Assembly: GCF_003018115.1 (NCBI RefSeq) | Contig: NZ_CP027457.1 | Strand: one strand, 5' to 3' | Source of the DNA: Escherichia coli | Lineage (GTDB): Bacteria; Pseudomonadota; Gammaproteobacteria; Enterobacterales; Enterobacteriaceae | DNA: 64,000 nucleotides | Shown here: positions 1 to 64,000 of the stretch, one piece after another | Layout of the letters: every line of letters begins with the position of its first letter | Numbering within the stretch: position 1 is the stretch's first letter | Position numbers and translations under genes: made by a program | Notes under the pieces: generated by a model | What the model was told of the DNA's origin: nothing | Seen by the model: the letters and a program-made list of their open reading frames with translations, nothing else | Databases searched by the model: none

Positions 1-2796
1 ATAACCATTAGGGAAAATGCTCGTGTTCGTGCCACCAAATGCACCGGAACTCTTGTGTTGGTGCGCACCGGCACTATTTGCGGTCCCGCTAATACTATGG
101 GTATGCGCCCCGGTGTTATTCGTGGATTTGGTTCCGTAATCAAACGACGATGTGGTTTTCGTCCCCAAATCCGTACTGGATGCGCTGGCGCTGTGGGTGT
201 GCGATTTAATGCCGTCCTGTTCCTGAGATAATACGGCCCGACCACTGGCGGGCTTGCCCTTAATCGTCCAGCCACGCATATCAGGGATCACGCCTGACGG
301 ATAAGCAACTGCAAGTTTCGGGTATGCAGATTTGTCAAAAGTCTGCCCCTGCATCAGGGCATAACCAGACGGAACGGTATCTGATGGCCACGGGATTGGT
401 GCACCGACTGGATAAAACTCTGCAGGAGGATGAGCCGAGGTGTAAAGCTGCGCCCACGGCGACCAGTTTGCGTCGGTCGTATCCCGTCGTGAACGAATAA
501 ATGCCGGAGCATGAGCACCGCTTGTACCACTCCAGCCGATGAGTAACTCACCTTCGCCAACGGCTGTCATCCCTTTCAGGTGAATGATATTTCCATACGC
601 TGTTGGATATCCGTTGTTATACACCTCGTATAACTCAAGACCTGCTGCCCCCTGCGTATTGTCTGTCAGCGCGGTTACCCGACCTTTTGAAGCCAGATTA
701 ACTGATGATACTGCTGTTCCACCTGACGGTAACGCCCCGATCTCTGATGCCGTTGGCTTATTTCTGGAGTTATAGTCCCTTCGCCAGCCAGGTGAATAAT
801 CTGTTCCGTGATTAATATAGGTAAACTGGGCGTTAGTTGTTCCACCACCAGTGGAGGTGGTCGGTGTGGTAATGCGGATCGTCATCGCTGACTTTATCCC
901 CATTACTTCAATGACAGCTCCGGCGAGATGAATATTACCGCAGTCAGTATCAGTAATGATTTTATTATTGCCATAAGACCAGGAACCCTTGCACATCCAG
1001 TATGGATGGTTAAATGCTCCCTGAGAATCCAGCCACTCGATAAACTGTGCAGTCGTCCAGTTTCCTGTTGTTGTGCTTACTGACCCACCGAAGGCACGGC
1101 AGGCACCAATATTTTTCGTAAAGGTATCTTTGCCAGGGATATCCGCACCGTTCTGATCTTTCTGCAGACGTTTCTCAGCATTGTCATTGGCTGCTTTTAC
1201 TGCCTTTGGTGTCGCGGCAAGCGTTTCAGACGTGCTGTTGGTCGCGCTGCTTAGCTGGATTATCCCTTTCTGTGCTGTCGTTGCATCCTGTGCGGTGTAT
1301 TTCCCGTTAGCCAGGTCATACGCGGCCTTAACGGCTTTTGGTGTTGCCGCCAGTGACTCGGAAGTGCTGTTAGTCGCACTACTGAGCTGTACTATCCCCT
1401 TTTTCGTCGTGCTCGCATCCTCAAGCGCCACGGCGGATGCAATATCCTCTGCCCGTTTTGCTGCTGTCTCGGCGCGCGTTGCTGCGGATTCTGCCGTACT
1501 TTTGCTCTGAGCTGCCGCCGTCGCACTGCCAGCAGCCTCTGTCGCCTTCGTGGATGCCGTCGTGGCGCTGCTCTTCGCTGCTGACGCTTGTCTGGTCGCC
1601 TCATCTTTTGAAGCAGACGCCGATGATGCCGATGACGCCGCCGAACTGGCTGACGATGCGGCAGCCGTTTTTGAGGATTCTGCGCTGGTTTCCGACGCTT
1701 TCGCGTTCGTTTCGGATGTCTTCGCTGCGGAAGCAGACCTCGCTGCTGCGCTGGCCTGTTCAGTGGCTTCGCCAGCCTTCGTTGTGGCTGTTGAAGCAGA
1801 CGATGCGGCGCTTTCTGCCGATTTTCCGGCGGCGGTGGCACTGGCTGAGGCCTGCCCGGCACTTGTTGACGCTGCACTGGCAGACGACGCAGCCGCTGTT
1901 TTTGAGCCTGCCGCAGCCGAGGCGCTCTGTCCCGCTGCCGTTTCAGAAGACCTGGCGTTCGTCTCTGACGTTTTTGCCGCCTTCGCGGAATTTCCTGCCG
2001 CTGTTGCCGAGGAAGCTGCGCTACTGGCGCTCGAGGATGCGTTCGTTTCTGATGATTTTGCCGCCTCTTTTGAAGCCGACGCATCCCGGGCTGAGGTGGC
2101 AGCTTCTGACGCTTTCGTGGTCGCGGTGGATGCAGAAGTGGCTGCTGATTGTTGTGACGCTGCAGCATTCGTTTCTGACGTTTTCGCGGCACTGGCACTG
2201 GTAGCTGCCGCGCTTTTTGAGGACTCTGCAGCGGCAGCACTTTTTGATGCTTCAGTGGCCTTTGTTGATGCCGTTCCTGCGCTGGAAGACGCTGACTGAG
2301 CCGACGAAGCGGCCTGTCCGGCTGACGTGCTGGCTGCGCGTGCTGAGCCTGCAGCATCAGTCGCATGGGTTGCCGCCTCACGGGCAGATGTGCCGGCATC
2401 GCCGGCTGACTTCTTCGCGGCTGCCGTGTTCTGTGCCACCGCGGACGCGTTACGCGCCACCTCTTCCACCATCAGTTCAAAACGGCGCAGAGCCTCCGGA
2501 CGGGCATCATCCTCCGTCATGGCACCGAGAAAATCATTCAGCGTACCGGGTCGGGAATCTTCATACACGGTGATGGTCCCGGCATGTGACGGCGGGAATC
2601 CTTCCACCAACAGAATAACGCTGTACTGACCGTACTCAACGTCCATGCTGTAACGCCCGGCTTCATCCGGATTTTCTGAGGCCAGCGTGTTCACCACCAC
2701 CGCGGTGCTGTTACGTTTTGCTTTCAGCTGGATTGTGCAGTTCTGTACCGGTTTTCCTGTGCCGTCTTTCAGTACACCTGAAATCTTTACTGCCAT
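1..2796 (-). CDS. stf: Side tail fibre protein Stf, partial (C-terminal part beyond window start)
   Basis: Minus-strand frame open from ATG near 2796 to window edge; N-terminus [31 protein letters not shown] matches lambda Stf; long Ala/Ser-rich repeats; not in ORF track because no stop inside window. Confidence 0.8.
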
Positions 2797-2805
2797 ATTC
2801 ACCCC

Positions 2806-2832
2806 ACAAAAAAGCCCGCCTGAACAGGCGGG
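2806..2832 (-). terminator. Rho-independent terminator downstream of lom
   Basis: Inverted repeat GCCCGCCTG-loop-CAGGCGGGC followed by T-run on minus strand. Confidence 0.5.
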
Positions 2833-2860
2833 CTGTCATAACACTGTGTTACCTGGCTAA

Positions 2861-3460
2861 TCAGAACTTATAACCGACACCCACGATGAAACCGTCAGTG
2901 CGCCAGTCGCCACTGCCGGAGCCTTCATAAGCAATATCAATGGCCACGGATTCGGTCGGGTTAAACTGCACGCCAGCTCCCCACGCCAGAGACGTGTTGC
3001 TGTGGCGACCGTCATCACTTCCGGTCAGCACGTCGTGCGTTTTCCCCTTGTTGTCAGTTACGCGGAGATAATCCCCGGAGAAAGTCGACACACGGCTGTA
3101 AGCCATACCCGCCATCGCATACGCGCTGAACCATTCATTCACGCGCACAGACGGCCCCACCATCACGCTGAACCAGCGGTTACGCACGGAATCTTCATGC
3201 CAGCGGGTATCGCTGTAACGGGTAAGCTGGCGATTCTTGTCTCCTGCATAGCTGAATGACGTCACCAGCCCCAGTGTGTCCGTAAACTCATAACGGTATT
3301 TCACGTTAATCCCGTTAAGATCATCGCTGCCGGGAACGTTCGTCGAGGCATGAAGATACCCCGCGCTCAGCGTGGACTGATGTTCAGATGCCCATGCAGG
3401 CGCACCGGATACGGCCAGACAAATGGCTGCGGACAAAATGGCGGCATAAAGTTTACGCAT
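2861..3460 (-). CDS. lom: Outer membrane protein Lom (Ail/Lom family)
   Basis: 199 aa, signal peptide, beta-barrel-like sequence recognised as lambda Lom; position after J. Confidence 0.9.
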
Positions 3461-3482
3461 AATTACCTCTCGCTTTTCTGCA

Positions 3483-3512
3483 ATAAAAAAGGCACCATTT
3501 CTGGTGCCCTTA
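3483..3512 (-). terminator. Hairpin plus T-tract between J and lom (candidate terminator)
   Basis: GGCACC-AGAAAT-GGTGCC stem followed by TTTTTT on minus strand. Confidence 0.45.
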
Positions 3513-3529
3513 TATGGGTTATAACAATT

Positions 3530-6500
3530 TCAACGAATACTGATGCCGGAAGCGGCTTTTTTGGTCACAATCACCGTACAGTCGGTGATATTGCCTGCCC
3601 CCTGATTGCCTTTCTGGAAAATCTTAAACTCCAGAGTGACGCTACCACCACCACTAGGCATATCAATAACTGCACTGTAACTACCGGGAATGGCCCCTTT
3701 AGTTTCTCTGGATGCGATTAATACGCCGTTTTTGCGAACTTCAAAACCATAACCCGTGTATCGCGTGCCTCCTGGGTTATTTCCGCTCCCCGGATCGTCA
3801 TACGCTATACCGTTAAAAATAATGGGCGGAATAATAATCTGGCGGTCAAAGTTATGATCATCGCTGATGGTGACTGTAACCGTACCGTTTGGTGTTTCCG
3901 TGTTACCCCACGTACCGACTTTTTTCGGGAAGGCTTTTGATACAGCTTTAACGAAATCCCCTCTGACCTGGGTCGCCTCCAGCATGCCCTTAATCGTACA
4001 GTTCTGGTTAATCGTGACATTGTTGAGCGTTCCTGAGTTCGCATTCACACTACCACTGATATCCGCATTTTTAGCGGTCAGCTTTCCGTCTGATGTCAGG
4101 GAAAATACCGGAGGACTGCCACCGCTGGTAATGGTGGGGGCCGTCAGGCGTTTCAGGAACACTTCATTCATGAATATCTGATCGCCCTGACCAACAAACA
4201 TCGGCTTTGTGTTGCCATTCGCAGGATTAATCATCGCAATCCTGTCTGCTGCCAGCAGCACCTGACTCTGCATGCCGTCAGGGGTGTTCTCAATACCGGC
4301 ACCGATACCCGCAATATAAAGGCGTCCGTCCTGCATCTGCTGCAGCTTCACTGCCCACATGCTGTTCAGGTTATTATTTGTATCAACCTGAACCTTCTGT
4401 ATCTGCTGGATTGCCGCACTCTGGTCTTCCAGTTTCTTATTGACGGTCTGTGTTATTTCATTGCTGACATCCGTTATGGACGTCCTGATTTCAGTCAGGT
4501 CAGGCGCAAGCTGACCGTTATCAATCTGCGTCCACAGCTCCTGAGCCAGATGGGTTTTCCCTATCTCGCCTTTGAAAAAATCCAGATAGCCTGATGCATC
4601 ATCACTCGGCTGACCGACAGCCTCCACGAATGCCGATTTGCCAACGGTGTTCACACTGCGAACGTAAAAATAATAATCATGGCCCGGTTTGATATTGATA
4701 CTGGCGGCTATCCAGTACAGTGCCGTACCAAGATAACGCGCGCTGGTTTCAACCTGCCTGATATCCGCAATCCGTTTTTCCGAGAACCAGAACTCAAACT
4801 GTACCGTCGGGTCATAAACCGCAAGATGCGGCGTGGCGGTTATCTGAAAATAGCCCGGCGTCAGCTCAATCCGCGACGGCGCTGCCGGTGCGGCAATCCG
4901 GAACGATACCGACGCCGGATCGCCCTGCTGCCCCCACGCATTTACTGCCCGGACTGTCAGCCTGTAGTTCCCCAGAGCCAGTTGTGTGAAGCGGTAAGTG
5001 GTTTCCGTCGTCCGGGCCGTGCTGACCAGCCGCTCACGGCCGTCATCCGCTGCCACGGTCAGGCGAAGCAGGAAGCTCACGCCCTTCACCACCTTCGGCG
5101 TGTCCCAGCGCGCCAGCACCTGGTATTCCCCGCTGTCTGCGGTGACTTCTGCGGTCAGGTGCTGCACCGCTGGCGGCGTGACACCATTTACCGTGCCGCT
5201 CTGGTCGCCGTCAAAGTGCGCCCCGTTATCCACGATGGCCTCTTTTTCCGGTACATGCTGCACGGCGGTGATGGCATACGTGCCGTCGTCGTTCTCACGG
5301 ATACTCACGCAGCGGAACAGGCGCTGGCGCAACGTCGACAGCTTCAGCCCCCATACGCTGTATTCAGCAACGCCGTCAGGAACACGGCTCACTTTCACCT
5401 TCACGCCGTCGGTGACGGACTGAACCTCCACGCTGACCGGACTCCCCTGCCCGTCAACCAGGCTTATCAGCGTGGTGCCGGAAGATGGCAGCGTGATTTC
5501 ACGGTCGAGCGTCAGCGTCCGGGTCTGGCTGTTTACCGCCAGCACGCGCCCGCCGGTGCGGATACCGGCATAGTCATCATCGCAGATTTCAATGACATCG
5601 CCCGGTACATGGCGAAGCCCTTCGGCACCCACGCTGAAGTCCACGGTCTGCGTTTCCAGCAGTTCTGTTTTAATCAGCCACAGCCCGGCGCGGTGTGCCT
5701 GCCCCCGGCTGGTACAGCCAAAAGCATCCATCTTCGTGACGTTACGACCGTAACGGGCAATGGCCTGCGTGTCCTCCACAAGCTCTGTCGCCGTCTCCCA
5801 GCCGTTATTCGGGTCAATCCAGTTCACCTCAACGGCATTATGGCGGTCCTTCAGGGCGCTGAAGCTGTAGCGGAACGGCGCACCATCATCCGGCATCACC
5901 ACATTACTGCGGTTATAGGTCCACACCTTATCCGACGGTCGGTCCTGCACGAACGTCAGCGTCTGCCCGTTCCATACCGGCATACAGCGCATCGCAGAGC
6001 AGAAATCACTGAGCACATCCCACGCCTTGCGCTGTGTGGTCAGGTACGCATTACAGGTGATGCGCGGCTCTGTGCCGCCAAAACCGTCCGGCACCGACTG
6101 ATCGCAATGCTGGCCGATGACATACAGCGCCCATTTGTCCACATCCGCCGCACCAAGACGTTTCCCCATGCCGTAGCGCGGATGGGTCAGCATATCCCAC
6201 AGACACCAGGCCATGTTGTTGCTGTATGCTGGCTTAAACGTTCCGTCCCAGATACCGCTGTATTGCCGCGTCTGCGGGTTATAGTTCGACGGCACCTGCA
6301 GAATGCGCCCGCGCAGATGATAATTACGGCTCACCTGCTGGCTGCCGAACTGCTCCGAATCCACCTGCACGCCGACCAGTGCCGTGTTCGGGTAGCACTG
6401 TTTCACATCGATGATTTCGGTGTATGACGACCAGAGCGTTTTGTTCTGCAGCTGGTCTGTGGTGCTGTCCGGCGTCATCCTGCGCATCCGTATATTGAAC

Positions 6501-7027
6501 GGGCGCGGCGGCAGGTTACCCACCACCACCGAGGCCAGATACTGCGAGGTGGTTTTGCCCTTAATGGTGATGTCTTTTTCCGTCACCCAGCCACCATTAC
6601 GCTGGATCTGAACCAGCAGGCGGACTTCCGACGGATTCCGGTCCCCCTTTGAGGTGGTTTCCACCAGTGCCTGCACGCCGAAGGTAAAGCGCAGACGGTC
6701 GATGTTTGCAGACGTAATGGTGCGGGTGATCGGCGTGTCATATTTCACTTCCGTACCCAGCACCGTCTCGGAGCCGGAGGATTCAAACCCCTCCGGCGGT
6801 GTCTGCTCCTGCTCACCGGCACGGAACACCACCGTGACACCGGAGATGTTGGTATTCCCCTCAGTGTCCAGCACCGGCGTACTGTTCAGCAGCACGCTTT
6901 TTAATCCATCCACCGGACCTTCAACCGGCCCTTCGCTGATGGCATCGATCACACTCAGCAGCTGCGTGGACTTCAGGTTGTCCTTCGCTTCGCGCGGGGT
7001 ATGCCCCTTACTGCTGCCTTTACCCAT
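3530..7027 (-). CDS. J: Tail tip / host specificity protein J (central tail fibre), C-terminal domain divergent from lambda
   Basis: 1165 aa; N-terminal ~840 aa recognised as lambda J; last ~320 aa differ. Confidence 0.95.
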
Positions 7028-7087
7028 TCCTCACGCTCCATAAATGACAAAACCGCCCGCAGGCGGTTTCACATAAAACATTTTGCA

Positions 7088-7759
7088 TCAGCGACCAATC
7101 ACCACAACCTGACCACCGTCCCCTTCGTCTGCCGTGCTGATCTCCTGAGAAACCACGCGAGACCCCACGCGCATTTCCCCGTACAGAACAGGCAGAACAT
7201 TGCCCTGGGCAACCATGTTATCCAGTGAGGAGAAATAGGTGTTCTGCTTACCGTTATCCGTTGTCTGTGTACGGGGAGTTCTGGCTTTCGGTGCCAGCAT
7301 CTGCGCCACACCACCGAGCACCATACTGGCACCGAGAGAAAACAGGATGCCGGTCATACCACCGGTCCCAATGGCTGCCCCCCATGCTGCAAGGGTGGCT
7401 CCGGCGGTAAAGAATGATCCGGCAATGGCGGCAGCCCCCAGGACAATCTGGAATACGCCACCTGACTTGGCCCCGGCGACTCTGGGAACAATATGAATCA
7501 CAGCGCCATCAGGCAGAGTCTCATGTAACTGCGCCGTTAACCCGGACGTGCTGACGTCCCGCCCGGCAATCCGTACCTGATACCAGCCGTCGCTCAGTTT
7601 CTGACGAAACGCCGGGAGCTGTGTGGCCAGTGCCCGGATGGCTTCAGCCCCCGTTTTCACACGAAGGTCGATGCGGCGACCAAATCGTTGTAAATCCCCG
7701 TAAAGGCAGATGCGCGCCATGCCCGGTGACGCCAGAGGGAGTGTGTGCGTCGCTGCCAT
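7088..7759 (-). CDS. I: Tail assembly protein I
   Basis: 223 aa, lambda I sequence; overlaps K as in lambda. Confidence 0.9.
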   Translation of the reverse strand: MAATHTLPLASPGMARICLYGDLQRFGRRIDLRVKTGAEAIRALATQLPAFRQKLSDGWYQVRIAGRDVSTSGLTAQLHETLPDGAVIHIVPRVAGAKSGGVFQIVLGAAAIAGSFFTAGATLAAWGAAIGTGGMTGILFSLGASMVLGGVAQMLAPKARTPRTQTTDNGKQNTYFSSLDNMVAQGNVLPVLYGEMRVGSRVVSQEISTADEGDGGQVVVIGR

Positions 7760-8400
7760 TTGTCGGTGTACCTCTCTCGTTTGCTCAGTTGTTCAGGAAT
7801 ATGGTGCAGCAGCTCGCCGTCGCCGCAGTAAATTGCGGCGTGATTCGGCACTGATGAACCAAAACAGCACAGCAGCACATCGCCCGGCTGTGCCGCTGAC
7901 AACGGCACCTGATACAGCCCCGTCGCCTCCAGATTATCCAGATAGAGATTCTGGCCGTTACGCCACCAGTCATCCTCACGATAAAAGTCCGGCATCTCAA
8001 TCCCCGCCAGATGATAAGCATCCCGGAACAGTGTGTAACAGTCCGTCACACCGTGCTCAAAGCGCCGCCCGGTGAGATGCGGCACACAGCGGAACTTATG
8101 AATCGTCCCCCGGCAGACCAGCCACCACGGCAAATCACTCTGCACCTGCAGCCGCCGGTCGGCCTCACTCAGCCAGGGCAGACCACCGGGGTGGCTGTGG
8201 ACCAGCGCCACAATCTCACCCTGCATTTCTGCCTGCAGCCAGTCTTCCGGCGACATACGGAAATACGCCTCCGGCTCACCGGAGATATTCACGCAGGGAA
8301 AATATCTTTCCCCCTCCGGCGTGCTTACCACGAAGCCGCACGACTCCGCTGGCGCACATCGCCGGGCGTGCGCCAGAATCGCTGATTCTGTCTGTGTCAT
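7657..8400 (-). CDS. K: Tail assembly protein K (MPN/JAB plus NlpC/P60-like)
   Basis: 247 aa ORF with HSHPGG motif; lambda K sequence (lambda annotation may use internal start). Confidence 0.9.
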   Translation of the reverse strand: MTQTESAILAHARRCAPAESCGFVVSTPEGERYFPCVNISGEPEAYFRMSPEDWLQAEMQGEIVALVHSHPGGLPWLSEADRRLQVQSDLPWWLVCRGTIHKFRCVPHLTGRRFEHGVTDCYTLFRDAYHLAGIEMPDFYREDDWWRNGQNLYLDNLEATGLYQVPLSAAQPGDVLLCCFGSSVPNHAAIYCGDGELLHHIPEQLSKRERYTDKWQRRTHSLWRHRAWRASAFTGIYNDLVAASTFV

Positions 8401-8405
8401 GGGAT

Positions 8406-9104
8406 TTACTGCGAAAGTTTGTTAATGGAAAGGAAGCTGCCAAAGTTGCCGACATTATTGCGAAACTTACAGCCACTCAGGCATTTGCTGCATTTATCCT
8501 TCGTGATATCGGACGTCGGCTGGTCATATTCATCCGCGACCGCCGGACCGCTATAACCGCACTCATCGCCGCGATAGGTCCAGGTGCAGGTGTTGGCCAG
8601 CATGATACGTCCCGGAAAAACAGCGCCATCCGTTTCCGTCGGCGTGGACAGTACAAAGGAGGCACTCACCGCGCTCAGTTCGCTGCACTGCTCAATGCGC
8701 CAGCGGCTGATCACCTCCTGCTCCGGATCGGCGTAACTGTTTCCGTTGACGAAGTTCACCGCATCCAGAAAACGGGCGTAAACCTTACGCCGGACCACCG
8801 TTCCGCCGACCAGACTCTGCATATCTTCCGCCATCCCGGTGACCATACCGTACAGGTTAGAAACCGTCAGCGTGGGGCGCGTACTGGTGCCTTTGCCATT
8901 CAGTTCAAAACCGCTCCCCTGAATGGGATACGGCTGATACTGTCGCCCCTGCCAGGTGACCGGCTCACCTTTTTCGTTCTGCTCATTACAGAAAAAATAA
9001 CGTTCTCCACCGACCTCTGTCAGGTCGATTTCCCAGAGCACCACGCTGGCCGACTGCTCCGCACGGGTGCATTCATTCAGTGTTTCCTGCCGGATATCCT
9101 GCAT
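8406..9104 (-). CDS. L: Minor tail protein L
   Basis: 232 aa, lambda L sequence. Confidence 0.9.
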   Translation of the reverse strand: MQDIRQETLNECTRAEQSASVVLWEIDLTEVGGERYFFCNEQNEKGEPVTWQGRQYQPYPIQGSGFELNGKGTSTRPTLTVSNLYGMVTGMAEDMQSLVGGTVVRRKVYARFLDAVNFVNGNSYADPEQEVISRWRIEQCSELSAVSASFVLSTPTETDGAVFPGRIMLANTCTWTYRGDECGYSGPAVADEYDQPTSDITKDKCSKCLSGCKFRNNVGNFGSFLSINKLSQ

Positions 9105-9433
9105 CAGTTCACCACCTGTTCAAACTCTGCGCTGAACTCAACACGCAACATACTGACCCGCGACGACCATTTTGCGCAGGTCACCTTTATCTGCCGCCAC
9201 TCATAAGGCGGCGTCCACAGAAAGGATTTCCAGCCCCCGTGCTCTTCCAGAAACGACTCCAGTACCGTGGCCTCCTCACGGGGGACAGAAAGCGTCACGC
9301 TGTACGTTTTCAGGTTGGCATTCAGCCCGGCAGGCGCTCGCTGAGAATAGCCATCACCAAAGCGCACCTTTCTTACAGAAGGGACCGAAGCCACATCCAT
9401 ACCGGGTTTCACTTTCCAGCGGAAGGTCTTCAT
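9104..9433 (-). CDS. M: Minor tail protein M
   Basis: 109 aa, lambda M sequence. Confidence 0.9.
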   Translation of the reverse strand: MKTFRWKVKPGMDVASVPSVRKVRFGDGYSQRAPAGLNANLKTYSVTLSVPREEATVLESFLEEHGGWKSFLWTPPYEWRQIKVTCAKWSSRVSMLRVEFSAEFEQVVN

Positions 9434-11991
9434 CGTCCACCTCCGGAGAACAGGCCACCATCACGCATCTGTGTCTGAATTTCATCACGGGCACCCTTGC
9501 GGGCCATGTCATACACCGCCTTCAGAGCAGCCGGACCTATCTGCCCGTTCGTGCCGTCGTTGTTAATCACCACATGGTTATTCTGCTCAAACGTCCCGGA
9601 CGCCTGCGACCGGCTGTCTGCCATGCTGCCCGGTGTACCGACATAACCGCCGGTGGCATAGCCGCGCATCAGCCGGTAAAGATTCCCCACGCCAATCCGG
9701 CTGGTTGCCTCCTTCGTGAAGACAAATTCACCACGGTGAACAATCCCCGCTGGCTCATATTTGCCGCCGGTTCCCGTAAATCCTCCGGTTGCAAAATGGA
9801 ATTTCGCCGCAGCGGCCTGAATGGCTGTACCGCCTGACGCGGATGCGCCGCCACCAACAGCCCCGCCAATGGCGCTGCCGATACTCCCGACAATCCCCAC
9901 CATTGCCTGCTTAAGCAGAATTTCTGTCATCATGGACAGCACGGAACGGGTGAAGCTGCGCCAGTTCTGCTCACTGCCGGTCAGCATCGCCGCCATATTC
10001 TGTGCAATACCATCAAAGGTCTGCGTGGCTGCACTTTTTACCTGCGACATACTGTCCGTGGCGCTCTCTTCCCACTCACTCCAGCCGGACTTCAGGCCTG
10101 CCATCCAGCTCCCGCGAAGCTGGTCTTCAGCCGCCCAGGTCTTTTTCTGCTCTGACATGACGTTATTCAGCGCCAGCGGATTATCGCCATACTGTTCCTT
10201 CAGGCGCTGTTCCGTGGCTTCCCGTTCTGCCTGCCGGTCAGTCAGCCCCCGGCTTTTCGCATCAATGGCGGCCCGTTTTGCCCGTTGCTGCTGTGCGAAT
10301 TTATCCGCCTGCTGCGCCAGCGCGTTCAGGCGCTCCTGATACGTAACCTTGTCGCCAAGTGCAGCCAGCTGGCGTTTGTACTCCAGCGTCTCATCTTTAT
10401 GCGCCAGCAGGGATTTCTCCTGTGCAGACAGCTGGCGACGTTGCGCCGCCTCCTCCAGTACCGCGAACTGACTCTCCGCCTTCCACAAATCCCGGCGCTG
10501 CTGGCTGATTTTCTCATTTGCTCCGGCATGCTTCTCCAGCGTCCGGAGTTCTGCCTGAAGCGTCAGCAGGGCAGCATGAGCACTGTCTTCCTGACGATCG
10601 CCCGCAGACACCTTCACGCCGGACTGTTTCGGCTTTTTCAGCGTCGCTTCATAATCCTTTTTCGCCGCCGCCATCAGCGTGTTGTAATCCGCCTGCAGGA
10701 TTTTCCCGTCTTTCAGTGCCTTGTTCAGTTCTTCCTGACGGGCGGTATATTTCTCCAGCGGCGTCTGCAGGCGTTCATAAGCCTTCTGCGCCTCTTCGGT
10801 ATATTTCAGCCGTGACGCTTCGGTATCGCTCTGCTGCTGCGCATTTTTGTCCTGTTGACTCTGCTGCTCAGCCTTCTTTCGGGCGGCTTCAAGCGCAAGA
10901 CGGGCCTTTTCACGATCATCCCAGTAACGCGCCCGCGCTTCATCGTTAACAAAATAATCATCCTTGCGCAGATTCCAGATATCGTCCGCTTTCTTAAACG
11001 CGGCCTCTGCCTTAATCAGCATCTCCTGCGCGGTATCAGGACGACCAATATCCAGCACCGCATCCCACATGGATTTGAATGCCCGTGCTGTCCTGTCTGC
11101 CCAGGTTTCCAGCGTGCCCATGTTCTCTTTCAGGCGGCGGGTCTGGTCATCAAACCCTTTCGTTGCGGCCTCGTTCGCCGCCTGCAATGCCCCGGCTTCA
11201 TCGCCGGAACGCTGCAACTGAGCAACATACGCAATCTGCTCCGCCGTCACGTTATGGAACTGGCGTGCCATCGCCGTCAGCCCCGACGTCGGGTCTGTGG
11301 TCAGCTTCCCGAAGGCTTCAGCGACCTTGTCCACCTCCACGCCGGATGCAGAGGAGAAACGCGCCACACTCTGGCTGATGGACGCAATCTGAGCCTCACC
11401 GCTTACCCCCGCCTTAACCAGTGCGCTGAGTGACTCGCTGGTCTGGTTAAACGTCAGCCCTGCCGCCTGCCCGGCTCTGGACAGGACCAGCATACGATCT
11501 GCCGTCAGTCCCGCCTGATTGCCGGAAAGGACCAGCGTTTTGTTGAAATCGGACAGGGTTGAGTTGCCCTGATACCAGGCATACGCCAGCGCTCCGGTCG
11601 CCACCGCCAGCGAGGTAGCCCCCACCATCGGCAGGGTGATCGCACCGGCAAGCCCCCGGAACATGGGGATCATCCCGCCGAAGGAGTCCTTCACCTGACC
11701 CCCCTGTTGCAGCAGGATCAGCCACGGACTTTGCCCGCCTGCAAGCTGCGTGGCCACGTCGGTGAACTGTGCAGGCAGCATACGCATGGCGGCTTTATAC
11801 TGCCCGACGGAAATCCCCGCTTTCTGTGCAGCCAGCGCCTGTCGGCTCAGCGACTGTTCAACGACTGCCGCTGTTTTTTTCGCATCAGTTTCCGTACCGG
11901 AAAAATGACGCCTGACTCTGGCCATCTGCTCGTCAAATCTGGCCGCATCCAGACTTAAATCAACGACCAGATCGCCTACCGGTTCAGCCAT
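9430..11991 (-). CDS. H: Tail tape measure protein H
   Basis: 853 aa, lambda H sequence, coiled-coil rich. Confidence 0.95.
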   Translation of the reverse strand: MAEPVGDLVVDLSLDAARFDEQMARVRRHFSGTETDAKKTAAVVEQSLSRQALAAQKAGISVGQYKAAMRMLPAQFTDVATQLAGGQSPWLILLQQGGQVKDSFGGMIPMFRGLAGAITLPMVGATSLAVATGALAYAWYQGNSTLSDFNKTLVLSGNQAGLTADRMLVLSRAGQAAGLTFNQTSESLSALVKAGVSGEAQIASISQSVARFSSASGVEVDKVAEAFGKLTTDPTSGLTAMARQFHNVTAEQIAYVAQLQRSGDEAGALQAANEAATKGFDDQTRRLKENMGTLETWADRTARAFKSMWDAVLDIGRPDTAQEMLIKAEAAFKKADDIWNLRKDDYFVNDEARARYWDDREKARLALEAARKKAEQQSQQDKNAQQQSDTEASRLKYTEEAQKAYERLQTPLEKYTARQEELNKALKDGKILQADYNTLMAAAKKDYEATLKKPKQSGVKVSAGDRQEDSAHAALLTLQAELRTLEKHAGANEKISQQRRDLWKAESQFAVLEEAAQRRQLSAQEKSLLAHKDETLEYKRQLAALGDKVTYQERLNALAQQADKFAQQQRAKRAAIDAKSRGLTDRQAEREATEQRLKEQYGDNPLALNNVMSEQKKTWAAEDQLRGSWMAGLKSGWSEWEESATDSMSQVKSAATQTFDGIAQNMAAMLTGSEQNWRSFTRSVLSMMTEILLKQAMVGIVGSIGSAIGGAVGGGASASGGTAIQAAAAKFHFATGGFTGTGGKYEPAGIVHRGEFVFTKEATSRIGVGNLYRLMRGYATGGYVGTPGSMADSRSQASGTFEQNNHVVINNDGTNGQIGPAALKAVYDMARKGARDEIQTQMRDGGLFSGGGR

Positions 11992-12418
11992 ACCGGACTC
12001 CTCCTGCGATCCCTTCTGATACTGTCATCAGCATTACGTCATCCTCCGTCATGTCCGCCACATCCGGGGAAGCGGGGATAACTTCATTCCCTTCCGGGCC
12101 AAAGCGGACGCCTCCGGCAAGCCCTGCCGCTTTCTGCATCAGCACATCATCTTCAGGCTCTTCGTCAGCCTCACGCCGGTTCAGCAGACTGAAATCCAGC
12201 GGATGCATATCCGGATCGCTGAAAAACAGGCTGAGCACGGTGTACGTCAGCCCGGAAAAGTGCATATCCAGCAGAACATCATGAAAATAATGGGTACTGT
12301 AAAAGCGGTGCCAGTCGGCATACTCCGTGGATGACATCCCGGCAAGCATGGCACGCCAGTCGGGTCGCCCCATCTCTCGCGCCAGTTTCAGGGCAAAACT
12401 CAGCTCACCATCGAACAC
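11984..12418 (-). CDS. T: Tail assembly chaperone T (expressed as G-T fusion by -1 frameshift)
   Basis: 144 aa ORF in -1 frame overlapping 3' end of G; lambda T sequence. Confidence 0.8.
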   Translation of the reverse strand: MFDGELSFALKLAREMGRPDWRAMLAGMSSTEYADWHRFYSTHYFHDVLLDMHFSGLTYTVLSLFFSDPDMHPLDFSLLNRREADEEPEDDVLMQKAAGLAGGVRFGPEGNEVIPASPDVADMTEDDVMLMTVSEGIAGGVRYG

Positions 12419-12822
12419 TTTCCCGCAGAAACAGGCTCTGCAGGCCCGGCGTCCTCTGTCTGTTCAGGAGCATCATTCACCACAAACTCATACATACCGG
12501 ACAGCCGGTACACCACGTTTTCAGCATGAGAAATTGCCTCCGTGGGCCAGGTGGTAAGCACTTCCTGCTCAATCTGTTTAACGGCTTCATTCATGGAAGG
12601 CAGCTTTGTCTTCTTCGGATGGTTATGCCACAGGGACATCGCCACCAGAAACGCGCCGGTTCTGATGGCGTCTTCCACAGTAAACTTCCGGTTGCTGTCT
12701 GACTCCGCCTGTTCTGCCTGCCGTTTCATCAGGGCGAGATGCTCAATACGCTGCAGGGCTGACAGTTCAGAAAGCGTGACGGTCACACCGTTATGTTCAA
12801 ATGATTCGGTTTTCAGGAACAT
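12400..12822 (-). CDS. G: Tail assembly chaperone G
   Basis: 140 aa, lambda G sequence. Confidence 0.9.
   Translation of the reverse strand: MFLKTESFEHNGVTVTLSELSALQRIEHLALMKRQAEQAESDSNRKFTVEDAIRTGAFLVAMSLWHNHPKKTKLPSMNEAVKQIEQEVLTTWPTEAISHAENVVYRLSGMYEFVVNDAPEQTEDAGPAEPVSAGKCSMVS
12418..12424 (-). other. Programmed -1 ribosomal frameshift slippery heptamer G GGA AAG (G to G-T fusion)
   Basis: GCGGGAAAG read on minus strand 3 codons before end of G; T frame opens here. Confidence 0.7.
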
Positions 12823-12837
12823 CTCTGACTCCCCGGA

Positions 12838-13578
12838 TTAACTGGCGGTGACGGTGATTTCTGCAACCGCAGCAAACTCACCATTACCGGATACAACCGG
12901 AATGTTGACCTTGCCTGCAGCAACGCCGTTCACGGTGATGGTCATACCACTGACCGACACGGTGGCTTTTGTTTTATCCGCAGACACCGCACGAAAGCTC
13001 TTGTCGGTTACGCCCTCCGGCTGGAAGGCCACGGTCAGCGTGGTGCTCTGCCCTTTCACCACCGAGGTGCTGGCAGGCGTCACGGTCATGCCGGTTGCCG
13101 CTGTTACCGTGCTGCGATCTTCTGCCATCGACGGACGTCCCACATTGGTGACTTTCACCGTGCGGGTGATCACTTCCTTCGCCGTCACCGCCTTACCGAT
13201 ACTGCTGACCCAGCCACGGAACACATCGACCGTGCCGTTCGGGAAGCGGATTTTATAGGCACGGGTATCGCCTTCATTAAACCACGCCAGCAGCGCCTGC
13301 TGCCCCTGCTCTCCGGGCATCCACGCCAGCGTGAAGCTGGTATCTCCGGCAGATTTCTGCCCCTGCCCGGTCGCAGTCCAGTCTGCATCTTCATCATCGA
13401 GATAGCTGTCGTCATAGGACTCAGCGGTCAGTTCGCCGGGCGTCAGGTCTTTAACTTTTGCCAGACGCGACCAGTCAACGTCTGAAAGCGGATTCGCATA
13501 AGGGTCACCGCTCCCCTTATAAACCCACAGGGTGGTCCCGGCACCTTTCACCGGCATTGTAGGATTTGGTACAGGCAT
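12838..13578 (-). CDS. V: Major tail protein V (with C-terminal Ig-like domain)
   Basis: ORF track 12838-13608; start trimmed to Met11 to give the 246 aa lambda V. Confidence 0.9.
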
Positions 13579-13585
13579 AGCGTCC

Positions 13586-13981
13586 TCACATTTCATAGGT
13601 AATGACATAAGTCAGATCGGCTGAACTCCACAGGCCCGCATCATCGTCGCGCCGGTAGTCATAGCCGCTGGCCACCATACTGGTGATCAAATCTGACAGT
13701 GCCGGGATATCGCTCATCACCGGATAAATCCGGGACTCCATCCACGCATCCAGCTCTGAATCCGGCACCTGAGCAGGCAGGAAAACTTCGATATGCAGCT
13801 CCGCCTGCCAGGTATCGCTGTCCAGCTCTTCGCCCGTGTATTCAGCGCCGGTGAGATAAACGGCAACTGCCGGAAAATCCGCCTCATCAAAAACAGCGGG
13901 GCGACCATCAAAAAACGTCGCCCCGGTGTCATGCTTCTCCAGTGCATCCAGTACGGCTGCACGGAGTTCAGTATGTTTCAT
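13586..13981 (-). CDS. U: Tail terminator protein U
   Basis: 131 aa, lambda U sequence. Confidence 0.9.
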
Positions 13982-14556
13982 CGCTTTATTACCATCCTCA
14001 GTTGATGCTGCAGCGCATAGCCCAGCTCTTTCGGAAGACGTTCACGCCGTATCCGCTCAATATTCTGTTTAAACGCCGTGGTCAGCGGCACCGCCATCGG
14101 GATTTTCACCACATCAATGGGGTAACGGTTTTTCCCGGCCACACGCTGCATGACATGCCACCGGCCATTTTTCAGTTGCTGAATAAACGCGCCGGGAATA
14201 CGACGGTTACCCACCACAAGCACGCTGCCGCCACCTTTCAGGGATGAACGCTGCCCCTTTTTACGACGCCTGCGGCGCGAAAGGACAACCCGCGCATTAC
14301 CCAGCTTGATTACGGGCAAATCCCCCCGGTTAACTTTGATTCTGGCCTGCGGATTTTTGACCGTGGCCCTTTTCAGCCTGGCCCTTTCCTTTACCAGTTT
14401 CCGGCGTACCTTTGTCTCACGGGCAACTTGTGACGCCGACTGCGATATCGCGGATGAAGCAACGCGGTTAATGGCCATTGCGGCGGCACCAGGCACCGCC
14501 GTTTTGCTGATACGGCTGAGGTTTTCAACGGCCTGCTCAAGACCTTTTATGGCCAT
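13978..14556 (-). CDS. Z: Tail completion protein Z
   Basis: 192 aa, lambda Z sequence. Confidence 0.9.
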   Translation of the reverse strand: MAIKGLEQAVENLSRISKTAVPGAAAMAINRVASSAISQSASQVARETKVRRKLVKERARLKRATVKNPQARIKVNRGDLPVIKLGNARVVLSRRRRRKKGQRSSLKGGGSVLVVGNRRIPGAFIQQLKNGRWHVMQRVAGKNRYPIDVVKIPMAVPLTTAFKQNIERIRRERLPKELGYALQHQLRMVIKR

Positions 14557-14567
14557 ACATCCCCCTT

Positions 14568-14921
14568 TCAGCGGCGACGGTTAACGGCAGGCGGTACGCC
14601 CCGTCCAAGCCAGAGATGACAACTTCCGCCATCATCCGGCGAAACCCGATCTACCCAGAAATTTTCCTCACCGATGGTCAGCGTGTCTCCACGCCGCAGC
14701 TGCCGCACCTCATCAGTCCGGACAAACAGGGACGGGCTGGAGCCTTCAACGCGCACGCCCTGTCCGGCATAGCTGATATTTTCAGGGTCATCAAAAACAC
14801 CACGTATCACCGCACCTGACTGCTCACCGGATGTCATGGTGGCTGACGTTCCCATGTACCCGCGTATCGTTTCATCGGCGCGGGCAATGGCAGCATCGAA
14901 CAGGTTATCGAAATCAGCCAC
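14568..14921 (-). CDS. FII: Head-tail connector protein FII
   Basis: 117 aa, lambda FII sequence. Confidence 0.9.
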   Translation of the reverse strand: MADFDNLFDAAIARADETIRGYMGTSATMTSGEQSGAVIRGVFDDPENISYAGQGVRVEGSSPSLFVRTDEVRQLRRGDTLTIGEENFWVDRVSPDDGGSCHLWLGRGVPPAVNRRR

Positions 14922-14932
14922 AGCGCCTCCCG

Positions 14933-15331
14933 TTATTGCATTCTGGCCAGGCCGCGCTCTGTCATTTCGGCTGCCACACCGGCAGAGACACGAAACGCCG
15001 TTCCCGGCAGCACAAATGCCACAGGTTCATCCCGCGTGGCGTGAAGTGCATCAGTATGCAGCTTCACCAGTGCCACGACCGTGACCAGTTCAGACGTATC
15101 CAGAATCACGGTATCCGGCTGCGCTGATCCCACCTCATTTTCATGTCCGGTCAGCACATTTTCCCGGCTGAGAGGGGTGTCCTGACCGGCAGTTTCATCC
15201 GTGTCATCAAGCTCCTCTTCCAGCTCTGCCACACGGAGCGCCAGTTCTTCTTTCGTCCCCGTCAGGCTGACATCACGGTTCAGTTGTTCACCCAGCGAGC
15301 GGAGACGGGCAATCAGTTCATCTTTCGTCAT
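14933..15331 (-). CDS. FI: DNA packaging protein FI
   Basis: ORF track 14933-15370; trimmed to MTKDELIARL start, 132 aa as lambda FI. Confidence 0.85.
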   Translation of the reverse strand: MTKDELIARLRSLGEQLNRDVSLTGTKEELALRVAELEEELDDTDETAGQDTPLSRENVLTGHENEVGSAQPDTVILDTSELVTVVALVKLHTDALHATRDEPVAFVLPGTAFRVSAGVAAEMTERGLARMQ

Positions 15332-15372
15332 GGACTCCTCCACAGAGAAACAATGGCCCCGAAGGGCCATGA

Positions 15373-16398
15373 TTACGCCAGTTGTACGGACACGAACTCA
15401 TCAGGGTCAGCCAGCAGCATCAGCGGTGCTGACTGAATCATGGTGAACTCACGCGCCGGATCGCCGGTGGTCACCCAGTTTTTCGGGTAACGGGCAGAGG
15501 CGTTAATGCCTTCGCGCTGTGCGTCCGCATCCTGAATGCAGCCATAGGTGCGCAGACCGCGTGCCTGAGTGTTCCCCAGCACCATCGTGTTGTCCGGCAG
15601 GAAGTTCTTTTTGACGCCGTTTTCCACGTACTGTCCGGAATACACGACGATGGCCACATCGCCATACATCCCCTTATAGGACACCGCTTTGCCCAGGTCT
15701 TTCACCGCTGTCTCCAGCTCGGAATGAGAGCCACGACGGGTATCCAGCTTCTCCTTGACGGCTTTGAAGGAACGGAACAGCGCCCAGCCTTTCGGATCGA
15801 ACACGATGATATTCACCACACCGCTGGCGTTCAGCGCGTAGGCTTCGATATCGTCGGTCGGGTCATACGTGGACTTGTCACGCTTGCTCCACTCCGTGCC
15901 GCCGGACTGCGTGATGTTATTCTCCTCACTGCGGCCCATATCCACCTCAACCGGATCGAAGGCTTCACCGGTCATGGTGTATTTGCCCTTAAGCACGGCA
16001 GAAACTGCCTGCATCTCTTCGACCTGAGCAATGGCCAGCTCTTCGTCACGCATGTTCTGCATGATGATGCGACGGCGGCGGTAAGCCGGGTCCGCCAGAT
16101 TCTGCGGATCTTCATCCGGCAGGCGACGCAGGGTCATCTGCGGATTCACTTCATGCTTCGGCTTGACATATCCCGGCGTAAATTCAGAGGTGGAGCCGCC
16201 ACGGGAACGGATAACCTCACCGGAAACAATCGGCGAAACGTACAGCGCCATGTTTACCAGTCCCGGAATTTGTGAGAGATAGACTTTCTCCGTGGTGAAG
16301 GGATAGCTCTCACGGAAAAAGAGACGCAGAAACAGCGGATCAAACTTAAATTTCTGCTCATTTGCCGCCAGCAGTTGGGCGGTTGTGTACATCGACAT
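15373..16398 (-). CDS. E: Major capsid protein E
   Basis: 341 aa, lambda E sequence. Confidence 0.95.
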   Translation of the reverse strand: MSMYTTAQLLAANEQKFKFDPLFLRLFFRESYPFTTEKVYLSQIPGLVNMALYVSPIVSGEVIRSRGGSTSEFTPGYVKPKHEVNPQMTLRRLPDEDPQNLADPAYRRRRIIMQNMRDEELAIAQVEEMQAVSAVLKGKYTMTGEAFDPVEVDMGRSEENNITQSGGTEWSKRDKSTYDPTDDIEAYALNASGVVNIIVFDPKGWALFRSFKAVKEKLDTRRGSHSELETAVKDLGKAVSYKGMYGDVAIVVYSGQYVENGVKKNFLPDNTMVLGNTQARGLRTYGCIQDADAQREGINASARYPKNWVTTGDPAREFTMIQSAPLMLLADPDEFVSVQLA

Positions 16399-16454
16399 AA
16401 AAAAATCCCGTAAAAAAAAGCCGCACAGGCGGCCTTTAGTGATGAAGGGTAAAG

Positions 16455-16787
16455 TTAAACGATGCTGATTGCCGTTCCGGCAAACGCGGTCCGTTTTTTC
16501 GTCTCGTCGCTGGCAGCCTCCGGCCAGAGCACATCCTCATAACGGAACGTGCCGGACTTGTAGAACGTCAGCGTGGTGCTGGTCTGGTCAGCAGCAACCG
16601 CAAGAATGCCAACGGCAGCACCGTCGGTGGTGCCATCCCACGCAACCAGCTTACGGCTGGAGGTGTCCAGCATCAGCGGGGTCATTGCAGGCGCTTTCGC
16701 ACTCAATCCGCCGGGCGCGGTTGCGGTATGAGCCGGGTCACTGTTGCCCAGCGGCTGGTAATGGGTAAAGGTTTCTTTGCTCGTCAT
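16455..16787 (-). CDS. D: Capsid decoration protein D
   Basis: ORF track 16455-16793; trimmed to MTSKETF start, 110 aa as lambda D. Confidence 0.9.
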
Positions 16788-16796
16788 AAACATCCC

Positions 16797-17402
16797 TTAC
16801 ACTGGTGTGTTCAGCAAATCGTTAACGGCATCAGATGCCGGGTTACCTGCAGCCAGCGGTGCCGGTGCCCCCTGCATCAGACGATCCAGCGCAGTGTCAC
16901 TGCGCGCCTGTGCACTCTGTGGTGCTGCGGCCAGAATGCGGCGGGCCGTTTCCACGGTCATACCGGGGGTTTCTGCCAGCACGCGTGCCTGTTCTTCGCG
17001 TCCGTGAGCCTCCTCACAGTTGAGGATCCCCATAATGCGGCTGTTTTCTGCCGCAACCGCTGCGGTGATCTGCGCGTTCACGTCCGGCTGCGCCGCGCTG
17101 GCGTTTTCGCCCTCCGTCGCTGGCACCACGTCAGTAACGTCAGCCTGCGAAGCAGTGGCTGAAACAGTTGTTGATTGAGTCTCTTTGGTCATTCGCCCTC
17201 CTGAGAGACGGGATTTACGTGCATCCAGTGCATCACGCATGACGGTGATCGCATCGGTGCTGTTAACAAGTTCATCAGCCAGTCCGGCATCAATGGCCTC
17301 CTGACCGCTGTACACTGCAGCCTCGGTATCCAGCACAGCCTGCACGGACAGGCCGGTATATGCCGACACCTTCTGCGCAAACATCTGGCGGGTTGCGTCC
17401 AT
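16797..17402 (-). CDS. nu3: Scaffolding protein Nu3 (in-frame internal start within C)
   Basis: C-terminal 201 codons of C beginning MDATRQMFAQK, by analogy with lambda. Confidence 0.65.
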   Translation of the reverse strand: MDATRQMFAQKVSAYTGLSVQAVLDTEAAVYSGQEAIDAGLADELVNSTDAITVMRDALDARKSRLSGGRMTKETQSTTVSATASQADVTDVVPATEGENASAAQPDVNAQITAAVAAENSRIMGILNCEEAHGREEQARVLAETPGMTVETARRILAAAPQSAQARSDTALDRLMQGAPAPLAAGNPASDAVNDLLNTPV

Positions 17403-18096
17403 CCGGGACTGCAGTGTCTCCCGGACGTCATCCGGAAGATGGCTGTAGGGGTTGCCATCCACCTTATGGCTGCCGCTGTAAATCAGAGTGATTTCCACAC
17501 CCTGTTTCTCCAGCGCAGCACCGTAATTACTGTGAGCCATCATGACGCCGATGGAGCCTGTCCGGGCGGTCTGCGTGACCAGACGCCGGGAGGCGGCACT
17601 GGCAAGCAGCTGACCTGCACTGCAGTTCATGTCGTTGGCCAGCGCCCATACCGGTTTTATGTCACGCACACGGGCGATGATGTCAGCGCAGTCAAATGCC
17701 CCCGCCACCATCCCGCCGGGCGTGTCCATATCGAGCAGAATGCCGTCCACCATCGGATCGCTGGCAGCCTGTTGCAGACGGGCGATAATGCCGTTGTAAC
17801 CGGTCATCCCCGAGTACGGCTGCAGCGCCCGCGTCCGGCTGACCAGCGTGCCGGACACCGGCAGCACGGCGATGCCGTTCATGACCTGATAACTGCGGGC
17901 CTGTCGTGGTCCGTCATCATCACCGGATAATGCCAGCGTCGCGAGTGCCTCCTGGGCAGTCAGGCTGTCGCCGGACACCGCATCCATCAGGCGGCTGATC
18001 CCAAGCTGGCCTGCAAGCGCACAAAAGAAAACCCGCGCATAGGCGGGTTCAAGCATCAGCGGCTCATTAAAAGCCATGCTGGCAATATGCGGGAGA

Positions 18097-18116
<20 letters not shown>
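16797..18116 (-). CDS. C: Capsid assembly protease C
   Basis: 439 aa from GTG (CAC on plus strand at 18114-18116); 20-nt overlap with B as in lambda. Confidence 0.9.
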
Positions 18117-21797
<3,681 letters not shown>

Positions 21798-21823
<26 letters not shown>

Positions 21824-22343
21824 TCAGCAACCCCGGTATCAGTTCATCCAGCGCGGCTGCTTTGTTCATGGCTTTGATGATATCCCGTTTCAGGAAATCA
21901 ACATGTCGGTTTTCCAGTTCCGGAAAACGCCGCTGCACCGACAGGGGGATCCCGTCGAGAATACTGGCAATTTCACCTGCGATCCGCGACAGCACGAAAG
22001 TACAGAATGCGGTTTCCACCACTTCAGCGGAGTCTCTGGCATTTTTCAGCTCCTGTGCGTCGGCCTGCGCACGCGTAAGTCGATGGCGTTCGTACTCAAT
22101 AGTCCCTGGCTGGAGATCTGTCTCGCTGGCCTGCCGCAGTTCTTCAACTTCCCGGCGCAGCTTTTCGTTCTCAATTTCAGCATCCCTTTCGGCATACCAT
22201 CTTATAACGGCGGCAGAGTCATAAAGCACCTCATTACCCTTGCCACCGCCTCGCAGAACGGGCATTCCCTGTTCCTGCCAGTTCTGAATGGTACGGATAC
22301 TCGCACCGAAAATGTCAGCCAGCTGCTTTTTGTTGACTTCCAT
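21798..22343 (-). CDS. nu1: Terminase small subunit Nu1
   Basis: 181 aa, lambda Nu1 sequence with N-terminal HTH. Confidence 0.9.
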
Positions 22344-22344
22344 T

Positions 22345-22600
22345 GTTCATTCCACGGCCAAAAACAGAGAAAGGAAACGACAGAGGCCCAAAAGCTCGTT
22401 TTCAGCACCTGTCGTTTCCTTTCTTTTCAGGGGGTATTTTAAATAAAAACATTAAGTTACGACGAAGAAGAACGGAAATGCCTTAAACCGGAAAATTTTC
22501 ATAAATAGCGAAAACCCGCGAGGTCGCCGCCCCGTAACCTGTCGGATCGCCGGAAAGGACCCGCAAAATGATAATAATTATCATCTGCATGTCACAACGT
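22345..22600. other. cos packaging site (cosB / cosN / cosQ); cosN 12-nt cohesive end near 22521-22532
   Basis: Reverse complement of AGGTCGCCGCCC = GGGCGGCGACCT with lambda left-end and right-end flanking sequence on either side. Confidence 0.85.
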
Positions 22601-22731
22601 GCATCTACGCCATCAAACCACGTCAAATAATCAATTATGACGCAGGTATCATATTAATTGATCTGCATCAACTTAACGTAAAAACAACTTCAGACAATAC
22701 AAATCAGCGACACTGAATACGGGGCAACCTC

Positions 22732-22965
22732 ATGTCAACGAAGAACAGAACCCGCAGAACAACAACCCGCAACATCCGCTTTCCTAACCAAATGATTGAA
22801 CAAATTAACATCGCTCTTGAGCAAAAAGGGTCCGGGAATTTCTCAGCCTGGGTCATTGAAGCCTGCCGCCGGAGACTGTGCTCAGAAAAAAGAGTTTCTT
22901 CTGAAGCAAACAAAGAAAAGAGTGACATTACTGAATTGCTCAGAAAACAGGTCAGACCAGATTGA
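22732..22965 (+). CDS. Small prophage protein, YlcI/YnfO-like (DUF3950-type)
   Basis: 77 aa ORF just beyond cos; family assignment from memory only. Confidence 0.45.
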   Translation: MSTKNRTRRTTTRNIRFPNQMIEQINIALEQKGSGNFSAWVIEACRRRLCSEKRVSSEANKEKSDITELLRKQVRPD

Positions 22966-23007
22966 AGCAATTTAGATAATCGTGCAGACTACGCCCCCTC
23001 ATATCAC

Positions 23008-23433
23008 ATGGAAGGTTTATCTATGGATCAGGTAGTCATTTTTAAACAAATATTTGATAAAGTTCGAAACGATTTAAACTATCAATGGTTTTATTCTGAG
23101 CTAAAACGTCACAATGTCTCACATTACATTTACTATTTAGCCACAGAGAATGTTCATATTGTATTAAAAAATGATAATACAGTGTTATTAAAGGGCCTAA
23201 AAAACATTGTGTCTGTCAAATTTTCAAAGGATAGGCATCTTATAGAAACGACCTCTAATAAGCTGAAATCCAGAGAGATCACATTTCAGGAATACAGAAG
23301 AAACCTTGCTAAAGCAGGAGTTTTTCGGTGGGTTACAAATATCCACGAACAAAAAAGATATTACTATACCTTTGATAATTCATTACTATTTACTGAAAGC
23401 ATCCAGAAAACTACACAGATCTTACCACGCTAA
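23008..23433 (+). CDS. ydfO: YdfO/YbcV-like prophage protein (DUF1398-type)
   Basis: 141 aa, position between cos and gnsB as in K-12 Qin. Confidence 0.55.
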
Positions 23434-23584
23434 ACCATAACGTCCGGCTTCTCTCACTCCTGAGCCGGACTGCATTGGTTTAATAAAAACCATCAACAAT
23501 TGTGATTTAGATATTCGGAACCATTCAAATATAACAAAACCCCGTAAAAACGAGGTTTATGGATAAATTTTATTATTGAATACA

Positions 23585-23761
23585 TCAGATTAAATTAATC
23601 TTGACATCATAGCTTTCAAGACCCGTCATTTTTTCCCGTGCGGTAAACTGAATACTGGTAACTTCTTTCCCGGTCTTTTTCTTAAGTTCAATAATTTTTT
23701 TTGTTATATATTCAGAAATATCTGCTTCTGCTTTTGTTTTTAAGTTTTCAATATTCATCAT
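23585..23761 (-). CDS. gnsB: GnsB (GnsA/GnsB family)
   Basis: Hand-translated 58 aa MMNIENLKTKAEADISEYITKKIIELKKKTGKEVTSIQFTAREKMTGLESYDVKINLI; below ORF-track length cutoff. Confidence 0.7.
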   Translation of the reverse strand: MMNIENLKTKAEADISEYITKKIIELKKKTGKEVTSIQFTAREKMTGLESYDVKINLI

Positions 23762-23929
23762 TTCCTCTTTTAGTCTGTTATGACTTTCCAGTTACACAGT
23801 AAGTCGATTATATGGTGCAAACGTGTAAAAGATAAGATGAAACATCGCAATAATCAACATACGATAGTCTAAATTTTACACAAACAGACAAAGAGAATTT
23901 TCCTGAATTATCAATGCAATAGCATCAAA

Positions 23930-24202
23930 TCAACTCAAGAGCCTTATTGCTGCTTCCAGAATTTCTTCTGAAGTAACATGTCGATCCGCGGCTACATAAA
24001 TGACTTTATGATCTCCGGTCAGAGATGGAAACCCTGCGGCCATTACAGTAAGGTGTGTTTTTTCGCCATTTGGATATTCACGCATGATGGTGTTAACTCC
24101 AGTCATCGCTGGCACTACCACTGCTGGTTCAGAGTTAAAAAAAACTATGATTTTTTTCATGATGTTACCGTAGTATGTGAGTATCCATCGAATAGACACC
24201 AA
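23930..24202 (-). CDS. Hypothetical small protein at the ynfN position
   Basis: 90 aa ORF between gnsB and cspI; true start may be internal. Confidence 0.4.
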   Translation of the reverse strand: MVSIRWILTYYGNIMKKIIVFFNSEPAVVVPAMTGVNTIMREYPNGEKTHLTVMAAGFPSLTGDHKVIYVAADRHVTSEEILEAAIRLLS

Positions 24203-24431
24203 GCAAAAAAGCTCCCGAAGGAGCCTTCATTTTCACTTTTTTAAATCCAACGACAGACGGCTGGCATTTAAGTATTGTGAAATATTATCAAATGTAATCA
24301 TCATTGATTTACAAAAGATACATTTTGCCCCGAAAGGATTCATGTCAGAAACATCAAAAGATGATGTTCTATACTGGGAACCATGACAACACGGGCATCT
24401 AAAGTGAATATGGTTTGTAATATTGTCTACC

Positions 24432-24644
24432 TCAAAGCGCCACTACATGAACAGCGGCAGGACCTTTAGGTCCGTTCTCAATACCAAATTCAACTTCCTG
24501 ATTCTCAGTTAATGTTTTGAAATCGTTGCTCTGAATTGCTGAGAAATGGACAAACACATCTTTGCTGCCATCTTTCGGCGTGATGAAACCAAAACCTTTT
24601 TCAGGGTTAAACCATTTCACTAAACCAGTCATTTTGTTAGACAT
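24432..24644 (-). CDS. cspI: Cold shock protein CspI
   Basis: 70 aa CspA-family sequence [23 protein letters not shown]. Confidence 0.9.
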
Positions 24645-25006
24645 AATTATTACCTTTTGAAGAAATTAGCCCTTGGGCAGAATGGTCCGAAAAAAAATAT
24701 CAGAGAGAAAAACCAACAAGGAAATCTCAAGAGGTACAAATAATAAAATTATAACAATGACTGCTTCAGATAAATTTGTAACAAACCAGAACACCATTAA
24801 CGCATGATTAACCACCCATAGCAAGGATTACTTTTGTAAAGAAAAACACAGCAATGAAAGAATAGCTTTATTTATTAATAAAACGTGTCATTCTGATTAA
24901 GACCTTTTATCTTACCCTTAAGATTTCAGGAATTTTGGCTCATGGAAGAGTCCTTTTTATTTAAATTTTACATTCCGCGATGTAAATGTTCCGATTTAAT
25001 ATTACC

Positions 25007-26030
<1,024 letters not shown>

Positions 26031-26034
<4 letters not shown>

Positions 26035-26342
26035 AGATATTTATGATGAGGACGCTCGTGCTTATTGGCAGGATTTTCAATCTTAAAGGAGTACTGATGC
26101 TGCAGATAAGACTCAACTTTTTCTGACAATTTTTCTGCTACTTCCAGGAAGACTTGCCGGACGCTCCTTCTGGCTGCTGCCTCATAAAACTCCAGCGCAG
26201 CTCCTTCAACACGGTCCATGGCGACATCCAGGTCAAAAATTTCACCGTCAAAGCGTTCTTTGTCCTGTAAGGCTACAGTTACCGTAACTTTATTCTCAAA
26301 ATTACGGACTCCTTTCACAACCAGTTCATAGTCTTGAGTCAT
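26031..26342 (-). CDS. ydfR: YdfR-like protein of unknown function between holin and endolysin
   Basis: 103 aa, no TM segment; 4-nt overlap with endolysin start. Confidence 0.75.
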
Positions 26343-26346
26343 TGGA

Positions 26347-26562
26347 TTACTCTCCTCTCGCAGCCTTACGCCTGTCTTCTTTAATCTTGAAATAAAGATT
26401 TGTCAGATACGTCAGCAGGCCAAAAACCAGGCTACCCAGCACACCGATTGCAGCCCACTGTGACGGAGTTACTTTATCGAGTAACTGCAATGCCCAGAAA
26501 CCAGCATTACCCGCCGATGTGCCATAGGCAACACCTGTTGTTAACTTATCCATTGATTTCAT
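26347..26562 (-). CDS. essQ: Holin (S21-type pinholin family)
   Basis: ORF track 26347-26637; trimmed to [18 protein letters not shown] start with GAGGA Shine-Dalgarno, 71 aa, two TM segments. Confidence 0.85.
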
Positions 26563-26781
26563 ATCCTCACCCCGATGTACACGGATGGTGCAATATGTTT
26601 GAAAAGATCGGAGTCTACGGGGTAGTTTTGACAGCACACGTTGTTCTCAACGGCGCTAAAAAAACATACACATTAAAAATGTGGGTAATTATTTTGAAAG
26701 AAAGTCATATATAAAATAATAATACGAGAAATGTTTTCATATTTAGTGTACTGTATACGGCCATTTATACAGGAAAAGCCT

Positions 26782-26952
26782 ATGTCAGAACGTAAAAACT
26801 CAAAATCACGCCGTAATTATCTCGTTAAATGTTCCTGCCCAAACTGCACCCAAGAGTCAGAACACAGTTTTTCAAGAGTACAAAAAGGTGCCCTTTTGAT
26901 CTGCCCTCATTGCAACAAAGTATTCCAGACAAATCTTAAAGCTGTAGCCTGA
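26782..26952 (+). CDS. Small zinc-ribbon protein (C-x2-C ... C-x2-C)
   Basis: 56 aa from ATG after AGGAAAA; CPNC ... CPHC motifs. Confidence 0.5.
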   Translation: MSERKNSKSRRNYLVKCSCPNCTQESEHSFSRVQKGALLICPHCNKVFQTNLKAVA

Positions 26953-27017
26953 TTGATTTTATTAGTAACAAGTATTTTTTATATTTTAATAATATATTTA
27001 AAGCAGATAATAAAAAA

Positions 27018-27045
27018 CCCGCCTGAGCGGGTTTGAGATTGTGGT
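27018..27045 (-). terminator. Rho-independent terminator downstream of cspB
   Basis: GCGGG-loop-CCCGC stem followed by TTTTTT on minus strand. Confidence 0.5.
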
Positions 27046-27315
27046 GCTTTTTGTGGGAGTCATCCACTTACGCACTTTGTTTTGCCATGCCAGCAGTTAG
27101 CTTCTGCTGTAAAACTATTCATGCAGCAAACCTGCACTTCACCACAATGGTTAGCATACTTTTCCTGATTAAGATTTTGCCAAATATGCTAGCCATTGTT
27201 TCATGTATTGGACCTCCTTACTTTTTATTAAAGAGATCCAATATTCACTACTCTGTCCGTATCTCTACTCAGGCATCAGCCTTCTTCGTTATCGTATACA
27301 GACGAGCGATGAATT

Positions 27316-27531
27316 TTAATCAGTAATGATGACATTTGCTGCTGCAGGACCTTTAGCACCACTCTCTATAGAGAAGGTAACCTTTTGACCTTCAAATAAG
27401 GTTCGATAATTATCATTCTGAATCGCAGAAAAATGCACAAACACATCTTTACTACCATCAACAGGAGAAATAAAGCCGAAACCTTTATCAGCGTTAAACC
27501 ATTTTACTAAACCAGTCATTTTATTTGACAT
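27316..27531 (-). CDS. cspB: Cold shock protein CspB
   Basis: 71 aa CspA-family sequence [23 protein letters not shown]. Confidence 0.9.
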
Positions 27532-27831
27532 TCTACATTCCTTAACTTGAGCCTTTCGGCATAAATGGTTTGCATAACAGAAACGACTTCGTACTTAATT
27601 GGAGAGACTCAAAGAAGGAATAAGTGAATAACACCTGAAATGAGAACTGCTTTAGTAAACTACTTCGTATATCGTCTGTTCTTCAAACCGACGCAATCAT
27701 TAACGCATAGTTGAACATATGAAGCAATGTTTATTTTAGACATCCAGCCATCTTCAACCCCATCAAAAAACTATAGCTTTCTTCAGGAACGTGTGTATAG
27801 TGCGCCAAGTTATCAGTATTAAGGAATTTTT

Positions 27832-28044
27832 TTGTCCCGTAAAATGACAGGAATTGTCAAAACCTTTGACGGCAAAAGCGGCAAGGGTCTTATCACCCCA
27901 TCCGATGGTCGTATCGATGTCCAGCTTCATGTTTCAGCGCTCAATCTCCGCGATGCAGAAGAAATTACCACCGGATTACGCGTGGAATTTTGCCGGATAA
28001 ATGGTCTGCGTGGCCCTTCAGCTGCCAATGTTTACCTTTCATGA
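27832..28044 (+). CDS. cspF: Cold shock-like protein CspF
   Basis: 70 aa, [23 protein letters not shown], CspF/CspH subfamily. Confidence 0.85.
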
Positions 28045-28339
28045 GCTATATTAAAGCTTTAATTTCAGGCCCCATCGGATCACACATGGAGAGTTTTTAT
28101 GAATAACCCCGTCTGTCTTGATGACTGGTTGATTGGCTTTAAAAGCTTATGCTGTACTTTGGCCGTAATAGCTCTGCTAATAATATAATAAGCAGACTCA
28201 TTGTGTTTAGGGACATTGTACTGGAAGAAAACATTTTAAACATCAGGCAAATAACCAAGTCACCAGCTAAATAATAAGTTAACAGACATGAGTCCCGGGA
28301 TGAGATTCAACATTACCATTGCCCCATTTAAAGCACAAA

Positions 28340-28368
28340 ACCCGCTCATCAGCGGGTTTTCTACTTTT
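28340..28368. terminator. Bidirectional hairpin terminator between convergent cspF and Q gene
   Basis: CCCGCT-CATC-AGCGGG stem flanked by A-run and T-run. Confidence 0.45.
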
Positions 28369-28465
28369 TCTTAACGTCGGGTATACAAAGCCCATCGTTG
28401 AAAAAATTTTATCCATATTTTTTGAAAAATGCAAACATCATGTCGCCATCTTCAGCAAAAATCAT

Positions 28466-29248
28466 TTATCTCGTCACCTTCCTCAATTGCGCTTCCGCGT
28501 ATGCTTCTTCCTGCCAGCACTTTGTTACCAGTTTACCAATGACGTCCGCATACCCCTTATACCACTGATAATCGGTCAGGTCTGGTACCAGCTTCTGGAC
28601 ATGACGTCGTGCCAGCGTGGTCGGTAAACGACTAAACCGGTTTCCATTACAACGCCCACAAATCTTATATACCGGTACGCCATGAAACCGGGTTCTTTTT
28701 TCATCCAGAACAATCCCTTTACCCTTACACCCTCTGCACGCTGTGCTGGCTTCGCCCTTACCATGGCAATGCTGACATAGTTCCTTCACCCATTCTTCCT
28801 TGATTACAGATTCCCCGCGTCTGTAGTGTTTCACCACTTCGCGCAATACATTATAAAATCCCGTACCTGAACAATGCTCACAGCGAGCCTTACTTGCCGC
28901 AGACCTGGAGTAATCAGCAAAGGCAAAACTCACGAGGTAAGGAATAATCTGTAACCGGATTTCTTCACTCAATTTGTTCAATGTCGGGTTATCCAGTGCC
29001 ATCGCGTAATTTAGCAGGCCTTCAATCGCAAACTGAGGGTCCTGAACACCAACTTTTGCCAGAAATAAGGCCAACCCAAGTGGTGCTTTCGACTGCACCA
29101 TCCCCTGCGCTGCCATTACATCCGTAATTGTTAAACAACCGGTGCCTGTCGCTGGAGCGTCATCGCTCAATTTTGGAGATTTTGGGGAGTAATATTTTGG
29201 TAAGGCTTCAAGGTTCATGCTCGTTCTCCACTTACGCCAGTACGCCAA
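28466..29248 (-). CDS. quuQ: Late-gene antiterminator Q (phage 82/21-type Q family)
   Basis: 260 aa ORF with Cys-rich zinc-binding region; start may be internal Met at about 29218. Confidence 0.85.
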   Translation of the reverse strand: MAYWRKWRTSMNLEALPKYYSPKSPKLSDDAPATGTGCLTITDVMAAQGMVQSKAPLGLALFLAKVGVQDPQFAIEGLLNYAMALDNPTLNKLSEEIRLQIIPYLVSFAFADYSRSAASKARCEHCSGTGFYNVLREVVKHYRRGESVIKEEWVKELCQHCHGKGEASTACRGCKGKGIVLDEKRTRFHGVPVYKICGRCNGNRFSRLPTTLARRHVQKLVPDLTDYQWYKGYADVIGKLVTKCWQEEAYAEAQLRKVTR

Positions 29249-30281
29249 TTGTCAGCGCGCGATCGATAAAACGAAATATCAGCTCCAGTTGGGAGCCATA
29301 CTTATCTTCAAATGCCACTGTATCCGTATGCAGCTCGTTGTGATGCTTTCTGCACAAAGGCAACACAAAGAGATCATGTGCTTTTGTTCCCATTCCGCCC
29401 TGCCCGTGACCAATCAGATGATGCGGATCGTCGGCTGGCATACCGCAGCAAGCACACGGCTGTGTCTTAACCCAACGTGTGTATTTCTCCTTAACCCAGC
29501 GGCGACGTTTAGGCAGCTTCATGAAAGATTCCGGAGACTCTGGATCAACGGTGATGCTTACCACCGTCTTTTCCTGTGGTGATTTTTGTTGCTGGTGGGC
29601 GTAAGGCAACGGTGCAAGATTTTTTGTGCGTTGTTTCAATATGCTGGTGGCGGTCTGCTCTCCCGGTACGATGTCGCTTTCGCGGTACACCGAGCAGATT
29701 TTTTCCGCTGGTAATCCCAGCGAACGACGCGATACAGCCTCAGGTAGTGCATCCACCACCTGATTGCAGACCGCCCACCAGGATAATTCAGCCAAAGATA
29801 ATTCCCGCTCCTGCGTACCGCTTATTGCGTGACGGATGACGTCAATCACCCATGCTGTCAGATTTTGTTGAGCAAGCAGCTCCAGTGATTCCGATGTCTG
29901 GTCACGCAGTTGGTTGTCGCAGTGCCAGCACAACACCATTGCGCCGGTACCATAACGGTGAATGACTGTTTCAGTGTGATGGTAATCGCCATTAGGCCAC
30001 TGGCAGGATGTAACATGACGTAATAGCCAGTCGGACAATGCGCCAACGCCGCCAGCAGCACGAATCACCCGTTCGTTACTAAAAAACGGCAGCAATGTTT
30101 TGTCTTCCGCCAGCGGCTGGCGAACGGCAGGAACGACTCCGGATGGCAGATTACGCATGCTTTTTGGTTCCGGTTCCACCAGCACTCGAGGATTATGAAA
30201 TATCTGTATGGATTCACGGCCCGGCTTAAGGACCACCAGCCCAAGCTCAGGCACCAGAACAGGTCTAAGTAATACCCGCAC
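29232..30281 (-). CDS. ydfU: YdfU-like DUF968 protein with C-terminal HNH-like Cys/His motif
   Basis: ORF track 29232-30320; trimmed to GTG with GGAGG Shine-Dalgarno, giving 349 aa. Confidence 0.75.
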   Translation of the reverse strand: MRVLLRPVLVPELGLVVLKPGRESIQIFHNPRVLVEPEPKSMRNLPSGVVPAVRQPLAEDKTLLPFFSNERVIRAAGGVGALSDWLLRHVTSCQWPNGDYHHTETVIHRYGTGAMVLCWHCDNQLRDQTSESLELLAQQNLTAWVIDVIRHAISGTQERELSLAELSWWAVCNQVVDALPEAVSRRSLGLPAEKICSVYRESDIVPGEQTATSILKQRTKNLAPLPYAHQQQKSPQEKTVVSITVDPESPESFMKLPKRRRWVKEKYTRWVKTQPCACCGMPADDPHHLIGHGQGGMGTKAHDLFVLPLCRKHHNELHTDTVAFEDKYGSQLELIFRFIDRALTIGVLA

Positions 30282-30282
30282 G

Positions 30283-30561
30283 TTACCTCCAGATCCGTTG
30301 CTGGAAAGTGCGGGACGCACGTGGTGGGCGTTCGGAATAAGGCAGCCTGACAGAGATTATCCAGTGCCGATAGTCGAGACTGAGAGCTTTCTTAACCTCG
30401 AACCCGCGCCTGCGGTAAGAATGAATCAGCCATTCGGCCTGTTCTGCAGTGCATGGAGGGTGCTGGAACCATTCAGACTTGAATGCGTGAGAATACCGCC
30501 CGTGCGTGCAGGCAAGAACGGGCGAATTATCAGAATTGTAATATTTTGCGTTGCGTGCCAT
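30283..30561 (-). CDS. Hypothetical 92-aa protein, translationally coupled to ydfU
   Basis: ORF stop lies 1 nt from ydfU GTG start; no family recognised. Confidence 0.4.
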   Translation of the reverse strand: MARNAKYYNSDNSPVLACTHGRYSHAFKSEWFQHPPCTAEQAEWLIHSYRRRGFEVKKALSLDYRHWIISVRLPYSERPPRASRTFQQRIWR

Positions 30562-30627
30562 CGGTTTTCTCCGGTGGCACGGTGTTACTCAGCGGGAGTT
30601 CAGCCCCGCGCAAGATTGTAGATGAGT

Positions 30628-30879
30628 TTATTCTCCTGAAAAAGCAGAAAAGCCAGCTTTTATTCCGATCTCTTTCAATGCCTGTAATGAAGTGACAAAC
30701 TCACCTTCGCGCAAGATAAATCCGTCCGTGACCCGAGCATCCACAAAATTAATTAACGCAGCCCCATTCTTTCGCAAACACATAATGCGGTAATGACTAA
30801 CAAGATTTCCATTTTCAACGCACACAGCATAGAGGCCATCTTCACAAAAAATTTTACGCAGTTCTTCGATGTTCATCAT
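30628..30879 (-). CDS. Small prophage protein, possibly Rem
   Basis: 83 aa MMNIEELRKIFCEDGLYAV; position between ydfU and hokD; identity recalled with low certainty. Confidence 0.45.
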   Translation of the reverse strand: MMNIEELRKIFCEDGLYAVCVENGNLVSHYRIMCLRKNGAALINFVDARVTDGFILREGEFVTSLQALKEIGIKAGFSAFSGE

Positions 30880-31095
30880 CAGAATCCTTCCGGATAATTA
30901 GCTCTCCCCTTTAAGGGACCATCCCTCTTATCCCTGCGCGCTACTTAAGTATTTTTGATTCTATTCCGGCACCGTCCAGAACTTCAAACGCGTTGAAAAT
31001 AAAAACAAAAACCCGCCGAAGCGGGTTAAGTGCGGGTGCGTTGAGGATGCCTGCCACATCAGAGGTGGCGAGGGATTTCTCCCCCGCCGGGTCTC

Positions 31096-31251
31096 TTACT
31101 CCTCAGGTTCGTAAGCTGTGAAGACAGCGACCTCCGTCTGGCCGGTTCGGATTCGTACCTCGCAGAGGTCTTTCCTCGTTACCAGTGCCGTCACTATGAC
31201 GGTTAAACAGATGACGATCAGGGCGATTAACATCGCCTTTTGCTGCTTCAT
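31096..31251 (-). CDS. hokD: Hok-family type I toxin HokD (RelF)
   Basis: Hand-translated 51 aa MKQQKAMLIALIVICLTVIVTALVTRKDLCEVRIRTGQTEVAVFTAYEPEE; antisense Sok RNA expected just upstream on plus strand. Confidence 0.85.
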   Translation of the reverse strand: MKQQKAMLIALIVICLTVIVTALVTRKDLCEVRIRTGQTEVAVFTAYEPEE

Positions 31252-31322
31252 AGCCTGCTTCTCCTGTCAACGCAAAGCAGAAGTGTCACCTTCGGTGCGA
31301 AACAGAGATGTCATGCTTTGGT

Positions 31323-31610
31323 TCAGAGAATGCGTTTGACCGCCTCGCTATATACTTCCGAGCGTTCTCTTTTCCCAACAGAAATCACGAAAACGACAAC
31401 TTTCTCGTCTATAACCTGGTATACAAGGCGATAGCCTGAAGACCGGAGCTTAATCTTGTAACAATCAGGCATACCACGGAGCTTGTTTGCTTCAATCCGG
31501 GGTGACTCAAGTACTTCAACCAGCTTCTTTTTCAACTGTTCACGTACCGTCGAGCCCAGCTTTCGCCATTCCTTTAGTGCCCGCTCGTCAAAATCCAGAA
31601 AATACGCCAT
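31323..31610 (-). CDS. relE: RelE mRNA interferase toxin
   Basis: 95 aa, RelE sequence. Confidence 0.9.
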   Translation of the reverse strand: MAYFLDFDERALKEWRKLGSTVREQLKKKLVEVLESPRIEANKLRGMPDCYKIKLRSSGYRLVYQVIDEKVVVFVISVGKRERSEVYSEAVKRIL

Positions 31611-31849
31611 CAGAGTTCATCCAGCGTCACACGTACTGGCTTAGGATTACGAAGCCGTTCTTTCACTATCTCCACAAGTTCAGCATCTTCATCACTCAGG
31701 AGTGTCTGTTTGAACGGCAAGCGTTCATTGTCAGCGATATACTCGAGCATGAGACGAAGCGCTTCAGAAGGAGTTACACCCATTTTTTCAAGCGCGGCGT
31801 AAGAACGCGCTTTAAGTTCATCGTCAATACGCAGGTTAATGCTACCCAT
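31610..31849 (-). CDS. relB: RelB antitoxin
   Basis: 79 aa, RelB sequence; 1-nt overlap with relE. Confidence 0.9.
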   Translation of the reverse strand: MGSINLRIDDELKARSYAALEKMGVTPSEALRLMLEYIADNERLPFKQTLLSDEDAELVEIVKERLRNPKPVRVTLDEL

Positions 31850-31873
31850 GTCTTACACCTCTTGTAATTACAA

Positions 31874-32179
31874 ATGTCATTACAAGTATCGCACTACAAC
31901 ATGCTTAGGGCAAGTCACGAAGGAAGTCAGAAAGTAGTCGTAAGAACGGTGATCACTGTCCGCTTTGTGCCAGGAGCAGCCATTGCTAAGTCCATCCTGT
32001 ATTGTGCAGGTCAGCTCGTTTTTAAAGAGTCCGGCCATCATCTTACTGGTACAGACACCATATACTTTGTGACGGTCAGGCTACATATGCACAACTCAAC
32101 TTATTCATCTATTTTTTGCTTTAGCATGTCAGTGTTGCTTTCTCGTCGGCGGGTGAGCGGTGACCTGACCTGTCGATAA
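31874..32179 (+). CDS. Hypothetical protein at the ydfV position
   Basis: 101 aa ORF, low-complexity, weak coding appearance. Confidence 0.35.
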   Translation: MSLQVSHYNMLRASHEGSQKVVVRTVITVRFVPGAAIAKSILYCAGQLVFKESGHHLTGTDTIYFVTVRLHMHNSTYSSIFCFSMSVLLSRRRVSGDLTCR

Positions 32180-32381
32180 AGGAACGTAACACGTTTTATG
32201 CAACACCCGCATGCGGCAGAAAATTATTGCCGAACGTTTACCCCTGTCAACAAGCTTTACTTTCTGAGGCGCGCCAGCCCGCGAGGAAAACAATCTGAAC
32301 ATCAAACAATTAATGACACAAGAAATACGATTAAAGATTTTTTTGTGCATGCCGATAGTGCTTTTTTAAAAGGAGAAATCT

Positions 32382-32714
32382 ATGTCTGTCACAATTCAGG
32401 GAAATACCTCAACCGTTATTTCAAACAACTCCGCCCCGGAAGGAACATCAGAAATAGCCAAAATCACAAGACAAATTCAGGTGCTGACTGAAAAGCTTGG
32501 GAAAATCTCATCGGAAGAGGGGATGACGACACAGCAGAAAAAAGAAATGGCTGCATTGGTACAGAAGCAAATTGAAAGCCTCTGGGCTCAACTGGAGCAG
32601 TTGTTAAGGCAGCAGGCAGAGAAAAAGAATGAAGACGCGACAGTTCAGCCTGATAAAAAAGAAGAGAAAAAAGACGATACAAATACCGCTGGCACCATTG
32701 ATATTTACGTCTAA
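32382..32714 (+). CDS. flxA: FlxA (FliA-regulated protein)
   Basis: 110 aa MSVTIQGNTSTVISNNSAPEGTSEIAKITRQIQVLTEKL. Confidence 0.85.
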   Translation: MSVTIQGNTSTVISNNSAPEGTSEIAKITRQIQVLTEKLGKISSEEGMTTQQKKEMAALVQKQIESLWAQLEQLLRQQAEKKNEDATVQPDKKEEKKDDTNTAGTIDIYV

Positions 32715-32724
32715 GTGACAGCCG

Positions 32725-32752
32725 TATTGTGGCCCTCATCGGGCCACTTTTC
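32725..32752 (+). terminator. Rho-independent terminator after flxA
   Basis: TGGCCC-TCATC-GGGCCA stem followed by T-rich run. Confidence 0.5.
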
Positions 32753-32899
32753 GCCATCAGCCTTTTCTTTAAAGACATATTATCTTTGTATCATTTCTGA
32801 TAGTTAACATTACAAGATATAAGTAATGGACGCACTCCCAATTAGTCTATTTAAATCGCCACGAGTTTAACTGACAACCCATGATCAATTATGAATTGC

Positions 32900-34600
32900 A
32901 ACTATTTCTGTAGTCACTTTTGTGGGGACAGTCCACAAAACTGCCAACTTCCGCTTCTTGCTCTTAGCGGACATTAGCATAGGCTATTTACCATAACGCC
33001 TCATTACGCGCACCGCCCAGACTGACTCAGCGCGTTTCTGGCATATCCCCGGTAAAACAAGTAACAAACCACCCGAAAATGAACACCAGAAACGCGACTT
33101 AAGAATCTACCCTATGAATGGATATGCACTCAACCGAATCGATCTTGGTTTCAATCTTTTTTATCGGGATCAGGCTTCTTTTTAGGTAACTTCGGGGGCT
33201 TAACTTGCTGATGACTTTGCGTTCGGCGCGTAAGCCAGGGATGGTCAGCTTTAGGTTTAACATAGTATTTTGAGCGTAAATCAATACGGGCATTATCCAC
33301 TCGTTCATGGACACTCTTTTCATCATCCAGTGGTATAGGCTCCGGGCCATCAACATACTTTTCCCAGCCCAGCGCTTTCCCGTCATACAGAACGTTAATT
33401 TCACCGTCAAAGTTCTCGCATACAGTAACAACCGAATGCCTAAGTCGATATCCCCGGCCCTCACTGCGTACCTGAAACGCACTGCTTTTGTACTGGAAAG
33501 TGAGATTTTTAGACAGAACGCGCTTCGCCTGTAGGCTGAAGATATAACCCAGTTCCTCTTCAGAATGGTGCACATCAAGATGAGCATTATCAGTAGTACG
33601 AGGCGACGTAGCGAACCGGTTGTTATAGGCTTCAATAAAGGTCGGCAACCATGCATTTGCTGTTTCAATATCACTGATATTCTGAAGCCGCATTTCTTTG
33701 ACCAGCCTGTCCTGTAGTGTCTGATTGGCGCGCTCTACCCGCCCTTTTGCCTGCGGGCTGTTGGCATGGATTGGCTCGATGCCCAGTGTCTTTATCGCAC
33801 GAGTGAACTGGGTCAGCTCACCTTCCCGCTCTGGGTTATTTACCCTGAATATACTGTGTCTATCAGAGTAGAGAGCGAGCGGTACGCCATGATCATTAAG
33901 GTAACCCCGGAGGGTTTCCATGTAAGCCCGGGTTGTTTCAGCAGGCACAAAACGCAACGCCATCAACGCACTGGTGGCATCATCAATGAAAACGATCAGT
34001 GTACATCTGGGGCCTCGATTTTCAAACCAGTCATGAGGTGAGCCATCAATCTGGATCAGTTCACCGTAAGATGGTCGTCGCATGCGGCGTTGATATATAC
34101 GGGCAATTTTACGACGGCGTTCACGCCATAACCCCTCTTCTATCATCCACTTTCTGAGAGTTTCAACGGATAAAGATAAACCGTGTATCTCGCGCAATTT
34201 TTCGCACGCAAACGTAGGTCCAAAATCAGCGTAACGGCCTTTGAGGAGTGAAATTACTGTTGCTCTGAATTCAGTAGAAAAGGAATTATTAGGACGCTTT
34301 CCACGTCGGTGGGAAACCAGACCAGAAGGCCCTTCATTTCTATACCGTTGCACCAGACGTTTAACCTGCCGAATAGAAATGCCAATGCGTGCCGCAGCTT
34401 GTTCCTGAATAATCTGAAGTCGGTGGAGTTCCTTATGACTCATCGTAACAGTCTCTTTGATCATGAAAAATCCCCCAGAGAATTGTCTGGGGACATTTTA
34501 GAATGGTTCAAAGGGGACATTACAGCTTGGTGTTAACAATAGCCTGCTTCTCCGTGCCTTTCGGCACGTAAGAGGCTAACCTACATGTGTCTAGCATGAA
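32900..34600 (-). mobile_element. Insertion sequence carrying a single DDE transposase (IS481/ISNCY-type); ends not resolved
   Basis: Single 437-aa transposase ORF; terminal inverted repeats could not be assigned by eye. Confidence 0.55.
33151..34464 (-). CDS. DDE transposase with N-terminal HTH and integrase-core (rve) catalytic domain
   Basis: 437 aa; D (IQIDGS), D (YSDRHS), E (GRVERANQ) triad spacing typical of rve. Confidence 0.85.
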   Translation of the reverse strand: MIKETVTMSHKELHRLQIIQEQAAARIGISIRQVKRLVQRYRNEGPSGLVSHRRGKRPNNSFSTEFRATVISLLKGRYADFGPTFACEKLREIHGLSLSVETLRKWMIEEGLWRERRRKIARIYQRRMRRPSYGELIQIDGSPHDWFENRGPRCTLIVFIDDATSALMALRFVPAETTRAYMETLRGYLNDHGVPLALYSDRHSIFRVNNPEREGELTQFTRAIKTLGIEPIHANSPQAKGRVERANQTLQDRLVKEMRLQNISDIETANAWLPTFIEAYNNRFATSPRTTDNAHLDVHHSEEELGYIFSLQAKRVLSKNLTFQYKSSAFQVRSEGRGYRLRHSVVTVCENFDGEINVLYDGKALGWEKYVDGPEPIPLDDEKSVHERVDNARIDLRSKYYVKPKADHPWLTRRTQSHQQVKPPKLPKKKPDPDKKD

Positions 34601-34798
34601 ATTGGCCTCAGATTAATGTTAAGCGTCTTGCAGGACGCGTAATGTTAACTGGGGCTTTTCTCTATCTGCCGTTGGTGTCCATGCCCGAGGCAGATAGCCT
34701 CAAGCACCCGCAGTCATTCTACTTAACTAAGATTTCCCCGCAAACCGTTTTTGTCCAGCACAGTAAATATCCAACTAAACCAATGGAGTTCGCTGTAT

Positions 34799-34978
34799 TT
34801 ACCGCCAGTATTCAATGCACATGACCGCCATGAACACCCCTAAAAAAAGGGCATTTATATATCCAAATATTAATATCAAAACATCAACTTTTTCCATATA
34901 CCTTGCTGTGAAGATGATGGGCATACATGATGCGAACAACCAGAACGCAACAAACAAAAACTGCAATGCGTTTTTCAT
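34799..34978 (-). CDS. Candidate small two-TM membrane protein (59 aa)
   Basis: AGGAGG Shine-Dalgarno 4 nt before ATG; MKNALQFLFVAFWLFASCMPIIF...; no homolog recognised. Confidence 0.35.
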   Translation of the reverse strand: MKNALQFLFVAFWLFASCMPIIFTARYMEKVDVLILIFGYINALFLGVFMAVMCIEYWR

Positions 34979-35652
34979 TATTCCTCCTACAATCAATGTG
35001 CAATTACATTTAAACACACCTCAATTTGGCCGGACATATAAATATCTAAACCAGAAAAAATCACTTACATAGCGTTACAAACTCTTTAGTCTAAAGGTTC
35101 ATCGTAAAACATTCCCCATACTTATCAGTCCGTTCCGCGCCAGGTAGCTCATTGCCTTATCTGGCAACCTGTAATCAGGTTTCCGCTTTTTCAGTTGGCT
35201 GGTCGTTTAACCGACATAGTTAATCCATTAATCTAGTTGCCGGATGTTGGTGGATTTTCGCGTTTTAGTTGTTCATAAAAGTGCACAGCTTTAACCAGTT
35301 CTTCTGATGTAACTGGGACTGGTGAGGCAGTGAATAAGGCCTGAATTTGATAGTTCGGCCTGTCGTTACAATCCTCTTTTTTCGGTACATATTTCCAGTC
35401 ACCAGACCACTACTTCCCCTGAAAGTCCGTAACGCCTTTTTTCACGTAGCGATATCGCCATGCCACTGGTTTTGCTTGCCCCGCCGTTTCATGCCCTTCC
35501 TGATAATTAATCTCGCTCATTCATCGCCCCACTCATCACAATATGCTTCGACCGGAGTTTTTCCCGCTTCATAGTCATCACGCTAGGATTCGACATCAGC
35601 AGCACTTCCACCGCGTAACTCACCATAGTCCATTAATAGTTCATCCCGCTCT

Positions 35653-35660
35653 TCAAAACT
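35653..35660. repeat. 8-bp target site duplication TCAAAACT (left copy) of IS66-family element
   Basis: Identical 8-mer immediately outside both inverted repeats. Confidence 0.7.
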
Positions 35661-35741
35661 GTAAGCGTCGTCTCAGCACCGTCTGGCAGATCCTGAAATT
35701 CCTGAGAGAATAGTGGACACCAAATATGGTGGACGCAATCC

Positions 35742-36146
35742 ATGAAATCATTAACCGCAGTGCGTAAAAAAAGCCCTAATTATCCCGTTGAGTTCAAAAT
35801 CAAAATGGTTGAACTCTCGCATCGACCAGAGATCTCCGTAGCGCAACTCGCTCGTGAGCATGGGATCAACGATAATTTGCTGTTCAAGTGGCGCCAGTAC
35901 TGGCGCGAAGGAAAACTACGTCCTCCTTCAACAACAGAAAACAACGTGCCTGAGCTGCTCCCGATAACACTTGATGCCGAAGATGTTGTCCCTACAACCT
36001 CCCCCCGGTCACAACCTGTAGCTGCTGCGACACCTGAATCACTCAATATCAGCTGTGAAGTGACGTTCCGGCACGGATCACTCCGTCTGAATGGTGCCAT
36101 CAGCGAAAATATCCTGAACCTGCTGATACGGGAGCTCAAACGTTGA
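35742..36146 (+). CDS. IS66-family accessory protein TnpA (orf1)
   Basis: 134 aa, HTH-like N-terminus, first ORF of element. Confidence 0.85.
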   Translation: MKSLTAVRKKSPNYPVEFKIKMVELSHRPEISVAQLAREHGINDNLLFKWRQYWREGKLRPPSTTENNVPELLPITLDAEDVVPTTSPRSQPVAAATPESLNISCEVTFRHGSLRLNGAISENILNLLIRELKR

Positions 36147-36490
36147 TCCCATTACCATCAGGGACAAAGATCTGGCTGGTCGCTGGCATCACCGATATGA
36201 GAAACGGCTTCAACGGCCTGGCGGCAAAGGTGCAGACGACGCTGAAAGACGATCCGATGTCAGGTCACGTTTTTATCTTCCGTGGGCGTAATGGCAGTCA
36301 GGTAAAGCTCCTCTGGTCTACCGGCGATGGACTGTGTCTGCTGACCAAACGGCTGGAGCGCGGCCGCTTCGCCTGGCCGTCAGCCCGGGATGGCAAAGTG
36401 TTCCTCACACCGGCACAGCTGGCGATGCTGCTGGAAGGTATCGACTGGCGGCAGCCTAAAAGACTGCTTACGTCCCTGACTATGTTGTAA
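36143..36490 (+). CDS. IS66-family TnpB (orf2)
   Basis: 115 aa, 4-nt overlap with tnpA. Confidence 0.85.
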   Translation: MIPLPSGTKIWLVAGITDMRNGFNGLAAKVQTTLKDDPMSGHVFIFRGRNGSQVKLLWSTGDGLCLLTKRLERGRFAWPSARDGKVFLTPAQLAMLLEGIDWRQPKRLLTSLTML

Positions 36491-36538
36491 GCCTCTTTAT
36501 CCTGGTCGACGCTGAATGAGCCTGGTAATATACCCGGT

Positions 36539-38074
36539 ATGAGCAGCTCACTTCCTGACGATATCAATGCACTGAAACGTCTCCTTGCCGAACAGGAGGC
36601 GCTGAACCGTGCCCTGCAGGAAAAGCTGAACGAGCGTGAACGCGAAATAGACCATCTGCAGGCACAGCTGGATAAGCTGCGCCGGATGAACTTCGGCAGC
36701 CGCTCGGAAAAAGTCTCCCGTCGTATCGCACAGATGGAAGCTGACCTGAAGGCACTTCAGAAAGAAAGTGATACCCTTACCGGTCGGGTTGACGACCCGG
36801 CCGTGCAGCGCCCGCTGCGTCAAACCCGCACCCGCAAACCGTTCCCCGAATCACTCCCCCGCGATGAAAAACGGCTGCTGCCGGCAGCGTCATGCTGCCC
36901 GGAATGTGGAGGCTCGCTGAGCTATCTGGGTGAGGATGCCGCCGAACAGCTGGAGCTGATGCGCAGCGCCTTCCGGGTTATCCGGACTGTACGTGAAAAG
37001 CATGCCTGTACTCAGTGCGATGCCATCGTGCAGGCCCCCGCGCCTTCACGGCCCATCGAGCGGGGTATCGCAGGACCGGGGCTGCTGGCCCGCGTGCTGA
37101 TCTCAAAGTATGCAGAGCACACCCCGCTGTACCGCCAGTCTGAAATGTACGGCCGCCAGGGCGTGGAGCTGAGTCGTTCACTGCTGTCGGGCTGGGTGGA
37201 TGCATGCTGCCGGCTACTGTCACCGCTGGAAGAAGCGCTTCAGGACTATGTGCTGACTGACGGTAAGCTCCATGCTGATGACACGCCTGTCCCGGTGCTG
37301 TTGCCAGGCAATAAGAAAACGAAGACCGGGCGGTTATGGACCTACGTTCGTGACGACCGTAACGCCGGGTCAACGCTGGCGCCGGCGGTGTGGTTCGCTT
37401 ACAGCCCGGACAGAAAAGGCATCCATCCGCAGACCCATCTTGCGGGGTTCAGTGGTGTACTGCAGGCGGATGCATACGCCGGGTTCAACGAGCTGTACCG
37501 GGATGGCCGGATAACGGAAGCCGCCTGTTGGGCTCACGCCCGCCGTAAAATCCACGATGTGCACGTTCGCACCCCGTCAGCCCTGACGGAGGAAGCGCTG
37601 AAACGGATCGGCGAACTGTACGCCATCGAGGCAGAGATAAGGGGAATGACGGCGGAGCAGCGCCTTGCCGAACGTCAGTTGAAAACGAAACCGCTGCTGA
37701 AATCCCTGGAAAGCTGGCTGCGTGAAAAGATGAAAACCCTGTCGCGACACTCAGAACTGGCGAAAGCGTTCGCATACGCCCTGAACCAGTGGCCGGCGCT
37801 GACGTACTATGCAGATGATGGCTGGGCTGAGGCGGACAATAACATCGCTGAAAATGCGTTGCGGATGGTCAGTCTGGGCCGCAAAAACTACCTGTTCTTC
37901 GGTTCGGATCATGGAGGAGAGCGGGGAGCGCTGCTGTACAGCCTGATCGGGACGTGCAAACTGAACGGAGTGGAGCCAGAAAGCTACCTCCGCTATGTCC
38001 TTGACGTCATAGCCGACTGGCCGATAAACCGGGTCGGCGAACTGCTCCCCCTGGCGCGTAGCACTGCCGACTGA
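36539..38074 (+). CDS. IS66-family transposase TnpC (orf3)
   Basis: 511 aa, N-terminal leucine zipper, Cys-x2-C zinc motif, DDE core. Confidence 0.9.
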
Positions 38075-38115
38075 ATAACACATCCCCGTCAATACGGTTC
38101 TTGCTGCACGCTTAC

Positions 38116-38123
38116 TCAAAACT
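38116..38123. repeat. 8-bp target site duplication TCAAAACT (right copy)
   Basis: Matches left copy at 35653-35660. Confidence 0.7.
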
Positions 38124-38593
38124 GATGTTATATTTAGCTGAACAAAAATCAGCCACTTTGTTCTTCCTCATCGTCTTTTATTTCGTGGTATGAGTAATTG
38201 CAGTAGTTAAAGAAAATTTCTTATGCTCCGTCATGAATTTCCTCAGGTGTTGCGTCATCGTCCACTTCGAATACATCCTCAAAATCTCCACCAGCTATTC
38301 CCGTTTCAATAATAATTTTGAACTTTCGCATTTCACTACCGCCCTTTCGGGCGGCCTCCTGATGTTCTGAGGGTGCAGAAATCCATCCGGTTAAGGATTA
38401 AATTTTATTTACAGAACTGAATTTAATTATTCAGATATACGTATCTGTAGCCTTACGAATCTACTCACTGGATGCCTCTTTCATAAAAATAATCCAGTGG
38501 GTTTTATCGTTTTTTCCCTGTTCGTTGACAGATAACAGGTTTTCTGTCTGTCAGTGCCAGAATCTGGCTTACCGGTATTTGCGTTTCATTCCA

Positions 38594-38950
38594 TTAAAAA
38601 ATCAGAACGCCGTGCGGCCTCAACACCCGAAAGGCTTCTTTAAATCTCTGTCGCGAATCATCACGCCAGGCATCTTTATTCAGCCGTCCATATTTCTTTC
38701 CCATCCAGGCGTTATCACCAACACTCTCAAGATGCGGAGGGTCTAATACAACCATCGAAAAAGATGCGTCTGCAAATGATAATGCACGAAAATCTGCGAT
38801 AATGTCAGGGCTGATAATCAAGCGTCTCCCATTGCGTAATGTGTATCCTTCTTTTCTGATATCGCTGAATATCGCCCGTTCGTCAGACTTATCGAACCAG
38901 AACATGCGGCTGCCACAGCACATATCAAGAATGGTTGCCGGTGCACTCAC
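38594..38950 (-). pseudogene. Truncated SAM-dependent methyltransferase-like ORF (motif I then DPPH)
   Basis: 118 aa is too short for a full Rossmann MTase; in-frame TAA followed by about 32 further sense codons. Confidence 0.4.
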
Positions 38951-39369
38951 TGCGCCACGTCCTGAAAATTACCCTGATAGAAAGCCAGTATGCGCTGCAT
39001 AACTTCGCTCTTCCGGCACTCGCGACAGATTATGTTTAGGCGACTGTCGTAGCGACGTATTTCTCCGTCAGGTGATGACCAGATAAGGTCCGGATCAACC
39101 ACAGCAGGTTTCTTCACCTTTGCCCTCGAGAGTTTTTTGCGGGCGTTTTGCCAGTCCTTACGCGCCTGTTCAGAGGGGAATAACCCGTAGCCGGAGTTGT
39201 ATACATCGCCACTGGCTACCAGCTCTCTGGCAAGAACGCTCATCAGATATCTAGTCGCACCTGTTTTAGCTTCCAGTTGCCGTAACGTCTCACGGCCGCT
39301 CTGGCGCACGAGTTCCACCACCTGCCATTTAATTTTTTCCCGCTCTTCTTGTGTAAAAACTTTTGCCAC
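38947..39369 (-). CDS. Hypothetical 140-aa prophage early-operon protein
   Basis: Translationally coupled (4-nt overlap) to downstream MTase-like ORF; no family recognised. Confidence 0.45.
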   Translation of the reverse strand: MAKVFTQEEREKIKWQVVELVRQSGRETLRQLEAKTGATRYLMSVLARELVASGDVYNSGYGLFPSEQARKDWQNARKKLSRAKVKKPAVVDPDLIWSSPDGEIRRYDSRLNIICRECRKSEVMQRILAFYQGNFQDVAQ

Positions 39370-39409
39370 AAGTCCCCCTTAAAATTACCTCATGACCTGA
39401 AATCAACAC

Positions 39410-40429
39410 TTATCCTCTGAAACCAGGCGGAATTTCTGTATCCGGTTCAGAAATATGATTAACACAACGCTGTACAGGTGAACGTCCCAGGCGGATGACC
39501 AGTTCGTCCCATTTTTCGCGGAGCTTTGACGGGCTCATGATGTTTTTTACCCAGAATGGATCTCGCTGAACCCGACCAAACATTTCGCAAATTTGTCTGT
39601 GGCTTCTGCCATCCAGCATCCGCATTGTGCGCACGTCATTGGCCCAGGCAGTCCAGTTAGGCTCTTTTGGTCGCATGATCTCGCCATCATCACTGGCTGC
39701 CTGTTCGTAGAGACCCACGATCCGCCCCCAGATCCACTGCGCACACGCCAAATCCTCCCTGCTACCCCACTGGCGTTTTTTCGCACTAAACACAACCGCG
39801 TCGGAGTTCCGGGTTAAAAAATCCTGTTCAGTCGTCTGCGGGTCCGGTTGCGAAGCTTCCGGACGAAAAGTGTTTTTATTCTCTGTAGTAATCTCTGTTG
39901 TATTCTCTGTAAGATCATCAGGCCATTTTGACCCGATGACATTGGGTCGTTTTGAACCAATGGAGCGTTTCATTTTGACCTCTTCCATCGTGTCATTTTG
40001 ACCTGATGGAGCGGCGCATTTTGAACCGATGGATTCGCTCAATTTGCCACCATCTAAAAGCTCGCTCCCATAGTTGATCGTGTAGAAATTGGTCATATCG
40101 CGCTTTGATTTATTGAGCTTTTCACAACGCAAAAGCCCCAGCGTTTTCAGACTTGCAAACGCGCGCTTTAACGTTGACTCTGACCAGAATGGGAACTGTT
40201 CCAGCCATTGTTCCGTTGTGTTATAAATCCAGCGAACACCATCACATTCCATGCCGGAGTTGGTATCTCTCAACCAGTAGTGCAGTTGTTGCAAAACAAT
40301 GGCTTCGTTTAAGCCAATTTTCATTGCCAGCTGCGTGTTTATAACCAGTGGACGTTCAGCAAAAAGAAGGCTCATAATTCCATCCAGCTTTTTGTTGGTA
40401 TTGCTGTCGATACGCAAGTTTGAAAGCAA
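39410..40429 (-). CDS. Replication initiator / replisome organiser (lambda O-like), start uncertain
   Basis: N-terminal HTH-like domain; gene contains five direct iteron repeats encoding (S/V)IGSK repeats; sits in early-right operon after the cro-like dicC. Confidence 0.65.
   Translation of the reverse strand: MLSNLRIDSNTNKKLDGIMSLLFAERPLVINTQLAMKIGLNEAIVLQQLHYWLRDTNSGMECDGVRWIYNTTEQWLEQFPFWSESTLKRAFASLKTLGLLRCEKLNKSKRDMTNFYTINYGSELLDGGKLSESIGSKCAAPSGQNDTMEEVKMKRSIGSKRPNVIGSKWPDDLTENTTEITTENKNTFRPEASQPDPQTTEQDFLTRNSDAVVFSAKKRQWGSREDLACAQWIWGRIVGLYEQAASDDGEIMRPKEPNWTAWANDVRTMRMLDGRSHRQICEMFGRVQRDPFWVKNIMSPSKLREKWDELVIRLGRSPVQRCVNHISEPDTEIPPGFRG
39920..40035. repeat. Candidate replication origin iterons: five direct repeats of about 19 bp (consensus CATTTTGAMCNGATGG) at about 23-bp spacing, AT-rich region adjacent
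   Basis: Repeats read directly in sequence inside the O-like gene, as for lambda ori. Confidence 0.6.
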
Positions 40430-40877
40430 TTGCTTTTTCTATAAGTTCGTCAGTTTCACGATCCACTACGGCAGGATCAGCAAAAAGCAGTCCGGACTCC
40501 ACCACATCGCCATATTCTTTGTTTAACCCGGCGATCATGCACGTGATGCTTTTTCCGTCAGTAATTTCACGATACAACCTGAAATCATTAATCCGGATAG
40601 CCTCCATAATTGCAGGCACTAGCGCCGTGAACTTTTCACGCTTATCCCTGGTGTCGATAGCCTTCCAGCGTTCAAATATCTTCACTCGATTAACGCCAAG
40701 CGCTCGCTGATCAATCGCGCCACCTTCATATGTGACACGCTGAACATCGATGTTCGGGCGCTCTTTCAAAGCCCAGAATGCTTCAGTGATTAATATCGTC
40801 GCCTGCTCCTGTGTCATTCCTGGTCGACATATCCAGGCATCCAGAGCCTCACGAGCCTGTTCAGGAGTGATTTTCAT
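40356..40877 (-). CDS. Hypothetical 173-aa protein directly downstream of dicC (possibly YdaT-like)
   Basis: Position equivalent to ydaT/cII in lambdoid early-right operons; family call from memory only. Confidence 0.45.
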   Translation of the reverse strand: MKITPEQAREALDAWICRPGMTQEQATILITEAFWALKERPNIDVQRVTYEGGAIDQRALGVNRVKIFERWKAIDTRDKREKFTALVPAIMEAIRINDFRLYREITDGKSITCMIAGLNKEYGDVVESGLLFADPAVVDRETDELIEKAIAFKLAYRQQYQQKAGWNYEPSFC

Positions 40878-41091
40878 TGTTCAACCGCCCCGCCCGCTTC
40901 GTCTTACGATATTCATCATAAACTTTGGGATCATACTGAAGCTCCCCGCCAGATGCCTCCTGTAGACGCATCGCGCGACCTTCGGGAACTAAATCCCCTT
41001 TCCAGCTATAAAGCGAAGCCAAACGAATACCTGCTGCTTGTGCAAGTTTTGTTTTTGAACCGAAATACAAAAGAGCGTCAGTTTTAAGCAT
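40861..41091 (-). CDS. dicC: Cro-like repressor DicC
   Basis: 76 aa MLKTDALLYFGSKTKLAQAAGIRLASLYSW. Confidence 0.9.
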   Translation of the reverse strand: MLKTDALLYFGSKTKLAQAAGIRLASLYSWKGDLVPEGRAMRLQEASGGELQYDPKVYDEYRKTKRAGRLNNENHS

Positions 41092-41106
41092 TTAAAACAC
41101 CTTTAT

Positions 41107-41126
41107 TGTTAGTCATAACTAACAAG
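41107..41126. promoter_or_regulatory. Candidate DicA/DicC operator (imperfect palindrome TGTTAGTCATAACTAACA) in the dicC-dicA divergent promoter region
   Basis: Near-palindrome; related motif recurs at 41653-41670 and at the dicA start. Confidence 0.45.
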
Positions 41127-41174
41127 ATAGATGTTAACAAAAACATAGTCAATACGATTTAGCATTAGCTAACT

Positions 41175-41582
41175 ATGGAAACAAAAAATTTAACTATCGG
41201 CGAACGCATCAGGTATCGTCGGAAAAACCTCAAACACACCCAAAGGTCTCTTGCTAAAGCCCTGAAAATCTCCCATGTGTCTGTATCACAATGGGAACGG
41301 GGTGATAGTGAACCTACAGGGAAGAACCTTTTTGCCCTCAGCAAAGTATTGCAATGCTCACCAACATGGATTCTATTTGGCGATGAAGACAAGCAACCAA
41401 CACCACCTGTTGAGAAGCCAGTTGCCTTATCCCCCAAAGAACTAGAGCTCCTTGAGCTGTTTAATGCACTGCCAGAATCAGAACAGGATACCCAGCTCGC
41501 CGAAATGCGAGCTCGAGTAAAAAACTTCAATAAACTCTTTGAAGAATTACTAAAAGCCCGTCAGCGGACAAATAAAAGATAA
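41175..41582 (+). CDS. dicA: Repressor DicA (HTH_XRE, cI-like)
   Basis: 135 aa METKNLTIGERIRYRRKNLKHTQRSLAKALKISHVSVSQWERGD. Confidence 0.95.
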   Translation: METKNLTIGERIRYRRKNLKHTQRSLAKALKISHVSVSQWERGDSEPTGKNLFALSKVLQCSPTWILFGDEDKQPTPPVEKPVALSPKELELLELFNALPESEQDTQLAEMRARVKNFNKLFEELLKARQRTNKR

Positions 41583-41652
41583 CATCATCAATGAGTTATC
41601 TTTTACCACATCAATTATGTTAGCTATAGCATACAAAATCACTTGACCGATA

Positions 41653-41670
41653 TGTTAGTCATGGCTAATC
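41653..41670. promoter_or_regulatory. Second operator-like palindrome (TGTTAGTCATGGCTAATC) upstream of the ydfA-dicB operon
   Basis: Same half-site motif as 41107-41126; lies between dicA stop and ydfA. Confidence 0.4.
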
Positions 41671-41748
41671 TTGTTTGCATCAACACACCGCACGGTGTTC
41701 TCAGCAAACAGTTCCGCTACCCCAGCGTTAAGGGGAAATGAGGTCAGC

Positions 41749-41904
41749 ATGGATACTATCGATCTTGGCAACAACGAATCTCTGGTGTACGGCGTGTTTC
41801 CAAACCAGGACGGCACGTTCACCGCAATGACGTATACCAAAAGCAAAACGTTTAAAACCGAAAATGGTGCCCGTCGCTGGCTGGAAAGAAACTCAGGTGA
41901 GTGA
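41749..41904 (+). CDS. ydfA: YdfA
   Basis: ORF track 41671-41904 trimmed to MDTIDLGNNESLVYGVF, 51 aa. Confidence 0.75.
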   Translation: MDTIDLGNNESLVYGVFPNQDGTFTAMTYTKSKTFKTENGARRWLERNSGE

Positions 41905-41905
41905 T

Positions 41906-42034
41906 ATGGATTTCGACACAATCATGGAAAAGGCTTACGAAGAATACTTCGAAGGCCTTGCCGAAGGCGAAGAAGCTCTCAGCTTCAGTGAGTTTAAACA
42001 GGCGCTTTCCAGTTCGGCAAAATCTAACGGCTGA
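41906..42034 (+). CDS. ydfB: YdfB
   Basis: Hand-translated 42 aa MDFDTIMEKAYEEYFEGLAEGEEALSFSEFKQALSSSAKSNG. Confidence 0.7.
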   Translation: MDFDTIMEKAYEEYFEGLAEGEEALSFSEFKQALSSSAKSNG

Positions 42035-42063
42035 TAAGCGAAACAGCACCGCGAGGAATCAGT

Positions 42064-42282
42064 ATGCAGAAACGAGAACCCGTCATCATCGCGCCAGACT
42101 ATACCGATGATGAACTTTATGAGTGGATGCGCCAGAAAATTAATGCAGCGCAGGATCTGAAATGGGCTAATGAAGCCAGGGCTAAGCAGGCTGAAAATCT
42201 GTCCGCTCTGGAGCAGGATATCACCAATCTGGAAAAAGCAGCGGCATTAAGCATTGCCAGAATGATTACATACCCGCGTTAG
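42064..42282 (+). CDS. ydfC: YdfC
   Basis: 72 aa MQKREPVIIAPDYTDDELYEWMRQKINAAQDLKWANEARAKQAENL. Confidence 0.85.
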   Translation: MQKREPVIIAPDYTDDELYEWMRQKINAAQDLKWANEARAKQAENLSALEQDITNLEKAAALSIARMITYPR

Positions 42283-42620
42283 TAGCTAATCAACAAAGCT
42301 AAGGTTAGTAATTAAGGAGTTCTCCACGGGTGAGGTGGAGTGCGTGCGCCGGACACGGGTGCGCATCCGGAACTGACAGTTTACTGAAAGGATATTTCCC
42401 TGAAAAGTCAGACCATAACGCGAAAGCGCACGGCGAGGTAGCTGGTTCATAGATAGCCTGTCGTTAAATTTTCGTCGACCGTGCGCTTCCGGTTGTGGCA
42501 ACCCGCGAAATGGCGCGGCGGTAAGTATGGCGGGGTTATTCCTTCCCCGTTGAGGACACCGGGTTGTCAGGTTGACCATACGCTTAAGTGACAACCCCGC
42601 TGCAACGCCCTCTGTTATCA

Positions 42621-42679
42621 ATTTTCTGGTGACGTTTGGCGGTATCAGTTTTACTCCGTGACTGCTCTGCCGCCCTTTT
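42621..42679 (+). ncRNA. dicF: DicF small regulatory RNA (antisense inhibitor of ftsZ translation)
   Basis: Sequence TTTCTGGTGACGTTTGGCGGTATCAGTTTTACTCCGTGACTGCTCTGCCGCCCTTTTT with 3' terminator hairpin, between ydfC and dicB. Confidence 0.75.
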
Positions 42680-42849
42680 TAAAGTGAATTTTGTGATGTG
42701 GTGAATGCGGCTGAGCGCACGCGGAACAGTTAAAACCAAAAACAGTGTTATGGGTGGATTCTCTGTATCCGGCGTTAATTGTTAACTAGTTAACGTCACC
42801 TGGAGGCACCAGGCACTGCATCACAAAATTCATTGTTGAGGACGCGATA

Positions 42850-43038
42850 ATGAAAACGTTATTACCAAACGTTAATACGTCTGAAGGTTGTTTTGAAATT
42901 GGTGTCACTATCAGTAACCCAGTATTTACTGAAGATGCCATTAACAAGAGAAAACAAGAACGGGAGCTATTAAATAAAATATGCATTGTTTCAATGCTGG
43001 CTCGTTTACGTCTGATGCCAAAAGGATGTGCACAATGA
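42850..43038 (+). CDS. dicB: Cell division inhibitor DicB
   Basis: 62 aa MKTLLPNVNTSEGCFEIGVTISNPVFTEDAINKRKQERELLNK. Confidence 0.9.
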   Translation: MKTLLPNVNTSEGCFEIGVTISNPVFTEDAINKRKQERELLNKICIVSMLARLRLMPKGCAQ

Positions 43039-43226
43039 ATTCAGCATTTGTGCTTGTTCTGACAGTTTTTCTTGTTTCCGGAGAGCCAGTTGATATTGCA
43101 GTCAGTGTTCACAGGACAATGCAGGAGTGTATGACTGCAGCAACCGAACAGAAAATTCCCGGTAACTGTTACCCGGTCGATAAAGTTATTCACCAGGATA
43201 ATATCGAAATCCCGGCAGGTCTTTAA
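43035..43226 (+). CDS. ydfD: YdfD (small membrane-anchored lysis-type protein)
   Basis: ORF track 42981-43226 trimmed to MNSAFVLVLTVFLVSG, 63 aa; ATGA overlap with dicB stop. Confidence 0.75.
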   Translation: MNSAFVLVLTVFLVSGEPVDIAVSVHRTMQECMTAATEQKIPGNCYPVDKVIHQDNIEIPAGL

Positions 43227-43318
43227 AACAGTTCCGTAATAAATATCCGGTTTCATTCTTATATGCCAGCAATGGCAGGGATTTGTTCATCCTTAAATCT
43301 GTCATGAGGTTAAAACAA

Positions 43319-45790
43319 ATGAGTAAAGTCTTTATTTGCGCCGCTATTCCTGACGAACTGGCAACAAGGGAAGAAGGCGCTGTGGCTGTAGCCACAGCCA
43401 TTGAAGCTGGCGACGAACGCCGTGCTCGAGCAAAATTTCACTGGCAATTCCTGGAACATTATCCGGCTGCTCAGGACTGCGCTTATAAATTTATTGTCTG
43501 CGAGGATAAACCTGGCATACCCCGCCCTGCCCTCGATTCATGGGATGCTGAATATATGCAGGAAAACCGCTGGGATGAGGAGTCTGCTTCTTTTGTCCCG
43601 GTTGAGACTGAATCCGATCCGATGAACGTCACTTTTGACAAGCTGGCCCCTGAAGTACAGAACGCTGTCATGGTTAAGTTCGACACATGTGAAAACATCA
43701 CCGTTGATATGGTTATTAGCGCACAGGAATTGTTGCAGGAAGACATGGCAACATTCGACGGACATATCGTTGAAGCGTTGATGAAAATGCCAGAAGTTAA
43801 CGCCATGTATCCGGAGCTTAAGTTGCACGCCATTGGGTGGGTTAAGCATAAATGTATTCCTGGTGCTAAATGGCCCGAAATTCAGGCAGAGATGCGCATC
43901 TGGAAAAAACGTCGCGAAGGTGAACGCAAGGAAACCGGAAAATACACGTCTGTTGTTGATCTCGCCCGCGCCAGAGCCAATCAACAGTACACTGAAAATT
44001 CAACAGGAAAAATCAGCCCGGTCATTGCTGCCATTCATCGCGAATACAAGCAGACATGGAAAACACTGGATGACGAACTGGCCTACGCTCTCTGGCCTAG
44101 TGATGTGGATGCCGGAAACATTGACGGCAGCATCCATCGCTGGGCAAAAAAAGAAGTTATCGACAACGACCGCGAAGACTGGAAGCGTATCTCGGCATCA
44201 ATGCGCAAACAGCCTGATGCCCTTCGCTACGACCGCCAAACTATTTTTGGCCTTGTCCGTGAGCGTCCGATCGACATTCACAAAGATCCCGTAGCACTGA
44301 ACAAATATATCTGCGAATACCTGACGACAAAGGGCGTGTTTGAGAATGAAGAAACAGACCTGGGCACTGTTGATGTTCTCCAGTCATCAGAAACACAAAC
44401 TGATGCAGTGGAAACTGAGGTATCTGATATCCCAAAAAATGAAACCGCGCCGGAAGCTGAACCATCTGTAGAGCGTGAGGGGCCGTTCTATTTCCTCTTC
44501 GCAGATAAGGACGGAGAAAAATACGGTCGCGCAAACAAACTCTCTGGTCTGGATAAGGCACTGGCTGCTGGCGCCACTGAAATCACAAAAGAAGAATATT
44601 TTGCCCGAAAAAATGGCACATACACGGGCTTACCGCAAAATGTAGATACCGCTGAAGATTCAGAACAACCAGAGCCGATAAAAGTTACCGCTGACGAAGT
44701 AAACAAAATTATGCAGGCAGCCAATATCAGCCAGCCTGACGCCGATAAGTTGCTTGCTGCATCACGTGGTGAATTTGTTGAAGGGATTAGTGACCCGAAT
44801 GATCCGAAATGGGTTAAGGGGCTCCAGACCCGCGATTCTGTGAACCAGAACCAGCATGAATCGGAACGGAACTACCAAAAAGCGGAACAAAACAGTCCAA
44901 ATGCGTTACAAAACGAGCCAGAAACGAAACAGCCTGAACCAGTAGCGCAACAGGAAGTGGAAAAAGTCTGCACCGCCTGCGGTCAGACCGGCGGCGGCAA
45001 CTGCCCTGATTGTGGCGCGGTGATGGGCGACGCAACATACCAAGAAACATTCGATGAAGAGTATCAGGTTGAAGTTCAGGAAGATGATCCGGAGGAAATG
45101 GAAGGCGCTGAACATCCACACAAGGAGAACACTGGCGGCAATCAGCATCACAATAGCGATAATGAAACTGGCGAGACGGCAGATCACCCAATTAAGGTGA
45201 ACGGTCATCACGAAATCACATCCACCAGCAGGACGTGTGACCATCTAATGATCGACCTTGAAACCATGGGAAAAAATCCTGATGCCCCGATCATCTCAAT
45301 AGGTGCAATATTTTTCGATCCGCAAACCGGAGATATGGGACCGGAATTTAGTAAGACTATCGATCTGGAAACTGCTGGCGGAGTCATTGATCGGGACACC
45401 ATTAAATGGTGGCTTAAGCAATCACGCGAAGCGCAATCTGCCATTATGACCGATGAAATCCCGTTAGATGATGCACTGTTACAATTGCGAGAATTTATCG
45501 ACGAAAACTCCGGTGAATTTTTTGTTCAGGTTTGGGGAAATGGAGCCAACTTCGACAACACGATTTTGCGCCGTTCATACGAACGGCAGGGGATCCCCTG
45601 CCCGTGGCGTTACTACAACGATCGCGATGTACGCACAATCGTTGAGCTGGGGAAAGCCATAGACTTCGATGCCAGAACGGCTATTCCATTCGAAGGTGAG
45701 CGCCATAATGCACTTGATGACGCCCGTTACCAGGCAAAATACGTTTCAGTTATCTGGCAAAAACTGATCCCGAGTCAGGCTGATTCTTAA
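43319..45790 (+). CDS. ydfE: Full-length YdfE-type protein: large N-terminal region, acidic linker, Cys4 zinc ribbon, C-terminal DEDDh 3'-5' exonuclease domain
   Basis: ORF track 43283-45790; start chosen at MSKVFICAAIPDEL after GAGG; Exo I DLE, Exo II GNGANFD, Exo III HNALDDARY motifs in the last ~190 aa. Confidence 0.7.
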   Translation: MSKVFICAAIPDELATREEGAVAVATAIEAGDERRARAKFHWQFLEHYPAAQDCAYKFIVCEDKPGIPRPALDSWDAEYMQENRWDEESASFVPVETESDPMNVTFDKLAPEVQNAVMVKFDTCENITVDMVISAQELLQEDMATFDGHIVEALMKMPEVNAMYPELKLHAIGWVKHKCIPGAKWPEIQAEMRIWKKRREGERKETGKYTSVVDLARARANQQYTENSTGKISPVIAAIHREYKQTWKTLDDELAYALWPSDVDAGNIDGSIHRWAKKEVIDNDREDWKRISASMRKQPDALRYDRQTIFGLVRERPIDIHKDPVALNKYICEYLTTKGVFENEETDLGTVDVLQSSETQTDAVETEVSDIPKNETAPEAEPSVEREGPFYFLFADKDGEKYGRANKLSGLDKALAAGATEITKEEYFARKNGTYTGLPQNVDTAEDSEQPEPIKVTADEVNKIMQAANISQPDADKLLAASRGEFVEGISDPNDPKWVKGLQTRDSVNQNQHESERNYQKAEQNSPNALQNEPETKQPEPVAQQEVEKVCTACGQTGGGNCPDCGAVMGDATYQETFDEEYQVEVQEDDPEEMEGAEHPHKENTGGNQHHNSDNETGETADHPIKVNGHHEITSTSRTCDHLMIDLETMGKNPDAPIISIGAIFFDPQTGDMGPEFSKTIDLETAGGVIDRDTIKWWLKQSREAQSAIMTDEIPLDDALLQLREFIDENSGEFFVQVWGNGANFDNTILRRSYERQGIPCPWRYYNDRDVRTIVELGKAIDFDARTAIPFEGERHNALDDARYQAKYVSVIWQKLIPSQADS

Positions 45791-45862
45791 TGTTCAACTG
45801 TCGCCGGTTGTGACTGGTATTCTGCAACCGGCGCTCGTCTGATGTAAGAGATAAAGAAATCG

Positions 45863-46114
45863 ATGAGCGAAGTAATCATGATTGTCTCTCCCGGCAAATG
45901 GGTATCCGAAGAGCAGTTAATTGCGCTGAAAGGAATAAAAAAAGGTACGTTAAAAAAGGCCCGGGAAAAATCGTTTATGGAAGGAAGGGAATATAAGCAT
46001 GTCGCTCATGACGGTATGCCATGGGATAACAGTCCATGCTTTTACAACCTGGAAGAAATTGATCGCTGGATTGAGCGCCAGGCATCAGCGAGACCAAGAC
46101 GTCATCTTACTTGA
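45863..46114 (+). CDS. Excisionase-like protein
   Basis: 83 aa small basic protein immediately upstream of integrase. Confidence 0.55.
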   Translation: MSEVIMIVSPGKWVSEEQLIALKGIKKGTLKKAREKSFMEGREYKHVAHDGMPWDNSPCFYNLEEIDRWIERQASARPRRHLT

Positions 46115-46148
46115 CTAAAAGCCACACTAACTAATGAGAGAAGTTGAA

Positions 46149-47429
46149 ATGAAATATCCGACAGGCGTGGAAAACCATGGAGGGAAATTACGTATCTGGT
46201 TTGTTTATAAAGACGTAAGAGTCAGGGAAAATCTGGGGGTTCCTGACACAGCAAAAAACAGGCGCGTTGCAGGTGAACTACGCTCCTCTGTTTGTTACGC
46301 AATAAAAACTGGTGTTTTCGACTATGCAAAACAGTTTCCCTCCTCACGCAATCTGGAAAAATTTGGTGAGGCCCGACAAGATTTAACCATAAAAGAACTG
46401 GCTGAAAAATTTCTGGCACTGAAAGAAACTGAAGTCGCCAAAACATCACTCAACACATACCGTGCCGTCATCAAAAATATCCTGAGCATAATCGGTGAAA
46501 AAAATCTTGCCTCATCGATTAATAAAGAAAAATTACTGGAGGTTCGTAAAGAGTTACTGACTGGATACCAGATCCCCAAAAGTAACTATATTGTTACACA
46601 ACCAGGGAGATCGGCTGTAACTGTAAATAATTACATGACAAATCTTAACGCCGTGTTCCAGTTTGGTGTTGATAACGGTTACCTGGCAGATAATCCGTTT
46701 AAGGGGATCTCGCCATTAAAGGAATCAAGAACCATTCCGGATCCTCTTTCGCGGGAAGAATTTATCCGTCTTATCGATGCGTGCAGAAATCAGCAAGCAA
46801 AAAATTTATGGTGTGTTTCTGTTTATACTGGAGTTCGCCCTGGTGAGCTGTGTGCACTTGGATGGGAGGACATAGATCTGAAAAATGGAACAATGATGAT
46901 CAGGAGAAATTTAGCAAAAGACCGTTTCACGGTACCAAAAACACAGGCGGGAACCAATCGGGTCATTCATCTTATTAAGCCAGCAATCGACGCTCTCCGG
47001 AGTCAGATGACATTAACGAGACTGAGCAAAGAGCATATCATTGATGTTCACCTCAGAGAGTATGGCAGAACAGAAAAACAAAAATGCACCTTTGTTTTTC
47101 AACCTGAAGTGTCAGCGAGAGTAAAAAATTATGGTGACCATTTTACCGTTGACTCAATAAGGCAGATGTGGGACGCAGCGATAAAACGTGCCGGACTCCG
47201 CCATCGAAAATCATATCAGTCGAGACATACTTATGCCTGCTGGTCGCTGACAGCTGGTGCTAACCCGGCATTTATAGCAAACCAGATGGGCCATGCAGAT
47301 GCGCAAATGGTATTTCAGGTATACGGAAAATGGATGTCTGAAAACAATAATGCACAGGTAGCTTTGTTAAATACACAGTTAAGCGAGTTTGCCCCAACCA
47401 TGCCCCATAACGAAGCAATGAAAAATTAA
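46149..47429 (+). CDS. intQ: Tyrosine recombinase / phage integrase (full-length)
   Basis: ORF track 46134-47429; C-terminal catalytic region with R...HxxR...Y pattern (ending HTYACW). Confidence 0.85.
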   Translation: MKYPTGVENHGGKLRIWFVYKDVRVRENLGVPDTAKNRRVAGELRSSVCYAIKTGVFDYAKQFPSSRNLEKFGEARQDLTIKELAEKFLALKETEVAKTSLNTYRAVIKNILSIIGEKNLASSINKEKLLEVRKELLTGYQIPKSNYIVTQPGRSAVTVNNYMTNLNAVFQFGVDNGYLADNPFKGISPLKESRTIPDPLSREEFIRLIDACRNQQAKNLWCVSVYTGVRPGELCALGWEDIDLKNGTMMIRRNLAKDRFTVPKTQAGTNRVIHLIKPAIDALRSQMTLTRLSKEHIIDVHLREYGRTEKQKCTFVFQPEVSARVKNYGDHFTVDSIRQMWDAAIKRAGLRHRKSYQSRHTYACWSLTAGANPAFIANQMGHADAQMVFQVYGKWMSENNNAQVALLNTQLSEFAPTMPHNEAMKN

Positions 47430-47616
47430 TTTAATATTTATCAAATAGTTAACACGCATGACTCTTGAAATCCATAAATTCAAGCGCAGTGCCCAGCCAT
47501 CCCGATACCGCTGCTTTCACCAAATCCTTAGTGCTTCTTTCGTGTTTTTCTATTGTCATAATGGTTATCTCTAAAAAAGAGGTAAGATGCGTACTACTTA
47601 CTCGCCGTTATTGGTA

Positions 47617-48636
47617 TTATTCAGAAAAAGTGAGTAAGACTTTGCAGCAATGTTTTTGATCCTGTTCAAATAAACTAATGGCATCAGCAACATGCTGGAA
47701 ATCAAACGTATGGGTAATTAATTTTTCTGGTTTAATTAACCCTTTACTTAACCAGTCGATAACGACCGGAAATTTATTTGCATTTAAGCGTGAAGAGAAA
47801 ATAGAGAGTTCTTTTCCGGTAATTCCTTGCTGAATCACTTCAGACGGTTCACTGGAGAACCCCATCAATACAATACGTGCCGCTGGAGAAGCCAGCGTTA
47901 CGGCCTCTTTCAAGATAGAAGGATGACAAGCCGCATCGATAATTAATGTCGGCTTGATGCCTTTTTCAGTGAAAATCTCGCCAAGCGGTGTCTGGCTGTT
48001 ATTAATCGCCCAGTCAGCCCCGCTCTCTTTCGCTTTTTCCAGTCGTTCATCAATGCGATCGGCAACAATCACATTTTTAACGTTATAGACGCCTTTTAAT
48101 ACCTGAACGATCGTCAGGCCGATTGGACCGGCACCATAAACCAGAACGGTATCATTTTCTGTCGGTTGACCATGTCCGGTTACGTTAGCCGCAATGGTAA
48201 AAGGTTCGATCATTACCGCATATTGATCGGCCACTGCTTCAGGAATTTTCCACGCATTTTTTGCCGGAACCACGGCATATTCACTGAAACCACCGTCAGC
48301 GTGCACACCTAATACAGCCAGTGTCATACAAACGTTCGGTTTACCTATAGAGCACGGATAGCAATGCCCACAGCTGACCACCGGATCGACAGCAACACGT
48401 TCACCGACTCTGGCGCTTTCCACGCCGTCACCCACTGCATCAATGACGCCAAAGAATTCATGACCAATGACGCGCGGATATTTCGCAAAAGGATTATGCC
48501 CACGATAAATATGGCTATCTGAACCACAAATTCCGGCAAGTTTCACTTTTACTCGTACTTCACCCGCTGACGGGGTGGGTATTTCACGTTCGACAATCGC
48601 CAGTTGATTCGGTTTTTCAATTAATATGCTTTTCAT
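47617..48636 (-). CDS. rspB: Zn-dependent alcohol dehydrogenase family protein RspB
   Basis: ORF track 47617-48660 trimmed to MKSILIEKPN, 339 aa; GHEFFG and Cys zinc ligands. Confidence 0.9.
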   Translation of the reverse strand: MKSILIEKPNQLAIVEREIPTPSAGEVRVKVKLAGICGSDSHIYRGHNPFAKYPRVIGHEFFGVIDAVGDGVESARVGERVAVDPVVSCGHCYPCSIGKPNVCMTLAVLGVHADGGFSEYAVVPAKNAWKIPEAVADQYAVMIEPFTIAANVTGHGQPTENDTVLVYGAGPIGLTIVQVLKGVYNVKNVIVADRIDERLEKAKESGADWAINNSQTPLGEIFTEKGIKPTLIIDAACHPSILKEAVTLASPAARIVLMGFSSEPSEVIQQGITGKELSIFSSRLNANKFPVVIDWLSKGLIKPEKLITHTFDFQHVADAISLFEQDQKHCCKVLLTFSE

Positions 48637-48647
48637 TATCTTACTCC

Positions 48648-49862
48648 TTACCAGTTCCACAGCGTGCCATCTTCCAGACGTGCGACTGGTAGATAAGCAG
48701 GTTCATAGGGATATTTCGCCGCCAGCTTTTCATCGAATTCGATACCAAGACCCGGTTTGTCTCCCGGATGCATATAGCCGTTATCGAAAGTCCAGTTGTG
48801 CGGGAAGACTTCGAGCATTTGTTCGGAATAACCCATGTATTCCTGGACACCGAAATTGGGGACCCACAGATCAAAATGCAGCGCCGCAGCCATGCAGACT
48901 GGTGACAAATCGGAAGGACCGTGTGAGCCAGTACGTACCTGATACAGCGAAGCAAAATCGGCAATCCGGCGCATACCGGTAATTCCGCCTGTATGGGTCA
49001 GCGTGGTGCGGATATAATCGATAAGTTGCTCTTCAATCAGTTGCTTGCAGTCCCAGATGCTGTTGAAGACTTCACCCACTGCGATGGGTGTGACGGTATG
49101 TTGGCGAATGAGACGGAAGCATTCCTGGTTTTCCGCAGGCGTCGGGTCTTCCATCCAGAACATGCGATAATCTTCAATGCTTTTACCAAAGCGCGCCGCT
49201 TCAATAGGCGTTAAGCGATGGTGCATGTCATGCAGCAAATGTTCATTAAAACCAAACTTGTTACGTACCGCGTCAAACAATTTCGGCATGAAATCGAGGT
49301 ATTTCTCCGTCGACCACAGCTGCTCTTCCGGCCACTGTCCTTTGGTTGCGGGTTCATAAGCCAGACCTTTACCTTTCGACATGCCGTAGGTGGTTTTCAT
49401 ACCAGGGATTCCGCACTGCACGCGGATGGCTTTGAATCCCAGCTCCTGATGACGGGCATAATCATCCAGAGCTTCATCAATACTGTGACCGGTGGTATGG
49501 CAATAAACCATCACCCCTTCACGAGACGCGCCGCCGAGTAACTGGTAAAGCGGCATGTTGGCAGCTTTGGCTTTAATATCCCACAGCGCCATATCAACCG
49601 CTGAAATGGCCGACATCGTAACCGGACCGCGACGCCAGTAAGCACCTTTATAGAAAAACTGCCAGATATCTTCGATACGGTGCGCATCGCGACCAATAAG
49701 CTGCGGACAAAGGTGATCCTGCAAATAAGAGGCCACGGAAAGCTCACGTCCATTGAGGGTGGCATCCCCAAGGCCCGTAATACCGTCCTCAGTGGTGATT
49801 TTTAATGTGACGAAATTACGCCCCGGACAGGTAACAAAAACTTCAGCCTTTACGATCTTCAT
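48648..49862 (-). CDS. rspA: Starvation-sensing protein RspA (enolase superfamily, mannonate dehydratase-like)
   Basis: ORF track 48648-49895 trimmed to [10 protein letters not shown], 404 aa. Confidence 0.9.
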
Positions 49863-50067
49863 GTTCGATTCCTTGCATCGCTTGTCGTGATGCATGAAAT
49901 CTACGCAACTGAGCTACTACCATACAAGTATGAAGATCAAAAAAAGCCGGAGTGATCACAAAAAAAGGCGTATATTTTCGCCATGAATGGTTGACAAAAG
50001 ATGAAATAGAGTACCTTTTATCAGCTGACGCTTCCTCGTATCTTATTGATAAAATGGATTTATGTTC

Positions 50068-50394
50068 CTACGTGCGCCCCCAGCCCGCAACAATGATCAA
50101 CATGCCGCAAAGCGCAATCAACGCACCCATCCAGTCATAAAGAGTCAGTTTCACGCCATCCACAACGCGCAGCCACATCAACGCCGTGCAGACATAAACG
50201 CCACCATAAGCCGCGTAAACACGCCCACTCGCCGCAGGATGCAACGTTAACAACCAGACAAACAGCGCCAGTGAAATCCCCGCCGGAAGCAACAGCCAGA
50301 TACTGGCGTTTCGTTTTAACCACAACCAGGGCAGAAAGCATCCAATAATTTCACACAGCGCAGTAGCAAAAAATAGTAACGTTGTTTTAATCAT
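50068..50394 (-). CDS. ynfA: UPF0060 inner membrane protein YnfA
   Basis: 108 aa, four TM segments. Confidence 0.85.
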
Positions 50395-50528
50395 CTTTGT
50401 CACTTATTGACATCATGTATAGTTATAGGGCCACATAATATCATCAATATAAACACCCTCCTGGTACGTTTTGCGTTCGCAGTGGATGGTGTAGAATCAC
50501 CTTTAATCATTCATACAGGGAATGAATT

Positions 50529-50870
50529 ATGAAAATCACTCTCAGCAAACGAATCGGCCTGCTCGCTTTTCTGCTGCCTTGCGCACTGGCATTGAGCACA
50601 ACTGTTCATGCCGAAACTAACAAACTGGTGATTGAGTCTGGCGACAGTGCACAAAGCCGCCAGCACGCCGCTATGGAAAAAGAGCAATGGAATGACACGC
50701 GCAATCTGCGTCAGAAAGTGAATAAACGCACTGAAAAAGAGTGGGATAAAGCCGACGCCGCTTTTGATAACCGCGATAAATGTGAGCAAAGCGCCAACAT
50801 CAATGCCTACTGGGAGCCCAATACTTTGCGCTGCCTGGACCGTCGAACTGGCCGCGTTATTACCCCCTAA
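50529..50870 (+). CDS. ynfB: Secreted protein YnfB
   Basis: 113 aa with signal peptide. Confidence 0.85.
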
Positions 50871-50904
50871 CCTGTTATTGATTTAAGGAATGTAAGGACA
50901 CGTT

Positions 50905-51465
50905 ATGCCAAGCGCCCACAGTGTTAAGCTACGCCCGCTGGAGCGTGAAGATTTACGCTATGTACATCAACTCGACAATAACGCCAGTGTGATGCGTTAC
51001 TGGTTTGAGGAACCCTACGAAGCCTTTGTTGAACTCTCTGATCTGTATGATAAGCATATTCACGATCAGAGCGAACGGCGCTTTGTGGTGGAATGTGACG
51101 GCGAAAAAGCCGGTCTGGTGGAGCTGGTGGAAATTAACCATGTTCATCGCCGCGCAGAATTTCAGATAATTATCTCCCCGGAGTATCAGGGGAAAGGTCT
51201 GGCAACCCGTGCCGCCAAATTAGCAATGGACTATGGCTTCACCGTTCTCAATCTCTATAAGCTGTATCTGATCGTCGATAAAGAGAATGAAAAAGCGATT
51301 CACATTTACCGCAAGCTTGGCTTTACGGTTGAAGGTGAATTGATGCATGAGTTCTTTATTAATGGTCAATATCGTAATGCCATTCGCATGTGTATATTCC
51401 AGCATCAGTATCTGGCAGAGCACAAAACACCGGGTCAGACTCTCCTGAAGCCGACCGCACAATAG
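50905..51465 (+). CDS. speG: Spermidine N1-acetyltransferase SpeG (GNAT)
   Basis: 186 aa, SpeG sequence. Confidence 0.95.
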
Positions 51466-51467
51466 CA

Positions 51468-52178
51468 TTAATAATAATCGATCGTATTTTTGATGGTGTA
51501 AACCCGTTCGACGGCGGGTTTTACTCCTTCATCAACAATGATCAGCTGACAGTCCACCGGATTGGCGTGACTGTCATATTCACAGCTCTGTTTTACATTA
51601 CCAACTCGTTGATTATTCAGTAAAGTAACCGCTGTGTAATCTAATTTTTTGATCGGGTCCGTTGATGGCGTGGCGCTGACAGATAATGTTTTGTCGTTAC
51701 TTTTCGTGGTTTTACCCAGTGGATAACCCTGATCATCATAGCGATATTCCATCTGCATTTGTTTGCTGCTGGCTTTAATCACGAAGCCATTATCATCGGT
51801 TTCCCAACTCACCCCGGCGGAAGGTAATTCCGCTAGCTGGCATTTTCCCTGTAAACGTACTCTCTTCTCCAGCGTCTCGGCATCACGGTAATAATTGGCG
51901 TCCAGTACCAGAGCGACCACGGTATTATTTTCCAGATCCAGTAATTCGAGTGAATCAAAACAGCCTTCTTCCGACAAAGTCCCCGAAACACGTTTCGTCA
52001 CTTCACCTTGCTCATCCATTAATGTCTGAGTGAAATCTTTTACCGGACCACGCAGCGGATCAAAATCGAATTCATTAGAGAAACTGGCCATCTCAGGAGT
52101 AAATGAAAGTGTTACCTCTGTGCGGTCACATCCTGTGAGGAATATCGCGAGTAAGCATGGTAGTAATTTGTATTTCAC
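51468..52178 (-). CDS. ynfC: Lipoprotein YnfC
   Basis: ORF track 51468-52214; lipobox LTGC; start probably the alternative codon at V13 giving 236 aa. Confidence 0.8.
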   Translation of the reverse strand: MKYKLLPCLLAIFLTGCDRTEVTLSFTPEMASFSNEFDFDPLRGPVKDFTQTLMDEQGEVTKRVSGTLSEEGCFDSLELLDLENNTVVALVLDANYYRDAETLEKRVRLQGKCQLAELPSAGVSWETDDNGFVIKASSKQMQMEYRYDDQGYPLGKTTKSNDKTLSVSATPSTDPIKKLDYTAVTLLNNQRVGNVKQSCEYDSHANPVDCQLIIVDEGVKPAVERVYTIKNTIDYY

Positions 52179-52285
52179 AACAGTCACCAGAGAGTAGAGA
52201 TGATTCTCAATCATAGTAGCAAATACAGTACTTTACACGTTAAATGCTATGCTTAAAGAAGTTATCTTCGCGTAAGGAGCTTATG

Positions 52286-52591
52286 ATGAAACTCTCAACC
52301 TGCTGTGCCGCGCTTCTGCTCGCCCTCGCCTCACCCGCGGTACTTGCCGCGCCGGGATCCTGTGAGCGCATACAGAGCGATATATCACAGCGCATTATCA
52401 ATAATGGCGTACCCGAAAGCAGCTTCACGTTAAGTATTGTACCCAATGACCAGGTTGATCAGCCTGATTCCCAGGTCGTCGGGCATTGTGCTAATGATAC
52501 GCATAAAATTCTCTACACCCGCACCACCAGCGGTAACGTCTCTGCTCCCGCGCAGTCTACCCAGGATGGCGCGCCTGCCGAACCGCAGTAA
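52286..52591 (+). CDS. ynfD: Secreted protein YnfD
   Basis: ORF track 52244-52591 trimmed to MKLSTCCAALLLALASPAVLA, 101 aa. Confidence 0.8.
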   Translation: MKLSTCCAALLLALASPAVLAAPGSCERIQSDISQRIINNGVPESSFTLSIVPNDQVDQPDSQVVGHCANDTHKILYTRTTSGNVSAPAQSTQDGAPAEPQ

Positions 52592-52789
52592 CACATTATC
52601 GACTGAACGCCGGATATGACACATCCGGCGATTTGAACATACAACATAATCCCACCATATTACTCATACCCTTCTATTGATGTGGATTAATAATTCTTAA
52701 CCCAAAATGGGTAGACTTCCTCTATTGTTAGCGCGCTAAATATTCAATATATAAACATTTATATAACGATAAAGAACAGGGAGTGAGTT

Positions 52790-55216
52790 ATGTCAAAAAA
52801 TGACCGAATGGTGGGCATCAGCCGCAGAACACTCGTTAAATCTACCGCGATAGGTTCTCTGGCGCTGGCTGCAGGCGGTTTTTCTTTGCCGTTTACCCTG
52901 CGCAGTGCAGCAGCAGCGGTACAACAGGCCCGCGAAAAAGTGGTCTGGGGTGCCTGTTCCGTCAACTGTGGTAGCCGCTGTGCACTTCGTCTACATGTTA
53001 AAGATAATGAAGTGACCTGGGTGGAAACTGACAATACCGGCAGCGATGAGTACGGCAACCATCAGGTACGCGCCTGTTTGCGCGGTCGCTCCATCCGCCG
53101 GCGTATTAATCATCCCGATCGCTTGAATTACCCAATGAAACGCGTGGGTAAACGCGGTGAAGGCAAATTCGAACGGATTAGCTGGGATGAAGCCCTGGAT
53201 ACTATCGCCAGTAGCCTGAAGAAAACCGTCGAACAATATGGCAATGAGGCTGTATATATTCAGTACTCTTCGGGGATCGTTGGCGGCAATATGACCCGCT
53301 CTTCGCCATCAGCCTCGGCGGTCAAACGCCTGATGAACTGCTACGGCGGTTCACTCAATCAGTATGGCTCCTACAGCACCGCACAAATTTCCTGTGCCAT
53401 GCCCTACACCTACGGCAGTAATGATGGCAACAGCACCACGGATATTGAAAACAGCAAGCTGGTCGTGATGTTTGGTAACAACCCGGCAGAAACCCGCATG
53501 AGCGGCGGTGGCATCACTTATCTTCTTGAAAAAGCGCGCGAGAAATCGAACGCCAAAATGATTGTTATCGATCCGCGATATACCGATACGGCTGCTGGTC
53601 GTGAAGATGAATGGCTTCCTATTCGCCCGGGCACCGATGCCGCGCTGGTTGCGGGGATTGCCTGGGTATTGATTAACGAAAATCTCGTTGATCAACCTTT
53701 TCTCGATAAATACTGCGTCGGCTATGACGAAAATACCTTACCCGCAGATGCACCCAAAAATGGTCACTATAAAGCCTATATTCTTGGTGAAGGAAACGAT
53801 AAAACAGCGAAAACGCCGCAGTGGGCTTCGCAAATTACCGGTATCCCGGTGGACCGTATCATCAAACTGGCGCGTGAAATTGGCACAGCAAAACCCGCTT
53901 ATATCTGCCAGGGCTGGGGGCCACAACGCCAGGCAAACGGCGAGCTGACCGCACGCGCTATTGCTATGTTGCCTATTCTGACGGGCAATGTCGGCATCAG
54001 CGGCGGAAATAGTGGCGCGCGTGAATCGACCTATACCATTACCATAGAACGCCTGCCGGTGCTGGATAATCCGGTCAAAACGTCAATCTCCTGCTTCAGC
54101 TGGACAGATGCTATCGATCATGGCCCGCAAATGACGGCAATCCGCGACGGCGTCCGGGGCAAAGATAAACTGGATGTGCCCATTAAGTTCATCTGGAACT
54201 ACGCGGGAAATACCCTGGTTAATCAGCATTCTGACATCAACAAAACGCATGAAATTCTGCAGGACGAATCGAAATGCGAAATGATTGTGGTCATCGAAAA
54301 CTTTATGACCTCATCGGCAAAATATGCCGACATTCTGCTGCCAGACCTGATGACCGTTGAGCAGGAAGATATTATTCCTAACGACTACGCCGGTAACATG
54401 GGATATCTCATTTTCCTCCAGCCAGTCACCAGCGAAAAATTCGAACGTAAACCGATTTACTGGATCCTGAGTGAAGTCGCGAAACGTCTTGGACCTGACG
54501 TCTATCAAAAGTTCACTGAAGGTCGCACGCAGGAACAATGGTTACAACATCTGTACGCCAAAATGCTTGCCAAAGATCCGGCGTTACCGTCTTACGACGA
54601 ACTGAAAAAAATGGGTATCTATAAGCGTAAAGATCCCAATGGTCATTTTGTCGCCTACAAAGCATTTCGTGACGACCCCGAGGCAAATCCACTTAAAACA
54701 CCTTCCGGTAAGATTGAAATTTATTCCAGCAAGCTGGCTGAAATTGCCCGTACCTGGGAACTGGAAAAAGATGAAGTGATAAGCCCACTGCCAGTTTATG
54801 CCTCTACCTTTGAAGGCTGGGACTCACCTGAACGTAGAACCTTCCCACTGCAACTGTTTGGTTTCCATTACAAATCCCGTACTCACTCGACCTACGGCAA
54901 TATTGATCTCCTGAAGGCTGCCTGCCGTCAGGAGGTGTGGATCAACCCTATAGATGCGCAGAAACGTGGGATTGCCAACGGCGATATGGTGCGGGTGTTT
55001 AACAATCGTGGCGAAGTTCGGCTACCAGCCAAAGTGACACCACGTATTCTCCCTGGAGTTAGCGCTATGGGCCAGGGAGCCTGGCACGAGGCCAATATGT
55101 CTGGCGATAAAATCGACCATGGAGGCTGTGTGAATACGCTAACCACTCTGCGCCCTTCACCACTGGCGAAGGGAAACCCGCAGCATACGAATCTGGTCGA
55201 GATCGAAAAAATATAA
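52790..55216 (+). CDS. ynfE: Molybdopterin oxidoreductase, DMSO/selenate reductase-type catalytic subunit YnfE (Tat signal)
   Basis: 808 aa, twin-arginine motif SRRTLVK, Cys cluster CSVNCGSRC. Confidence 0.9.
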   Translation: MSKNDRMVGISRRTLVKSTAIGSLALAAGGFSLPFTLRSAAAAVQQAREKVVWGACSVNCGSRCALRLHVKDNEVTWVETDNTGSDEYGNHQVRACLRGRSIRRRINHPDRLNYPMKRVGKRGEGKFERISWDEALDTIASSLKKTVEQYGNEAVYIQYSSGIVGGNMTRSSPSASAVKRLMNCYGGSLNQYGSYSTAQISCAMPYTYGSNDGNSTTDIENSKLVVMFGNNPAETRMSGGGITYLLEKAREKSNAKMIVIDPRYTDTAAGREDEWLPIRPGTDAALVAGIAWVLINENLVDQPFLDKYCVGYDENTLPADAPKNGHYKAYILGEGNDKTAKTPQWASQITGIPVDRIIKLAREIGTAKPAYICQGWGPQRQANGELTARAIAMLPILTGNVGISGGNSGARESTYTITIERLPVLDNPVKTSISCFSWTDAIDHGPQMTAIRDGVRGKDKLDVPIKFIWNYAGNTLVNQHSDINKTHEILQDESKCEMIVVIENFMTSSAKYADILLPDLMTVEQEDIIPNDYAGNMGYLIFLQPVTSEKFERKPIYWILSEVAKRLGPDVYQKFTEGRTQEQWLQHLYAKMLAKDPALPSYDELKKMGIYKRKDPNGHFVAYKAFRDDPEANPLKTPSGKIEIYSSKLAEIARTWELEKDEVISPLPVYASTFEGWDSPERRTFPLQLFGFHYKSRTHSTYGNIDLLKAACRQEVWINPIDAQKRGIANGDMVRVFNNRGEVRLPAKVTPRILPGVSAMGQGAWHEANMSGDKIDHGGCVNTLTTLRPSPLAKGNPQHTNLVEIEKI

Positions 55217-55273
55217 CCCACTACAACCATAAATTCTGGCATGACATTTTGTTTGAAAAGCAATAAGTGAGTA

Positions 55274-57700
55274 ATGATGAAAATCCATACCACAGAGGCG
55301 CTCATGAAGGCTGAAATCAGCCGTAGAAGTCTGATGAAAACCTCCGCACTTGGCAGTCTTGCGCTGGCAAGCAGTGCTTTCACTCTGCCATTTTCCCAAA
55401 TGGTCCGAGCGGCAGAGGCACCGGTAGAAGAGAAAGCGGTCTGGAGTTCCTGCACCGTTAACTGCGGGAGCCGCTGTCTGTTACGTTTGCATGTGAAAGA
55501 TGACACCGTGTACTGGGTGGAGTCTGATACGACAGGTGACGACGTCTACGGTAATCATCAGGTTCGTGCGTGTTTACGCGGGCGCTCTATCCGCCGACGG
55601 ATGAATCATCCTGATAGGTTGAAATATCCCATGAAGCGCGTCGGCAAGCGCGGTGAAGGTAAATTTGAACGGATAAGTTGGGACGAAGCCCTGGATACCA
55701 TCAGTGATAATCTTCGGCGGATCCTGAAAGATTACGGCAATGAGGCTGTACATGTCCTGTACGGAACAGGCGTAGATGGCGGAAACATCACCAACTCAAA
55801 CGTCCCGTACCGTCTGATGAACTCATGTGGTGGTTTTCTCAGTCGCTATGGCAGCTACAGTACCGCACAGATCAGTGCCGCAATGAGTTATATGTTCGGT
55901 GCCAATGATGGCAACAGCCCGGATGATATCGCCAATACGAAACTGGTCGTTATGTTCGGAAATAACCCGGCAGAAACACGGATGAGCGGCGGTGGTGTCA
56001 CTTACTACGTCGAGCAAGCCCGCGAACGTTCAAACGCACGCATGATCGTCATCGATCCACGTTATAACGACACAGCTGCCGGGCGTGAAGATGAATGGCT
56101 GCCCATTCGCCCTGGCACCGATGGCGCACTGGCCTGTGCGATTGCCTGGGTACTGATTACTGAAAACATGGTCGATCAGCCATTTCTCGACAAATATTGT
56201 GTTGGTTACGATGAAAAAACGCTGCCCGCCAACGCACCACGTAACGCGCATTATAAAGCCTATATTCTGGGCGAAGGGCCTGACGGCATAGCTAAAACGC
56301 CGGAATGGGCAGCAAAAATCACCAGCATCCCGGCAGAAAAAATTATCCAGTTGGCACGAGAGATCGGTTCAGCAAAACCTGCTTATATTTGTCAGGGTTG
56401 GGGGCCACAACGACACTCCAACGGCGAACAAACATCCCGCGCTATTGCCATGCTTTCCGTTCTCACCGGTAACGTCGGCATAAACGGCGGCAACTCAGGC
56501 GTACGCGAAGGTAGCTGGGATCTGGGGGTAGAATGGTTCCCGATGCTCGAGAATCCTGTTAAAACGCAGATTTCCGTCTTTACATGGACAGATGCCATCG
56601 ACCATGGTACGGAAATGACCGCGACCCGTGATGGTGTTCGTGGAAAAGAAAAACTGGATGTCCCCATCAAGTTTTTATGGTGCTACGCCAGTAACACATT
56701 GATCAATCAACATGGCGACATCAATCACACCCATGAGGTGCTTCAGGATGACAGCAAGTGCGAGATGATTGTTGGCATTGACCACTTCATGACTGCCTCG
56801 GCTAAGTATTGCGATATCCTGTTGCCCGACCTGATGCCAACAGAGCAAGAAGACCTTATCTCTCATGAATCTGCAGGGAATATGGGCTATGTGATCCTCG
56901 CCCAACCCGCAACCTCAGCAAAATTTGAACGCAAACCCATCTACTGGATGCTGAGTGAAGTCGCCAAACGCTTAGGACCAGACGTTTATCAAACCTTTAC
57001 TGAAGGTCGCAGTCAGCATGAATGGATCAAATATCTCCATGCGAAAACGAAGGAACGTAACCCTGAGATGCCCGACTACGAGGAGATGAAAACGACCGGG
57101 ATCTTTAAGAAAAAATGCCCGGAAGAACACTACGTCGCTTTCCGCGCATTCCGTGAAGATCCACAGGCAAACCCGTTGAAAACACCTTCGGGGAAAATCG
57201 AAATTTATTCTGAACGACTGGCGAAGATTGCAGATACCTGGGAATTGAAAAAAGATGAAGTTATTCATCCCCTTCCAGCTTATACGCCAGGTTTTGATGG
57301 CTGGGACGATCCCCTGCGGAAAACCTATCCACTGCAGTTAACGGGCTTCCACTACAAAGCGCGTACCCACTCCAGCTACGGCAATATTGATGTGTTACAG
57401 CAGGCCTGCCCACAAGAGGTGTGGATCAACCCCATTGATGCTCAGGCACGCGGTATCCGTCATGGCGATACCGTGCGGGTATTTAACAATAATGGAGAAA
57501 TGCTGATTGCCGCAAAAGTGACTCCGCGTATTCTGCCTGGCGTTACCGCCATCGGGCAAGGTGCGTGGCTTAAAGCGGATATGTTTGGTGACCGGGTCGA
57601 TCACGGCGGCAGTATTAATATTCTGACCTCTCACCGCCCTTCACCGCTGGCAAAGGGAAACCCGTCGCACAGCAATCTTGTCCAGATCGAAAAGGTTTAA
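55274..57700 (+). CDS. ynfF: DMSO reductase-type catalytic subunit paralog YnfF (Tat signal)
   Basis: 808 aa, tandem paralog of ynfE. Confidence 0.9.
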   Translation: MMKIHTTEALMKAEISRRSLMKTSALGSLALASSAFTLPFSQMVRAAEAPVEEKAVWSSCTVNCGSRCLLRLHVKDDTVYWVESDTTGDDVYGNHQVRACLRGRSIRRRMNHPDRLKYPMKRVGKRGEGKFERISWDEALDTISDNLRRILKDYGNEAVHVLYGTGVDGGNITNSNVPYRLMNSCGGFLSRYGSYSTAQISAAMSYMFGANDGNSPDDIANTKLVVMFGNNPAETRMSGGGVTYYVEQARERSNARMIVIDPRYNDTAAGREDEWLPIRPGTDGALACAIAWVLITENMVDQPFLDKYCVGYDEKTLPANAPRNAHYKAYILGEGPDGIAKTPEWAAKITSIPAEKIIQLAREIGSAKPAYICQGWGPQRHSNGEQTSRAIAMLSVLTGNVGINGGNSGVREGSWDLGVEWFPMLENPVKTQISVFTWTDAIDHGTEMTATRDGVRGKEKLDVPIKFLWCYASNTLINQHGDINHTHEVLQDDSKCEMIVGIDHFMTASAKYCDILLPDLMPTEQEDLISHESAGNMGYVILAQPATSAKFERKPIYWMLSEVAKRLGPDVYQTFTEGRSQHEWIKYLHAKTKERNPEMPDYEEMKTTGIFKKKCPEEHYVAFRAFREDPQANPLKTPSGKIEIYSERLAKIADTWELKKDEVIHPLPAYTPGFDGWDDPLRKTYPLQLTGFHYKARTHSSYGNIDVLQQACPQEVWINPIDAQARGIRHGDTVRVFNNNGEMLIAAKVTPRILPGVTAIGQGAWLKADMFGDRVDHGGSINILTSHRPSPLAKGNPSHSNLVQIEKV

Positions 57701-57710
57701 GGAGTAGCCC

Positions 57711-58328
57711 ATGACCACACAATATGGATTTTTTATCGATTCCAGCCGCTGTACTGGCTGTAAAACCTGCGAACTGGCGTGCAAAGATTTTAAAGATCTT
57801 GGCCCGGAAGTCAGTTTCCGCCGTATTTATGAATATGCTGGCGGCGACTGGCAGGAAGATAATGGCGTCTGGCACCAGAACGTGTTCGCTTATTATCTCT
57901 CCATCTCCTGTAACCATTGCGATGACCCCGCATGTACAAAAGTCTGCCCCAGCGGCGCAATGCATAAGCGTGAAGATGGCTTTGTGGTGGTTGATGAAGA
58001 TGTTTGTATCGGCTGCCGCTACTGCCACATGGCTTGTCCGTACGGCGCGCCACAGTACAATGCTGAAAAAGGACACATGACGAAGTGCGATGGTTGTTAT
58101 TCGCGCGTCGCCGAGGGGAAACAACCCATATGTGTCGAATCCTGCCCACTGCGTGCACTTGAGTTCGGTCCAATTGAAGAGCTGCGCCAGAAGCACGGCA
58201 CTCTTGCTGCCGTCGCGCCACTGCCGCGCGCGCATTTCACAAAACCCAATATCGTTATCAAACCTAACGCCAACAGCCGCCCGACCGGCGATACCACTGG
58301 TTATCTGGCTAATCCGGAGGAAGTGTAA
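57711..58328 (+). CDS. ynfG: 4Fe-4S ferredoxin-type electron transfer subunit YnfG (DmsB-like)
   Basis: 205 aa with four CxxCxxCxxxCP clusters. Confidence 0.9.
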   Translation: MTTQYGFFIDSSRCTGCKTCELACKDFKDLGPEVSFRRIYEYAGGDWQEDNGVWHQNVFAYYLSISCNHCDDPACTKVCPSGAMHKREDGFVVVDEDVCIGCRYCHMACPYGAPQYNAEKGHMTKCDGCYSRVAEGKQPICVESCPLRALEFGPIEELRQKHGTLAAVAPLPRAHFTKPNIVIKPNANSRPTGDTTGYLANPEEV

Positions 58329-58329
58329 A

Positions 58330-59184
58330 ATGGGAAATGGATGGCATGAATGGCCACTGGTTATCTTTACCGTATTGGGTCAATGCGTAGTAGGCGCGCT
58401 GATTGTTAGCGGAATTGGCTGGTTCGCCGCCAAAAATGACGCAGACCGTCAGCGTATTGTCCGTGGCATGTTTTTCCTCTGGCTGTTGATGGGCATCGGG
58501 TTTATTGCCTCTGTCATGCACCTGGGATCGCCACTGCGAGCGTTTAACTCGCTGAATCGAATCGGAGCTTCTGGTCTGAGTAACGAGATTGCTGCCGGTT
58601 CCATATTTTTTGCCGTTGGCGGACTATGGTGGCTGGTGGCGGTCATCGGTAAAATGCCGCAAGCGTTGGGGAAACTCTGGTTACTTGTCAGCATGGCGCT
58701 CGGCGTCATTTTCGTCTGGATGATGACCTGCGTGTATCAAATCGACACCGTGCCAACCTGGCATAACGGTTACACTACGCTGGCTTTCTTCCTGACGGTA
58801 TTGTTGAGCGGTCCAATACTTGCTGCCGCAATTCTACGGGCAGCTCGCGTTACATTTAATACCACACCATTTACCATCATTAGCGTTCTGGCGCTGATCG
58901 CTTGTGCCGGGGTGATTGTGCTGCAAGGTTTGTCTCTGGCGTCTATTCACTCATCCGTGCAACAAGCCAGCGCACTGGTACCAGATTACGCCTCCTTACA
59001 GGTCTGGCGTGTGGTATTGTTATGCGCAGGTCTTGGATGCTGGCTTTGCCCGCTCATTCGTCGCCGTGAACCTCACGTTGCCGGACTTATTCTGGGGCTA
59101 ATCCTCATACTTGGCGGTGAGATGATCGGGCGTGTGCTCTTTTATGGCCTGCACATGACAGTAGGAATGGCTATTGCAGGTTAA
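58330..59184 (+). CDS. ynfH: Membrane anchor subunit YnfH (DmsC-like)
   Basis: ORF track 58090-59184 trimmed to MGNGWHEWPLVIF start 1 nt after ynfG stop, 284 aa polytopic. Confidence 0.85.
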   Translation: MGNGWHEWPLVIFTVLGQCVVGALIVSGIGWFAAKNDADRQRIVRGMFFLWLLMGIGFIASVMHLGSPLRAFNSLNRIGASGLSNEIAAGSIFFAVGGLWWLVAVIGKMPQALGKLWLLVSMALGVIFVWMMTCVYQIDTVPTWHNGYTTLAFFLTVLLSGPILAAAILRAARVTFNTTPFTIISVLALIACAGVIVLQGLSLASIHSSVQQASALVPDYASLQVWRVVLLCAGLGCWLCPLIRRREPHVAGLILGLILILGGEMIGRVLFYGLHMTVGMAIAG

Positions 59185-59226
59185 CAAATTGGTGCGGGGC
59201 AACCCGCACATTTCAGGATGTTAGGA

Positions 59227-59841
59227 ATGACCCATTTTTCACAGCAAGATAATTTTTCTGTCGCGGCGCGCGTGTTGGGCGCGCTGTTTTATTACGCTCC
59301 AGAGAGTGCGGAAGCCGCACCTCTGGTTGCGGTACTCACCCGTGACGGCTGGGAAACTCAGTGGCCTCTACCAGAAGCGTCATTAGCGCCGCTGGTGACG
59401 GCTTTTCAGACACAGTGTGAAGAGACTCACGCCCAGGCCTGGCAGCGTTTGTTTGTCGGCCCGTGGGCACTGCCGTCTCCGCCGTGGGGGTCGGTCTGGC
59501 TGGATCGCGAATCTGTGCTGTTTGGCGATTCAACATTGGCACTTCGTCAGTGGATGCGCGAGAAAGGCATTCAGTTTGAAATGAAGCAAAACGAACCGGA
59601 AGATCATTTTGGTTCACTGCTGTTGATGGCTGCGTGGTTGGCGGAGAATGGTCGCCAGACAGAATGCGAAGAATTGCTGGCATGGCACCTTTTTCCCTGG
59701 TCAACACGTTTTCTTGACGTTTTTATCGAAAAAGCAGAACACCCTTTCTACCGTGCACTGGGTGAACTGGCTCGCTTAACGCTGGCGCAATGGCAATCAC
59801 AACTGTTGATTCCTGTCGCGGTTAAACCACTCTTTCGATAG
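59227..59841 (+). CDS. dmsD: Tat proofreading chaperone DmsD
   Basis: ORF track 59218-59841 trimmed to MTHFSQQDNFS, 204 aa. Confidence 0.9.
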   Translation: MTHFSQQDNFSVAARVLGALFYYAPESAEAAPLVAVLTRDGWETQWPLPEASLAPLVTAFQTQCEETHAQAWQRLFVGPWALPSPPWGSVWLDRESVLFGDSTLALRQWMREKGIQFEMKQNEPEDHFGSLLLMAAWLAENGRQTECEELLAWHLFPWSTRFLDVFIEKAEHPFYRALGELARLTLAQWQSQLLIPVAVKPLFR

Positions 59842-60034
59842 GATGACCGTAATATTGCCGGATAGTGGCGATTACGCGCAATTCGGCAATAATAGGTTAC
59901 AGTGTCACGTTTTTTGTCTCTTAAAGCACGCACTGCTTTTGCAGCTGGCCTCTTTTGCCGCAAAATAGTCGCCCGTGTTTCATTGCCCATTTCTGCTCAT
60001 GCATCATCTACACACCTATCCGGATCTGCGCACT

Positions 60035-61291
60035 ATGTTCCGCCGTCTGCTTATCGCAACAGTCGTCGGTATTCTCGCGGCCTTTGCCGTTGCCGGGTTT
60101 CGTCATGCGATGCTGCTACTGGAGTGGTTGTTCCTCAATAATGACTCCGGCAGTCTGGTCAATGCAGCGACAAACCTTTCCCCCTGGCGACGGCTGCTAA
60201 CTCCGGCGCTCGGCGGACTGGCGGCGGGTTTGTTGCTGATGGGCTGGCAGAAATTTACCCAGCAACGCCCTCATGCGCCGACCGATTACATGGAAGCGTT
60301 GCAAACCGATGTGCAGTTTGATTACGCAGCAAGCCTGGTTAAATCGCTTGCCTCTCTGCTGGTAGTAACCAGCGGCAGTGCAATTGGTCGCGAAGGTGCG
60401 ATGATTCTTTTAGCTGCCCTTGCCGCCTCCTGTTTTGCCCAACGTTTTACGCCACGCCAGGAGTGGAAATTATGGATCGCCTGTGGGGCCGCGGCGGGAA
60501 TGGCTGCGGCCTATCGTGCCCCGCTTGCTGGCAGTTTATTTATAGCCGAAGTGCTGTTTGGCACTATGATGTTGGCCTCTCTCGGCCCGGTGATTATTTC
60601 CGCCGTCGTGGCATTGCTGGTTAGCAATCTGATTAATCATAGCGACGCGTTACTCTACAGCGTACAACTCTCAGTGACGGTTCAGGCTCGTGACTATGCG
60701 CTGATTATCAGTACAGGTGTGCTGGCAGGTCTGTGCGGACCACTGTTGTTAACGTTAATGAACGCCTGTCATCGTGGATTTGTGAGTCTCAAACTTGCGC
60801 CGCCCTGGCAACTGGCACTGGGCGGGTTGATCGTGGGTCTGCTTTCCCTGTTCACACCTGCAGTGTGGGGCAACGGCTATAGCACCGTACAATCCTTTTT
60901 AACCGCCCCGCCACTGTTAATGATCATTGCCGGGATCTTCCTTTGTAAACTGTGTGCCGTGCTGGCGAGTAGCGGTTCCGGCGCACCCGGTGGTGTCTTT
61001 ACACCGACGCTATTTATCGGTCTTGCCATTGGCATGTTGTATGGTCGTAGCCTGGGATTATGGTTCCCTGATGGCGAAGAAATTACGCTTTTACTCGGAT
61101 TGACCGGGATGGCGACACTGTTGGCGGCGACCACGCACGCGCCGATTATGTCGACGTTGATGATATGTGAAATGACCGGGGAGTATCAGCTACTCCCCGG
61201 TTTATTGATTGCCTGCGTAATTGCGTCGGTAATCTCGCGGACGTTACACCGTGAGTCTATCTACCGCCAGCACACTGCGCAGCATAGCTAA
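60035..61291 (+). CDS. clcB: Voltage-gated ClC-type chloride channel ClcB
   Basis: ORF track 59975-61291 trimmed to [14 protein letters not shown], 418 aa; GSGAPGG-type selectivity motifs. Confidence 0.9.
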
Positions 61292-61939
61292 GCGGATGTA
61301 TTGCCCCAGTTCACGCTGTTCGGCGCGCGGCAGATAAGGCAGTTCACCAATGAGCGGTGCCGGAAGTTTTTTACCGAGCACATCAATGATTTCCGCATAA
61401 TGCGCCAGTCCTGGGTTGATTCGGTTAGCCACCCAGCCAATGAGCGGCAGCCCGTCGTTGGCAATCGCCTGAGCTGTTAGCAGCGCATGGTTAATGCAAC
61501 CTTCCTGAATACCGACAACCATCAACACCGGCAGTTGTTCCTGCACCACCCATTCAGAGAGTGGACGCAAATCATTCATCAGACTGCGCCAGCCGCCAGT
61601 CCCTTCTACCACGACATGATCGACTTTATCGGTCAGGTTTGCCAGGCCGTTTGAAATGAGGGTGTAATTGATTGGGCAACTGTGCGCCACGCTACTTTCT
61701 TCTTCGCTTAACGCGATAGGATTAACTGCTTCATAAGGCAGTTCGATGGTTGAAACACTCTGCAACACCAGGGCATCTTTATTACGCAGCCCTTCGGGTG
61801 TCTCTTTGCTCCCCTTCGCTACGGGTTTATATCCCGCAACCGTTTTTCCCTGGGAGGCTAACGCTTGTAGCAATGCGCGGGAAACCACCGTTTTCCCTAC
61901 AGAAGTGTCTGTACCGGTAATAAAGAAACGCTTCAGCAT
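61244..61939 (-). CDS. ynfK: Dethiobiotin synthetase paralog YnfK (BioD-like)
   Basis: ORF track 61244-61951 trimmed to [17 protein letters not shown], 231 aa. Confidence 0.85.
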
Positions 61940-62063
61940 CACTAACTCCACCGTTATGCTTCACAAATATAAACCAGGAAAATAATTAACCTTGAAAGTC
62001 TAAGTTATGCTTTCCTGGCCCAAATTGAGATAGCGCAAATTTTGGTAGAACAGTTAAAAAATG

Positions 62064-63284
62064 TTAACCCTGCAACAGACGAATCAACAAAGAACCGTTA
62101 TACATCGCGTCTTTTACCAGCGCAGCGCCTGCCATCGTGCCCTGGTTAGAGAACTGAGTACTCTCAACGCTAATGTGCTGACTATACGCAGGAAGGGCCT
62201 GCTGACGGATGCTGTCTGAGATCACCGGGAAGAGGATATCTGCCGCTTTACTTAACGGTGAGCCAATCAGTATTTTTTGTGGGTTAAATAAATTCACCAT
62301 GATGGCAAGAATGCGCCCTACATGCGCGCCCACCCCGGTAATGATGTCTTTTGCCAGCAGATCGCCGCGCAATGCCGCCTGACACAATGAGTCCACGGTT
62401 AACGGTTGCCCATGTAACATCGAGCTCATGGATTGATTGAGACGCAGCTGTGCCAGCTCAAGAATACTGTCCACACTGGCGATGGTTTCGAGGCAGCCGT
62501 GGTTCCCGCAATAACAACGTTTCCCATACGGGTCGACCTGTGTGTGGCCTATTTCCACGAGGCTACTGCTGCCTGCGTGTAGCAGATGACCATCGGTAAT
62601 GACGCCCGCCCCCACGTTGTGATCGATAACCACCTGAATCACATCGCGCGCCCCGCGTGAGGCACCAAACAAGGCCTCTGCCATCGTCCATGCGCTGATA
62701 TCATGCTGAATATAAACCGGAACGCCGGTATGCTGCTCCAGAGCCTCGCCGAGCGGCATCTCTTTTACATCCTCGTAGAACGGCATGCGATGTACAATGC
62801 CATTTTCCGTATCAATAATTCCCGGCAGGGTTATGGCAATCGAAGTTAGACGCTCAAGTTTTTTCTGGTGGCGGATAAAAAACTGATCGATATGGGAAAT
62901 GATACGATCCAGCAATGGCGAGTCATCTTTTAACGCCAGTTCCTGCGACTCTTCCACCACCAGTTTGCTGCTCAGATCGCGCAGAGCAAGGAAAATCTCC
63001 CCGCGACTAATGCGCAGAGAAAGATAGTGCCAGGCTTCAGTTTCAACCACCAGCCCCACCGCCGGACGGCCACGGTTCCCCGCTTCTTTGATTTCCAGCT
63101 CTTGCACCAGGTGTGCTTCGAGCATCTCACGGACAATTTTAGTGATACTGGCAGGAGCCAGCTGCGCCAGACGGGAAAGATCGATACGCGAGACTGGACC
63201 AAGCTGATCAATCAGGCGATAAACCGCGCCCGCGTTGGTCTGCTTTATTTGATCAATGTGCCCAGGCTGGTTTTCAGCAACCAC
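62064..63284 (-). CDS. mlc: ROK-family global repressor Mlc (DgsA)
   Basis: 406 aa; N-terminal HTH and ROK sugar-kinase fold with Cys zinc motif; non-ATG start. Confidence 0.9.
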   Translation of the reverse strand: MVAENQPGHIDQIKQTNAGAVYRLIDQLGPVSRIDLSRLAQLAPASITKIVREMLEAHLVQELEIKEAGNRGRPAVGLVVETEAWHYLSLRISRGEIFLALRDLSSKLVVEESQELALKDDSPLLDRIISHIDQFFIRHQKKLERLTSIAITLPGIIDTENGIVHRMPFYEDVKEMPLGEALEQHTGVPVYIQHDISAWTMAEALFGASRGARDVIQVVIDHNVGAGVITDGHLLHAGSSSLVEIGHTQVDPYGKRCYCGNHGCLETIASVDSILELAQLRLNQSMSSMLHGQPLTVDSLCQAALRGDLLAKDIITGVGAHVGRILAIMVNLFNPQKILIGSPLSKAADILFPVISDSIRQQALPAYSQHISVESTQFSNQGTMAGAALVKDAMYNGSLLIRLLQG

Positions 63285-63295
63285 CGCATACTCCC

Positions 63296-63320
63296 TATAT
63301 TTTCGCGCTCCGAAATAATC
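63296..63320. promoter_or_regulatory. Mlc/NagC-type operator (TATTTT-N9-AAATAA) in the mlc promoter
   Basis: CTATATTTTCGCGCTCCGAAATAAT palindrome immediately upstream of mlc; fits known autoregulation. Confidence 0.5.
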
Positions 63321-63418
63321 TGTAGGCTATGGTGAAGCACTTCAATACGTGTCGTCAAATTTTTACTTAGGCATGTGATTAACAGCACATTTTTCGGGCT
63401 TTTTCGCTGAAATTTCCC

Positions 63419-64000
63419 TCACCTGAGAGCATTCAGCAGATGAATACGAAAGTTACGCGCAGCTGGACTTTGTTCATGATGTTTCGGCCAGACCAACCAC
63501 ATTTCAGAAACCGCATCCTCTTCAGCAATCGGCACCCAGCGCATTTCGTTGAGCTGAACACGTTTAAATGACGCAGGCAAAATTGAAACACCCAGACCGG
63601 CGGAAACCAGACCGATGATGGTCATTGCCTCGCCCACCTCCTGAGTGATGACGGGTGTCAAATGGTAACGTCGCATCAGTCCGAGAATATCGTCATACAG
63701 CCCTGTCCCGACGTGCGGATCAAAAAAGACAAAGGGTTCTTTCGCCAGTTCAGCCAGCGTTACATTCGGGTTATTTGCCAGGGGATGATCGTGCGGGATC
63801 ATCGCCATAAGCGGTTCATGGACGATGACTGCGTGTTCAAGCGTCTCCGGTAACGCTGTGTTACGCAGCAATCCCATATCCAGCGTTCCTTCAATGAGCG
63901 GAGCGATTTGCTCGCGAGTGTTCATTTCGCGGGTTTGTAAATGGACATCAGGATAATCTCGGCGAAACAGCGATAACGTATCAGACACCGCCCGAATAAA
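63419..64000 (-). CDS. ynfL: LysR-family transcriptional regulator, partial (N-terminus beyond window end)
   Basis: C-terminal substrate-binding domain sequence; ORF continues past position 64000. Confidence 0.6.
   Translation of the reverse strand, partial: FIRAVSDTLSLFRRDYPDVHLQTREMNTREQIAPLIEGTLDMGLLRNTALPETLEHAVIVHEPLMAMIPHDHPLANNPNVTLAELAKEPFVFFDPHVGTGLYDDILGLMRRYHLTPVITQEVGEAMTIIGLVSAGLGVSILPASFKRVQLNEMRWVPIAEEDAVSEMWLVWPKHHEQSPAARNFRIHLLNALR

What the first reader, a model, noticed from the sequence alone, without database searches (positions are those of the whole stretch)
38225..38370. Short acidic ORF with a hairpin between a consensus Shine-Dalgarno and the start codon
On the minus strand AGGAGG is followed by a perfect CCGCCC-GAAA-GGGCGG stem-loop and then ATG of a 36-aa acidic peptide (MRKFKIIIETGIAGGDFEDVFEVDDDATPEEIHDGA). 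Hairpin formation would bring the Shine-Dalgarno to about 7 nt from the ATG, a structure-dependent initiation layout. This is speculative and could be chance.
Basis: inference. Interest (0 to 1): 0.25.

Follow-up and report, generated by a model that had tools for sequence, protein, structure and literature searches.

The report
Hairpin-bridged ribosome site before a broken gene
The 36-codon ORF is the front part of a nonsense-inactivated 60-codon prophage gene (DUF7167), and the Shine-Dalgarno/hairpin/ATG layout is real: it ends a ~100-nt cassette that many E. coli prophages place in front of unrelated small genes, probably as a portable "split" ribosome binding site like those of phage T4 genes 38 and 25.

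Summary
The sequence is as described, on the minus strand: AGGAGG (38360-38355), CCGCCC-GAAA-GGGCGG (38354-38339), 7-nt spacer, ATG (38331). The strict layout occurs once in the window and in none of 60 shuffles.

The "36-aa peptide" is not a gene in its own right. It is a DUF7167 gene (60 codons, 38331-38149) with an AAA->TAA nonsense at codon 37. RefSeq annotates identical DNA as a pseudogene. It lies in a decaying Qin/Rac-like prophage beside an IS66-family insertion.

The SD and hairpin form the 3' end of a ~100-nt intergenic cassette (38434-38332). This cassette is present in 2554 of 5426 complete E. coli genomes, up to 6 copies each. In other prophages the same cassette precedes at least five unrelated gene families. 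Except before a Q-like gene that has its own GGAG, the ATG lies 6-9 nt after the hairpin with no other SD in the spacer.

The hairpin folds in all 37 haplotypes, and the loop and spacer vary. Covariation is not statistically significant, and there is no expression evidence.

Best reading (about 0.55): a hairpin-bridged split RBS of the T4 gene 38/25 type, here attached to a dead gene.

The parts
38355..38360 (-). Shine-Dalgarno AGGAGG, 23 nt (linear) upstream of the ATG. Its last G can pair with U38338.
   Evidence: Read directly. In 37 haplotypes from 208 loci, the GG of the GGAG core is invariant and the A and G are each retained in >=90% of haplotypes.
38339..38354 (-). Hairpin CCGCCC-GAAA-GGGCGG (6 G-C pairs, tetraloop). 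It extends to 7 pairs with the G38355.U38338 pair.
   Evidence: dG is about -14.4 kcal/mol and the stem is unpaired with probability <=0.01.
38332..38338 (-). 7-nt A/U-rich spacer TAGTGAA between the hairpin and the start codon. It contains no SD-like motif.
   Evidence: In other copies and before other genes the spacer is 6-9 nt, without GGAG, GAGG or AGGA.
38329..38331 (-). ATG start codon of the DUF7167 reading frame.
   Evidence: The Pfam DUF7167 model aligns from residue 2 (profile position 1). Distant homologs of 51-61 aa start at the same residue. Independent phage annotations use this ATG.
38221..38331 (-). The 36-codon ORF of the finding, including the premature stop TAA at 38223-38221 (K37*).
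   Evidence: AAA in intact alleles is TAA here. 28 of the 130 CDS copies collected share this allele.
38149..38331 (-). Whole DUF7167 reading frame: 60 codons plus TGA, with an internal stop, so a pseudogene.
   Evidence: With the stop read as K, Pfam PF23768 gives E=1e-13 and 51.6 bits against a 24.4-bit cut-off, covering profile 1-60/60; phrog_1997 gives E=2e-29. RefSeq annotates identical DNA as 'DUF7167 family protein, pseudo, internal stop'.
38332..38434 (-). Conserved ~100-nt intergenic cassette. From 5' to 3': an AT-rich mini-hairpin, an AU-rich stretch, the core AATCCTTAACCGGA(G/T)GGATT, CCCTC, a linker, the SD and the hairpin.
   Evidence: Homology with other prophages starts at 38434 regardless of the upstream gene. 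The cassette is in 2554 of 5426 complete E. coli genomes, at 3907 places. It precedes at least 5 unrelated gene families.
38417..38434 (-). AT-rich mini-hairpin CTGAAT-AATTAA-ATTCAG at the left boundary of the cassette.
   Evidence: It is in the MFE and centroid structures. Variants are CTGAAT..ATTTAG, CTGAAAATTTAAATCAG and CTGAATAATTAAAATCAG. It was not tested statistically.
38380..38399 (-). Cassette core AATCCTTAACCGGATGGATT. Most copies have GGAGGG here, an upstream SD-like motif. In Stx phage ArgO145 a split copy uses this motif as an ordinary SD for an inserted gene.
   Evidence: 1 mismatch to the consensus; ArgO145 split copy.
35661..38115 (-). Context: a 2455-bp IS66-family element (ISEc22-like) with an 8-bp target duplication AGTTTTGA. 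It is inserted 33 nt downstream of the DUF7167 stop codon, in the next gene.
   Evidence: The empty site is seen in phage PhiR42_1.

Best explanation
The feature is the translation-initiation region of a DUF7167 gene. It forms the 3' end of a ~100-nt intergenic cassette shared by E. coli lambdoid prophages.

Proposed mechanism: a very stable 6-7 bp G-C hairpin fills the 23-nt gap between a consensus SD (AGGAGG) and the ATG. On the folded mRNA the SD then lies about 7 nt from the start codon. The 30S subunit can bind the SD and the AUG with the hairpin looped out. This would be a non-contiguous (split) RBS, as shown experimentally for T4 genes 38 and 25.

The cassette is portable. Recombination has placed it directly in front of several unrelated accessory genes, always with the ATG 6-9 nt after the hairpin.

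In this window the layout serves a dead gene. Codon 37 is a TAA nonsense, so at most a 36-aa fragment is made, lacking half of the helix and the C-terminal segment. The surrounding prophage is decaying.

Shown here: the sequence, the fold prediction, the pseudogene status, the distribution of the cassette and the constant spacing. Inferred: that initiation depends on the hairpin.
For: - Geometry and stability.
- Not chance.
- Start codon validated by the Pfam profile start and by about 50 distant homologs of 51-61 aa.
- The cassette precedes DUF7167, DUF4014 (Pfam 1-72/72, so its start is validated), Ead/Ea22-like/DUF551 proteins, another DUF551 protein and a 43-aa ORF. Spacers are 6-9 nt and free of SD motifs. 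Only the Q-like antiterminator has its own GGAG.
- Independent annotators chose those ATGs in ArgO145, mEp460 and 666R9.
- The SD core is nearly invariant. The hairpin folds in all 37 haplotypes, and 185 of 208 loci have dG <= -8 kcal/mol. The loop (GAAA/GAGA/GGCA/GTCA/AAAA/TAAA) and the spacer vary while the stem is kept. Two pairs show double compensatory changes.
- Homologs at 75-80% aa identity keep the SD/hairpin/6-7 nt/ATG layout.
- More distant Klebsiella homologs use an ordinary SD 7 nt from the ATG or a stop/start overlap. T4 gene 25 shows the same phylogenetic pattern (PMC3014915).
- Experimental precedent: PMC3014915; PMC7297116.
- Pseudogene status. The AF2 model places the helix at residues 29-43, which K37* cuts.
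Against: - No experiment or expression data.
- Covariation is not significant. 93.8% and 91.9% of cells are paired, against 93.4% and 91.4% in shuffles.
- By my tally, about 37 of 208 copies carry a stem mismatch. One haplotype (5 loci) keeps only a 3-bp stem, yet has an intact CDS and no new SD.
- The sequences are closely related (mostly >90% identity), so conservation could largely reflect recent common descent and recombination.
- The 3' arm GGGCGGU is itself a one-mismatch SD look-alike at a suitable distance from the ATG.
- Conserved anti-SD-like CCCUC and UCCU stretches can pair with the SD in some predicted folds; mean SD accessibility is 0.3-0.56.
Confidence: 0.55

Rival explanations
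1. The hairpin is an mRNA processing, stability or insulating element of a polycistronic early transcript, and is not needed to position the SD. It could act as a decay barrier, or as a structural insulator that makes the leader independent of its flanks. The downstream genes would then start through the A/U-rich spacer (S1-dependent, SD-independent initiation) or the weak GGCGGU motif.
For: The hairpin lies between cistrons; in ArgO145 it follows directly after the stop codon of gp16. An AU-rich single-stranded stretch precedes it. Spacers are A/U-rich. The 3' arm GGGCGGU differs from GGAGGU at one base. Copies with weakened stems persist with intact genes.
Against: The consensus SD abuts the hairpin in every copy and is the best-conserved motif. 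GGCGGU is locked in a -14 kcal/mol stem. The tight 6-9 nt hairpin-to-ATG spacing before unrelated genes is not required by a pure stability element.
Confidence: 0.2
2. The cassette is mainly a DNA-level 'boundary/linker' sequence. It would be a conserved stretch at which homologous recombination shuffles accessory genes among lambdoid prophages, and the hairpin would have no RNA function of its own.
For: The left and right boundaries are sharp, with at least 6 different upstream contexts and at least 5 downstream gene families. There are multiple copies per phage and per genome. Covariation is non-significant. The concept is established for lambdoid phages (boundary sequences, cited in PMC3029335) and for T4 PeSL cassettes (PMC2839356).
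Against: This does not explain why the right boundary always coincides with a start codon 6-9 nt after a hairpin that follows a consensus SD. It also does not explain why the genes lack their own SD. This rival is compatible with the best explanation rather than exclusive of it.
Confidence: 0.12
3. The hairpin is an operator for an RNA-binding regulator, either a translational repressor or activator or an N/boxB-like factor, that co-regulates the genes carrying the cassette.
For: The same hairpin is present before many early accessory genes. GAAA is the majority loop, as in GNRA-type protein-binding hairpins.
Against: The loop varies freely to non-GNRA sequences (GGCA, GTCA, AAAA, TAAA), so there is no loop-specific recognition. 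There is no boxA at nut-like distance, and the location is not just downstream of pL or pR. No Rfam family matches.
Confidence: 0.08
4. The 36-aa ORF is a genuine small acidic protein, and the hairpin/SD arrangement is chance or specific to it.
For: The K37* allele is common: 28 of the 130 CDS copies collected, with near-identical DNA in about 400 complete genomes. The 36-aa part still scores 29.9 bits on DUF7167.
Against: The frame continues for 23 conserved codons after the TAA. All other lineages and distant homologs are 51-61 aa. The allele shows 5 non-synonymous against 2 synonymous differences from the intact consensus. The truncation cuts the predicted helix. The neighbouring gene also carries a nonsense codon and an IS. 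RefSeq marks it as pseudo. The layout is not chance.
Confidence: 0.03

Closest known systems
Split (non-contiguous) ribosome binding sites of phage T4 genes 38 and 25 (Gold 1988; Nivinskas et al. 1999; Malys & Nivinskas 2009; reviewed in PMC3014915, PMC7297116)
   Same: The SD is too far from the AUG in linear sequence: 22 and 27 nt in T4, 23 nt here. A stable hairpin fills the gap and brings the two to 5 and 11 nt in T4, and 6-7 nt here. There is no other SD. Close relatives keep the structure, while distant relatives have ordinary sites.
   Different: The host is a temperate lambdoid prophage, not a T-even phage. There is no sequence similarity. The element is not tied to one gene: it belongs to a repeated cassette placed before several unrelated genes. 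Function here is inferred, not tested.
PeSL mobile regulatory cassettes of T4-type phages (PMC2839356, PMC4122927)
   Same: Both are short conserved intergenic cassettes containing a stem-loop. Both are repeated within a genome, flank variable accessory ORFs and mark mosaic junctions.
   Different: PeSLs are an early promoter plus a terminator stem-loop. Here no sigma-70 promoter and no U-tract terminator were found. The conserved signals are an SD and a hairpin next to the start codon, so the shared function would be translational, not transcriptional.
Conserved boundary/linker sequences of lambdoid phages (Susskind & Botstein 1978; Clark et al. 2001, as cited in PMC3029335)
   Same: Both are short conserved sequences at module junctions in lambdoid genomes that can support homologous recombination.
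   Different: I could not read those papers, so I do not know whether this particular cassette was described. Exact-sequence and keyword searches of the open literature found nothing.
Lambda nut boxB hairpins and intrinsic terminators
   Same: Both are short G+C-rich hairpins, with a GAAA-type loop, in an early phage operon.
   Different: The loop is not conserved as GNRA, there is no boxA, the position is wrong, and no U-tract follows on either strand.

Membership tests
Split RBS of the T4 gene 38/25 type | SD at a non-functional linear distance (>15 nt) from the start codon | tested here: met
   There are 23 nt between AGGAGG and the ATG. The linear distance is 22-25 nt in all other copies.
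Split RBS of the T4 gene 38/25 type | A stable hairpin occupies the gap and brings SD and AUG to 5-11 nt | tested here: met
   The stem has 6-7 bp with dG about -14 kcal/mol and is formed with p>=0.99. Effective spacing is 6-7 nt here and 6-9 nt in other genes.
Split RBS of the T4 gene 38/25 type | No alternative SD between hairpin and start codon | tested here: met
   The spacers TAGTGAA, TAATGAAAA, TAAGAA, TAATGA, AACAGATA, TAATAAATA and others lack GGAG, GAGG and AGGA. The sole exception is the Q-like gene (TGGAGATAATA).
Split RBS of the T4 gene 38/25 type | Structure conserved among relatives with compensatory changes | tested here: inconclusive
   All 37 haplotypes fold, and two pairs show G-C/C-G to A-U double changes. 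However, shuffle controls are reached in 97-225 of 500 trials, and about 18% of loci carry a mismatch.
Split RBS of the T4 gene 38/25 type | Stem-disrupting mutations lower translation and compensatory ones restore it | not testable with these tools
   This needs reporter fusions or toeprinting.
DUF7167 (Pfam PF23768) protein family | Score above Pfam's gathering threshold | tested here: met
   The 60-aa read-through scores 51.6 bits and the 36-aa ORF 29.9 bits, against a 24.4-bit cut-off.
DUF7167 (Pfam PF23768) protein family | Complete domain (~55-60 aa) encoded without interruption | tested here: not met
   TAA lies at codon 37. The 36-aa ORF covers profile positions 1-34 of 60. RefSeq annotates it as pseudo, internal stop.
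Intrinsic (Rho-independent) terminator | G+C-rich hairpin followed by a U-tract | tested here: not met
   The hairpin is followed by UAGUGAAAUG on the minus strand and by CCUCCUGAUG on the plus strand. The scan did not call it.
nut site (boxA + boxB) | GNRA-like boxB loop conserved, boxA a few nt upstream, position just downstream of pL or pR | tested here: not met
   Loops include GGCA, GTCA, AAAA and TAAA. There is no boxA. The site lies after the replication and methylase genes here, and in the ead/ea22 region of ArgO145.
PeSL-like mobile regulatory cassette | Repeated conserved intergenic cassette flanking variable accessory ORFs | tested here: met
PeSL-like mobile regulatory cassette | Contains an early promoter and a terminator stem-loop | tested here: not met
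   No promoter-like or terminator-like site lies in 38332-38434 on the minus strand. The AT-rich part is not conserved as a -10 element.
Known RNA families (Rfam 15) | Match at or near a family's gathering score | tested here: not met
   The best matches have E=4.5-7.7, far below gathering scores.

The most novel reading that the evidence does not exclude
E. coli lambdoid prophages carry a mobile ~100-nt 'translation cassette' whose hairpin-bridged SD works as a context-independent, plug-in ribosome binding site. Its conserved sequence also serves as the recombination linker by which new accessory genes are swapped in exactly at their start codons. This would be a translational counterpart of the T4 PeSL cassettes and the first split RBS outside T-even phages that is shared by many genes.
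Probability: 0.35. Interest if true: 0.6.

Novelty: new variant of a known kind. Interest (0 to 1): 0.4.

Why it matters
For this window, the practical result is that the ORF should be annotated as a DUF7167 pseudogene, not as a small protein.

More generally, split ribosome binding sites are known from very few genes. Here one is found in nearly half of complete E. coli genomes and reused before unrelated genes. If confirmed, it would show that such sites can be modular and mobile. It would explain why gene callers mis-start these genes: 84-93-aa extensions run through the cassette. It would also offer a natural, insulated RBS part and a concrete mechanism linking mosaic junctions to start codons in lambdoid phages. 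It is cheap to test with reporter fusions.

Tried and rejected
- **Rfam** (on the region at E<=10; on the whole window): nothing relevant at the site.
- **Promoter/terminator scan**: no promoter or terminator in the cassette, so the 'moron with its own promoter' and 'terminator' readings were dropped.
- **Upstream ORFs:**
  - The window lineage has an ATG at 38386 with a 16-codon uORF ending at TAG 38338-38336. That ATG exists only in this lineage (GGATGG instead of GGAGGG) and has no SD, so it was rejected as a conserved coupling device.
  - The 84-93-aa gene calls that read through the cassette were rejected because the family profile and distant homologs start at MRKFK.
- **Species-representative genomes:** two scans found no enterobacterial copy, only chance hits.
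- **Metagenome scan** for the diverged 'TCAATCC' variant found nothing.
- **Covariation tests** on 30 and 37 haplotypes were not significant. RNAalifold's long-range consensus had no compensatory support and was not pursued.
- **Literature searches** for DUF7167, the hairpin sequence and boundary sequences returned nothing specific.
- **Looser SD-hairpin-ATG hits** elsewhere in the window (e.g. + strand 26465) match chance expectation and were not pursued.

Full report
**Observation.** On the minus strand the window reads CAUC-AGGAGG-CCGCCC-GAAA-GGGCGG-UAGUGAA-AUG.
- The SD is at 38360-38355, the hairpin at 38354-38339, the 7-nt spacer at 38338-38332 and the ATG at 38331.
- The 36-codon ORF ends at TAA 38223-38221.
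- The hairpin is present in the MFE and centroid folds. It has dG of about -14 kcal/mol.
- In the ensemble it is essentially always formed, while the spacer and AUG are mostly unpaired and the SD is partly accessible.
- A strict search (AGGAGG, 0-2 nt, perfect stem of >=6 bp, 4-10 nt, start codon of an ORF of >=30 aa) finds only this site in both strands of the window, and none in 60 shuffles.

**What the ORF is.** The frame continues after the TAA for 23 codons, to TGA 38151-38149.
- With the stop read through, the 60-aa product matches Pfam DUF7167 over the whole model (E=1e-13) and phrog_1997 (E=2e-29).
- Identical DNA in RefSeq E. coli genomes is annotated 'DUF7167 family protein, pseudo, internal stop'.
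- In 130 CDS copies collected from viral contigs, 101 are intact 60-codon genes. 28 share the window's AAA->TAA change at codon 37.
- The window allele differs from the intact consensus by 5 non-synonymous and 2 synonymous changes.
- Distant homologs are free-standing proteins of 51-61 aa that begin at the same MRKFK/MKK position. This validates the ATG and shows that 36 aa is a truncation.
- An AlphaFold model (pLDDT 85.8) has a beta-hairpin (residues 2-8 and 17-23) and a helix (29-43). K37* cuts the helix and removes the conserved C-terminal segment.

**Context.**
- The locus lies in a Qin/Rac-like defective prophage. Its neighbours are cI/DicA, Cro/DicC, cII and O homologs, DUF977/LygF and a short SAM methyltransferase, with DicF and sok RNAs nearby.
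- The gene overlapping the DUF7167 stop carries its own TAG nonsense codon. It is also interrupted by a 2455-bp IS66-family element (35661-38115) with the target duplication AGTTTTGA.

**The SD and hairpin belong to a cassette.**
- Homology with other prophages starts at 38434, whatever gene lies upstream.
Together with the loci already held, this gave more than 200 copies.
- The cassette has a fixed order. It starts with an AT-rich mini-hairpin (CTGAAT..ATTCAG) and an AU-rich stretch. Next come a conserved core with a first SD-like GGAGGG, then CCCTC and a variable linker. It ends with AGGAGG and the G-C hairpin.
- At least six different upstream contexts abut the same left boundary.
- On the right, the cassette is followed directly by the start codons of unrelated genes:
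  - DUF7167;
  - DUF4014 (72 aa, Pfam 1-72/72);
  - Ead/Ea22-like proteins with DUF551;
  - another DUF551 protein;
  - a 43-aa ORF.
- Before these five, the ATG lies 6-9 nt after the hairpin and the spacer has no SD motif.
- The cassette also precedes a Q-like antiterminator. That gene has a GGAG of its own, in an 11-nt spacer.
- Independent annotations of ArgO145, mEp460 and 666R9 use exactly these ATGs.
- ArgO145 has two copies. In one, a gene is inserted between the first GGAGG (used there as an ordinary SD) and the SD+hairpin unit, which then follows the inserted gene's stop codon and precedes DUF7167.
- The cassette is present in 2554 of 5426 complete E. coli genomes, at 3907 places, up to six per genome. 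It is in only 21 of 50,697 phage records, all E. coli-type temperate phages.
- It is absent from species-representative genomes of other taxa.

**Is the hairpin under selection?**
- Across 37 SD/hairpin haplotypes (208 loci), the GG of the GGAG core is invariant and the A and G are each retained in >=90% of haplotypes.
- The loop varies (GAAA, GAGA, GGCA, GTCA, AAAA, TAAA) and so does the spacer. Every haplotype still folds, and 185 of 208 loci have dG <= -8 kcal/mol.
- Homologs with only 75-80% protein identity keep SD/hairpin/6-7 nt/ATG with changed loops and spacers.
- Two pairs show double compensatory changes (G-C to A-U, C-G to A-U).
- The formal tests are nevertheless not significant. 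Cells paired are 93.8% and 91.9%, against 93.4% and 91.4% in shuffles.
- About 18% of loci carry a mismatch. One haplotype retains only three pairs, yet its gene is intact.
- The set is shallow (mostly >90% identical), so this test is inconclusive rather than negative.
- More distant Klebsiella homologs have an ordinary GGAGG 7 nt from the ATG, or a stop/start overlap, and no hairpin.

**Mechanism.**
- The best-supported reading is a split ribosome binding site. The hairpin loops out 16-18 nt, so the SD sits 6-7 nt from the AUG.
- T4 genes 38 (22 to 5 nt) and 25 (27 to 11 nt) work this way. There, stem mutations reduce translation, and only close relatives carry the arrangement (PMC3014915; PMC7297116).
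- The reuse of one SD+hairpin before unrelated genes that lack their own SD is the main new argument here.
- The rivals are: a stability, processing or insulator hairpin with SD-independent initiation; a DNA-level recombination linker (compatible with the main reading); and an operator for an RNA-binding regulator (disfavoured by the free loop variation).
- A terminator, a nut site, a conserved uORF and a longer 87-aa ORF were tested and rejected.

**Verdict.**
The layout is real, conserved and probably functional, but in this window it heads a nonsense-inactivated gene.
- The element resembles known split RBSs and the PeSL and boundary-sequence concepts, without being a described member of any. 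I found no description of it in the searchable literature.

Noticed in passing
window 35661-38115 (minus-strand reading); duplications at 38123-38116 and 35660-35653: A 2455-bp IS66-family (ISEc22-like) element with an 8-bp target duplication AGTTTTGA. It interrupts the gene that overlaps the DUF7167 stop codon (GTG at 38156, phrog_519-like). Phage PhiR42_1 shows the empty site.
   Followed up: yes
window 35583-35585 (minus strand): The IS-interrupted downstream gene also has a TAG nonsense codon (W->* relative to the homolog in L120). Two adjacent genes are therefore independently inactivated.
   Followed up: partly
L070 and L071 (viral contigs), at the hairpin loop: An independent IS66-family insertion lies inside the loop of the same hairpin. 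It removes the SD and produces a fused 93-aa gene call (P0004). This is the second IS66-type insertion within about 250 bp of this gene in different strains.
   Followed up: partly
window 38336-38386 (minus strand): In this lineage the cassette's upstream GGAGGG is GGATGG. This creates an ATG and a 16-codon uORF (MDFCTLRTSGGRPKGR) that runs through the SD and hairpin and stops at TAG, 4 nt before the DUF7167 ATG. It is lineage-specific, has no SD and is probably meaningless.
   Followed up: partly
window 38594-38950 (minus strand); hairpin 38628-38605: The SAM-dependent methyltransferase ORF is only 118 aa. It ends inside a terminator-like hairpin followed by a T-run. The 160 nt between it and the cassette (38435-38593) are specific to this lineage. 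This may be a truncated methylase.
   Followed up: no
L229 (phage ArgO145) 3500-3810 and 4780-4880: The phage has two cassette copies. One is split by an inserted 70-aa gene that uses the cassette's first GGAGG as an ordinary SD with a 7-nt spacer. The other is intact and precedes DUF4014.
   Followed up: yes
proteins P0001, P0003, P0006, P0010 (84-87 aa): Gene callers often extend DUF7167 upstream through the hairpin and SD to a GTG or ATG in the AT-rich part of the cassette, especially when the true ATG is mutated (ATA or AGG). These calls are likely mis-annotations.
   Followed up: partly
window 42624-42675 (+), 34538-34709 (-), 24405-24790 (-), 27300-27692 (-): Rfam gathering-level hits are DicF, sok and two cspA-type thermoregulators. 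They identify the window as a Qin-like prophage region.
   Followed up: no
window 35410-35520 (minus strand): A short ORF contains KPVAWRYRYVKKGV, the same segment found in the Ead/Ea22-like proteins that follow the cassette in other prophages. It is probably a remnant of such a gene downstream of the IS.
   Followed up: no

What the first reader, a model, noticed from the sequence alone, without database searches (positions are those of the whole stretch)
39410..40429. O-like replication initiator with internal iteron origin but no recognisable helicase loader
Five direct repeats (consensus about CATTTTGAMCNGATGG) recur every ~23 bp at roughly 39920-40035 inside the 339-aa ORF and encode (S/V)IGSK repeats; an AT-rich stretch with ATTCTCTGT repeats lies just beyond. 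This is the architecture of lambda ori inside gene O. The downstream genes are a 140-aa unknown, a truncated methyltransferase-like ORF and then an IS66 element, with no P/DnaC-like loader. Either the replication module uses an unrecognised partner (the 140-aa protein) or host DnaC directly, or it is defective.
Basis: seen in the sequence. Interest (0 to 1): 0.55.

Follow-up and report, generated by a model that had tools for sequence, protein, structure and literature searches.

The report
Loader-less lambda-type phage replication origin
This is a real lambda-style phage replication initiator gene with its origin inside it and no helicase-loader gene of its own, and its last 20 residues copy the tail of the host restart protein DnaT, which probably lets it borrow the host's loader.

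Summary
Window 39410-40375 (minus strand, 321 aa from the ATG) encodes an O-like initiator. Its C-domain is homologous to lambda O. Its middle carries five 15-bp iterons (CATCGGTTCAAAATG type) every 23-24 bp, then an AT-rich 3x12-bp stretch. The cores are read in three different reading frames, so selection acts on the DNA. They encode a predicted disordered linker, as in lambda.

No P-, DnaC- or DnaB-like gene lies in the 64-kb window. The 140-aa neighbour is a homologue of lambda Ren (DUF977), not a loader. The same loader-less module occurs in deposited phage genomes (PhiR42_1, HannyBb, mEp460_ev081), so it is probably not broken.

New lead: the initiator ends in ...SEPDTEIPPGFRG, the flexible tail of host DnaT. 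At least five unrelated phage initiator bodies carry this tail. It is followed either by a DnaC paralogue (YdaV) or by no loader, never by lambda P. The same O body with a Trp-type tail is followed by lambda P.

The tail therefore looks like a loader-specifying adaptor, and this phage most likely uses host DnaB-DnaC. The tail's direct partner is unproven; one AlphaFold fusion test with DnaC showed no docking. I rate it a new variant of a known kind, of moderate interest.

The parts
39410..40375 (-). O-like replication initiator CDS (321 aa from ATG 40375; the longest ORF starts at TTG 40429, 339 aa). It overlaps the ydaT-like gene by 20 nt.
   Evidence: phrog_391, E 1.3e-91. C-domain matches the lambda O C-domain, E 1e-26. 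No Pfam hit. Annotated as a 966-nt CDS in three phage records.
40052..40342 (-). Codes for the N-terminal winged-helix domain (about aa 12-108), the presumed iteron-binding domain.
   Evidence: AlphaFold2 model has an H-H-E-E-H-H-E-E topology with pLDDT 65-84. Foldseek finds weak winged-helix hits, including plasmid RepA_N initiators 4PQL/5KBJ/4PT7. DNA binding itself is inferred.
39924..40054 (-). Iteron array. Five strong 15-bp cores at 40017-40031, 39994-40008, 39971-39985, 39948-39962 and 39924-39938, plus a degenerate copy at 40040-40054. Period is 23-24 bp.
   Evidence: All exact 10-mer matches in the 64-kb window fall here. The cores are read in three reading frames.
39874..39912 (-). 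AT-rich tract with three 12-bp repeats (ACAGAGAATA type on the coding strand), the presumed unwinding element.
   Evidence: family D3; 33% GC, strong T/A skew. It lies on the same side of the iterons, relative to transcription, as the AT-rich region in lambda ori. Function is inferred.
39482..39838 (-). Codes for the lambda-O-type helical C-domain (about aa 180-298).
   Evidence: BLASTP to lambda O residues 135-270. pLDDT 74-92. 2,657 representative proteins match at E<=0.001.
39413..39472 (-). Codes for the 20-aa C-terminal tail QRCVNHISEPDTEIPPGFRG, which resembles the DnaT tail.
   Evidence: Matches the extreme C-terminus of DnaT chains 2RU8, 6AEP and 9ZBT and the last 20 positions of the NCBIfam DnaT model. 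Predicted disordered. Shared by five unrelated initiator bodies.
38947..39369 (-). 140-aa DUF977 / LygF protein, a homologue of lambda Ren. It occupies the ren position in the gene order.
   Evidence: PF06163 over its full length, E 9.5e-29. phrog_142 at E 1.6e-47, and lambda Ren falls in the same PHROG at E 1.6e-41.
38594..38950 (-). C-terminally truncated SAM-dependent DNA methyltransferase (118 aa; relatives are about 164 aa).
   Evidence: phrog_954 positions 52-165 of 229. A full-length relative was seen (family F23). PhiR42_1 carries the same truncated ORF.
40356..40877 (-). YdaT / CII-like protein, immediately upstream in the same operon.
   Evidence: phrog_163, E 5.5e-40. RefSeq names it 'toxin YdaT family protein'.
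40861..41091 (-). DicC (Cro-like) regulator. A pR-like promoter hit lies at 41152-41124.
   Evidence: NCBIfam DicC, 159.5 bits against a cut-off of 130. Promoter scan; a consensus match only.
41175..41582 (+). DicA repressor (CI analogue), which defines the immunity region.
   Evidence: NCBIfam DicA, 234 bits against a cut-off of 101.
35662..38115 (+). IS66-family insertion (three ORFs of 134, 115 and 511 aa), absent from the otherwise 99.9%-identical phage PhiR42_1. Not part of the replication module.
   Evidence: ORFs. The megablast breakpoint against PhiR42_1 has a 9-bp overlap.

Best explanation
This is the replication module of a Qin/DicA-type lambdoid prophage that is virtually identical to phage PhiR42_1. 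It is built like lambda ori-in-O.

Proposed mechanism, with each step marked:
1. The initiator's N-terminal winged-helix domain binds the five or six iterons that lie inside its own gene (inferred).
2. The resulting complex strains the adjacent AT-rich tract (inferred).
3. The lambda-O-type C-domain, together with a 20-residue flexible tail, brings in the replicative helicase (inferred).

The module has no loader gene of its own. It is the natural 'solo' form of a module that in sibling phages carries a DnaC paralogue (YdaV) inserted exactly between the O stop codon and the ren-like gene (shown).

The tail ends in IPPGFRG, the conserved flexible C-terminus of the host restart protein DnaT (shown). 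Across the O family, the class of tail changes with the class of loader (shown):
- Trp-type tails go with lambda P.
- IPxGFRG tails go with a DnaC-type loader or with none.

I therefore propose that the tail is a portable docking peptide. It would plug the origin complex into the host DnaB-DnaC delivery system, either directly or through whatever DnaT's own tail binds, and so make a phage loader dispensable (inferred).
For: Identity of the initiator: phrog_391, E 1e-91, and C-domain homology to lambda O, E 1e-26.

Origin:
- Iterons occur only here in 64 kb, at regular 23-24-bp spacing.
- The cores are read in three frames.
- They encode residues 108-168, inside the segment AlphaFold2 predicts as disordered (109-175).
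- Relatives with a different N-domain carry a different repeat (TGACCCGTCA, period 15) at the same place in the gene.

No loader: none in the window, and none in the complete HannyBb genome.

The architecture occurs in deposited phage genomes:
- Identical or near-identical O-then-Ren-like arrangement in PhiR42_1, HannyBb and mEp460_ev081.
- Solo tail-bearing initiators in Tritos, vB_EcoS-640R1 and SPN1S.

Sibling loci break homology exactly at the O stop codon and insert ydaV plus one further gene before the ren-like gene.

Tail:
- 14 of its 21 residues are identical to the E. coli DnaT C-terminus.
- In 105 DnaT orthologues, I, P, G, F, R and G are 99-100% conserved and the x position varies.
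- The same tail sits on five unrelated initiator bodies.
- Of 106 scorable tail-bearing initiators in IMG/VR, 40 are followed by YdaV, 66 by no loader, 0 by P-like and 0 by DnaB-like genes.
- Six of six divergent IPxGFRG members have no loader.
- Three of three divergent Trp-tail members, lambda itself and 78 lambda-P loci have lambda P.
- P0036 has the same O body (71% identical to the window protein in alignment A2; 75% over the BLASTP match) with a Trp tail and P.
- Rac YdaU, Gifsy-2 and Stx phage 75/02 combine the tail with a DnaC-like loader.

Against: - No experiment shows that this protein binds these repeats or that the fragment replicates.
- Tail and loader are adjacent in the genome, so part of their co-variation may be plain linkage within one mosaic block rather than functional coupling.
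- An AlphaFold2 model of DnaC fused by a linker to the tail left the tail at pLDDT 21-32, meaning no confident docking on monomeric DnaC.
- The 2026 preprimosome paper speculates that the DnaT N-terminal domain, not the tail, recruits DnaB/DnaC (PMC13377028).
- This particular prophage carries an IS66 insertion and a truncated methyltransferase, so it may be inactive for other reasons.
- I did not confirm from publications that PhiR42_1 or HannyBb form plaques. That is inferred from their deposition as complete phage genomes.
Confidence: 0.6

Rival explanations
1. The module is a deletion derivative. It lost its DnaC-like gene (ydaV) and cannot start replication on its own, so the prophage is replication-defective or relies on a co-resident prophage's loader.
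For: About 38% of tail-bearing initiators, and about half of the same O-like cluster, do carry ydaV 7 nt after the stop codon. This prophage has an IS66 insertion and a truncated methyltransferase. Inter-prophage complementation is documented in E. coli O157 (PMC2669165).
Against: The same loader-less arrangement is found in complete deposited phage genomes: HannyBb, mEp460_ev081, Tritos and SPN1S. It is also present at 100% identity, covering at least 80% of the 3.1-kb query, in 411 complete E. coli genomes. Six of six divergent IPxGFRG lineages are solo, and two initiator bodies (clusters 1 and 3) are always solo.
Confidence: 0.12
2. The tail does not touch DnaC or DnaB. Instead it mimics DnaT in the restart pathway. 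It would dock on PriA, PriB or host DnaT, so that the opened origin is treated like an abandoned fork and the PriA-PriB-DnaT preprimosome loads DnaB.
For: The tail belongs to DnaT, a preprimosome component. The DnaT C-terminal domain docks on PriA through a conserved hydrophobic interface whose residues are not named in the text I could read (PMC13377028). Removing DnaT residues 154-179 lowers cooperative ssDNA binding (PMC4132743). The DnaC-tail fusion model showed no docking.
Against: Phage partners of the tail, when present, are always DnaC paralogues, never PriA/PriB-like. The tail swaps together with the loader class on an otherwise constant O body, as expected for a direct initiator-loader contact like lambda O-P.
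Confidence: 0.2
3. The 140-aa DUF977 protein is an unrecognised helicase loader or adaptor that replaces P.
For: It is the next gene, 41 nt downstream, and most tail-bearing initiators have it nearby.
Against: It is a full-length homologue of lambda Ren. From my own knowledge, Ren is dispensable for lambda replication. It also follows lambda-P-type and DnaC-type loaders in other modules. It is absent downstream of other solo IPxGFRG initiators, which have PerC, a 147-aa unknown or DUF1064 instead.
Confidence: 0.04
4. The 23-bp repeats are only a by-product of a repetitive peptide linker and are not an origin.
For: They lie in a low-complexity, predicted disordered coding segment, and three copies encode IGSK.
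Against: The same 15-bp core is read in all three frames as SIGSK, PSGQN and EEVKM, so the DNA is what is conserved. The spacing of 23 bp is not a multiple of three. Relatives with another N-domain have another repeat at the same position. The layout equals the annotated lambda ori.
Confidence: 0.03

Closest known systems
Phage lambda ori / O-P replication module
   Same: Gene order is cII-like, O, (loader), ren. The origin lies inside the initiator gene: iterons, then an AT-rich tract, in the direction of transcription, encoding the interdomain linker. The C-domain is homologous (E 1e-26).
   Different: There is no P gene. The N-terminal DNA-binding domain is not detectably homologous to lambda O's (no PF04492 hit). 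The iteron sequence differs. The C-terminal tail is IPPGFRG-type instead of ...NTDWIYGVDL.
DnaC-type lambdoid modules (Rac ydaU-ydaV, Gifsy-2, Stx phage 75/02, O157 Sakai Sp4/Sp10/Sp12)
   Same: The initiator ends in the same DnaT-like tail, and the downstream DUF1627 / DUF977 genes are the same. Some sibling loci have this very O-like protein at 94-95% identity (PMC2669165).
   Different: The DnaC paralogue is missing here. Homology with the sibling loci breaks at the O stop codon.
E. coli DnaT (primosomal protein I)
   Same: The last 20 or so residues match, including the near-invariant IPxGFRG terminus. Some pipelines therefore label these phage proteins 'Primosomal protein I'.
   Different: The window protein has no DnaT N-terminal domain and no PF17948 three-helix bundle. 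It scores 16 bits against an NCBIfam DnaT cut-off of 201. It is an origin-binding initiator, not a restart factor.
Iteron-plasmid Rep initiators (pSC101 RepA, R6K pi, RepA_N family)
   Same: In working mode it is similar: a winged-helix initiator binds direct repeats next to an AT-rich tract and relies on the host DnaB-DnaC, with no loader of its own. The fold search gives weak matches to RepA_N N-terminal domains.
   Different: There is no detectable sequence relationship. The origin lies inside the gene. No DnaA boxes are enriched near it. The plasmid comparison rests on my own knowledge, not on a test made here.

Membership tests
Lambda-type ori-in-O replication origin | Four or more direct repeats (iterons) inside the initiator gene | tested here: met
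   Five strong cores plus one degenerate core at 39924-40054, period 23-24 bp. All exact matches in the 64-kb window are here.
Lambda-type ori-in-O replication origin | AT-rich tract directly after the iterons in the direction of transcription | tested here: met
   39874-39912, 33% GC, T/A-skewed, three 12-bp units. The order is the same as in the annotated lambda ori.
Lambda-type ori-in-O replication origin | Origin encoded in the flexible linker between the N- and C-domains | tested here: met
   The iterons and AT-rich tract encode aa 108-168. AlphaFold2 gives pLDDT below 50 for residues 109-175.
Lambda-type ori-in-O replication origin | Initiator protein binds the iterons and the fragment replicates autonomously | not testable with these tools
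   Needs EMSA or footprinting and a plasmid replication assay.
Lambda O protein family | C-terminal domain homologous to lambda O residues about 185-270 | tested here: met
   BLASTP E 1e-26 over 148 aligned columns at 34% identity. phrog_391 covers residues 35-339.
Lambda O protein family | N-terminal domain of the Phage_rep_O type (PF04492) | tested here: not met
   No Pfam hit at all and no N-terminal BLASTP alignment to lambda O. The domain is a winged helix by model only.
Lambda O protein family | Partnered by a lambda P-type loader (PF06992) immediately downstream | tested here: not met
   The next gene is DUF977. No P-like ORF exists in the window.
DnaC-type lambdoid replication module | DnaC/IstB-like AAA+ gene immediately downstream of the initiator | tested here: not met
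   Absent from the window. Present 7 nt after the stop codon in 40 of 106 tail-bearing relatives.
DnaC-type lambdoid replication module | Initiator ends in the DnaT-like IPxGFRG tail (a feature derived here, not an established criterion) | tested here: met
   ...SEPDTEIPPGFRG, as in Rac YdaU, Gifsy-2 and Stx phage 75/02.
DnaT (primosomal protein I) | Full-length match to the DnaT equivalog model or the PF17948 DNA-binding domain | tested here: not met
   16.2 bits against a cut-off of 201, matching only model positions 160-179. No PF17948 hit.
Lambda Ren / DUF977 (the 140-aa neighbour) | Full-length PF06163 match and the same PHROG as lambda Ren | tested here: met
   PF06163 positions 1-134 of 134, E 9.5e-29. 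phrog_142 for both proteins.

The most novel reading that the evidence does not exclude
[IV]PxGFRG at the extreme C-terminus is a portable short linear motif shared by host DnaT and at least five unrelated phage initiator families. It would be the element that couples an origin or restart complex to the enterobacterial DnaB-DnaC loading system. Phages that carry it mimic DnaT and so can discard their own helicase loader. More generally, the variable C-terminal tails on the O C-domain (Trp-type, IPxGFRG, ...DGSF, ...VPxGEVxL) would form a 'loader code'. If so, this phage family gives a direct genetic handle on the unresolved question of how DnaT hands DnaB-DnaC to the preprimosome.
Probability: 0.4. 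Interest if true: 0.75.

Novelty: new variant of a known kind. Interest (0 to 1): 0.55.

Why it matters
Lambda replication is the textbook case of a virus stealing the host helicase with its own loader, P. This is the same origin architecture working, apparently routinely, with no viral loader.

The initiator's tail copies a host protein, DnaT, whose link to DnaB-DnaC is still described as unknown in the 2017 review and the 2026 structure paper I read.

If the tail is the adaptor, three things follow:
- It explains how 'solo' initiators in many enterobacterial prophages fire. These proteins are mostly annotated 'hypothetical protein', and 4,280 database proteins match this one at E<=1e-5.
- It gives a simple rule for predicting loader dependence from the last few residues of an initiator.
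- It offers a peptide probe for the DnaT step of replication restart.

Tried and rejected
- Pfam scan of the 339-aa protein: no significant domain, so identity rests on PHROGs and on direct comparison with lambda O.
- PDB sequence search: only the 21-residue DnaT tail match, plus a spurious YteR hit.
- Foldseek against the PDB: only weak winged-helix matches for the N-domain, and nothing informative for the C-domain.
- DnaA boxes: one relaxed match at 39350-39358 and no enrichment, so there is no sign of DnaA assistance.
- Promoter and terminator scan: at chance level for promoters.
- AlphaFold2 of DnaC, a 30-residue Gly/Ser linker and the last 33 residues of O: the tail stayed at pLDDT 21-32. 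This is negative but weak evidence. It used a monomer rather than DnaB6-DnaC6, a shallow alignment, no control peptide, and no coordinates were available.
- Literature: no paper in the library contains 'PPGFRG' or 'initiator-solo'. I recall, without being able to check, that Weigel and Seitz 2006 classified some phage modules as initiator-only.
- The two DnaT C-terminal-domain structure papers (PubMed ids 30755302 and 25265331) are not held, so I could not learn where the tail sits in those structures.
- The scan of viral contigs for lambda P returned only loci 97-100% identical to lambda P, so that control is not phylogenetically independent. I supplemented it with divergent family representatives.
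- P0309, a third tail class, lay on a contig too short to show its neighbours.
Full report
WHAT IS THERE

The finding lies in the early-right operon of a lambdoid prophage of the Qin/DicA type. Read on the minus strand, the order is:
- DicA repressor (41175-41582, plus strand), which faces the rest
- DicC/Cro (40861-41091)
- a YdaT/CII-like protein (40356-40877)
- the ORF in question (39410-40429)
- a 140-aa protein (38947-39369)
- a truncated methyltransferase (38594-38950)
- an IS66 element

The 3.1 kb around the ORF is 100% identical to Escherichia phage PhiR42_1 (host ECOR13). It also covers at least 80% of the query in 411 complete E. coli genomes. Over 15 kb the window equals PhiR42_1 at 99.9%, except for an IS66 insertion at 35662-38115.

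Three phage records start the gene at the ATG at 40375, giving 321 aa. The integrase (46134-47429) and structural genes are also in the window.

CHECK OF THE OBSERVATION

The repeats are real and far beyond chance.
- The four exact matches to CATTTTGAMC in 64 kb all lie between 39924 and 40026. A one-mismatch copy lies among them, giving spacings of 24, 23, 23 and 23 bp on one strand (same register).
- On the coding strand the unit is a 15-bp core, CATCGGTTCAAAATG. There are five good copies and a sixth degenerate one.
- Directly after them, in the direction of transcription, come three 12-bp units (ACAGAGAATA type). They sit in the lowest-GC, most strand-skewed part of the gene.

The five cores are read in all three frames, as SIGSK, PSGQN, EEVKM, SIGSK and VIGSK. 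The DNA word is therefore what is conserved, not a peptide repeat.

WHAT THE PROTEIN IS

Pfam finds nothing, and most RefSeq copies are called 'hypothetical protein'.
- PHROGs places it in phrog_391, 'replication initiation O-like' (E 1e-91).
- BLASTP against lambda O aligns residues 147-294 with lambda O residues 135-270 (E 1e-26). The N-terminal halves do not align.

An AlphaFold2 model built on 23 relatives gives four parts:
- a winged-helix N-domain (aa 12-108)
- a disordered stretch (aa 109-175)
- a confident helical C-domain (aa 180-298, pLDDT 74-92)
- a disordered tail (aa 299-321)

The iterons and AT-rich tract encode aa 108-168, which is the disordered linker. This is the lambda arrangement.

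Foldseek gives only weak winged-helix matches for the N-domain, including the RepA_N plasmid initiators.

Relatives that share the C-domain but have a different N-domain carry a different repeat (TGACCCGTCA, period 15) at the same position in the gene. This co-variation of repeat with N-domain is what one expects of an initiator and its own binding sites.

THE MISSING LOADER

phmmer with lambda P, a P-like protein, DnaC, YdaV, DnaB and P22 gp12 finds nothing in the whole window.

The 140-aa protein is a full-length DUF977. It falls in the same PHROG as lambda Ren. The order here is therefore lambda's cII-O-P-ren minus P. DUF977 also follows P-like or DnaC-like loaders in Rac-SA53, in locus L213 and in Stx phage 75/02, so it is not a substitute for them.

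The same loader-less arrangement is present in:
- the complete 45-kb genome of phage HannyBb, where no helicase or loader is annotated and the larger unknown ORFs hit no such PHROG
- mEp460_ev081

Other tail-bearing but unrelated initiators are likewise solo in Tritos, vB_EcoS-640R1 and Salmonella phage SPN1S. The architecture as such is therefore not a sign of decay.

THE TAIL

The last 21 residues, VQRCVNHISEPDTEIPPGFRG, match the extreme C-terminus of E. coli DnaT, [21 protein letters not shown].

In 105 DnaT orthologues that are otherwise 71-99% identical, I173, P174, G176, F177, R178 and G179 are 99-100% conserved, while position 175 varies. [quoted passage not shown] The 2026 preprimosome structure paper still calls DnaB/DnaC recruitment unknown (PMC13377028).

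The tail-coding DNA is only about 61% identical between the window, dnaT and Rac ydaU. This points to old divergence under protein-level selection, not a recent capture.

THE TAIL IS PORTABLE AND TRACKS THE LOADER

A pattern scan of IMG/VR returned 119 ORFs ending EPDxxIPPGFRG. They fall into five unrelated bodies:
- O-like
- two DnaD-like types
- a type resembling the DnaT C-terminal domain
- a type with a lambda-O-like N-terminus

Of the 106 with enough flanking sequence, 40 are followed 7 nt after the stop codon by a YdaV-type DnaC paralogue (50% identical to DnaC). The other 66 have no loader. None has a P-like or DnaB-like gene.

Loci that carry this same O-like protein plus ydaV are collinear with the window up to the O stop codon. 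They then insert about 1.5 kb (ydaV and a DUF1627 gene) before the ren-like gene.

A search of 1.84 billion representative proteins with the C-domain alone shows the domain carrying distinct C-terminal tail classes. Sampling their neighbourhoods gave:

| Tail class | Members sampled | Downstream loader |
|---|---|---|
| [IV]PxGFRG | 6 of 6 | none |
| Trp-type (e.g. ...NTDWAEGLKV, ...HWNSAEAWENTL, ...SGDWNSADGWEDVL) | 3 of 3 | PF06992 lambda P |
| ...DGSF | 1 | IstB/DnaC-like AAA+ |
| ...VPAGEVPL | 1 | IstB/DnaC-like AAA+ |

P0036 is the most telling case. It has the same O body as the window protein (71% identical in alignment A2; 75% over the BLASTP match) in the same DicA/Cro/YdaT context. 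Its alignment diverges from the window protein after the end of the C-domain. It has a Trp-type tail and a lambda P gene, followed by DUF977.

Further support:
- Lambda itself and 78 lambda-P loci always have ...NTDWIYGVDL.
- Rac-SA53 YdaU (...CTDWRDD) has a P-like loader.
- K-12 Rac YdaU, Gifsy-2 and Stx phage 75/02 combine the IPPGFRG tail with DnaC-like loaders. This is the 'DnaC-type' class already recognised for O157 prophages (PMC2669165).

MECHANISM

Shown:
- the architecture
- the homology
- the absence of a loader
- the occurrence of the module in deposited phage genomes
- the identity of the tail with DnaT's
- the co-variation of tail class with loader class

Inferred:
- the N-domain binds the iterons
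- the AT-rich tract opens
- the IPPGFRG tail couples the origin complex to a DnaC-type loading system

In siblings that system would be the phage's own YdaV. Here, and in most relatives, it would be the host's DnaB-DnaC.

The direct partner of the tail is not established. DnaC or DnaB-DnaC is my first choice, by analogy with lambda O-P and because phage-encoded partners are always DnaC paralogues. PriA, PriB or DnaT itself remain possible.

One AlphaFold2 test, with DnaC fused by a linker to the tail, gave no docking (tail pLDDT 21-32). This is weak negative evidence. It used a monomer and a shallow alignment, and there was no control.

CAVEATS

- Tail and loader are neighbours in the genome, so linkage within one mosaic block contributes to their association. 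The independent lineages sampled reduce this concern but do not remove it.
- Viability of PhiR42_1 and HannyBb is inferred from their deposition as complete phage genomes. For mEp460, lytic and lysogenic growth is stated for the parental phage (PMC9836094).
- This particular prophage may be inactive for unrelated reasons, such as the IS66 insertion.

COMPARISON AND NOVELTY

As an origin it belongs to the known lambda ori-in-O kind. As a protein it meets the C-domain criterion for lambda O but fails the N-domain and P-partner criteria. It is not DnaT, despite some pipeline labels.

Modules of O plus a DnaC-like loader are known. The loader-less form is common in databases, but I found no study of it in the library searched.

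I did not find the recognition of the DnaT-type tail as a portable, loader-correlated motif described anywhere in that library. Absence from that library is not proof of novelty.

VERDICT

I rate it a new variant of a known kind, of moderate interest (0.55), with a testable lead of higher value.

Noticed in passing
window 35662-38115: An IS66-family element (ORFs of 134, 115 and 511 aa) is inserted here relative to the otherwise 99.9%-identical phage PhiR42_1. The 9-bp overlap at the megablast breakpoint suggests a target-site duplication. It did not cause the methyltransferase truncation, which PhiR42_1 shares.
   Followed up: partly
window 42624-42675 (+), 34538-34709 (-), 24405-24790 (-) and 27300-27692 (-): Rfam finds four elements in the prophage: a DicF sRNA, a sok antitoxin RNA (hok/sok-type module), and two cspA-type thermoregulator leaders (cold-shock gene copies).
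   Followed up: no
Proteins P0241-P0389; loci L224 and L225: The lambda-O-type C-domain carries several further recurrent C-terminal tail classes...QDYRAG..DGSF...G(I/V)xVPxGEVxL and ...EGTAxRVD. The two sampled are followed by IstB/DnaC-like AAA+ genes and have DUF1376 N-domains. This suggests a wider tail-to-loader code.
   Followed up: partly
Loci L032, L016, L014 and L076 (O-like genes, nt about 347-500): O-like relatives with a different N-domain carry four or five tandem TGACCCGTCA repeats at a 15-bp period, plus two more copies downstream, at the gene position where the window has its 23-bp iterons.
   Followed up: partly
Proteins P0001, P0002 and P0004 (448 aa); P0122 and P0175 (409-425 aa): The database holds predicted fusions of YdaT with the O-like protein (PF06254 plus O, one seen on 56 contigs) and of DnaT with DnaC (PF17948 plus PF01695). 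These may be gene-calling read-throughs of overlapping or adjacent genes, or real frameshift fusions.
   Followed up: no
Loci with ydaV (e.g. L109 5492-7031); L218-L221; L228 4333-5103: A 220-270-aa DUF1627 / winged-helix protein (phrog_630) nearly always sits between the initiator or YdaV and the Ren-like gene. In several solo modules it is the first gene after the initiator. Its function is unknown, and I did not test a role in replication.
   Followed up: no
window 43283-45790 (+): An 835-aa exodeoxyribonuclease VIII (RecE-like) gene with a C-terminal DnaQ-like exonuclease region. It lies between the dicB region and xis/int, as in PhiR42_1 and HannyBb.
   Followed up: no
window 39916-39938 and 39986-40008: Individual 23-bp iteron units are themselves partly palindromic (CATCAGG...CCCGATG arms; inverted-repeat family I1, 78% complementary), as lambda iterons are. 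This hints at binding by a dimer.
   Followed up: no

Follow-up and report, generated by a model that had tools for sequence, protein, structure and literature searches.

The 173-codon gene that follows dicC in the stretch of Escherichia coli DNA analysed here (64,000 nucleotides of contig NZ_CP027457.1, henceforth the window) is a real prophage gene that has been catalogued before, namely ydfX of E. coli K-12 in its full-length form. We consider it very probable that its product is a YdaT-family transcription factor which, in lambdoid prophages of the Qin/Rac type, takes by the mechanism proposed here the functional place of lambda CII without being its homologue. Under this proposal, ydaT would be expressed from the dicC operon, in which it is second, and the N-terminal helix-turn-helix of its product (Arg70-Trp71) would bind an 18-bp imperfect inverted repeat, TGATY-N6/7-GTTCA. 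From one such candidate site at the start codon of ydaT (box 1), the protein may activate a promoter on the opposite strand, with a -10 element 20 nt away, whose transcript would run antisense through dicC into dicA, as from PRE. A further candidate (box 2), 20 nt upstream of a -10-like element before xis and int, may act in the manner of lambda PI. Soon after infection or derepression, the net outcome would be a bias towards synthesis of the repressor and expression of the recombinase. Family membership is documented below by sequence and predicted fold, alongside the conservation of gene order, of the site and of its spacing. For the window protein itself, we infer binding to boxes 1 and 2, activation and oligomeric state by analogy with its characterised relatives.

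The ydaT gene and its neighbourhood

The list of open reading frames in the window contains, at 40356..40877, a frame of 173 amino acids with an ATG start (MKITPEQAREALDAW...), just as a preliminary description of this DNA had claimed; the strand, absent from that description, is minus. Its presentation there as an unknown gene cannot be sustained. RefSeq lists the identical protein as WP_000705358.1, "toxin YdaT family protein", phage records name the same gene cII, and YdfX has been called 'the Qin prophage YdaT homolog' in the literature (PMC11879457). Inducible relatives with this gene include the phages PhiR42_1 (100% identity) and HannyBb (97.7%).

Close relatives from IMG/VR, gathered by a subfamily-alignment search, cover 95-100% identity only, a range usable for assessing selection and not for footprinting. 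All 173 codons are kept in 78 of 80 of these relatives. Third codon positions account for 48 of the 73 variable sites, and synonymous and nonsynonymous changes stand at 45:29 in the ydaT frame, versus 11:63 and 10:64 when the two alternative frames are read. The ORF is a real gene under purifying selection, and not a chance ORF.

The same gene is found in the Qin prophage of K-12. YdfX (b1568) is 100% identical to the window protein over codons 1-93, and ydfX likewise overlaps dicC by 17 nt and is preceded by identical DNA, which includes box 1. Homology ends after codon 93, however, and K-12 ydfX is a stump of 96 codons, whereas the window has 173 intact codons followed by the replication module. 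The K-12 gene ydfW shows no relationship to the 3' half of ydaT. The window gene is the intact ancestor of the ydfX fragment, which explains the former nature of YdfX, a "protein of unknown function".

Upstream of ydaT on the same strand lies dicC (40861..41091, minus), a 76-aa ORF recognised by its annotation, by NCBIfam DicC (1.8e-47) and by Pfam P22_Cro (1.7e-11) as the cro-like first gene of a rightward-type early operon. The reported overlap of ydaT with its stop codon was accurate and amounts to 17 nt (40861-40877), which makes translational coupling of the two genes probable. The CI-like repressor gene dicA (41175..41582, plus; annotation and NCBIfam DicA, 3e-70) is divergent, and a PR-like sigma-70 promoter candidate for dicC, ydaT and the replication genes, drawn from a consensus scan only, lies at 41124..41152 (minus; TTGACT-17-TATCTT, 9/12). 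In the window, ydaT stands second, after the cro-like gene, divergent from the CI-like repressor and upstream of the replication genes. This order – repressor, then divergently the cro-like gene, ydaT and replication genes – is kept in 8 distant homologues (27-43% identity), bearing out the earlier placement of the gene in the cII/ydaT slot.

The O-like replication initiation gene downstream (39410..40375, minus; PHROG 391, 1.1e-91) had been credited with a 74-nt overlap with ydaT and with an uncertain start. An overlap of 74 nt is correct for the longest possible ORF, which opens at TTG 40429 and encodes 339 aa. RefSeq (WP_000054512.1) starts the gene at ATG 40375, giving 321 aa and an overlap of 20 nt. 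Homologues down to 68% identity all start at the equivalent MSLL..., with conservation beginning at that Met, and a GGATGG lies 5-10 nt upstream of ATG 40375, while TTG 40429 has no comparable Shine-Dalgarno sequence. Given the agreement of RefSeq, homologue N-termini and GGATGG, the start is not really in doubt: the gene most likely begins at ATG 40375, and the true overlap with ydaT is therefore that of about 20 nt.

Family membership, predicted fold and the toxin label

The assignment of the protein to the YdaT family had initially been a guess from a motif, and is now upheld by Pfam, PHROG, a profile match to solved structures and gene order. Sequence comparison thus supports its placement among these CII-like regulators, which help the phage choose dormancy. 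The Pfam model PF06254 (YdaT_toxin) matches residues 59-131 above its cut-off (24.2 bits against a gathering score of 21; E 4.5e-5), and the search, at E <= 0.01, returned no match to an unrelated family. PHROG 163, 'CII-like transcriptional activator', matches residues 1-155 (E 5.5e-40); an NCBIfam search with the 173-aa protein gave no matching model. A profile was needed to reach the solved structures, because single-sequence phmmer comparison with the PDB entries 8BT1 and 3C4R yielded marginal matches only (E 0.063 and 0.083; about 0.08 for CP-933P YdaT). Built from 10 homologues, with CP-933P-like and Rac sequences left out, this profile matched the two YdaT structures over its positions 2-130 (8BT1, 2.2e-17; 3C4R, 6.3e-17). 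The BLASTP alignment with Rac YdaT covers 29 residues only. Word-indexed searches for homologues recovered chiefly fragments and frameshift chimeras; an exhaustive HMMER search found 63 representatives only, and the YdaT subfamily is therefore narrow.

The predicted structure, which represents the monomer only, has the all-alpha, POU-like helix-turn-helix domain at its N-terminus and the long C-terminal helix of the family, with C-terminal helices placed at residues 111-130 and 135-164. Its putative recognition helix spans approximately residues 57-73, where N63, R70 and W71 are invariant; in the homologue alignments, R70 and W71 fall opposite R57 and W58 of Rac YdaT. Double mutation of Rac YdaT (H56A R57A) abolishes DNA binding (PMC11879457), and Arg60 is a DNA-contacting residue of the solved YdaT (PMC9986795).

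CP-933P YdaT (PDB 8BT1; close relative 3C4R) belongs to the same Pfam family, occupies the same slot after a cro-like gene and has its site at the cro/ydaT junction. It carries one 29-residue tetramerisation helix, whereas the C-terminus of the window protein is longer by about 30 residues and is predicted to form a helical hairpin without counterpart in either Rac or CP-933P YdaT. Because of this difference, a tetramer is not to be assumed. Rac YdaT (b1358) has 140 aa and approximately 20% overall identity to the window protein, with which it shares the recognition-helix motif N..(I/L)(F/Y).RW and an LxPAI motif; for Rac YdaT, host targets (rcsA) and toxicity have been demonstrated.

Such toxicity, and the names in use, could point to a different role, namely that of the toxin in a YdaS/YdaT-type toxin-antitoxin pair, in which DicC would act as antitoxin and the function would be to arrest growth, not to control transcription. 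Both Pfam and RefSeq name the family 'toxin YdaT', DicC has a sub-threshold match to YdaS_toxin, and overexpression of Rac YdaT leads to filamentation and cell death (PMC11879457). However, PMC9986795 traces the toxin name to a prediction that experiments failed to confirm, CP-933P YdaT is a non-toxic transcription activator (PMC8630535), and the toxicity of Rac YdaT is attributed, in the study that reports it, to DNA binding, including activation of rcsA. The predicted fold of the 173-aa protein is, moreover, that of a helix-turn-helix DNA-binding domain, and the cII slot of the immunity region is occupied by ydaT in every relative examined. We regard a toxin function as highly improbable. 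The "toxin" of the family name is in all likelihood a historical mislabel, and should not be taken literally for YdaT.

As a transcription factor, the protein invites comparison with lambda CII, which occupies the same early-right slot, likewise contains a helix-turn-helix and follows the logic proposed here, with an antisense repressor promoter and an int promoter. A Pfam scan at E <= 0.01 found YdaT_toxin only, and no Phage_CII match. The sites also differ, in that the lambda CII target is a direct repeat, TTGC-N6-TTGC, at -35, whereas the candidate site in the window has inverted arms and a centre that lies about 10 bp farther upstream. The lambda-type repeat occurs three times in the window, as often as chance would allow, with no occurrence between 40800 and 41100. 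Window YdaT is a functional analogue of lambda CII and not its homologue; in the earlier reading of the gene as cII or YdaT, the YdaT family and the slot stand, while homology to lambda CII does not.

A candidate YdaT site at the ydaT start codon

Rac and CP-933P YdaT are known to bind TTGATT-N6-AATCAA, and DNase I footprints of both lie on this DNA repeat at the start codon. Activation of the repressor-directed promoter has been reported for CP-933P YdaT (PMC8630535) and for Rac YdaT, in the latter case 29-fold and dependent on the box (PMC11879457). The corresponding candidate in the window, box 1, was located by consensus and register as an 18-bp imperfect inverted repeat at 40867..40884 (minus strand, TTGAAC-AATGAA-AATCAC). 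The ATG of ydaT lies inside its spacer, and the same bases encode the C-terminus of DicC (L N N E N H). It matches the footprinted repeat at 9 of 12 positions, with arms that are not symmetric (TTGAAC/AATCAC, compared with TTGATT/AATCAA in CP-933P). Its register is that of the CP-933P box and of the Rac box, ATGATT-CATGAA-AATCAA, where the ATG takes the same position in the spacer.

At 3 mismatches, the consensus box occurs 29 times in the 64 kb versus 36 times expected, and is thus at chance level rather than enriched. A match at 50522-50539 was set aside as fortuitous; it lies where a host signal-peptide gene, likewise opening with MKIT, starts, and a match to the wider architecture at 32871-32888 is within chance expectation. 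Across 55 unique family sequences, a TGA/TCA core (spacer N8 or N10) is conserved around the ATG, in upstream flanks that are otherwise unalignable. The Ile codon over the box is ATC in 54 of these 55, and codon 4 begins with A always, whatever the amino acid. As the right arm overlaps conserved codons (M-K-I), the conservation of box 1 could partly reflect constraint on the protein. In the phi80-type branch, the architecture has no obvious counterpart: the CII genes of mEp237 and HK639, whose products are 35-37% identical to Rac YdaT, lack a box at their annotated start codons.

Exactly 20 nt after box 1, towards dicA, the -10-like hexamer TACGAT (40905..40910, plus) provides a PRE-like candidate, which would put the box centre near -41.5; dicA is the presumed target of this antisense promoter. 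Rac has a corresponding antisense hexamer, TATGAT, also at 20 nt. In the family at large, 30 of 31 independent flank families carry TAnnnT at 20 or 21 nt beyond the box; the background is 0.76 per offset. The proposed -10-like elements are weaker consensus matches (4/6), and a sigma-70 consensus scan of the plus strand from 40880 to 41175 gave no promoter at threshold.

Published promoter placements in the relatives vary. The activated promoter of Rac is given as approximately 190 bp from the box (PMC11879457), and PMC9986795 describes the CP-933P box as covering the transcription start; neither placement fits a simple -41.5 geometry.

Since box 1 covers the ribosome-binding region and ATG of ydaT itself, YdaT might be thought to act there mainly by repression or autoregulation, or by blocking PR-type transcription and expression of the replication genes, rather than as an activator of lysogeny promoters. 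A structural paper does term YdaT a 'repressor' and finds about 95 bp bound at higher concentration, while additional binding of Rac YdaT occurs at the operators between racR and ydaS, which overlap PydaST. Binding to the Rac box nonetheless leaves ydaT expression unchanged and strongly raises that of racR (PMC11879457). Furthermore, an antisense -10-like element at so fixed a distance is what an activator site, and not a roadblock, predicts, and a second box before xis-int has no obvious repressor logic. A mainly repressive role appears improbable.

The repeat might equally be sought in the mRNA, as a hairpin controlling translation initiation of ydaT, with the targets of the protein lying elsewhere; the UUGAUU...AAUCAA arms of many family members could indeed pair, leaving the AUG in a 6-nt loop. 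At box 1 of the window, pairing is possible at 3 of 6 arm positions only, and the local RNA folds no more favourably than shuffled sequence (z = -0.93), for which reason the hairpin was rejected for this locus. The footprints mentioned above place the protein on the DNA repeat in both Rac and CP-933P, and the same arms recur upstream of xis, away from any start codon. We give this explanation hardly any credence, and take box 1 to be a putative DNA site for a YdaT activator.

A second candidate site before xis and int

Box 2 (45780..45797; plus strand, CTGATT-CTTAAT-GTTCAA) has the arms of box 1 at 11 of 12 positions and is located at the exonuclease gene's 3' end, 66 nt ahead of the xis ATG. 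An extended -10-like element, TGgTATTCT (45815..45823, plus), with its hexamer 20 nt after the box in the direction of xis-int, is a PI-like candidate. The presumed targets, xis and int (45863..47429), comprise an excisionase-like gene (45863..46114, plus; Pfam DUF1233, 1.6e-31) and a tyrosine integrase gene (46134..47429, plus; Pfam Arm-DNA-bind_2 and Phage_integrase).

Boxes before xis/int also occur in Citrobacter, Raoultella and K-12 Rac prophages, where only the box can be aligned, and each of these three resembles the start-codon box of its own prophage. The distance from box to hexamer is 20 nt in Citrobacter (TATAGT), 20 nt in Raoultella (TATTAT) and 21 nt in Rac (TAACAT), the K-12 Rac architecture lying at NC_000913.3 1413503-1413520. 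On this basis we suggest tentatively, and with slightly less than even confidence, that YdaT regulators control a small conserved lysogeny regulon, defined by an 18-bp box, a distance of 20-21 nt and TAnnnT, and arranged both antisense at the ydaT ATG and before xis-int.

An int-proximal YdaT site is not described in the YdaT papers cited here, and this site and the conserved promoter geometry constitute modest new leads. The family comparison offers a testable model, in which the spacing between box and -10 is fixed at the repressor-directed promoter and before xis-int, perhaps including those of Rac. Were it confirmed, both halves of the lambda analogy, PRE and PI, would be in place for a regulator family of many enterobacterial prophages, and the coupling of derepression and excision in cryptic prophages would be easier to explain. 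Loss of RacR induces xisR and intR approximately 100-fold, an effect in which the literature sees no functional dependence on YdaT; were the proposed regulon real, the Rac site would tie YdaT directly to this induction. Likewise, a TACAAT on the other side of the Rac box might tie YdaT to the ralA antitoxin RNA.

In lambda, the PI transcript does not include xis; box 2 of the window, by contrast, lies upstream of that gene. A promoter in this position would, unlike lambda PI, make Xis along with Int.

Identity of the 173-codon gene

The ORF at 40356..40877 is, as described, an ATG-initiated frame of 173 codons, on a strand (minus) which the preliminary description had omitted, and its first 17 nt overlap the 3' end of the 76-codon dicC (40861..41091, minus strand; NCBIfam DicC 1.8e-47, Pfam P22_Cro), from which dicA (41175..41582; 3e-70) diverges. 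It is a real gene. Among 80 close IMG/VR relatives (L014-L093; 34 distinct ORF sequences), 78 have all 173 codons intact and two are cut short by a stop at codon 34. Third codon positions account for 48 of the 73 variable sites, and synonymous to nonsynonymous single-site changes stand at 45:29 in the ydaT frame, as opposed to 11:63 and 10:64 in the remaining frames.

The proposed membership of the YdaT family was put to the test. The Pfam YdaT_toxin model scores 24.2 bits against a gathering score of 21, its match limited to residues 59-131, and PHROG 163, "CII-like transcriptional activator", matches residues 1-155 (5.5e-40). Single-sequence comparisons with solved structures were marginal (3C4R, E 0.063; 8BT1, E 0.083), and BLASTP against Rac YdaT aligned 29 residues. 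Full-length homologues that bridge the gap (27-45% identity) came from an exhaustive HMMER search; ten of them, with Rac and CP-933P-like sequences left out, were built into a profile that recovered 8BT1 at 2.2e-17 and 3C4R at 6.3e-17. Family-invariant columns include N63, R70, W71 and L86/P88-A89-I90. R70-W71 align with R57-W58 of Rac YdaT, which loses DNA binding in an H56A R57A double mutant (PMC11879457), and the corresponding Arg is the sole fully conserved recognition-helix residue (PMC11879457; PMC9986795). The gene order, a repressor divergent from a cro-like gene, ydaT and replication genes, is kept in eight distant homologues. The placing of the gene in the cII/ydaT slot is confirmed, and its membership of the YdaT family is established. 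A lambda CII homologue is ruled out, the 173-aa protein having no Pfam match to the lambda CII family and the dicC/ydaT junction no TTGC-N6-TTGC repeat.

The gene is not the unknown it had been taken for. RefSeq names its product (WP_000705358.1) "toxin YdaT family protein", and phage records use "cII" for the identical protein (PhiR42_1) and "CII-like transcriptional activator" for one of 97.7% identity (HannyBb). Many complete E. coli genomes match the surrounding 2.4 kb at 100% identity, and at least 80% of this stretch is present in 415 genomes. Codons 1-93 of the K-12 counterpart, ydfX (b1568), are 100% identical, its overlap with dicC is the same, and homology ends at codon 94, so that what K-12 has as a stump is intact in the window. 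In a 2024 DicC preprint ydfX still figures as a gene with no known function. The ORF as described is confirmed, and the YdaT interpretation is supported, but for a gene already known and named the finding is an ordinary one. The reading of the product as a toxin comes from the database name and is contradicted by experiments on relatives.

The protein exceeds Rac and CP-933P YdaT in length by some 30 residues; in place of their single long tetramerisation helix, its structural model predicts two helices (111-130 and 135-164). An R-E-x-D-E motif in this C-terminal helix region is conserved and common to part of the family. Model confidence is low for the last eight residues, which are encoded where ydaT and the replication gene overlap by 20 nt. 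PPompW and Stx2a-converting phages (H19-H29) have only residues 1-161 in common with it (89% identity), which points to a mosaic or recombination joint near the ydaT 3' end, at the replication-module overlap.

A candidate site over the start codon

DNase I footprints of CP-933P and Rac YdaT delineated a TTGATT-N6-AATCAA inverted repeat at the ydaS/ydaT junction (PMC9986795; PMC11879457), in Rac ATGATT-CATGAA-AATCAA with the ydaT ATG within the spacer (PMC11879457), and bound YdaT activates transcription that runs towards the repressor gene (PMC11879457; PMC8630535). A candidate box at 40867-40884 (minus strand, TTGAAC-AATGAA-AATCAC) holds the ATG in the same register. As a 9/12 match it is, taken alone, at chance level, with 29 such sites in the 64 kb. 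Across 55 distinct family sequences TGA(T/A)..-ATG-...ATCA is kept, whereas the 20 nt upstream cannot be aligned. Isoleucine 3 is encoded by ATC in 54 of them, and the first base of codon 4 is A without exception, be it a codon for T, K, S or N. Such preferences indicate constraint at the DNA level. In the window the last DicC residues are encoded by the same 18 bp, so that one stretch would serve two reading frames and a candidate binding site. An mRNA hairpin at the ydaT AUG, in place of a DNA site, is not supported at this locus, where pairing is possible at only three of six arm positions and the local fold has z = -0.93.

On the strand opposite to ydaT, reading towards the repressor gene, the 31 independent flank families (L004-L012, L094-L172) include 30 with a TAnnnT hexamer that begins 20 or 21 nt past the box, against a background of 0.76 families per offset; the hexamer is TACGAT (40905-40910) in the window and TATGAT in Rac. 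With this spacing the box would be centred near -41.5, a typical position for class II activators. The arrangement fits a promoter directly beside the box, akin to lambda PRE, the CII-activated promoter for the repressor, and the comparison suggests a repressor-directed promoter abutting the box throughout the family. YdaT bound here would activate a PRE-like promoter towards dicA. A pure repressor or roadblock at the box is possible, but leaves unexplained both the fixed -10 spacing and a second, int-proximal box. Agreement with published descriptions is not full, since the activated Rac promoter was placed ~190 bp from the box (PMC11879457) and the CP-933P box was described as covering the transcription start (PMC9986795); the published constructs hold both elements.

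No YdaT box occurs at the annotated starts of the phi80-type 'CII-like' proteins of mEp237 (L177 33274-33813) and HK639 (L178 37349-37894), which are 35-37% identical to Rac YdaT over ~90 residues; either these starts are wrong or the branch is organised differently. In mEp237 a box-plus-TAnnnT match lies 48 nt within the ORF (33322-33339).

A box-like sequence at 50522-50539 (ATGAAT-TATGAA-AATCAC) was judged a chance match; it lies where a host signal-peptide gene beside speG begins, likewise with MKIT, and shows that Met-Lys-Ile codons alone can give the right arm. Between dicA and dicC, an 18-nt inverted repeat (41096-41135; 83% complementary, core TTGTTAGT...ACTAACAA) is probably a DicA/DicC operator, and a TTAGC...GCTAA element lies closer to dicA.

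A second candidate site upstream of xis-int

One further copy of the arms of the start-codon box is present in the window, a candidate box at 45780-45797 (plus strand, CTGATT-CTTAAT-GTTCAA), at the 3' end of the exonuclease gene and 66 nt ahead of a DUF1233 excisionase gene, itself followed by the integrase gene. By simple arithmetic, ~0.03 occurrences of such an 11-base arm pattern are expected by chance in the window. An extended -10-like TGgTATTCT (45815-45823) follows after 20 nt, towards xis-int. Equivalent arrangements precede xis in a Citrobacter prophage whose YdaT is 42% identical (CTGATC-ATTAAT-GTTCAA, 20 nt, TATAGT), a different, lambda-type excisionase in a Raoultella prophage (CTGATC-ATTCTT-GTTCAA, 20 nt, TATTAT) and xisR in K-12 Rac (CTGATT-ATTAAT-AATCAA, 21 nt, TAACAT; L175 2004-2021, NC_000913.3 1413503-1413520). 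The box is all that can be aligned among the four regions, and each resembles the start-codon box of its own prophage (GTTCAA-type arms in the Qin-like subfamily, AATCAA in Rac). The site looks like a counterpart of lambda PI, the CII-activated int promoter, and YdaT bound there may drive PI-like transcription of xis-int; unlike that of PI, the transcript would include xis. From these comparisons we infer that a two-promoter geometry may be conserved, which would extend the established CII analogy and be no surprise.

The near-consensus Rac box lies between xisR and rcbA/ralA; on the strand opposite to that of the xisR-directed TAACAT, TACAAT follows at 20 nt, and the ralA antitoxin RNA has its annotated 5' end 10 nt past this hexamer. 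We found no mention of an int-proximal YdaT site, that of Rac included, in the YdaT literature examined, and the Rac box may be previously undescribed. A paper from this literature reports that RacR depletion raises xisR/intR ~100-fold and deems this induction functionally independent of YdaT. In locus L007, from a metagenomic prophage whose YdaT is 31% identical, a near-perfect box (667-684, TTGATT-ACTTAT-TATCAA, 11/12 to consensus) occupies another left-operon position, just upstream of the exonuclease gene start.

Replication-gene start and rightward operon

The 74-nt overlap of ydaT with the O-like replication gene holds for the longest ORF in that frame, from TTG 40429, and not for the likely start, ATG 40375, with which the overlap is 20 nt. 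The start, earlier considered uncertain, is largely resolved in favour of the ATG, which is the RefSeq start, has GGATGG 5-10 nt upstream (TTG 40429 has no such element) and has an equivalent MSLL start in all homologues down to 68% identity (Citrobacter, Salmonella), conservation running from that Met onward. In the 321-aa form, the match to the PHROG O-like profile begins at residue 17.

Next come a DUF977/Ren-like exclusion protein (38947-39369; PHROG 142, 1.6e-47) and a small SAM-dependent methyltransferase (38594-38950), with no lambda P-like or DnaC-like helicase loader between the O-like gene and these two. Downstream of the methyltransferase gene lies an IS66-family element (~35500-38100) with a 511-aa transposase ORF (36539..38074), upstream of which the matching RefSeq genome has tnpB. 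This insertion interrupts the rest of the rightward operon, so that the prophage is probably defective.

What the first reader, a model, noticed from the sequence alone, without database searches (positions are those of the whole stretch)
41092..41670. Repeated operator-like palindromes around dicA
TGTTAGTCATAACTAACA (41107-41126) in the dicC-dicA divergent region and TGTTAGTCATGGCTAATC (41653-41670) upstream of ydfA share TTAGTCAT ... CTAA half-sites; a third related copy overlaps the dicA start. These fit DicA repression of both dicC and the ydfABC-dicF-dicB operon.
Basis: partly seen in the sequence, partly recalled or inferred. Interest (0 to 1): 0.3.

Follow-up and report, generated by a model that had tools for sequence, protein, structure and literature searches.

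The report
Known DicA/DicC prophage operator sites

Summary
The palindromes are real and not chance. TTAG-N6-CTAA occurs three times in 64 kb, all within 560 bp around dicA. The window is 99.9% identical to K-12 Qin, with identical operators.

Site 1 is the published operator Oc, which DicA binds in vivo. It overlaps the dicC promoter. Site 2 lies in the spacer and -10 of the ydfA-dicB promoter. The third copy does not overlap the start codon. It covers the -10 hexamer and the start of the leaderless dicA transcript. One study reported that DicA does not bind it, so it more likely serves DicC or is partly a promoter element.

New support comes from about 85 related loci. The operator arms are invariant wherever the recognition helix is the same, and they change together in both intergenic regions in heteroimmune relatives.

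Verdict: observation confirmed, interpretation supported, already known, low interest.

One by-product remains unexplained. The four central bases of each operator are hotspots of recurrent transitions, with diversity of about 0.3 against 0.02 at third codon positions.

The parts
41106..41125 (.). Operator Oc: the 20-bp inverted repeat TTGTTAGTCATAACTAACAA, with 8-bp arms and a 4-bp centre.
   Evidence: Sequence. It is identical to the Oc sequence that Yun et al. cloned and showed to bind DicA in vivo. It is annotated as -8 to +12 of dicCp. Its arms are invariant in 26 distinct variants of this intergenic region.
41124..41152 (-). dicC promoter: -35 TTGACT (41152-41147), 17-nt spacer, -10 TATCTT (41129-41124). 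The transcription start is about 41117, inferred from the published -8..+12 annotation.
   Evidence: Promoter scan. The published description places the -10 overlapping Oc, with an A at -11.
41132..41149 (.). Weak middle site, probably 'Om': TGTTAACAAAAACATAGT. It has a good left arm and a poor right arm, and its centre is 25 bp from both Oc and Oa.
   Evidence: Read from the sequence and located. It is invariant among close relatives. Yun et al. reported no DicA binding to Om alone. Equating this site with the published Om is my inference.
41159..41172 (.). Third copy, probably 'Oa': TTAGCATTAGCTAA. It covers the dicA promoter -10 (TAGCAT, 41160-41165) and the dicA transcription start (41172).
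   Evidence: The dicA TSS lies 3 nt before the ATG (Romero et al. Table S3). A TAnnAT hexamer sits at the same distance from the ATG in heteroimmune relatives, give or take 1 nt.
40861..41091 (-). dicC, a Cro-like regulator of 76 aa.
   Evidence: ORF. Pfam P22_Cro, E = 1.7e-11. RefSeq annotation.
41175..41582 (+). dicA, a repressor of 135 aa with an N-terminal HTH of the P22 C2 type and no S24 cleavage domain.
   Evidence: ORF. Pfam HTH_3, E = 1.3e-16, with HTH families only. Match to the P22 C2 N-terminal domain, E = 8e-20.
41573..41605 (+). Hairpin across the dicA stop codon: 11-nt arms TAAAAGATAAC / GTTATCTTTTA. It is the probable dicA terminator.
   Evidence: Inverted repeat I6, 100% complementary. 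Relatives of the L002 type carry compensatory changes in the stem followed by a T-run.
41618..41635 (.). Distal operator of the left promoter (OL2-like): TGTTAGCTATAGCATACA.
   Evidence: 2 mismatches to TGTTAG-N6-CTAACA. It is present in relatives as TGTTAGYYATRRCAWACA.
41643..41671 (+). Promoter of the ydfABC-dicF-dicB operon (dicBp): -35 TTGACC (41643-41648), 17-nt spacer, -10 TAATCT (41666-41671).
   Evidence: Located by inspection; the consensus scan did not call it. TTGACC is invariant. The same layout is found in four other immunity types, with -10 TAAATT. No mapped TSS was available to me.
41653..41670 (.). Proximal operator of the left promoter (OL1-like): TGTTAGTCATGGCTAATC. Its right arm doubles as the -10 hexamer.
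   Evidence: GTTAG and CTAAT are invariant in relatives. A DicC ChIP-seq peak lies downstream of dicA.
41749..41904 (+). ydfA, the first gene of the repressed operon.
   Evidence: Pfam DUF1391, E = 1.7e-28. Annotation.
42624..42675 (+). DicF small RNA, within the repressed operon.
   Evidence: Rfam RF00039, 76.7 bits.
42850..43038 (+). dicB, the cell-division inhibitor within the repressed operon.
   Evidence: Pfam DicB, E = 1.9e-40.
30631..30879 (-). rem, the antirepressor reported to relieve DicA repression.
   Evidence: tblastn with K-12 Rem gives 100% identity over 83 aa. Function from PMC10448788.

Best explanation
These are the operators of a P22-like immunity switch in a Qin-type prophage.

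DicA has an N-terminal helix-turn-helix domain closely related to that of the P22 C2 repressor. I infer that it binds as a dimer to 18-20-bp sites of the form TGTTAG-YYATRR-CTAACA. The outer TTAG/CTAA arms would be read directly. The centre would set affinity indirectly, as in P22; this step is inferred by analogy.

At Oc (41106-41125), bound DicA sits over -8 to +12 of the dicC promoter. It blocks dicC and stimulates the weak promoter of the leaderless dicA transcript (shown in the literature).

At 41653-41670 the site fills the spacer and -10 of the ydfABC-dicF-dicB promoter, so bound DicA would exclude RNA polymerase. Repression is shown in the literature. The exact site is inferred from the sequence and from covariation. 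The upstream site at 41618-41635 probably assists (inferred).

DicC, the Cro-like partner, uses the same sites (ChIP-seq). I infer that it shuts off dicA through the third copy (41159-41172), which covers the dicA -10 and transcription start in the manner of lambda OR3.

DicA has no RecA-cleavage domain. Release comes through the antirepressor Rem or through DicA instability (literature).
For: Identity of the locus. Gene families. DicA N-terminal domain against P22 C2, E = 8e-20. Motif restricted to this region. dicC promoter overlapping Oc.

In vivo DicA binding to Oc, loss of binding with a single A-to-C change at window position 41121, and activation of dicA. Plasmid copies of dicCp are recovered only with mutations in the DicA site, in two independent studies. 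Reg-Seq recovers the DicA site at dicC. 22-fold derepression of dicBp in a dicA deletion, and Rem as antirepressor. DicC ChIP-seq peaks on both sides of dicA, with a matching palindromic motif. dicA TSS 3 nt before the ATG.

Comparative test done here:
- The arms are invariant among the distinct variants of the two intergenic regions in close relatives (26 distinct for dicC-dicA, 36 for the aligned dicA-ydfA stretch).
- The arms are kept in relatives only 64-73% identical that carry recognition helix SHVSVSQWE, although their flanks have diverged.
- Half-sites change together in both intergenic regions in heteroimmune loci: TTGAG/CTCAA with helix SGSSISLWE, CCTTAG/CTAAGG in the O157 type, AATTAG with helix SDVSxSQWE.
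Against: No direct binding data exist for the two sites at dicBp. Reg-Seq authors state that DicA has only a low-evidence site for dicB and that the binding location is unknown. [quoted passage not shown]

The consensus promoter scan did not call dicBp or dicAp. TAATCT matches only 3 of 6 positions of the -10 consensus. I could not read the original papers of Bejar et al. (1986, 1988), so my Om/Oa labels and the 'three operators' said to lie in the dicA-ydfA spacer could not be matched to their figures. I find only two convincing sites there.
Confidence: 0.88

Rival explanations
1. The third copy (41159-41172) is not a DicA operator. Its conservation reflects its role as the -10 hexamer and start site of the leaderless dicA transcript, and at most it is a DicC (Cro-like) site.
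For: DicA did not bind Oa in vivo. TAGCAT at 41160-41165 sits at exactly -12 to -7 of the published dicA TSS. A TAnnAT hexamer (TAGAAT, TAGTAT, TAAGAT) is kept at the same distance from the ATG, give or take 1 nt, in heteroimmune relatives. In locus L004 this sequence (TTAAGATATCTAAAT) does not match that phage's own TTGAG/CTCAA half-sites. It has 3 mismatches to the 18-mer consensus, which is no better than chance on that measure.
Against: The exact TTAG-N6-CTAA core is one of only three in 64 kb. In every immunity type that uses TTAG/CTAA arms, this site also has TTAG/CTAA. It sits 25 bp from the middle site, which fits an OR3-like position. The two readings are not mutually exclusive.
Confidence: 0.5
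2. The palindromes are DicC (Cro-like) sites only, and DicA acts elsewhere or indirectly.
For: DicC ChIP-seq gives its strongest peaks on both sides of dicA, with a motif that matches TTAG...CTAA.
Against: DicA-dependent repression through the isolated 20-bp Oc, abolished by a single base change, was shown in vivo. A dicA deletion, but not a dicC deletion, derepresses dicBp. Titration toxicity of plasmid-borne dicCp maps to the DicA site.
Confidence: 0.05
3. The similarity between the sites is chance or a by-product of AT-rich promoter sequence.
For: With 3 mismatches allowed, matches to the 18-mer pattern occur at the chance rate across the window.
Against: Three exact TTAG-N6-CTAA cores lie within 560 bp, against 0.5 expected in 64 kb. 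All matches with up to 2 mismatches fall here. The arms are invariant while neighbouring bases vary, and they covary with repressor type.
Confidence: 0.01
4. The sites are mainly targets of the host TetR-family regulator YjdC, which was reported to occupy the dic locus.
For: ChIP-qPCR showed 2- to 12-fold YjdC enrichment at the dic genes, and yjdC interacts genetically with dicA.
Against: No YjdC motif was defined there. The operators covary with the phage repressor and Cro type, not with a host factor.
Confidence: 0.05

Closest known systems
Oc and the companion operators of the dicA-dicC-dicB locus of E. coli K-12 cryptic prophage Qin (Bejar et al. 1986 and 1988; Yun et al. 2012)
   Same: The sequence is the same. 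The window differs from K-12 in this 1-kb stretch by one synonymous base in dicA. Site 1 equals the published 20-bp Oc. The published model of DicA repressing dicC and dicBp, with DicC acting as Cro, applies directly.
   Different: Nothing differs in the operators themselves. The surrounding prophage is more complete than K-12 Qin, with 7,262 extra bp between 33336 and 40597.
Phage P22 immunity region (C2 repressor, Cro, OR/OL operators)
   Same: The DicA HTH domain is the closest sequence relative of the solved P22 C2 N-terminal domain (E = 8e-20), and DicC matches Pfam P22_Cro. Both systems use 18-bp rotationally symmetric sites with conserved outer arms and a variable centre. Both have divergent repressor/cro promoters plus a left promoter carrying the same operators.
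   Different: The arms differ: TTAG/CTAA here, against the P22 arms, which I recall as TTAAG/CTTAA and did not test. DicA has 135 aa and no S24 autocleavage domain, so induction is not by RecA cleavage but through the antirepressor Rem or DicA instability. Only one site per region was shown to bind DicA on its own.
Lambda OR / PRM architecture (established knowledge)
   Same: The operator nearest cro overlaps the cro-side promoter. The repressor activates its own weak promoter. The repressor mRNA is leaderless. The site over the repressor promoter is in the OR3 position.
   Different: Activation was attributed to DicA at Oc, the OR1-like site, rather than at an OR2-like site. Cooperative three-site binding has not been demonstrated.

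Membership tests
Lambdoid (P22-type) immunity operators | Divergently transcribed HTH repressor and Cro-like genes flank the operator region. | tested here: met
   dicC (P22_Cro, E = 1.7e-11) lies on the minus strand and dicA (HTH_3, E = 1.3e-16) on the plus strand, 83 bp apart.
Lambdoid (P22-type) immunity operators | The repressor DNA-binding domain is homologous to a characterised phage repressor. | tested here: met
   DicA residues 7-71 match the P22 C2 N-terminal domain (1adr, 2r1j, 3jxb) with E about 1e-19.
Lambdoid (P22-type) immunity operators | The same rotationally symmetric site is repeated at the divergent promoters and at the early-left promoter. | tested here: met
   Sites at 41107, 41618 and 41653 have up to 2 mismatches to TGTTAG-N6-CTAACA, and there are none elsewhere in 64 kb. 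All three TTAG-N6-CTAA cores fall here.
Lambdoid (P22-type) immunity operators | The operators overlap core promoter elements. | tested here: met
   Oc overlaps the dicCp -10. OL1 spans the spacer and -10 of the TTGACC-17-TAATCT promoter. Oa spans the -10 and +1 of dicAp. The dicBp assignment is by sequence and conservation only.
Lambdoid (P22-type) immunity operators | Operator sequence covaries with repressor and Cro specificity among heteroimmune relatives. | tested here: met
   Five immunity types were compared. Half-sites change together in both intergenic regions and track the recognition helix.
Lambdoid (P22-type) immunity operators | Three adjacent operators per region are bound cooperatively. 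| tested here: inconclusive
   Three evenly spaced candidates lie between dicC and dicA, with centres 25 bp apart, but the middle one is a half-site. Only two candidates were found before ydfA. The literature reports no DicA binding to Om or Oa alone.
Lambdoid (P22-type) immunity operators | Direct, sequence-specific binding of the repressor to each site. | not testable with these tools
   The literature shows in vivo binding to Oc only. The binding location at dicBp is described as unknown.
SOS-cleavable CI/LexA-type repressors | A C-terminal S24 peptidase domain with a cleavage site. | tested here: not met
   Pfam finds only HTH families in DicA. The literature says the Ala-Gly bond is lacking and mitomycin C does not induce.
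Antirepressor-controlled prophage repressors (Gifsy type) | A prophage-encoded antirepressor is present. | tested here: met
   rem lies at 30631-30879, 100% identical to K-12 Rem. Its derepressing activity comes from the literature and was not tested here.

The most novel reading that the evidence does not exclude
The four central bases (positions 7, 8, 11 and 12) of each of the three DicA operators undergo recurrent, independent transitions in natural Qin-type prophages. The rate is far above the synonymous rate, while the arms stay fixed. This would mean one of two things. Operator strength, and with it the set-point of the dicB/dicF switch, may be repeatedly re-tuned by selection. Alternatively, the centre of a repressor-bound palindrome may be a mutational hotspot.
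Probability: 0.35. Interest if true: 0.45.

Novelty: already known. Interest (0 to 1): 0.12.

Why it matters
[quoted passage not shown] Plasmid copies of Oc titrate DicA and kill cells. These operators have been described since the 1980s, and Oc is experimentally validated, so the finding adds nothing new.

This analysis makes two modest additions. Comparative evidence pins the still 'low-evidence' DicA site at the dicB-operon promoter to 41653-41670. The operator centres also turn out to be unusually variable in natural populations.

Tried and rejected
- **Original papers.** I tried to read Bejar et al. 1986, which is not held. The names Om and Oa and the 'three operators' before ydfA could therefore not be matched to the original figures.
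- **Third site at dicBp.** I looked for a third operator near dicBp. TGTTTGCATCAACACACC at 41672-41689 was considered and rejected, because its positions vary freely among close relatives.
- **Promoter scan.** The consensus scan found only dicCp. dicBp and dicAp had to be assigned from conservation and from a published TSS.
- **RNA element.** A permissive Rfam scan of 40800-43300 found only DicF and a sub-threshold STnc100 match, so no known RNA element explains the palindromes.
- **Leader fold.** The 5' leader of the ydfA transcript does not fold better than shuffled sequence (z = -0.32).
- **Conversion between repeats.** I tested whether the hypervariable centres arise from conversion between the two arms or between operators. 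There was no consistent association: complementary positions were unassociated, and of twelve between-operator tests only one had nominal p = 0.010, uncorrected for multiple testing.
- **More data.** A DNA-pattern scan of viral contigs returned essentially the contigs already in hand. The metagenome scan gave 15 further contigs that replicated the pattern.

Full report
**What is in the sequence**

The region contains dicC (40861-41091, minus strand; Pfam P22_Cro), dicA (41175-41582; HTH_3), ydfA (41749-41904; DUF1391), ydfB, ydfC, DicF RNA (42624-42675) and dicB (42850-43038). Over window 40800-41800 the DNA is 100% identical to E. coli ATCC 8739 and 99.9% identical to K-12 MG1655. The only difference from K-12 is a synonymous base in dicA at 41342. 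All regulatory DNA discussed here is therefore identical to the well-studied K-12 Qin locus.

**Checking the observation**

- TGTTAGTCATAACTAACA lies at 41107-41124. The full inverted repeat is 41106-41125.
- TGTTAGTCATGGCTAATC lies at 41653-41670, as stated.
- The 'third copy' is TTAGCATTAGCTAA at 41159-41172. It ends 2 nt before the dicA ATG, so it does not overlap the start codon.

The pattern TTAG-N6-CTAA occurs three times in the 64-kb window, against 0.5 expected, and all three hits are these sites. TGTTAG-N6-CTAACA with up to 2 mismatches occurs only at 41107, 41618 and 41653. At 3 mismatches the pattern matches at the chance rate (18 found, 19.7 expected). On that measure alone the third copy is not distinguishable from background. 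It stands out through its exact core and its conservation.

**What the literature already shows**

- Yun et al. 2012 (PMC3441716) define Oc as TTGTTAGTCATAACTAACAA. DicA represses through the isolated site in vivo. One A-to-C change, at window position 41121 in the CTAA arm, abolishes this. Oc overlaps the -10 of the dicC promoter, and DicA at Oc activates dicA.
- The same paper reports that two further sequence-predicted sites, Om and Oa, did not bind DicA in the assay (data not shown there).
- High-copy clones of the dicC promoter are recovered only with mutations in the DicA site. Yun et al. saw this, and a massively parallel reporter library saw it independently. That library annotates the site at -8 to +12 of dicCp. 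This places the dicC transcription start near 41117 and agrees with the scan's TTGACT-17-TATCTT promoter.
- Reg-Seq recovered the DicA site at dicC. For dicB it states that the DicA site is low-evidence and that its location is unknown.
- Ragunathan et al. 2023 (PMC10448788) show 22-fold derepression of dicBp when dicA is deleted. They also show relief of repression by the antirepressor Rem and a bistable DicA/DicC switch. They restate that each intergenic region carries three operator sequences.
- Romero et al. 2014 list dicA among five leaderless E. coli mRNAs, with a TSS 3 nt before the ATG. In the window this is 41172. TAGCAT at 41160-41165 therefore occupies exactly -12 to -7, and the third copy spans the -10 and +1 of the dicA promoter.

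**Independent test: comparison of relatives**

I compared four other E. coli loci and 80 viral contigs that encode DicA-like repressors.

Among close relatives (DicA at least 90% identical), TGTTAG and CTAAC of Oc are invariant in 26 distinct variants of the dicC-dicA spacer. GTTAG, the central AT, CTAAT of the proximal left site and the TTGACC -35 are invariant across 36 distinct variants of the dicA-ydfA stretch. The bases around them vary.

More distant relatives (64-73% identity) that keep the recognition helix SHVSVSQWE have diverged flanks. They still carry TTAG-YYATRR-CTAA in the dicC-dicA spacer, and all but one (L061, where a different sequence follows dicA) also carry it downstream of dicA.

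Heteroimmune relatives change their half-sites together in both regions:

| Relative | Recognition helix | Site before the repressor gene | Sites after the repressor gene |
|---|---|---|---|
| L004 | SGSSISLWE | ATTGAGTTTTCTCAAT | TTGAGTTTTCTCAT and ATGAGAAAACTAAAT |
| O157 type (L005, L071-L085) | AHVTISQWE | CCTTAGATTTTCCTAAGG | GCTTAGGTTTTTCTACAC and CTTAGGYTATTCTAAAT |
| L063, L069 | SDVSxSQWE | AATTAG...CTAATA | TTAGC(A/C)ATRGCTAAT at the promoter, plus TTAGCTTGATCTAA just upstream |

In every type the promoter-proximal site lies 6-8 nt after a TTGAC-like -35, and its right arm runs into TAATCT or TAAATT. The imperfect right arm of site 2 is thus explained by its second role as the -10 hexamer. 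This comparison pins the DicA/DicC site at the dicB-operon promoter to 41653-41670. It is the main support I can add to a location that databases treat as unknown.

**Mechanism**

DicA residues 7-71 are the closest sequence relative of the solved P22 C2 DNA-binding domain (E = 8e-20). P22 repressor binds as a dimer to 18-bp symmetric sites. Its helix-turn-helix contacts the outer bases. The central four base pairs are not contacted but set affinity (PMC4267663). By analogy, DicA reads the TTAG/CTAA arms.

- At Oc it blocks dicC and stimulates dicA (shown in the literature).
- At 41653-41670 it would occlude the spacer and -10 of dicBp. Repression is shown in the literature. The site itself is inferred.
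- The site at 41618-41635, with its centre 35 bp upstream, probably assists (inferred).
- The third copy sits where lambda OR3 sits. A protein bound there would shut off dicA. Because DicA did not bind it alone and DicC represses dicA, DicC is the more likely ligand. This step is inferred, and I give it about even odds against the simpler view that the sequence is mostly a promoter element.

DicA has no S24 cleavage domain. rem is present at 30631-30879.

**Comparison with known systems**

This is the known Qin DicA/DicC operator set. It works like the P22 and lambda immunity regions. It fails the SOS-cleavable repressor criterion, and a cooperative three-site array is not demonstrated. There is no novelty in the finding itself.

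**By-product: hypervariable operator centres**

The analysis used 52 close relatives.

- Positions 7, 8, 11 and 12 of each of the three 18-bp operators are transition polymorphisms at intermediate frequency.
- They need up to 8-9 changes each on a tree of dicC plus dicA. Third codon positions need at most 2, although the tree was built from the coding sites themselves, which favours those sites.
- They show all four allele combinations for neighbours 1-5 bp apart. No nearby pair in coding DNA does so.
- They vary among loci whose 639 coding bases are identical.

Within-clade diversity:

| Class of site | Nucleotide diversity |
|---|---|
| Operator centres | 0.27-0.32 |
| Third codon positions | 0.02 |
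| Other intergenic bases | 0.025-0.042 |
| Operator arms | 0.002-0.013 |

There is no consistent association between complementary positions or between operators. One of the twelve between-operator tests reached nominal p = 0.010, uncorrected for multiple testing. Conversion between repeats therefore does not explain the pattern. Fifteen metagenome contigs replicate it, with a single transversion. I cannot tell whether this reflects repeated selection on operator strength or a mutational hotspot.

Noticed in passing
window 41113-41118, 41624-41629 and 41659-41664; loci L002, L006-L059 and L138-L152: The four central bases of each DicA operator are hotspots of recurrent transitions. Within-clade diversity is about 0.3, against 0.02 at third codon positions. 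Up to 8-9 independent changes per site are needed on a gene tree. Neighbouring sites show all four allele combinations, and the sites vary among loci with identical coding DNA. The arms are invariant. The pattern was replicated in 15 metagenome contigs and remains unexplained.
   Followed up: yes
window 41573-41605: A perfect 11-nt inverted repeat (TAAAAGATAAC / GTTATCTTTTA) straddles the dicA stop codon. Relatives of the L002 type carry compensatory stem changes (AACGCA...TGCGTT) followed by a T-run, so it is probably the dicA terminator.
   Followed up: partly
window 41678-41698: The block CATCAA...ACACCGCACGGTGT lies just after the predicted dicBp start. It is conserved in E. coli relatives of all immunity types except the more distant SHVSVSQWE/SDVS loci, so the mosaic boundary of the immunity module lies at about the transcription start. 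The palindrome could form a 5' hairpin on the ydfA transcript, but the leader does not fold better than shuffled sequence.
   Followed up: partly
window 33336-40597: The window carries 7,262 bp that K-12 Qin lacks at the ydfW/ydfX junction. These include a full-length YdaT-family gene (40356-40877) and a replication-protein-like ORF (39410-40429). K-12 ydfX is therefore a deletion remnant. The immunity region is 99.8% identical to phage record PhiR42_1 from ECOR13.
   Followed up: partly
window 43283-45790: An uninterrupted 835-aa ORF lies downstream of ydfD. At the same place K-12 has an exonuclease pseudogene truncated by IS2.
   Followed up: no
window 42673-42882: A sub-threshold Rfam match to sRNA STnc100 (33.7 bits against a gathering score of 47, E = 5e-5) lies between DicF and the start of dicB.
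   Followed up: no
loci L064-L070, first 30 bases after the repressor stop codon: In these more distant relatives, the terminator-like hairpin after the repressor gene is built from operator half-sites in outward orientation (TAGCTAAC...GTTAGCTA followed by a T-run).
   Followed up: no

Follow-up and report, generated by a model that had tools for sequence, protein, structure and literature searches.

The window analysed here, a 64,000-nt stretch of Escherichia coli DNA, contains a Qin-type prophage that is 100% identical to E. coli ATCC 8739 across the feature under study and 99.75% identical, with 0 gaps, to K-12 over the 800 nt around it. A ydfC-like ORF has its 3' end at 42282. Downstream of it DicF is recognised at 42624-42675 (+) with 76.7 bits (Rfam RF00039), and the K-12 annotation of dicF, 53 nt long, corresponds to 42623-42675. 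The end of the ORF and the start of dicF therefore delimit a spacer of 340 nt, in which RefSeq annotates nothing in either K-12 or ATCC 8739. Its sole ORF of at least 60 aa runs antisense, encodes 111 aa and is labelled 'hypothetical protein' by some pipelines; three small ORFs of 29-40 aa lie on the plus strand. No Pfam match at E<=1 was obtained for the antisense ORF or for two of the three small sense ORFs, and every reading frame of the spacer is broken by 1-nt indels between near-identical copies. A preliminary description of the window had spoken of an untranslated spacer of about 340 nt whose only longer ORF is antisense and implausible, and on both points our results agree with it. It had also called the spacer GC-rich, which is true of the 3' part but not of the whole. 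Across its full length the spacer has 52.8% GC against a window mean of 50.7%, a weak difference given that 43% of equal-sized windows are equally or more GC-rich. Within the spacer just the 3' part is richer, with 55% in the duplex and 58% in the core described below, compared with 48% in the surrounding prophage. No promoter-like site was found on the plus strand of the spacer. The plus strand folds better than shuffled sequence (z = -3.0; 1/100 shuffles as good), but this fold-energy test is not decisive on its own because the minus strand gives a similar value (z = -2.6). The features of the locus are collected in Table 1.

Table 1. Features of the ydfC-DicF spacer and its surroundings, in window coordinates.
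Feature	Position	Strand	Basis or remark
ydfC-DicF spacer (ydfC 3' UTR)	42283-42622	+	340 nt, without credible gene
Antisense ORF, 111 aa	42286-42621	-	Not a gene: no Pfam match, frame-breaking indels
5' third of spacer, mosaic, poorly conserved	42283-42412	+	Cross-genome match starts, MFE fold
Long irregular duplex, RNase III substrate	42413-42499	+	MFE and centroid folds
RNase III cut for 190-nt DicF, probable position	42486-42491	+	1-6 nt upstream of P0
Conserved structured core, about 115 nt	42492-42606	+	Covariance model R1
Core P0, closing stem	42492-42499/42599-42606	+	Comparative alignment
Core P1 hairpin	42503-42507/42514-42518	+	Comparative alignment
Core P2a	42520-42522/42558-42560	+	Short helix carrying P2
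Core P2, variable stem, pyrimidine-rich loop	42531-42535/42545-42549	+	Comparative alignment
Core P3a	42561-42567/42591-42597	+	Comparative alignment
Core P3b	42569-42571/42583-42585	+	Comparative alignment
Core pseudoknot GUAUGG/CCAUAC	42525-42530/42576-42581	+	CCAUAC within P3 loop
Linker, ends at RNase E site 42622/42623	42607-42622	+	K-12 dicF annotation mapped
DicF sRNA, intrinsic terminator hairpin (42637-42673) and U-tail	42623-42680	+	Rfam RF00039
Downstream duplex, arms 42685-42703 and 42814-42832	42685-42832	+	Inverted repeat I1, 19 nt, 89% complementary

Processing of the dicBp transcript has been determined in K-12. A cut by RNase III at +813/814 of the transcript defines the 5' end of a 190-nt DicF species, whereas the 5' end of the 53-nt form is due to RNase E. 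No internal promoter was detected, and the 190-nt species is stable and accumulates as RNA (bioRxiv 10.1101/2023.04.14.536235, which cites Faubladier et al. 1990). A second RNase III cut, on the 3' side, gives rise to a 72-nt DicF (PMC5069750, PMC9438474). We transferred the first RNase III cut to the window in two ways. Measured back from the 3' end at 42675, a length of 190 nt leads to 42486, and counting +813/814 from dicBp (-35 at 41643-41648, start near 41678) leads to about 42490/42491; we infer that this placement is good to a few nucleotides. Because the RNase III end lies 1-6 nt before helix P0 of the core, the 190-nt RNA consists of the core, the linker and DicF, and is the same molecule as the 'long DicF' of earlier work (Faubladier et al. 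1990; Ragunathan et al. 2023). The locus has a duplex at the mapped end and a published dependence on rnc and rne, as found in RNase III-processed, operon-internal sRNA precursors. The preliminary description had taken the spacer for a likely processing substrate from which an endonuclease releases DicF, and had named end mapping as a check. The cuts published for K-12, which is near-identical here, confirm this, and the processing intermediate exists in the form of the 190-nt DicF. The idea is correct, yet not new, since it had already been published.

Upstream of the duplex the spacer is variable. Matches in other genomes start at query positions 21, 43, 61 or 121, which mark mosaic breakpoints. 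The MFE fold predicts local hairpins here at about 42322-42340 and 42341-42365, and the segment also has a degenerate copy of a CCCUGAAAAGUCAGGG hairpin that relatives carry near 42400-42413. The duplex itself is the longest inverted repeat of the spacer, and the RNase III end falls inside it. Its core arms (42421-42433 and 42479-42491; inverted repeat I2) are 13 nt long and 92% complementary, and GUUGUGG in the 3' arm doubles as the 5' strand of P0. A second lineage, the cdtI-type copies, has the same duplex architecture built from different sequences, the arms being GAAAGCGCACGG/CCGUGCGCUUCC in Qin-type copies and UGAGGGCAU/GUGCUCUCA in cdtI-type copies, and in both types the 3' arm contains the P0 5' strand. 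Because the sequences differ between the lineages, the RNase III-type stem is kept as a structure, one that competes with P0. In some lineages a GUGCUCU(C/U)UUCG motif located 5' of P0 is the 3' arm of an RNase III-type duplex. At the other end of the core, the linker differs between lineages in both length and sequence. Taken together, we consider the anatomy and the maturation path of the spacer RNA to be well supported.

The core matches our covariance model R1 with 161 bits (E about 3e-51) and is present in the window as a single copy. Two nearly invariant blocks, GGCGCGGCGG-UAAG-YAUGG and CAGGUUGACCAURCGCYU-AGUG, stand out between flanks that are unrelated from one copy to another. Some 45 nt are invariant from lambdoid phages to phage P1, the near-invariant single-stranded nucleotides are common to unrelated phages, and conservation of the core far exceeds that of DicF, the linker and the duplex. 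The core helices and the pseudoknot are supported by compensatory changes. In a MAFFT alignment of 67 core copies, 95.9% of the cells are paired versus 34-54% with slid partners, and 8 pairs are changed on both sides versus 2.5 +/- 1.1 after shuffling (0/500). The corresponding values for a model-based alignment of 73 copies including phages P1 and P7 (A3), which is fitted to the model and so leans towards its own structure, are 96.4% versus 33-56% for paired cells and 12 versus 3.5 +/- 1.3 for double changes (0/500). P3 by itself contributes 5 pairs changed on both sides, compared with 1.2 in shuffled alignments (0/500), and compensatory double changes are seen in five helices altogether. All members found come from phages of Enterobacteriaceae, so many of these changes may be inherited and not independent. 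The two strands of the pseudoknot are paired in 99.8-100% in a sample that is biased, because the search pattern fixed both of them. Four of the six pseudoknot pairs are invariant and therefore uninformative either way, and most of helix P1 is likewise invariant and yields no covariation information.

The clearest individual changes come from phages P1 and P7, which have near-identical flanks. At the pseudoknot P1 has GCAUGG/CCAUGC and P7 has GUAUGG/CCAUAC; the UA pair is changed to CG in P1-type copies, while P7, whose background is otherwise identical, retains it, and UG is found at this position in three copies. In P2a the two phages have GGU/ACC and GGC/GCC, respectively. P1-like copies also have a quite different P0, AGCU(GUUA).../...(UAAC)GAGCU. 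The model misaligned P0 and shifted the register of P2 in these copies, and both helices were analysed separately. A P2 hairpin is present in 31/31 distinct variants, always with a pyrimidine-rich loop. Two further helices were considered and discarded. Helix I5 (42496-42505 with 42560-42569) is pairable in 94.5% of cells, but it shows no covariation (358/500 shuffles as good) and is missing in phage P1. Conservation of helix I3 is impossible because P2 varies. The MFE fold of the 191-nt RNA differs in that the G-rich block at the 5' end pairs over a long distance with the 3' arm of the terminator, and the MFE folds of P1-like leaders are unstable. We judge these folds, which leave out the pseudoknot, to be less reliable than the comparative evidence. 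A tRNA or tmRNA identity was also rejected, as ARAGORN returned 0 genes for 42200-42800; the cloverleaf-like outline of P0 and three arms is a mere resemblance.

The core has no Rfam family. A search of 42000-42900 against Rfam 15 at E<=10 returned just DicF, STnc100 downstream of it and three chance-level matches outside the core, and the DicF family itself (RF00039, gathering score 48 bits) has no match within 42283-42622. The invariant strings of the core do not occur in the literature searched. Neither do its fold, the pseudoknot, conservation beyond DicF or a link to phage P1 in the literature searched on the 190-nt DicF, which does not cover Faubladier and Bouche 1994 or the P1 genome paper. 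The suggestion in the preliminary description that the spacer could hide additional RNA elements has thus led to a conserved, pseudoknotted domain, and the structure prediction and covariation analysis that it had recommended turned up a conserved fold whose double changes are matched by 0/500 shuffles.

Distribution of the element is wide. A 398-nt query comprising the spacer and DicF matches 4327/5426 complete E. coli genomes, about 80%. The core alone is found in 61 phage records and in 511 plasmid records, the plasmids being mostly P1-like, and it also occurs in E. albertii and Citrobacter among the matches listed. A 16-mer contig scan used a probe that was too short, 116 of its at least 120 loci being chance hits. 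Copies of the core without DicF are present in CPS-53-type prophages, phage cdtI, Stx2c phages and Salmonella phage F1055, and another is carried by a phage labelled Actinobacillus. We made two observations on such host labels. The record of 'Actinobacillus phage vB_Apl-pPE4' (PP818812.1; L006) has an early region with DicA, YdaT, Kil and ExoVIII and an E. coli-type module, and a soil metagenome-assembled genome named 'Proteobacteria bacterium' (JAGTSE010000010.1; L152) carries an E. coli-type module as well; the host or bin assignment of both may be wrong. Many public records also have 'hypothetical protein' ORFs called across the core, and these are almost certainly spurious.

In its genomic context the core is tied to early operons. 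It lies on the strand of the early-left genes in 129/129 neighbourhoods, with DicB/YdfD/Exo or YfdP/YfdQ downstream, and a repressor homolog is located upstream on the same strand in 82/112. The distance to the promoter varies. The core of phages P1, P7, SJ46 and RCS47 lies about 36 nt after the start from C1-controlled ban promoters; in P1 it comes directly after the C1 operators and Pban, and the P1 record has a note reading 'dicF-like region'. In the cdtI and F1055 types it is located just past cI, and in the Qin type about 810 nt downstream of the promoter, after ydfABC. Phage Tritos, which is viable, carries cI and three small ORFs together with DicF, dicB, ydfD, exo and xis. N-type antiterminators (PHROG families) were found neither among the early-left ORFs nor in the annotations.

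An intrinsic terminator follows the core in 127/129 copies and is formed by about 30 different hairpins, starting 24-62 nt past the P3 anchor in 79 measured flanks. In the sole terminator-less variant (L129/L060) the downstream DNA has been replaced. The terminator of DicF in the window (dG -15.1 kcal/mol) is the only strong plus-strand terminator in this operon, which fits a terminator that is part of the RNA unit. In phage P1 the tail is a bare 18-nt UUCG hairpin and not an antisense tail. A constant core, a variable linker and tail, and the bare tail of P1 suggest that the core is the constant body and that DicF is a lineage-specific tail. Three lineages have a long terminator loop in which GGAGG is followed by ATG (L025, about 7660-7720; L046, about 8115-8185; L008, phage F1055, about 2680-2720), and it is possible that a mini-ORF or leader peptide lies inside these terminator hairpins.

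On the other side of DicF, the arms of inverted repeat I1 bracket the DicF-dicB spacer, the 3' arm ending just before the ribosome-binding site of dicB. The published RNase III 3' end of the 72-nt DicF (about 42694) falls in the 5' arm, and the I1 duplex is probably the substrate of this cut. The same region (42673-42882) has a match to STnc100 (Rfam RF02076) with 33.7 bits, below the gathering score of 47. Sub-threshold matches of this kind lie over the DicF-dicB spacer in the window, in L003, in L006 and in phage P1. The stretch in P1 (L005, 3842-3961, +; 33.4 bits) is upstream of tciA, and so the two non-coding segments flanking DicF in Qin both have relatives in P1. STnc100 is a neighbouring conserved non-coding stretch of the same operons that lies downstream of DicF and does not overlap the core. 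The 9-mer GTTGAGGAC is found both at 42549-42557, the P2-P3 junction of the core, and at 42835-42843, in the Shine-Dalgarno region of dicB. Either copy could base-pair with the pyrimidine-rich P2 loop (UUCCUU), but the repeat may be due to chance because the P2-P3 junction is not conserved in other lineages. The window contains several other features of note. Two matches to the cspA thermoregulator, at 24405-24790 (-) and 27300-27692 (-) with 112.8 and 158.8 bits, presumably correspond to the cold-shock paralogs of Qin-type prophages. A sok antitoxin RNA match at 34538-34709 (-; 104 bits) implies a hok/sok-type toxin-antitoxin locus in the prophage. After ydfD, the large exonuclease ORF at 43283-45790 (+) is intact, with 835 aa from a TTG start, and is annotated as 'exonuclease' in the RefSeq entry for ATCC 8739; its K-12 counterpart is the IS2-disrupted pseudogene ydfE.

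Because the core is a structured RNA at the head of phage early operons, we compared it with known elements in similar positions. HK022 putL and putR are protein-independent processive antiterminators, structured and conserved, that lie just past repressor-controlled early promoters in phages lacking N. Like them, the core is on the sense strand of a repressor-controlled early operon. However, put consists of two stem-loops of about 70 nt and occurs as a left and right pair, whereas the core is a closed four-helix pseudoknot of about 115 nt and occurs in one copy. With HK022 putL and putR located, neither an alignment by eye nor an R1 match at E<=1 was obtained, and the core is not a put homologue. 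The nutL region and N-leader of lambda comprise a promoter-proximal RNA element and an RNase III-processed hairpin in the early-left leader. The core locus also pairs such an element with such a hairpin, but unlike lambda nut it is without an N gene and without a boxB-like hairpin. A boxA or nut identity was rejected as well, since the boxA-like GUGCUCUC motif forms one arm of the RNase III duplex, the type found in the window does not have it, and an N-type gene is missing. The C4 antisense RNA of phages P1 and P7 (Rfam RF01695) resembles the core in being a small structured RNA that a host RNase cuts from an early-operon leader, and the two occur in the same phages. Maturation of C4 depends on RNase P, and its pairing targets lie in its own mRNA; it has no sequence or model similarity to the core. 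In phage cdtI (L007, 40-228, -), matches to C4 antisense RNA (68 bits) and IsrK (60 bits) are adjacent to each other beside the antirepressor gene.

We tentatively propose, with a probability of roughly 0.45, that the duplex, the pseudoknotted core of about 115 nt and the terminator make up a conserved early-phage RNA unit that yields a discrete RNA whose body binds a host factor. The spacer would then be the 5' part of a conserved RNA unit in the early operons of temperate phages and not inert filler. As the duplex holds the P0 5' strand, cleavage should let P0 close: RNase III would free this strand from the duplex, and the core could then fold. In phage P1 a start only about 36 nt upstream would let the core fold, and the unit would be made directly from the promoter. 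Within a discrete early RNA of about 150-190 nt, also predicted for P1 and cdtI-type phages, the core would be the constant body and the linker and terminator hairpin the variable tail. In the Qin lineage this tail may have become the antisense regulator DicF. The simplest way to account for a terminator kept in nearly every copy, a conserved excision site at the 5' end and a stable product is that they are parts of a discrete RNA. About 45 invariant nucleotides, together with a phage P1 copy that is without an antisense tail, suggest that the body most likely acts alone by binding a conserved host factor, a function that we infer from these features. The 190-nt RNA itself has always been treated as a processing intermediate (bioRxiv 10.1101/2023.04.14.536235; PMC9438474). 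A position at the operon head just before a terminator is equally expected of a cis-acting element.

It is possible that the core acts in cis instead, with the nascent RNA affecting the elongating RNA polymerase in the manner of put or as a factor-binding attenuator. It would then set read-through into dicB, kil, exo and xis, or into the tRNAs and ban in P1, and the released RNA would be a by-product. In favour of this, the core is placed within the 5' part of early operons under repressor control, in P1 only about 36-130 nt from the ban start, and its near-invariant single-stranded nucleotides suggest a conserved host partner such as RNA polymerase. In addition, exo and xis lie past the strong terminator that directly follows the core in viable phages such as Tritos, and no N-type antiterminators were found in the early-left regions. 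For P1, an antitermination protein has not been shown experimentally, and antiterminators are suspected (PMC10695390). However, the core differs from put in fold and gives no model match to it, and the PR side does not carry a second copy. Processive antitermination across many terminators was rejected, because there is no downstream terminator excess that would call for it, and no conserved anti-terminator pairing was found. A cis element also does not need a conserved RNase III duplex that excises the unit, and for read-through alone, loss of the terminator would be simpler than keeping it in 127/129 copies. A small-molecule aptamer that switches the adjacent terminator through mutually exclusive pairing, that is, a classical transcriptional riboswitch, is very improbable. 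The locus does have the layout of one, a conserved pseudoknotted leader fold directly upstream of an intrinsic terminator in 127/129 copies, but in 8/8 lineages shuffled sequence allows equally good pairing of the P0 3' strand and linker with the terminator 5' arm (0.22-0.89 of shuffles as good). Spacing of the terminator and sequence of the linker vary freely, the downstream genes have no common metabolic theme, and there is no match to an Rfam riboswitch.

We find it unlikely that the core is merely a passive precursor scaffold whose role is to offer the duplex to RNase III, to place the RNase E site correctly and to keep the 5' seed of DicF masked until cleavage. Both RNase cuts flank the core exactly, the MFE fold pairs linker UGUUAUCA with DicF UGGUGACG, which would mask the DicF 5' end, and the literature regards the 190-nt RNA as an intermediate. 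A scaffold, however, would not need a pseudoknot and some 45 invariant nucleotides, nor would it be expected to be far more conserved than DicF, the linker or the duplex. The core also persists in phages P1 and P7 and in cdtI-type phages, which have no DicF-like seed or a very short linker. Finally, it is scarcely credible that there is no RNA element at all and that the conservation reflects a small gene for a protein, on one strand or the other, or a site at which protein binds the DNA. Several pipelines do annotate a 'hypothetical protein' over the core, and invariant blocks could in principle be DNA sites. Against this, there are no Pfam matches, 1-nt indels break the frames among close relatives, compensatory double changes of the kind seen in five helices are characteristic of RNA, and the stretch is transcribed and accumulates as RNA (bioRxiv 10.1101/2023.04.14.536235).

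A more far-reaching and rather speculative reading is that the core represents a new class of host-factor-binding phage RNA, which has neither sequence nor fold in common with put but may, as put does, act directly on RNA polymerase or on another core machine of the host. It would be common to N-less lambdoid phages and to phage-plasmids of the P1 family, and would gate expression of the early operon (dicB, kil, exo and xis; tRNAs and ban in P1) at the adjacent terminator. RNase III cleavage would serve as a folding switch, and DicF would be a later add-on to an older device.

While RNase III and RNase E processing at this locus was already known, a widespread pseudoknotted domain linking the dicBF module to the ban leader of phage P1 is unreported. 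DicF, one of the bacterial sRNAs that have been known for longest, influences cell division and metabolism as well as phage resistance and the virulence of EHEC. The 'untranslated region' upstream of it, so far seen as a processing leader, contains a domain that is more conserved than DicF itself. Roughly four out of every five E. coli genomes sequenced have this domain, P1-type plasmids carry it too, and it is without annotation. The view of what constitutes the conserved unit changes accordingly. Annotation of the core would clear spurious 'hypothetical protein' calls from thousands of genomes. The core is also an easily mutated target for the study of how N-less temperate phages carry transcription beyond a promoter-proximal terminator and of the role of the stable 190-nt RNA.
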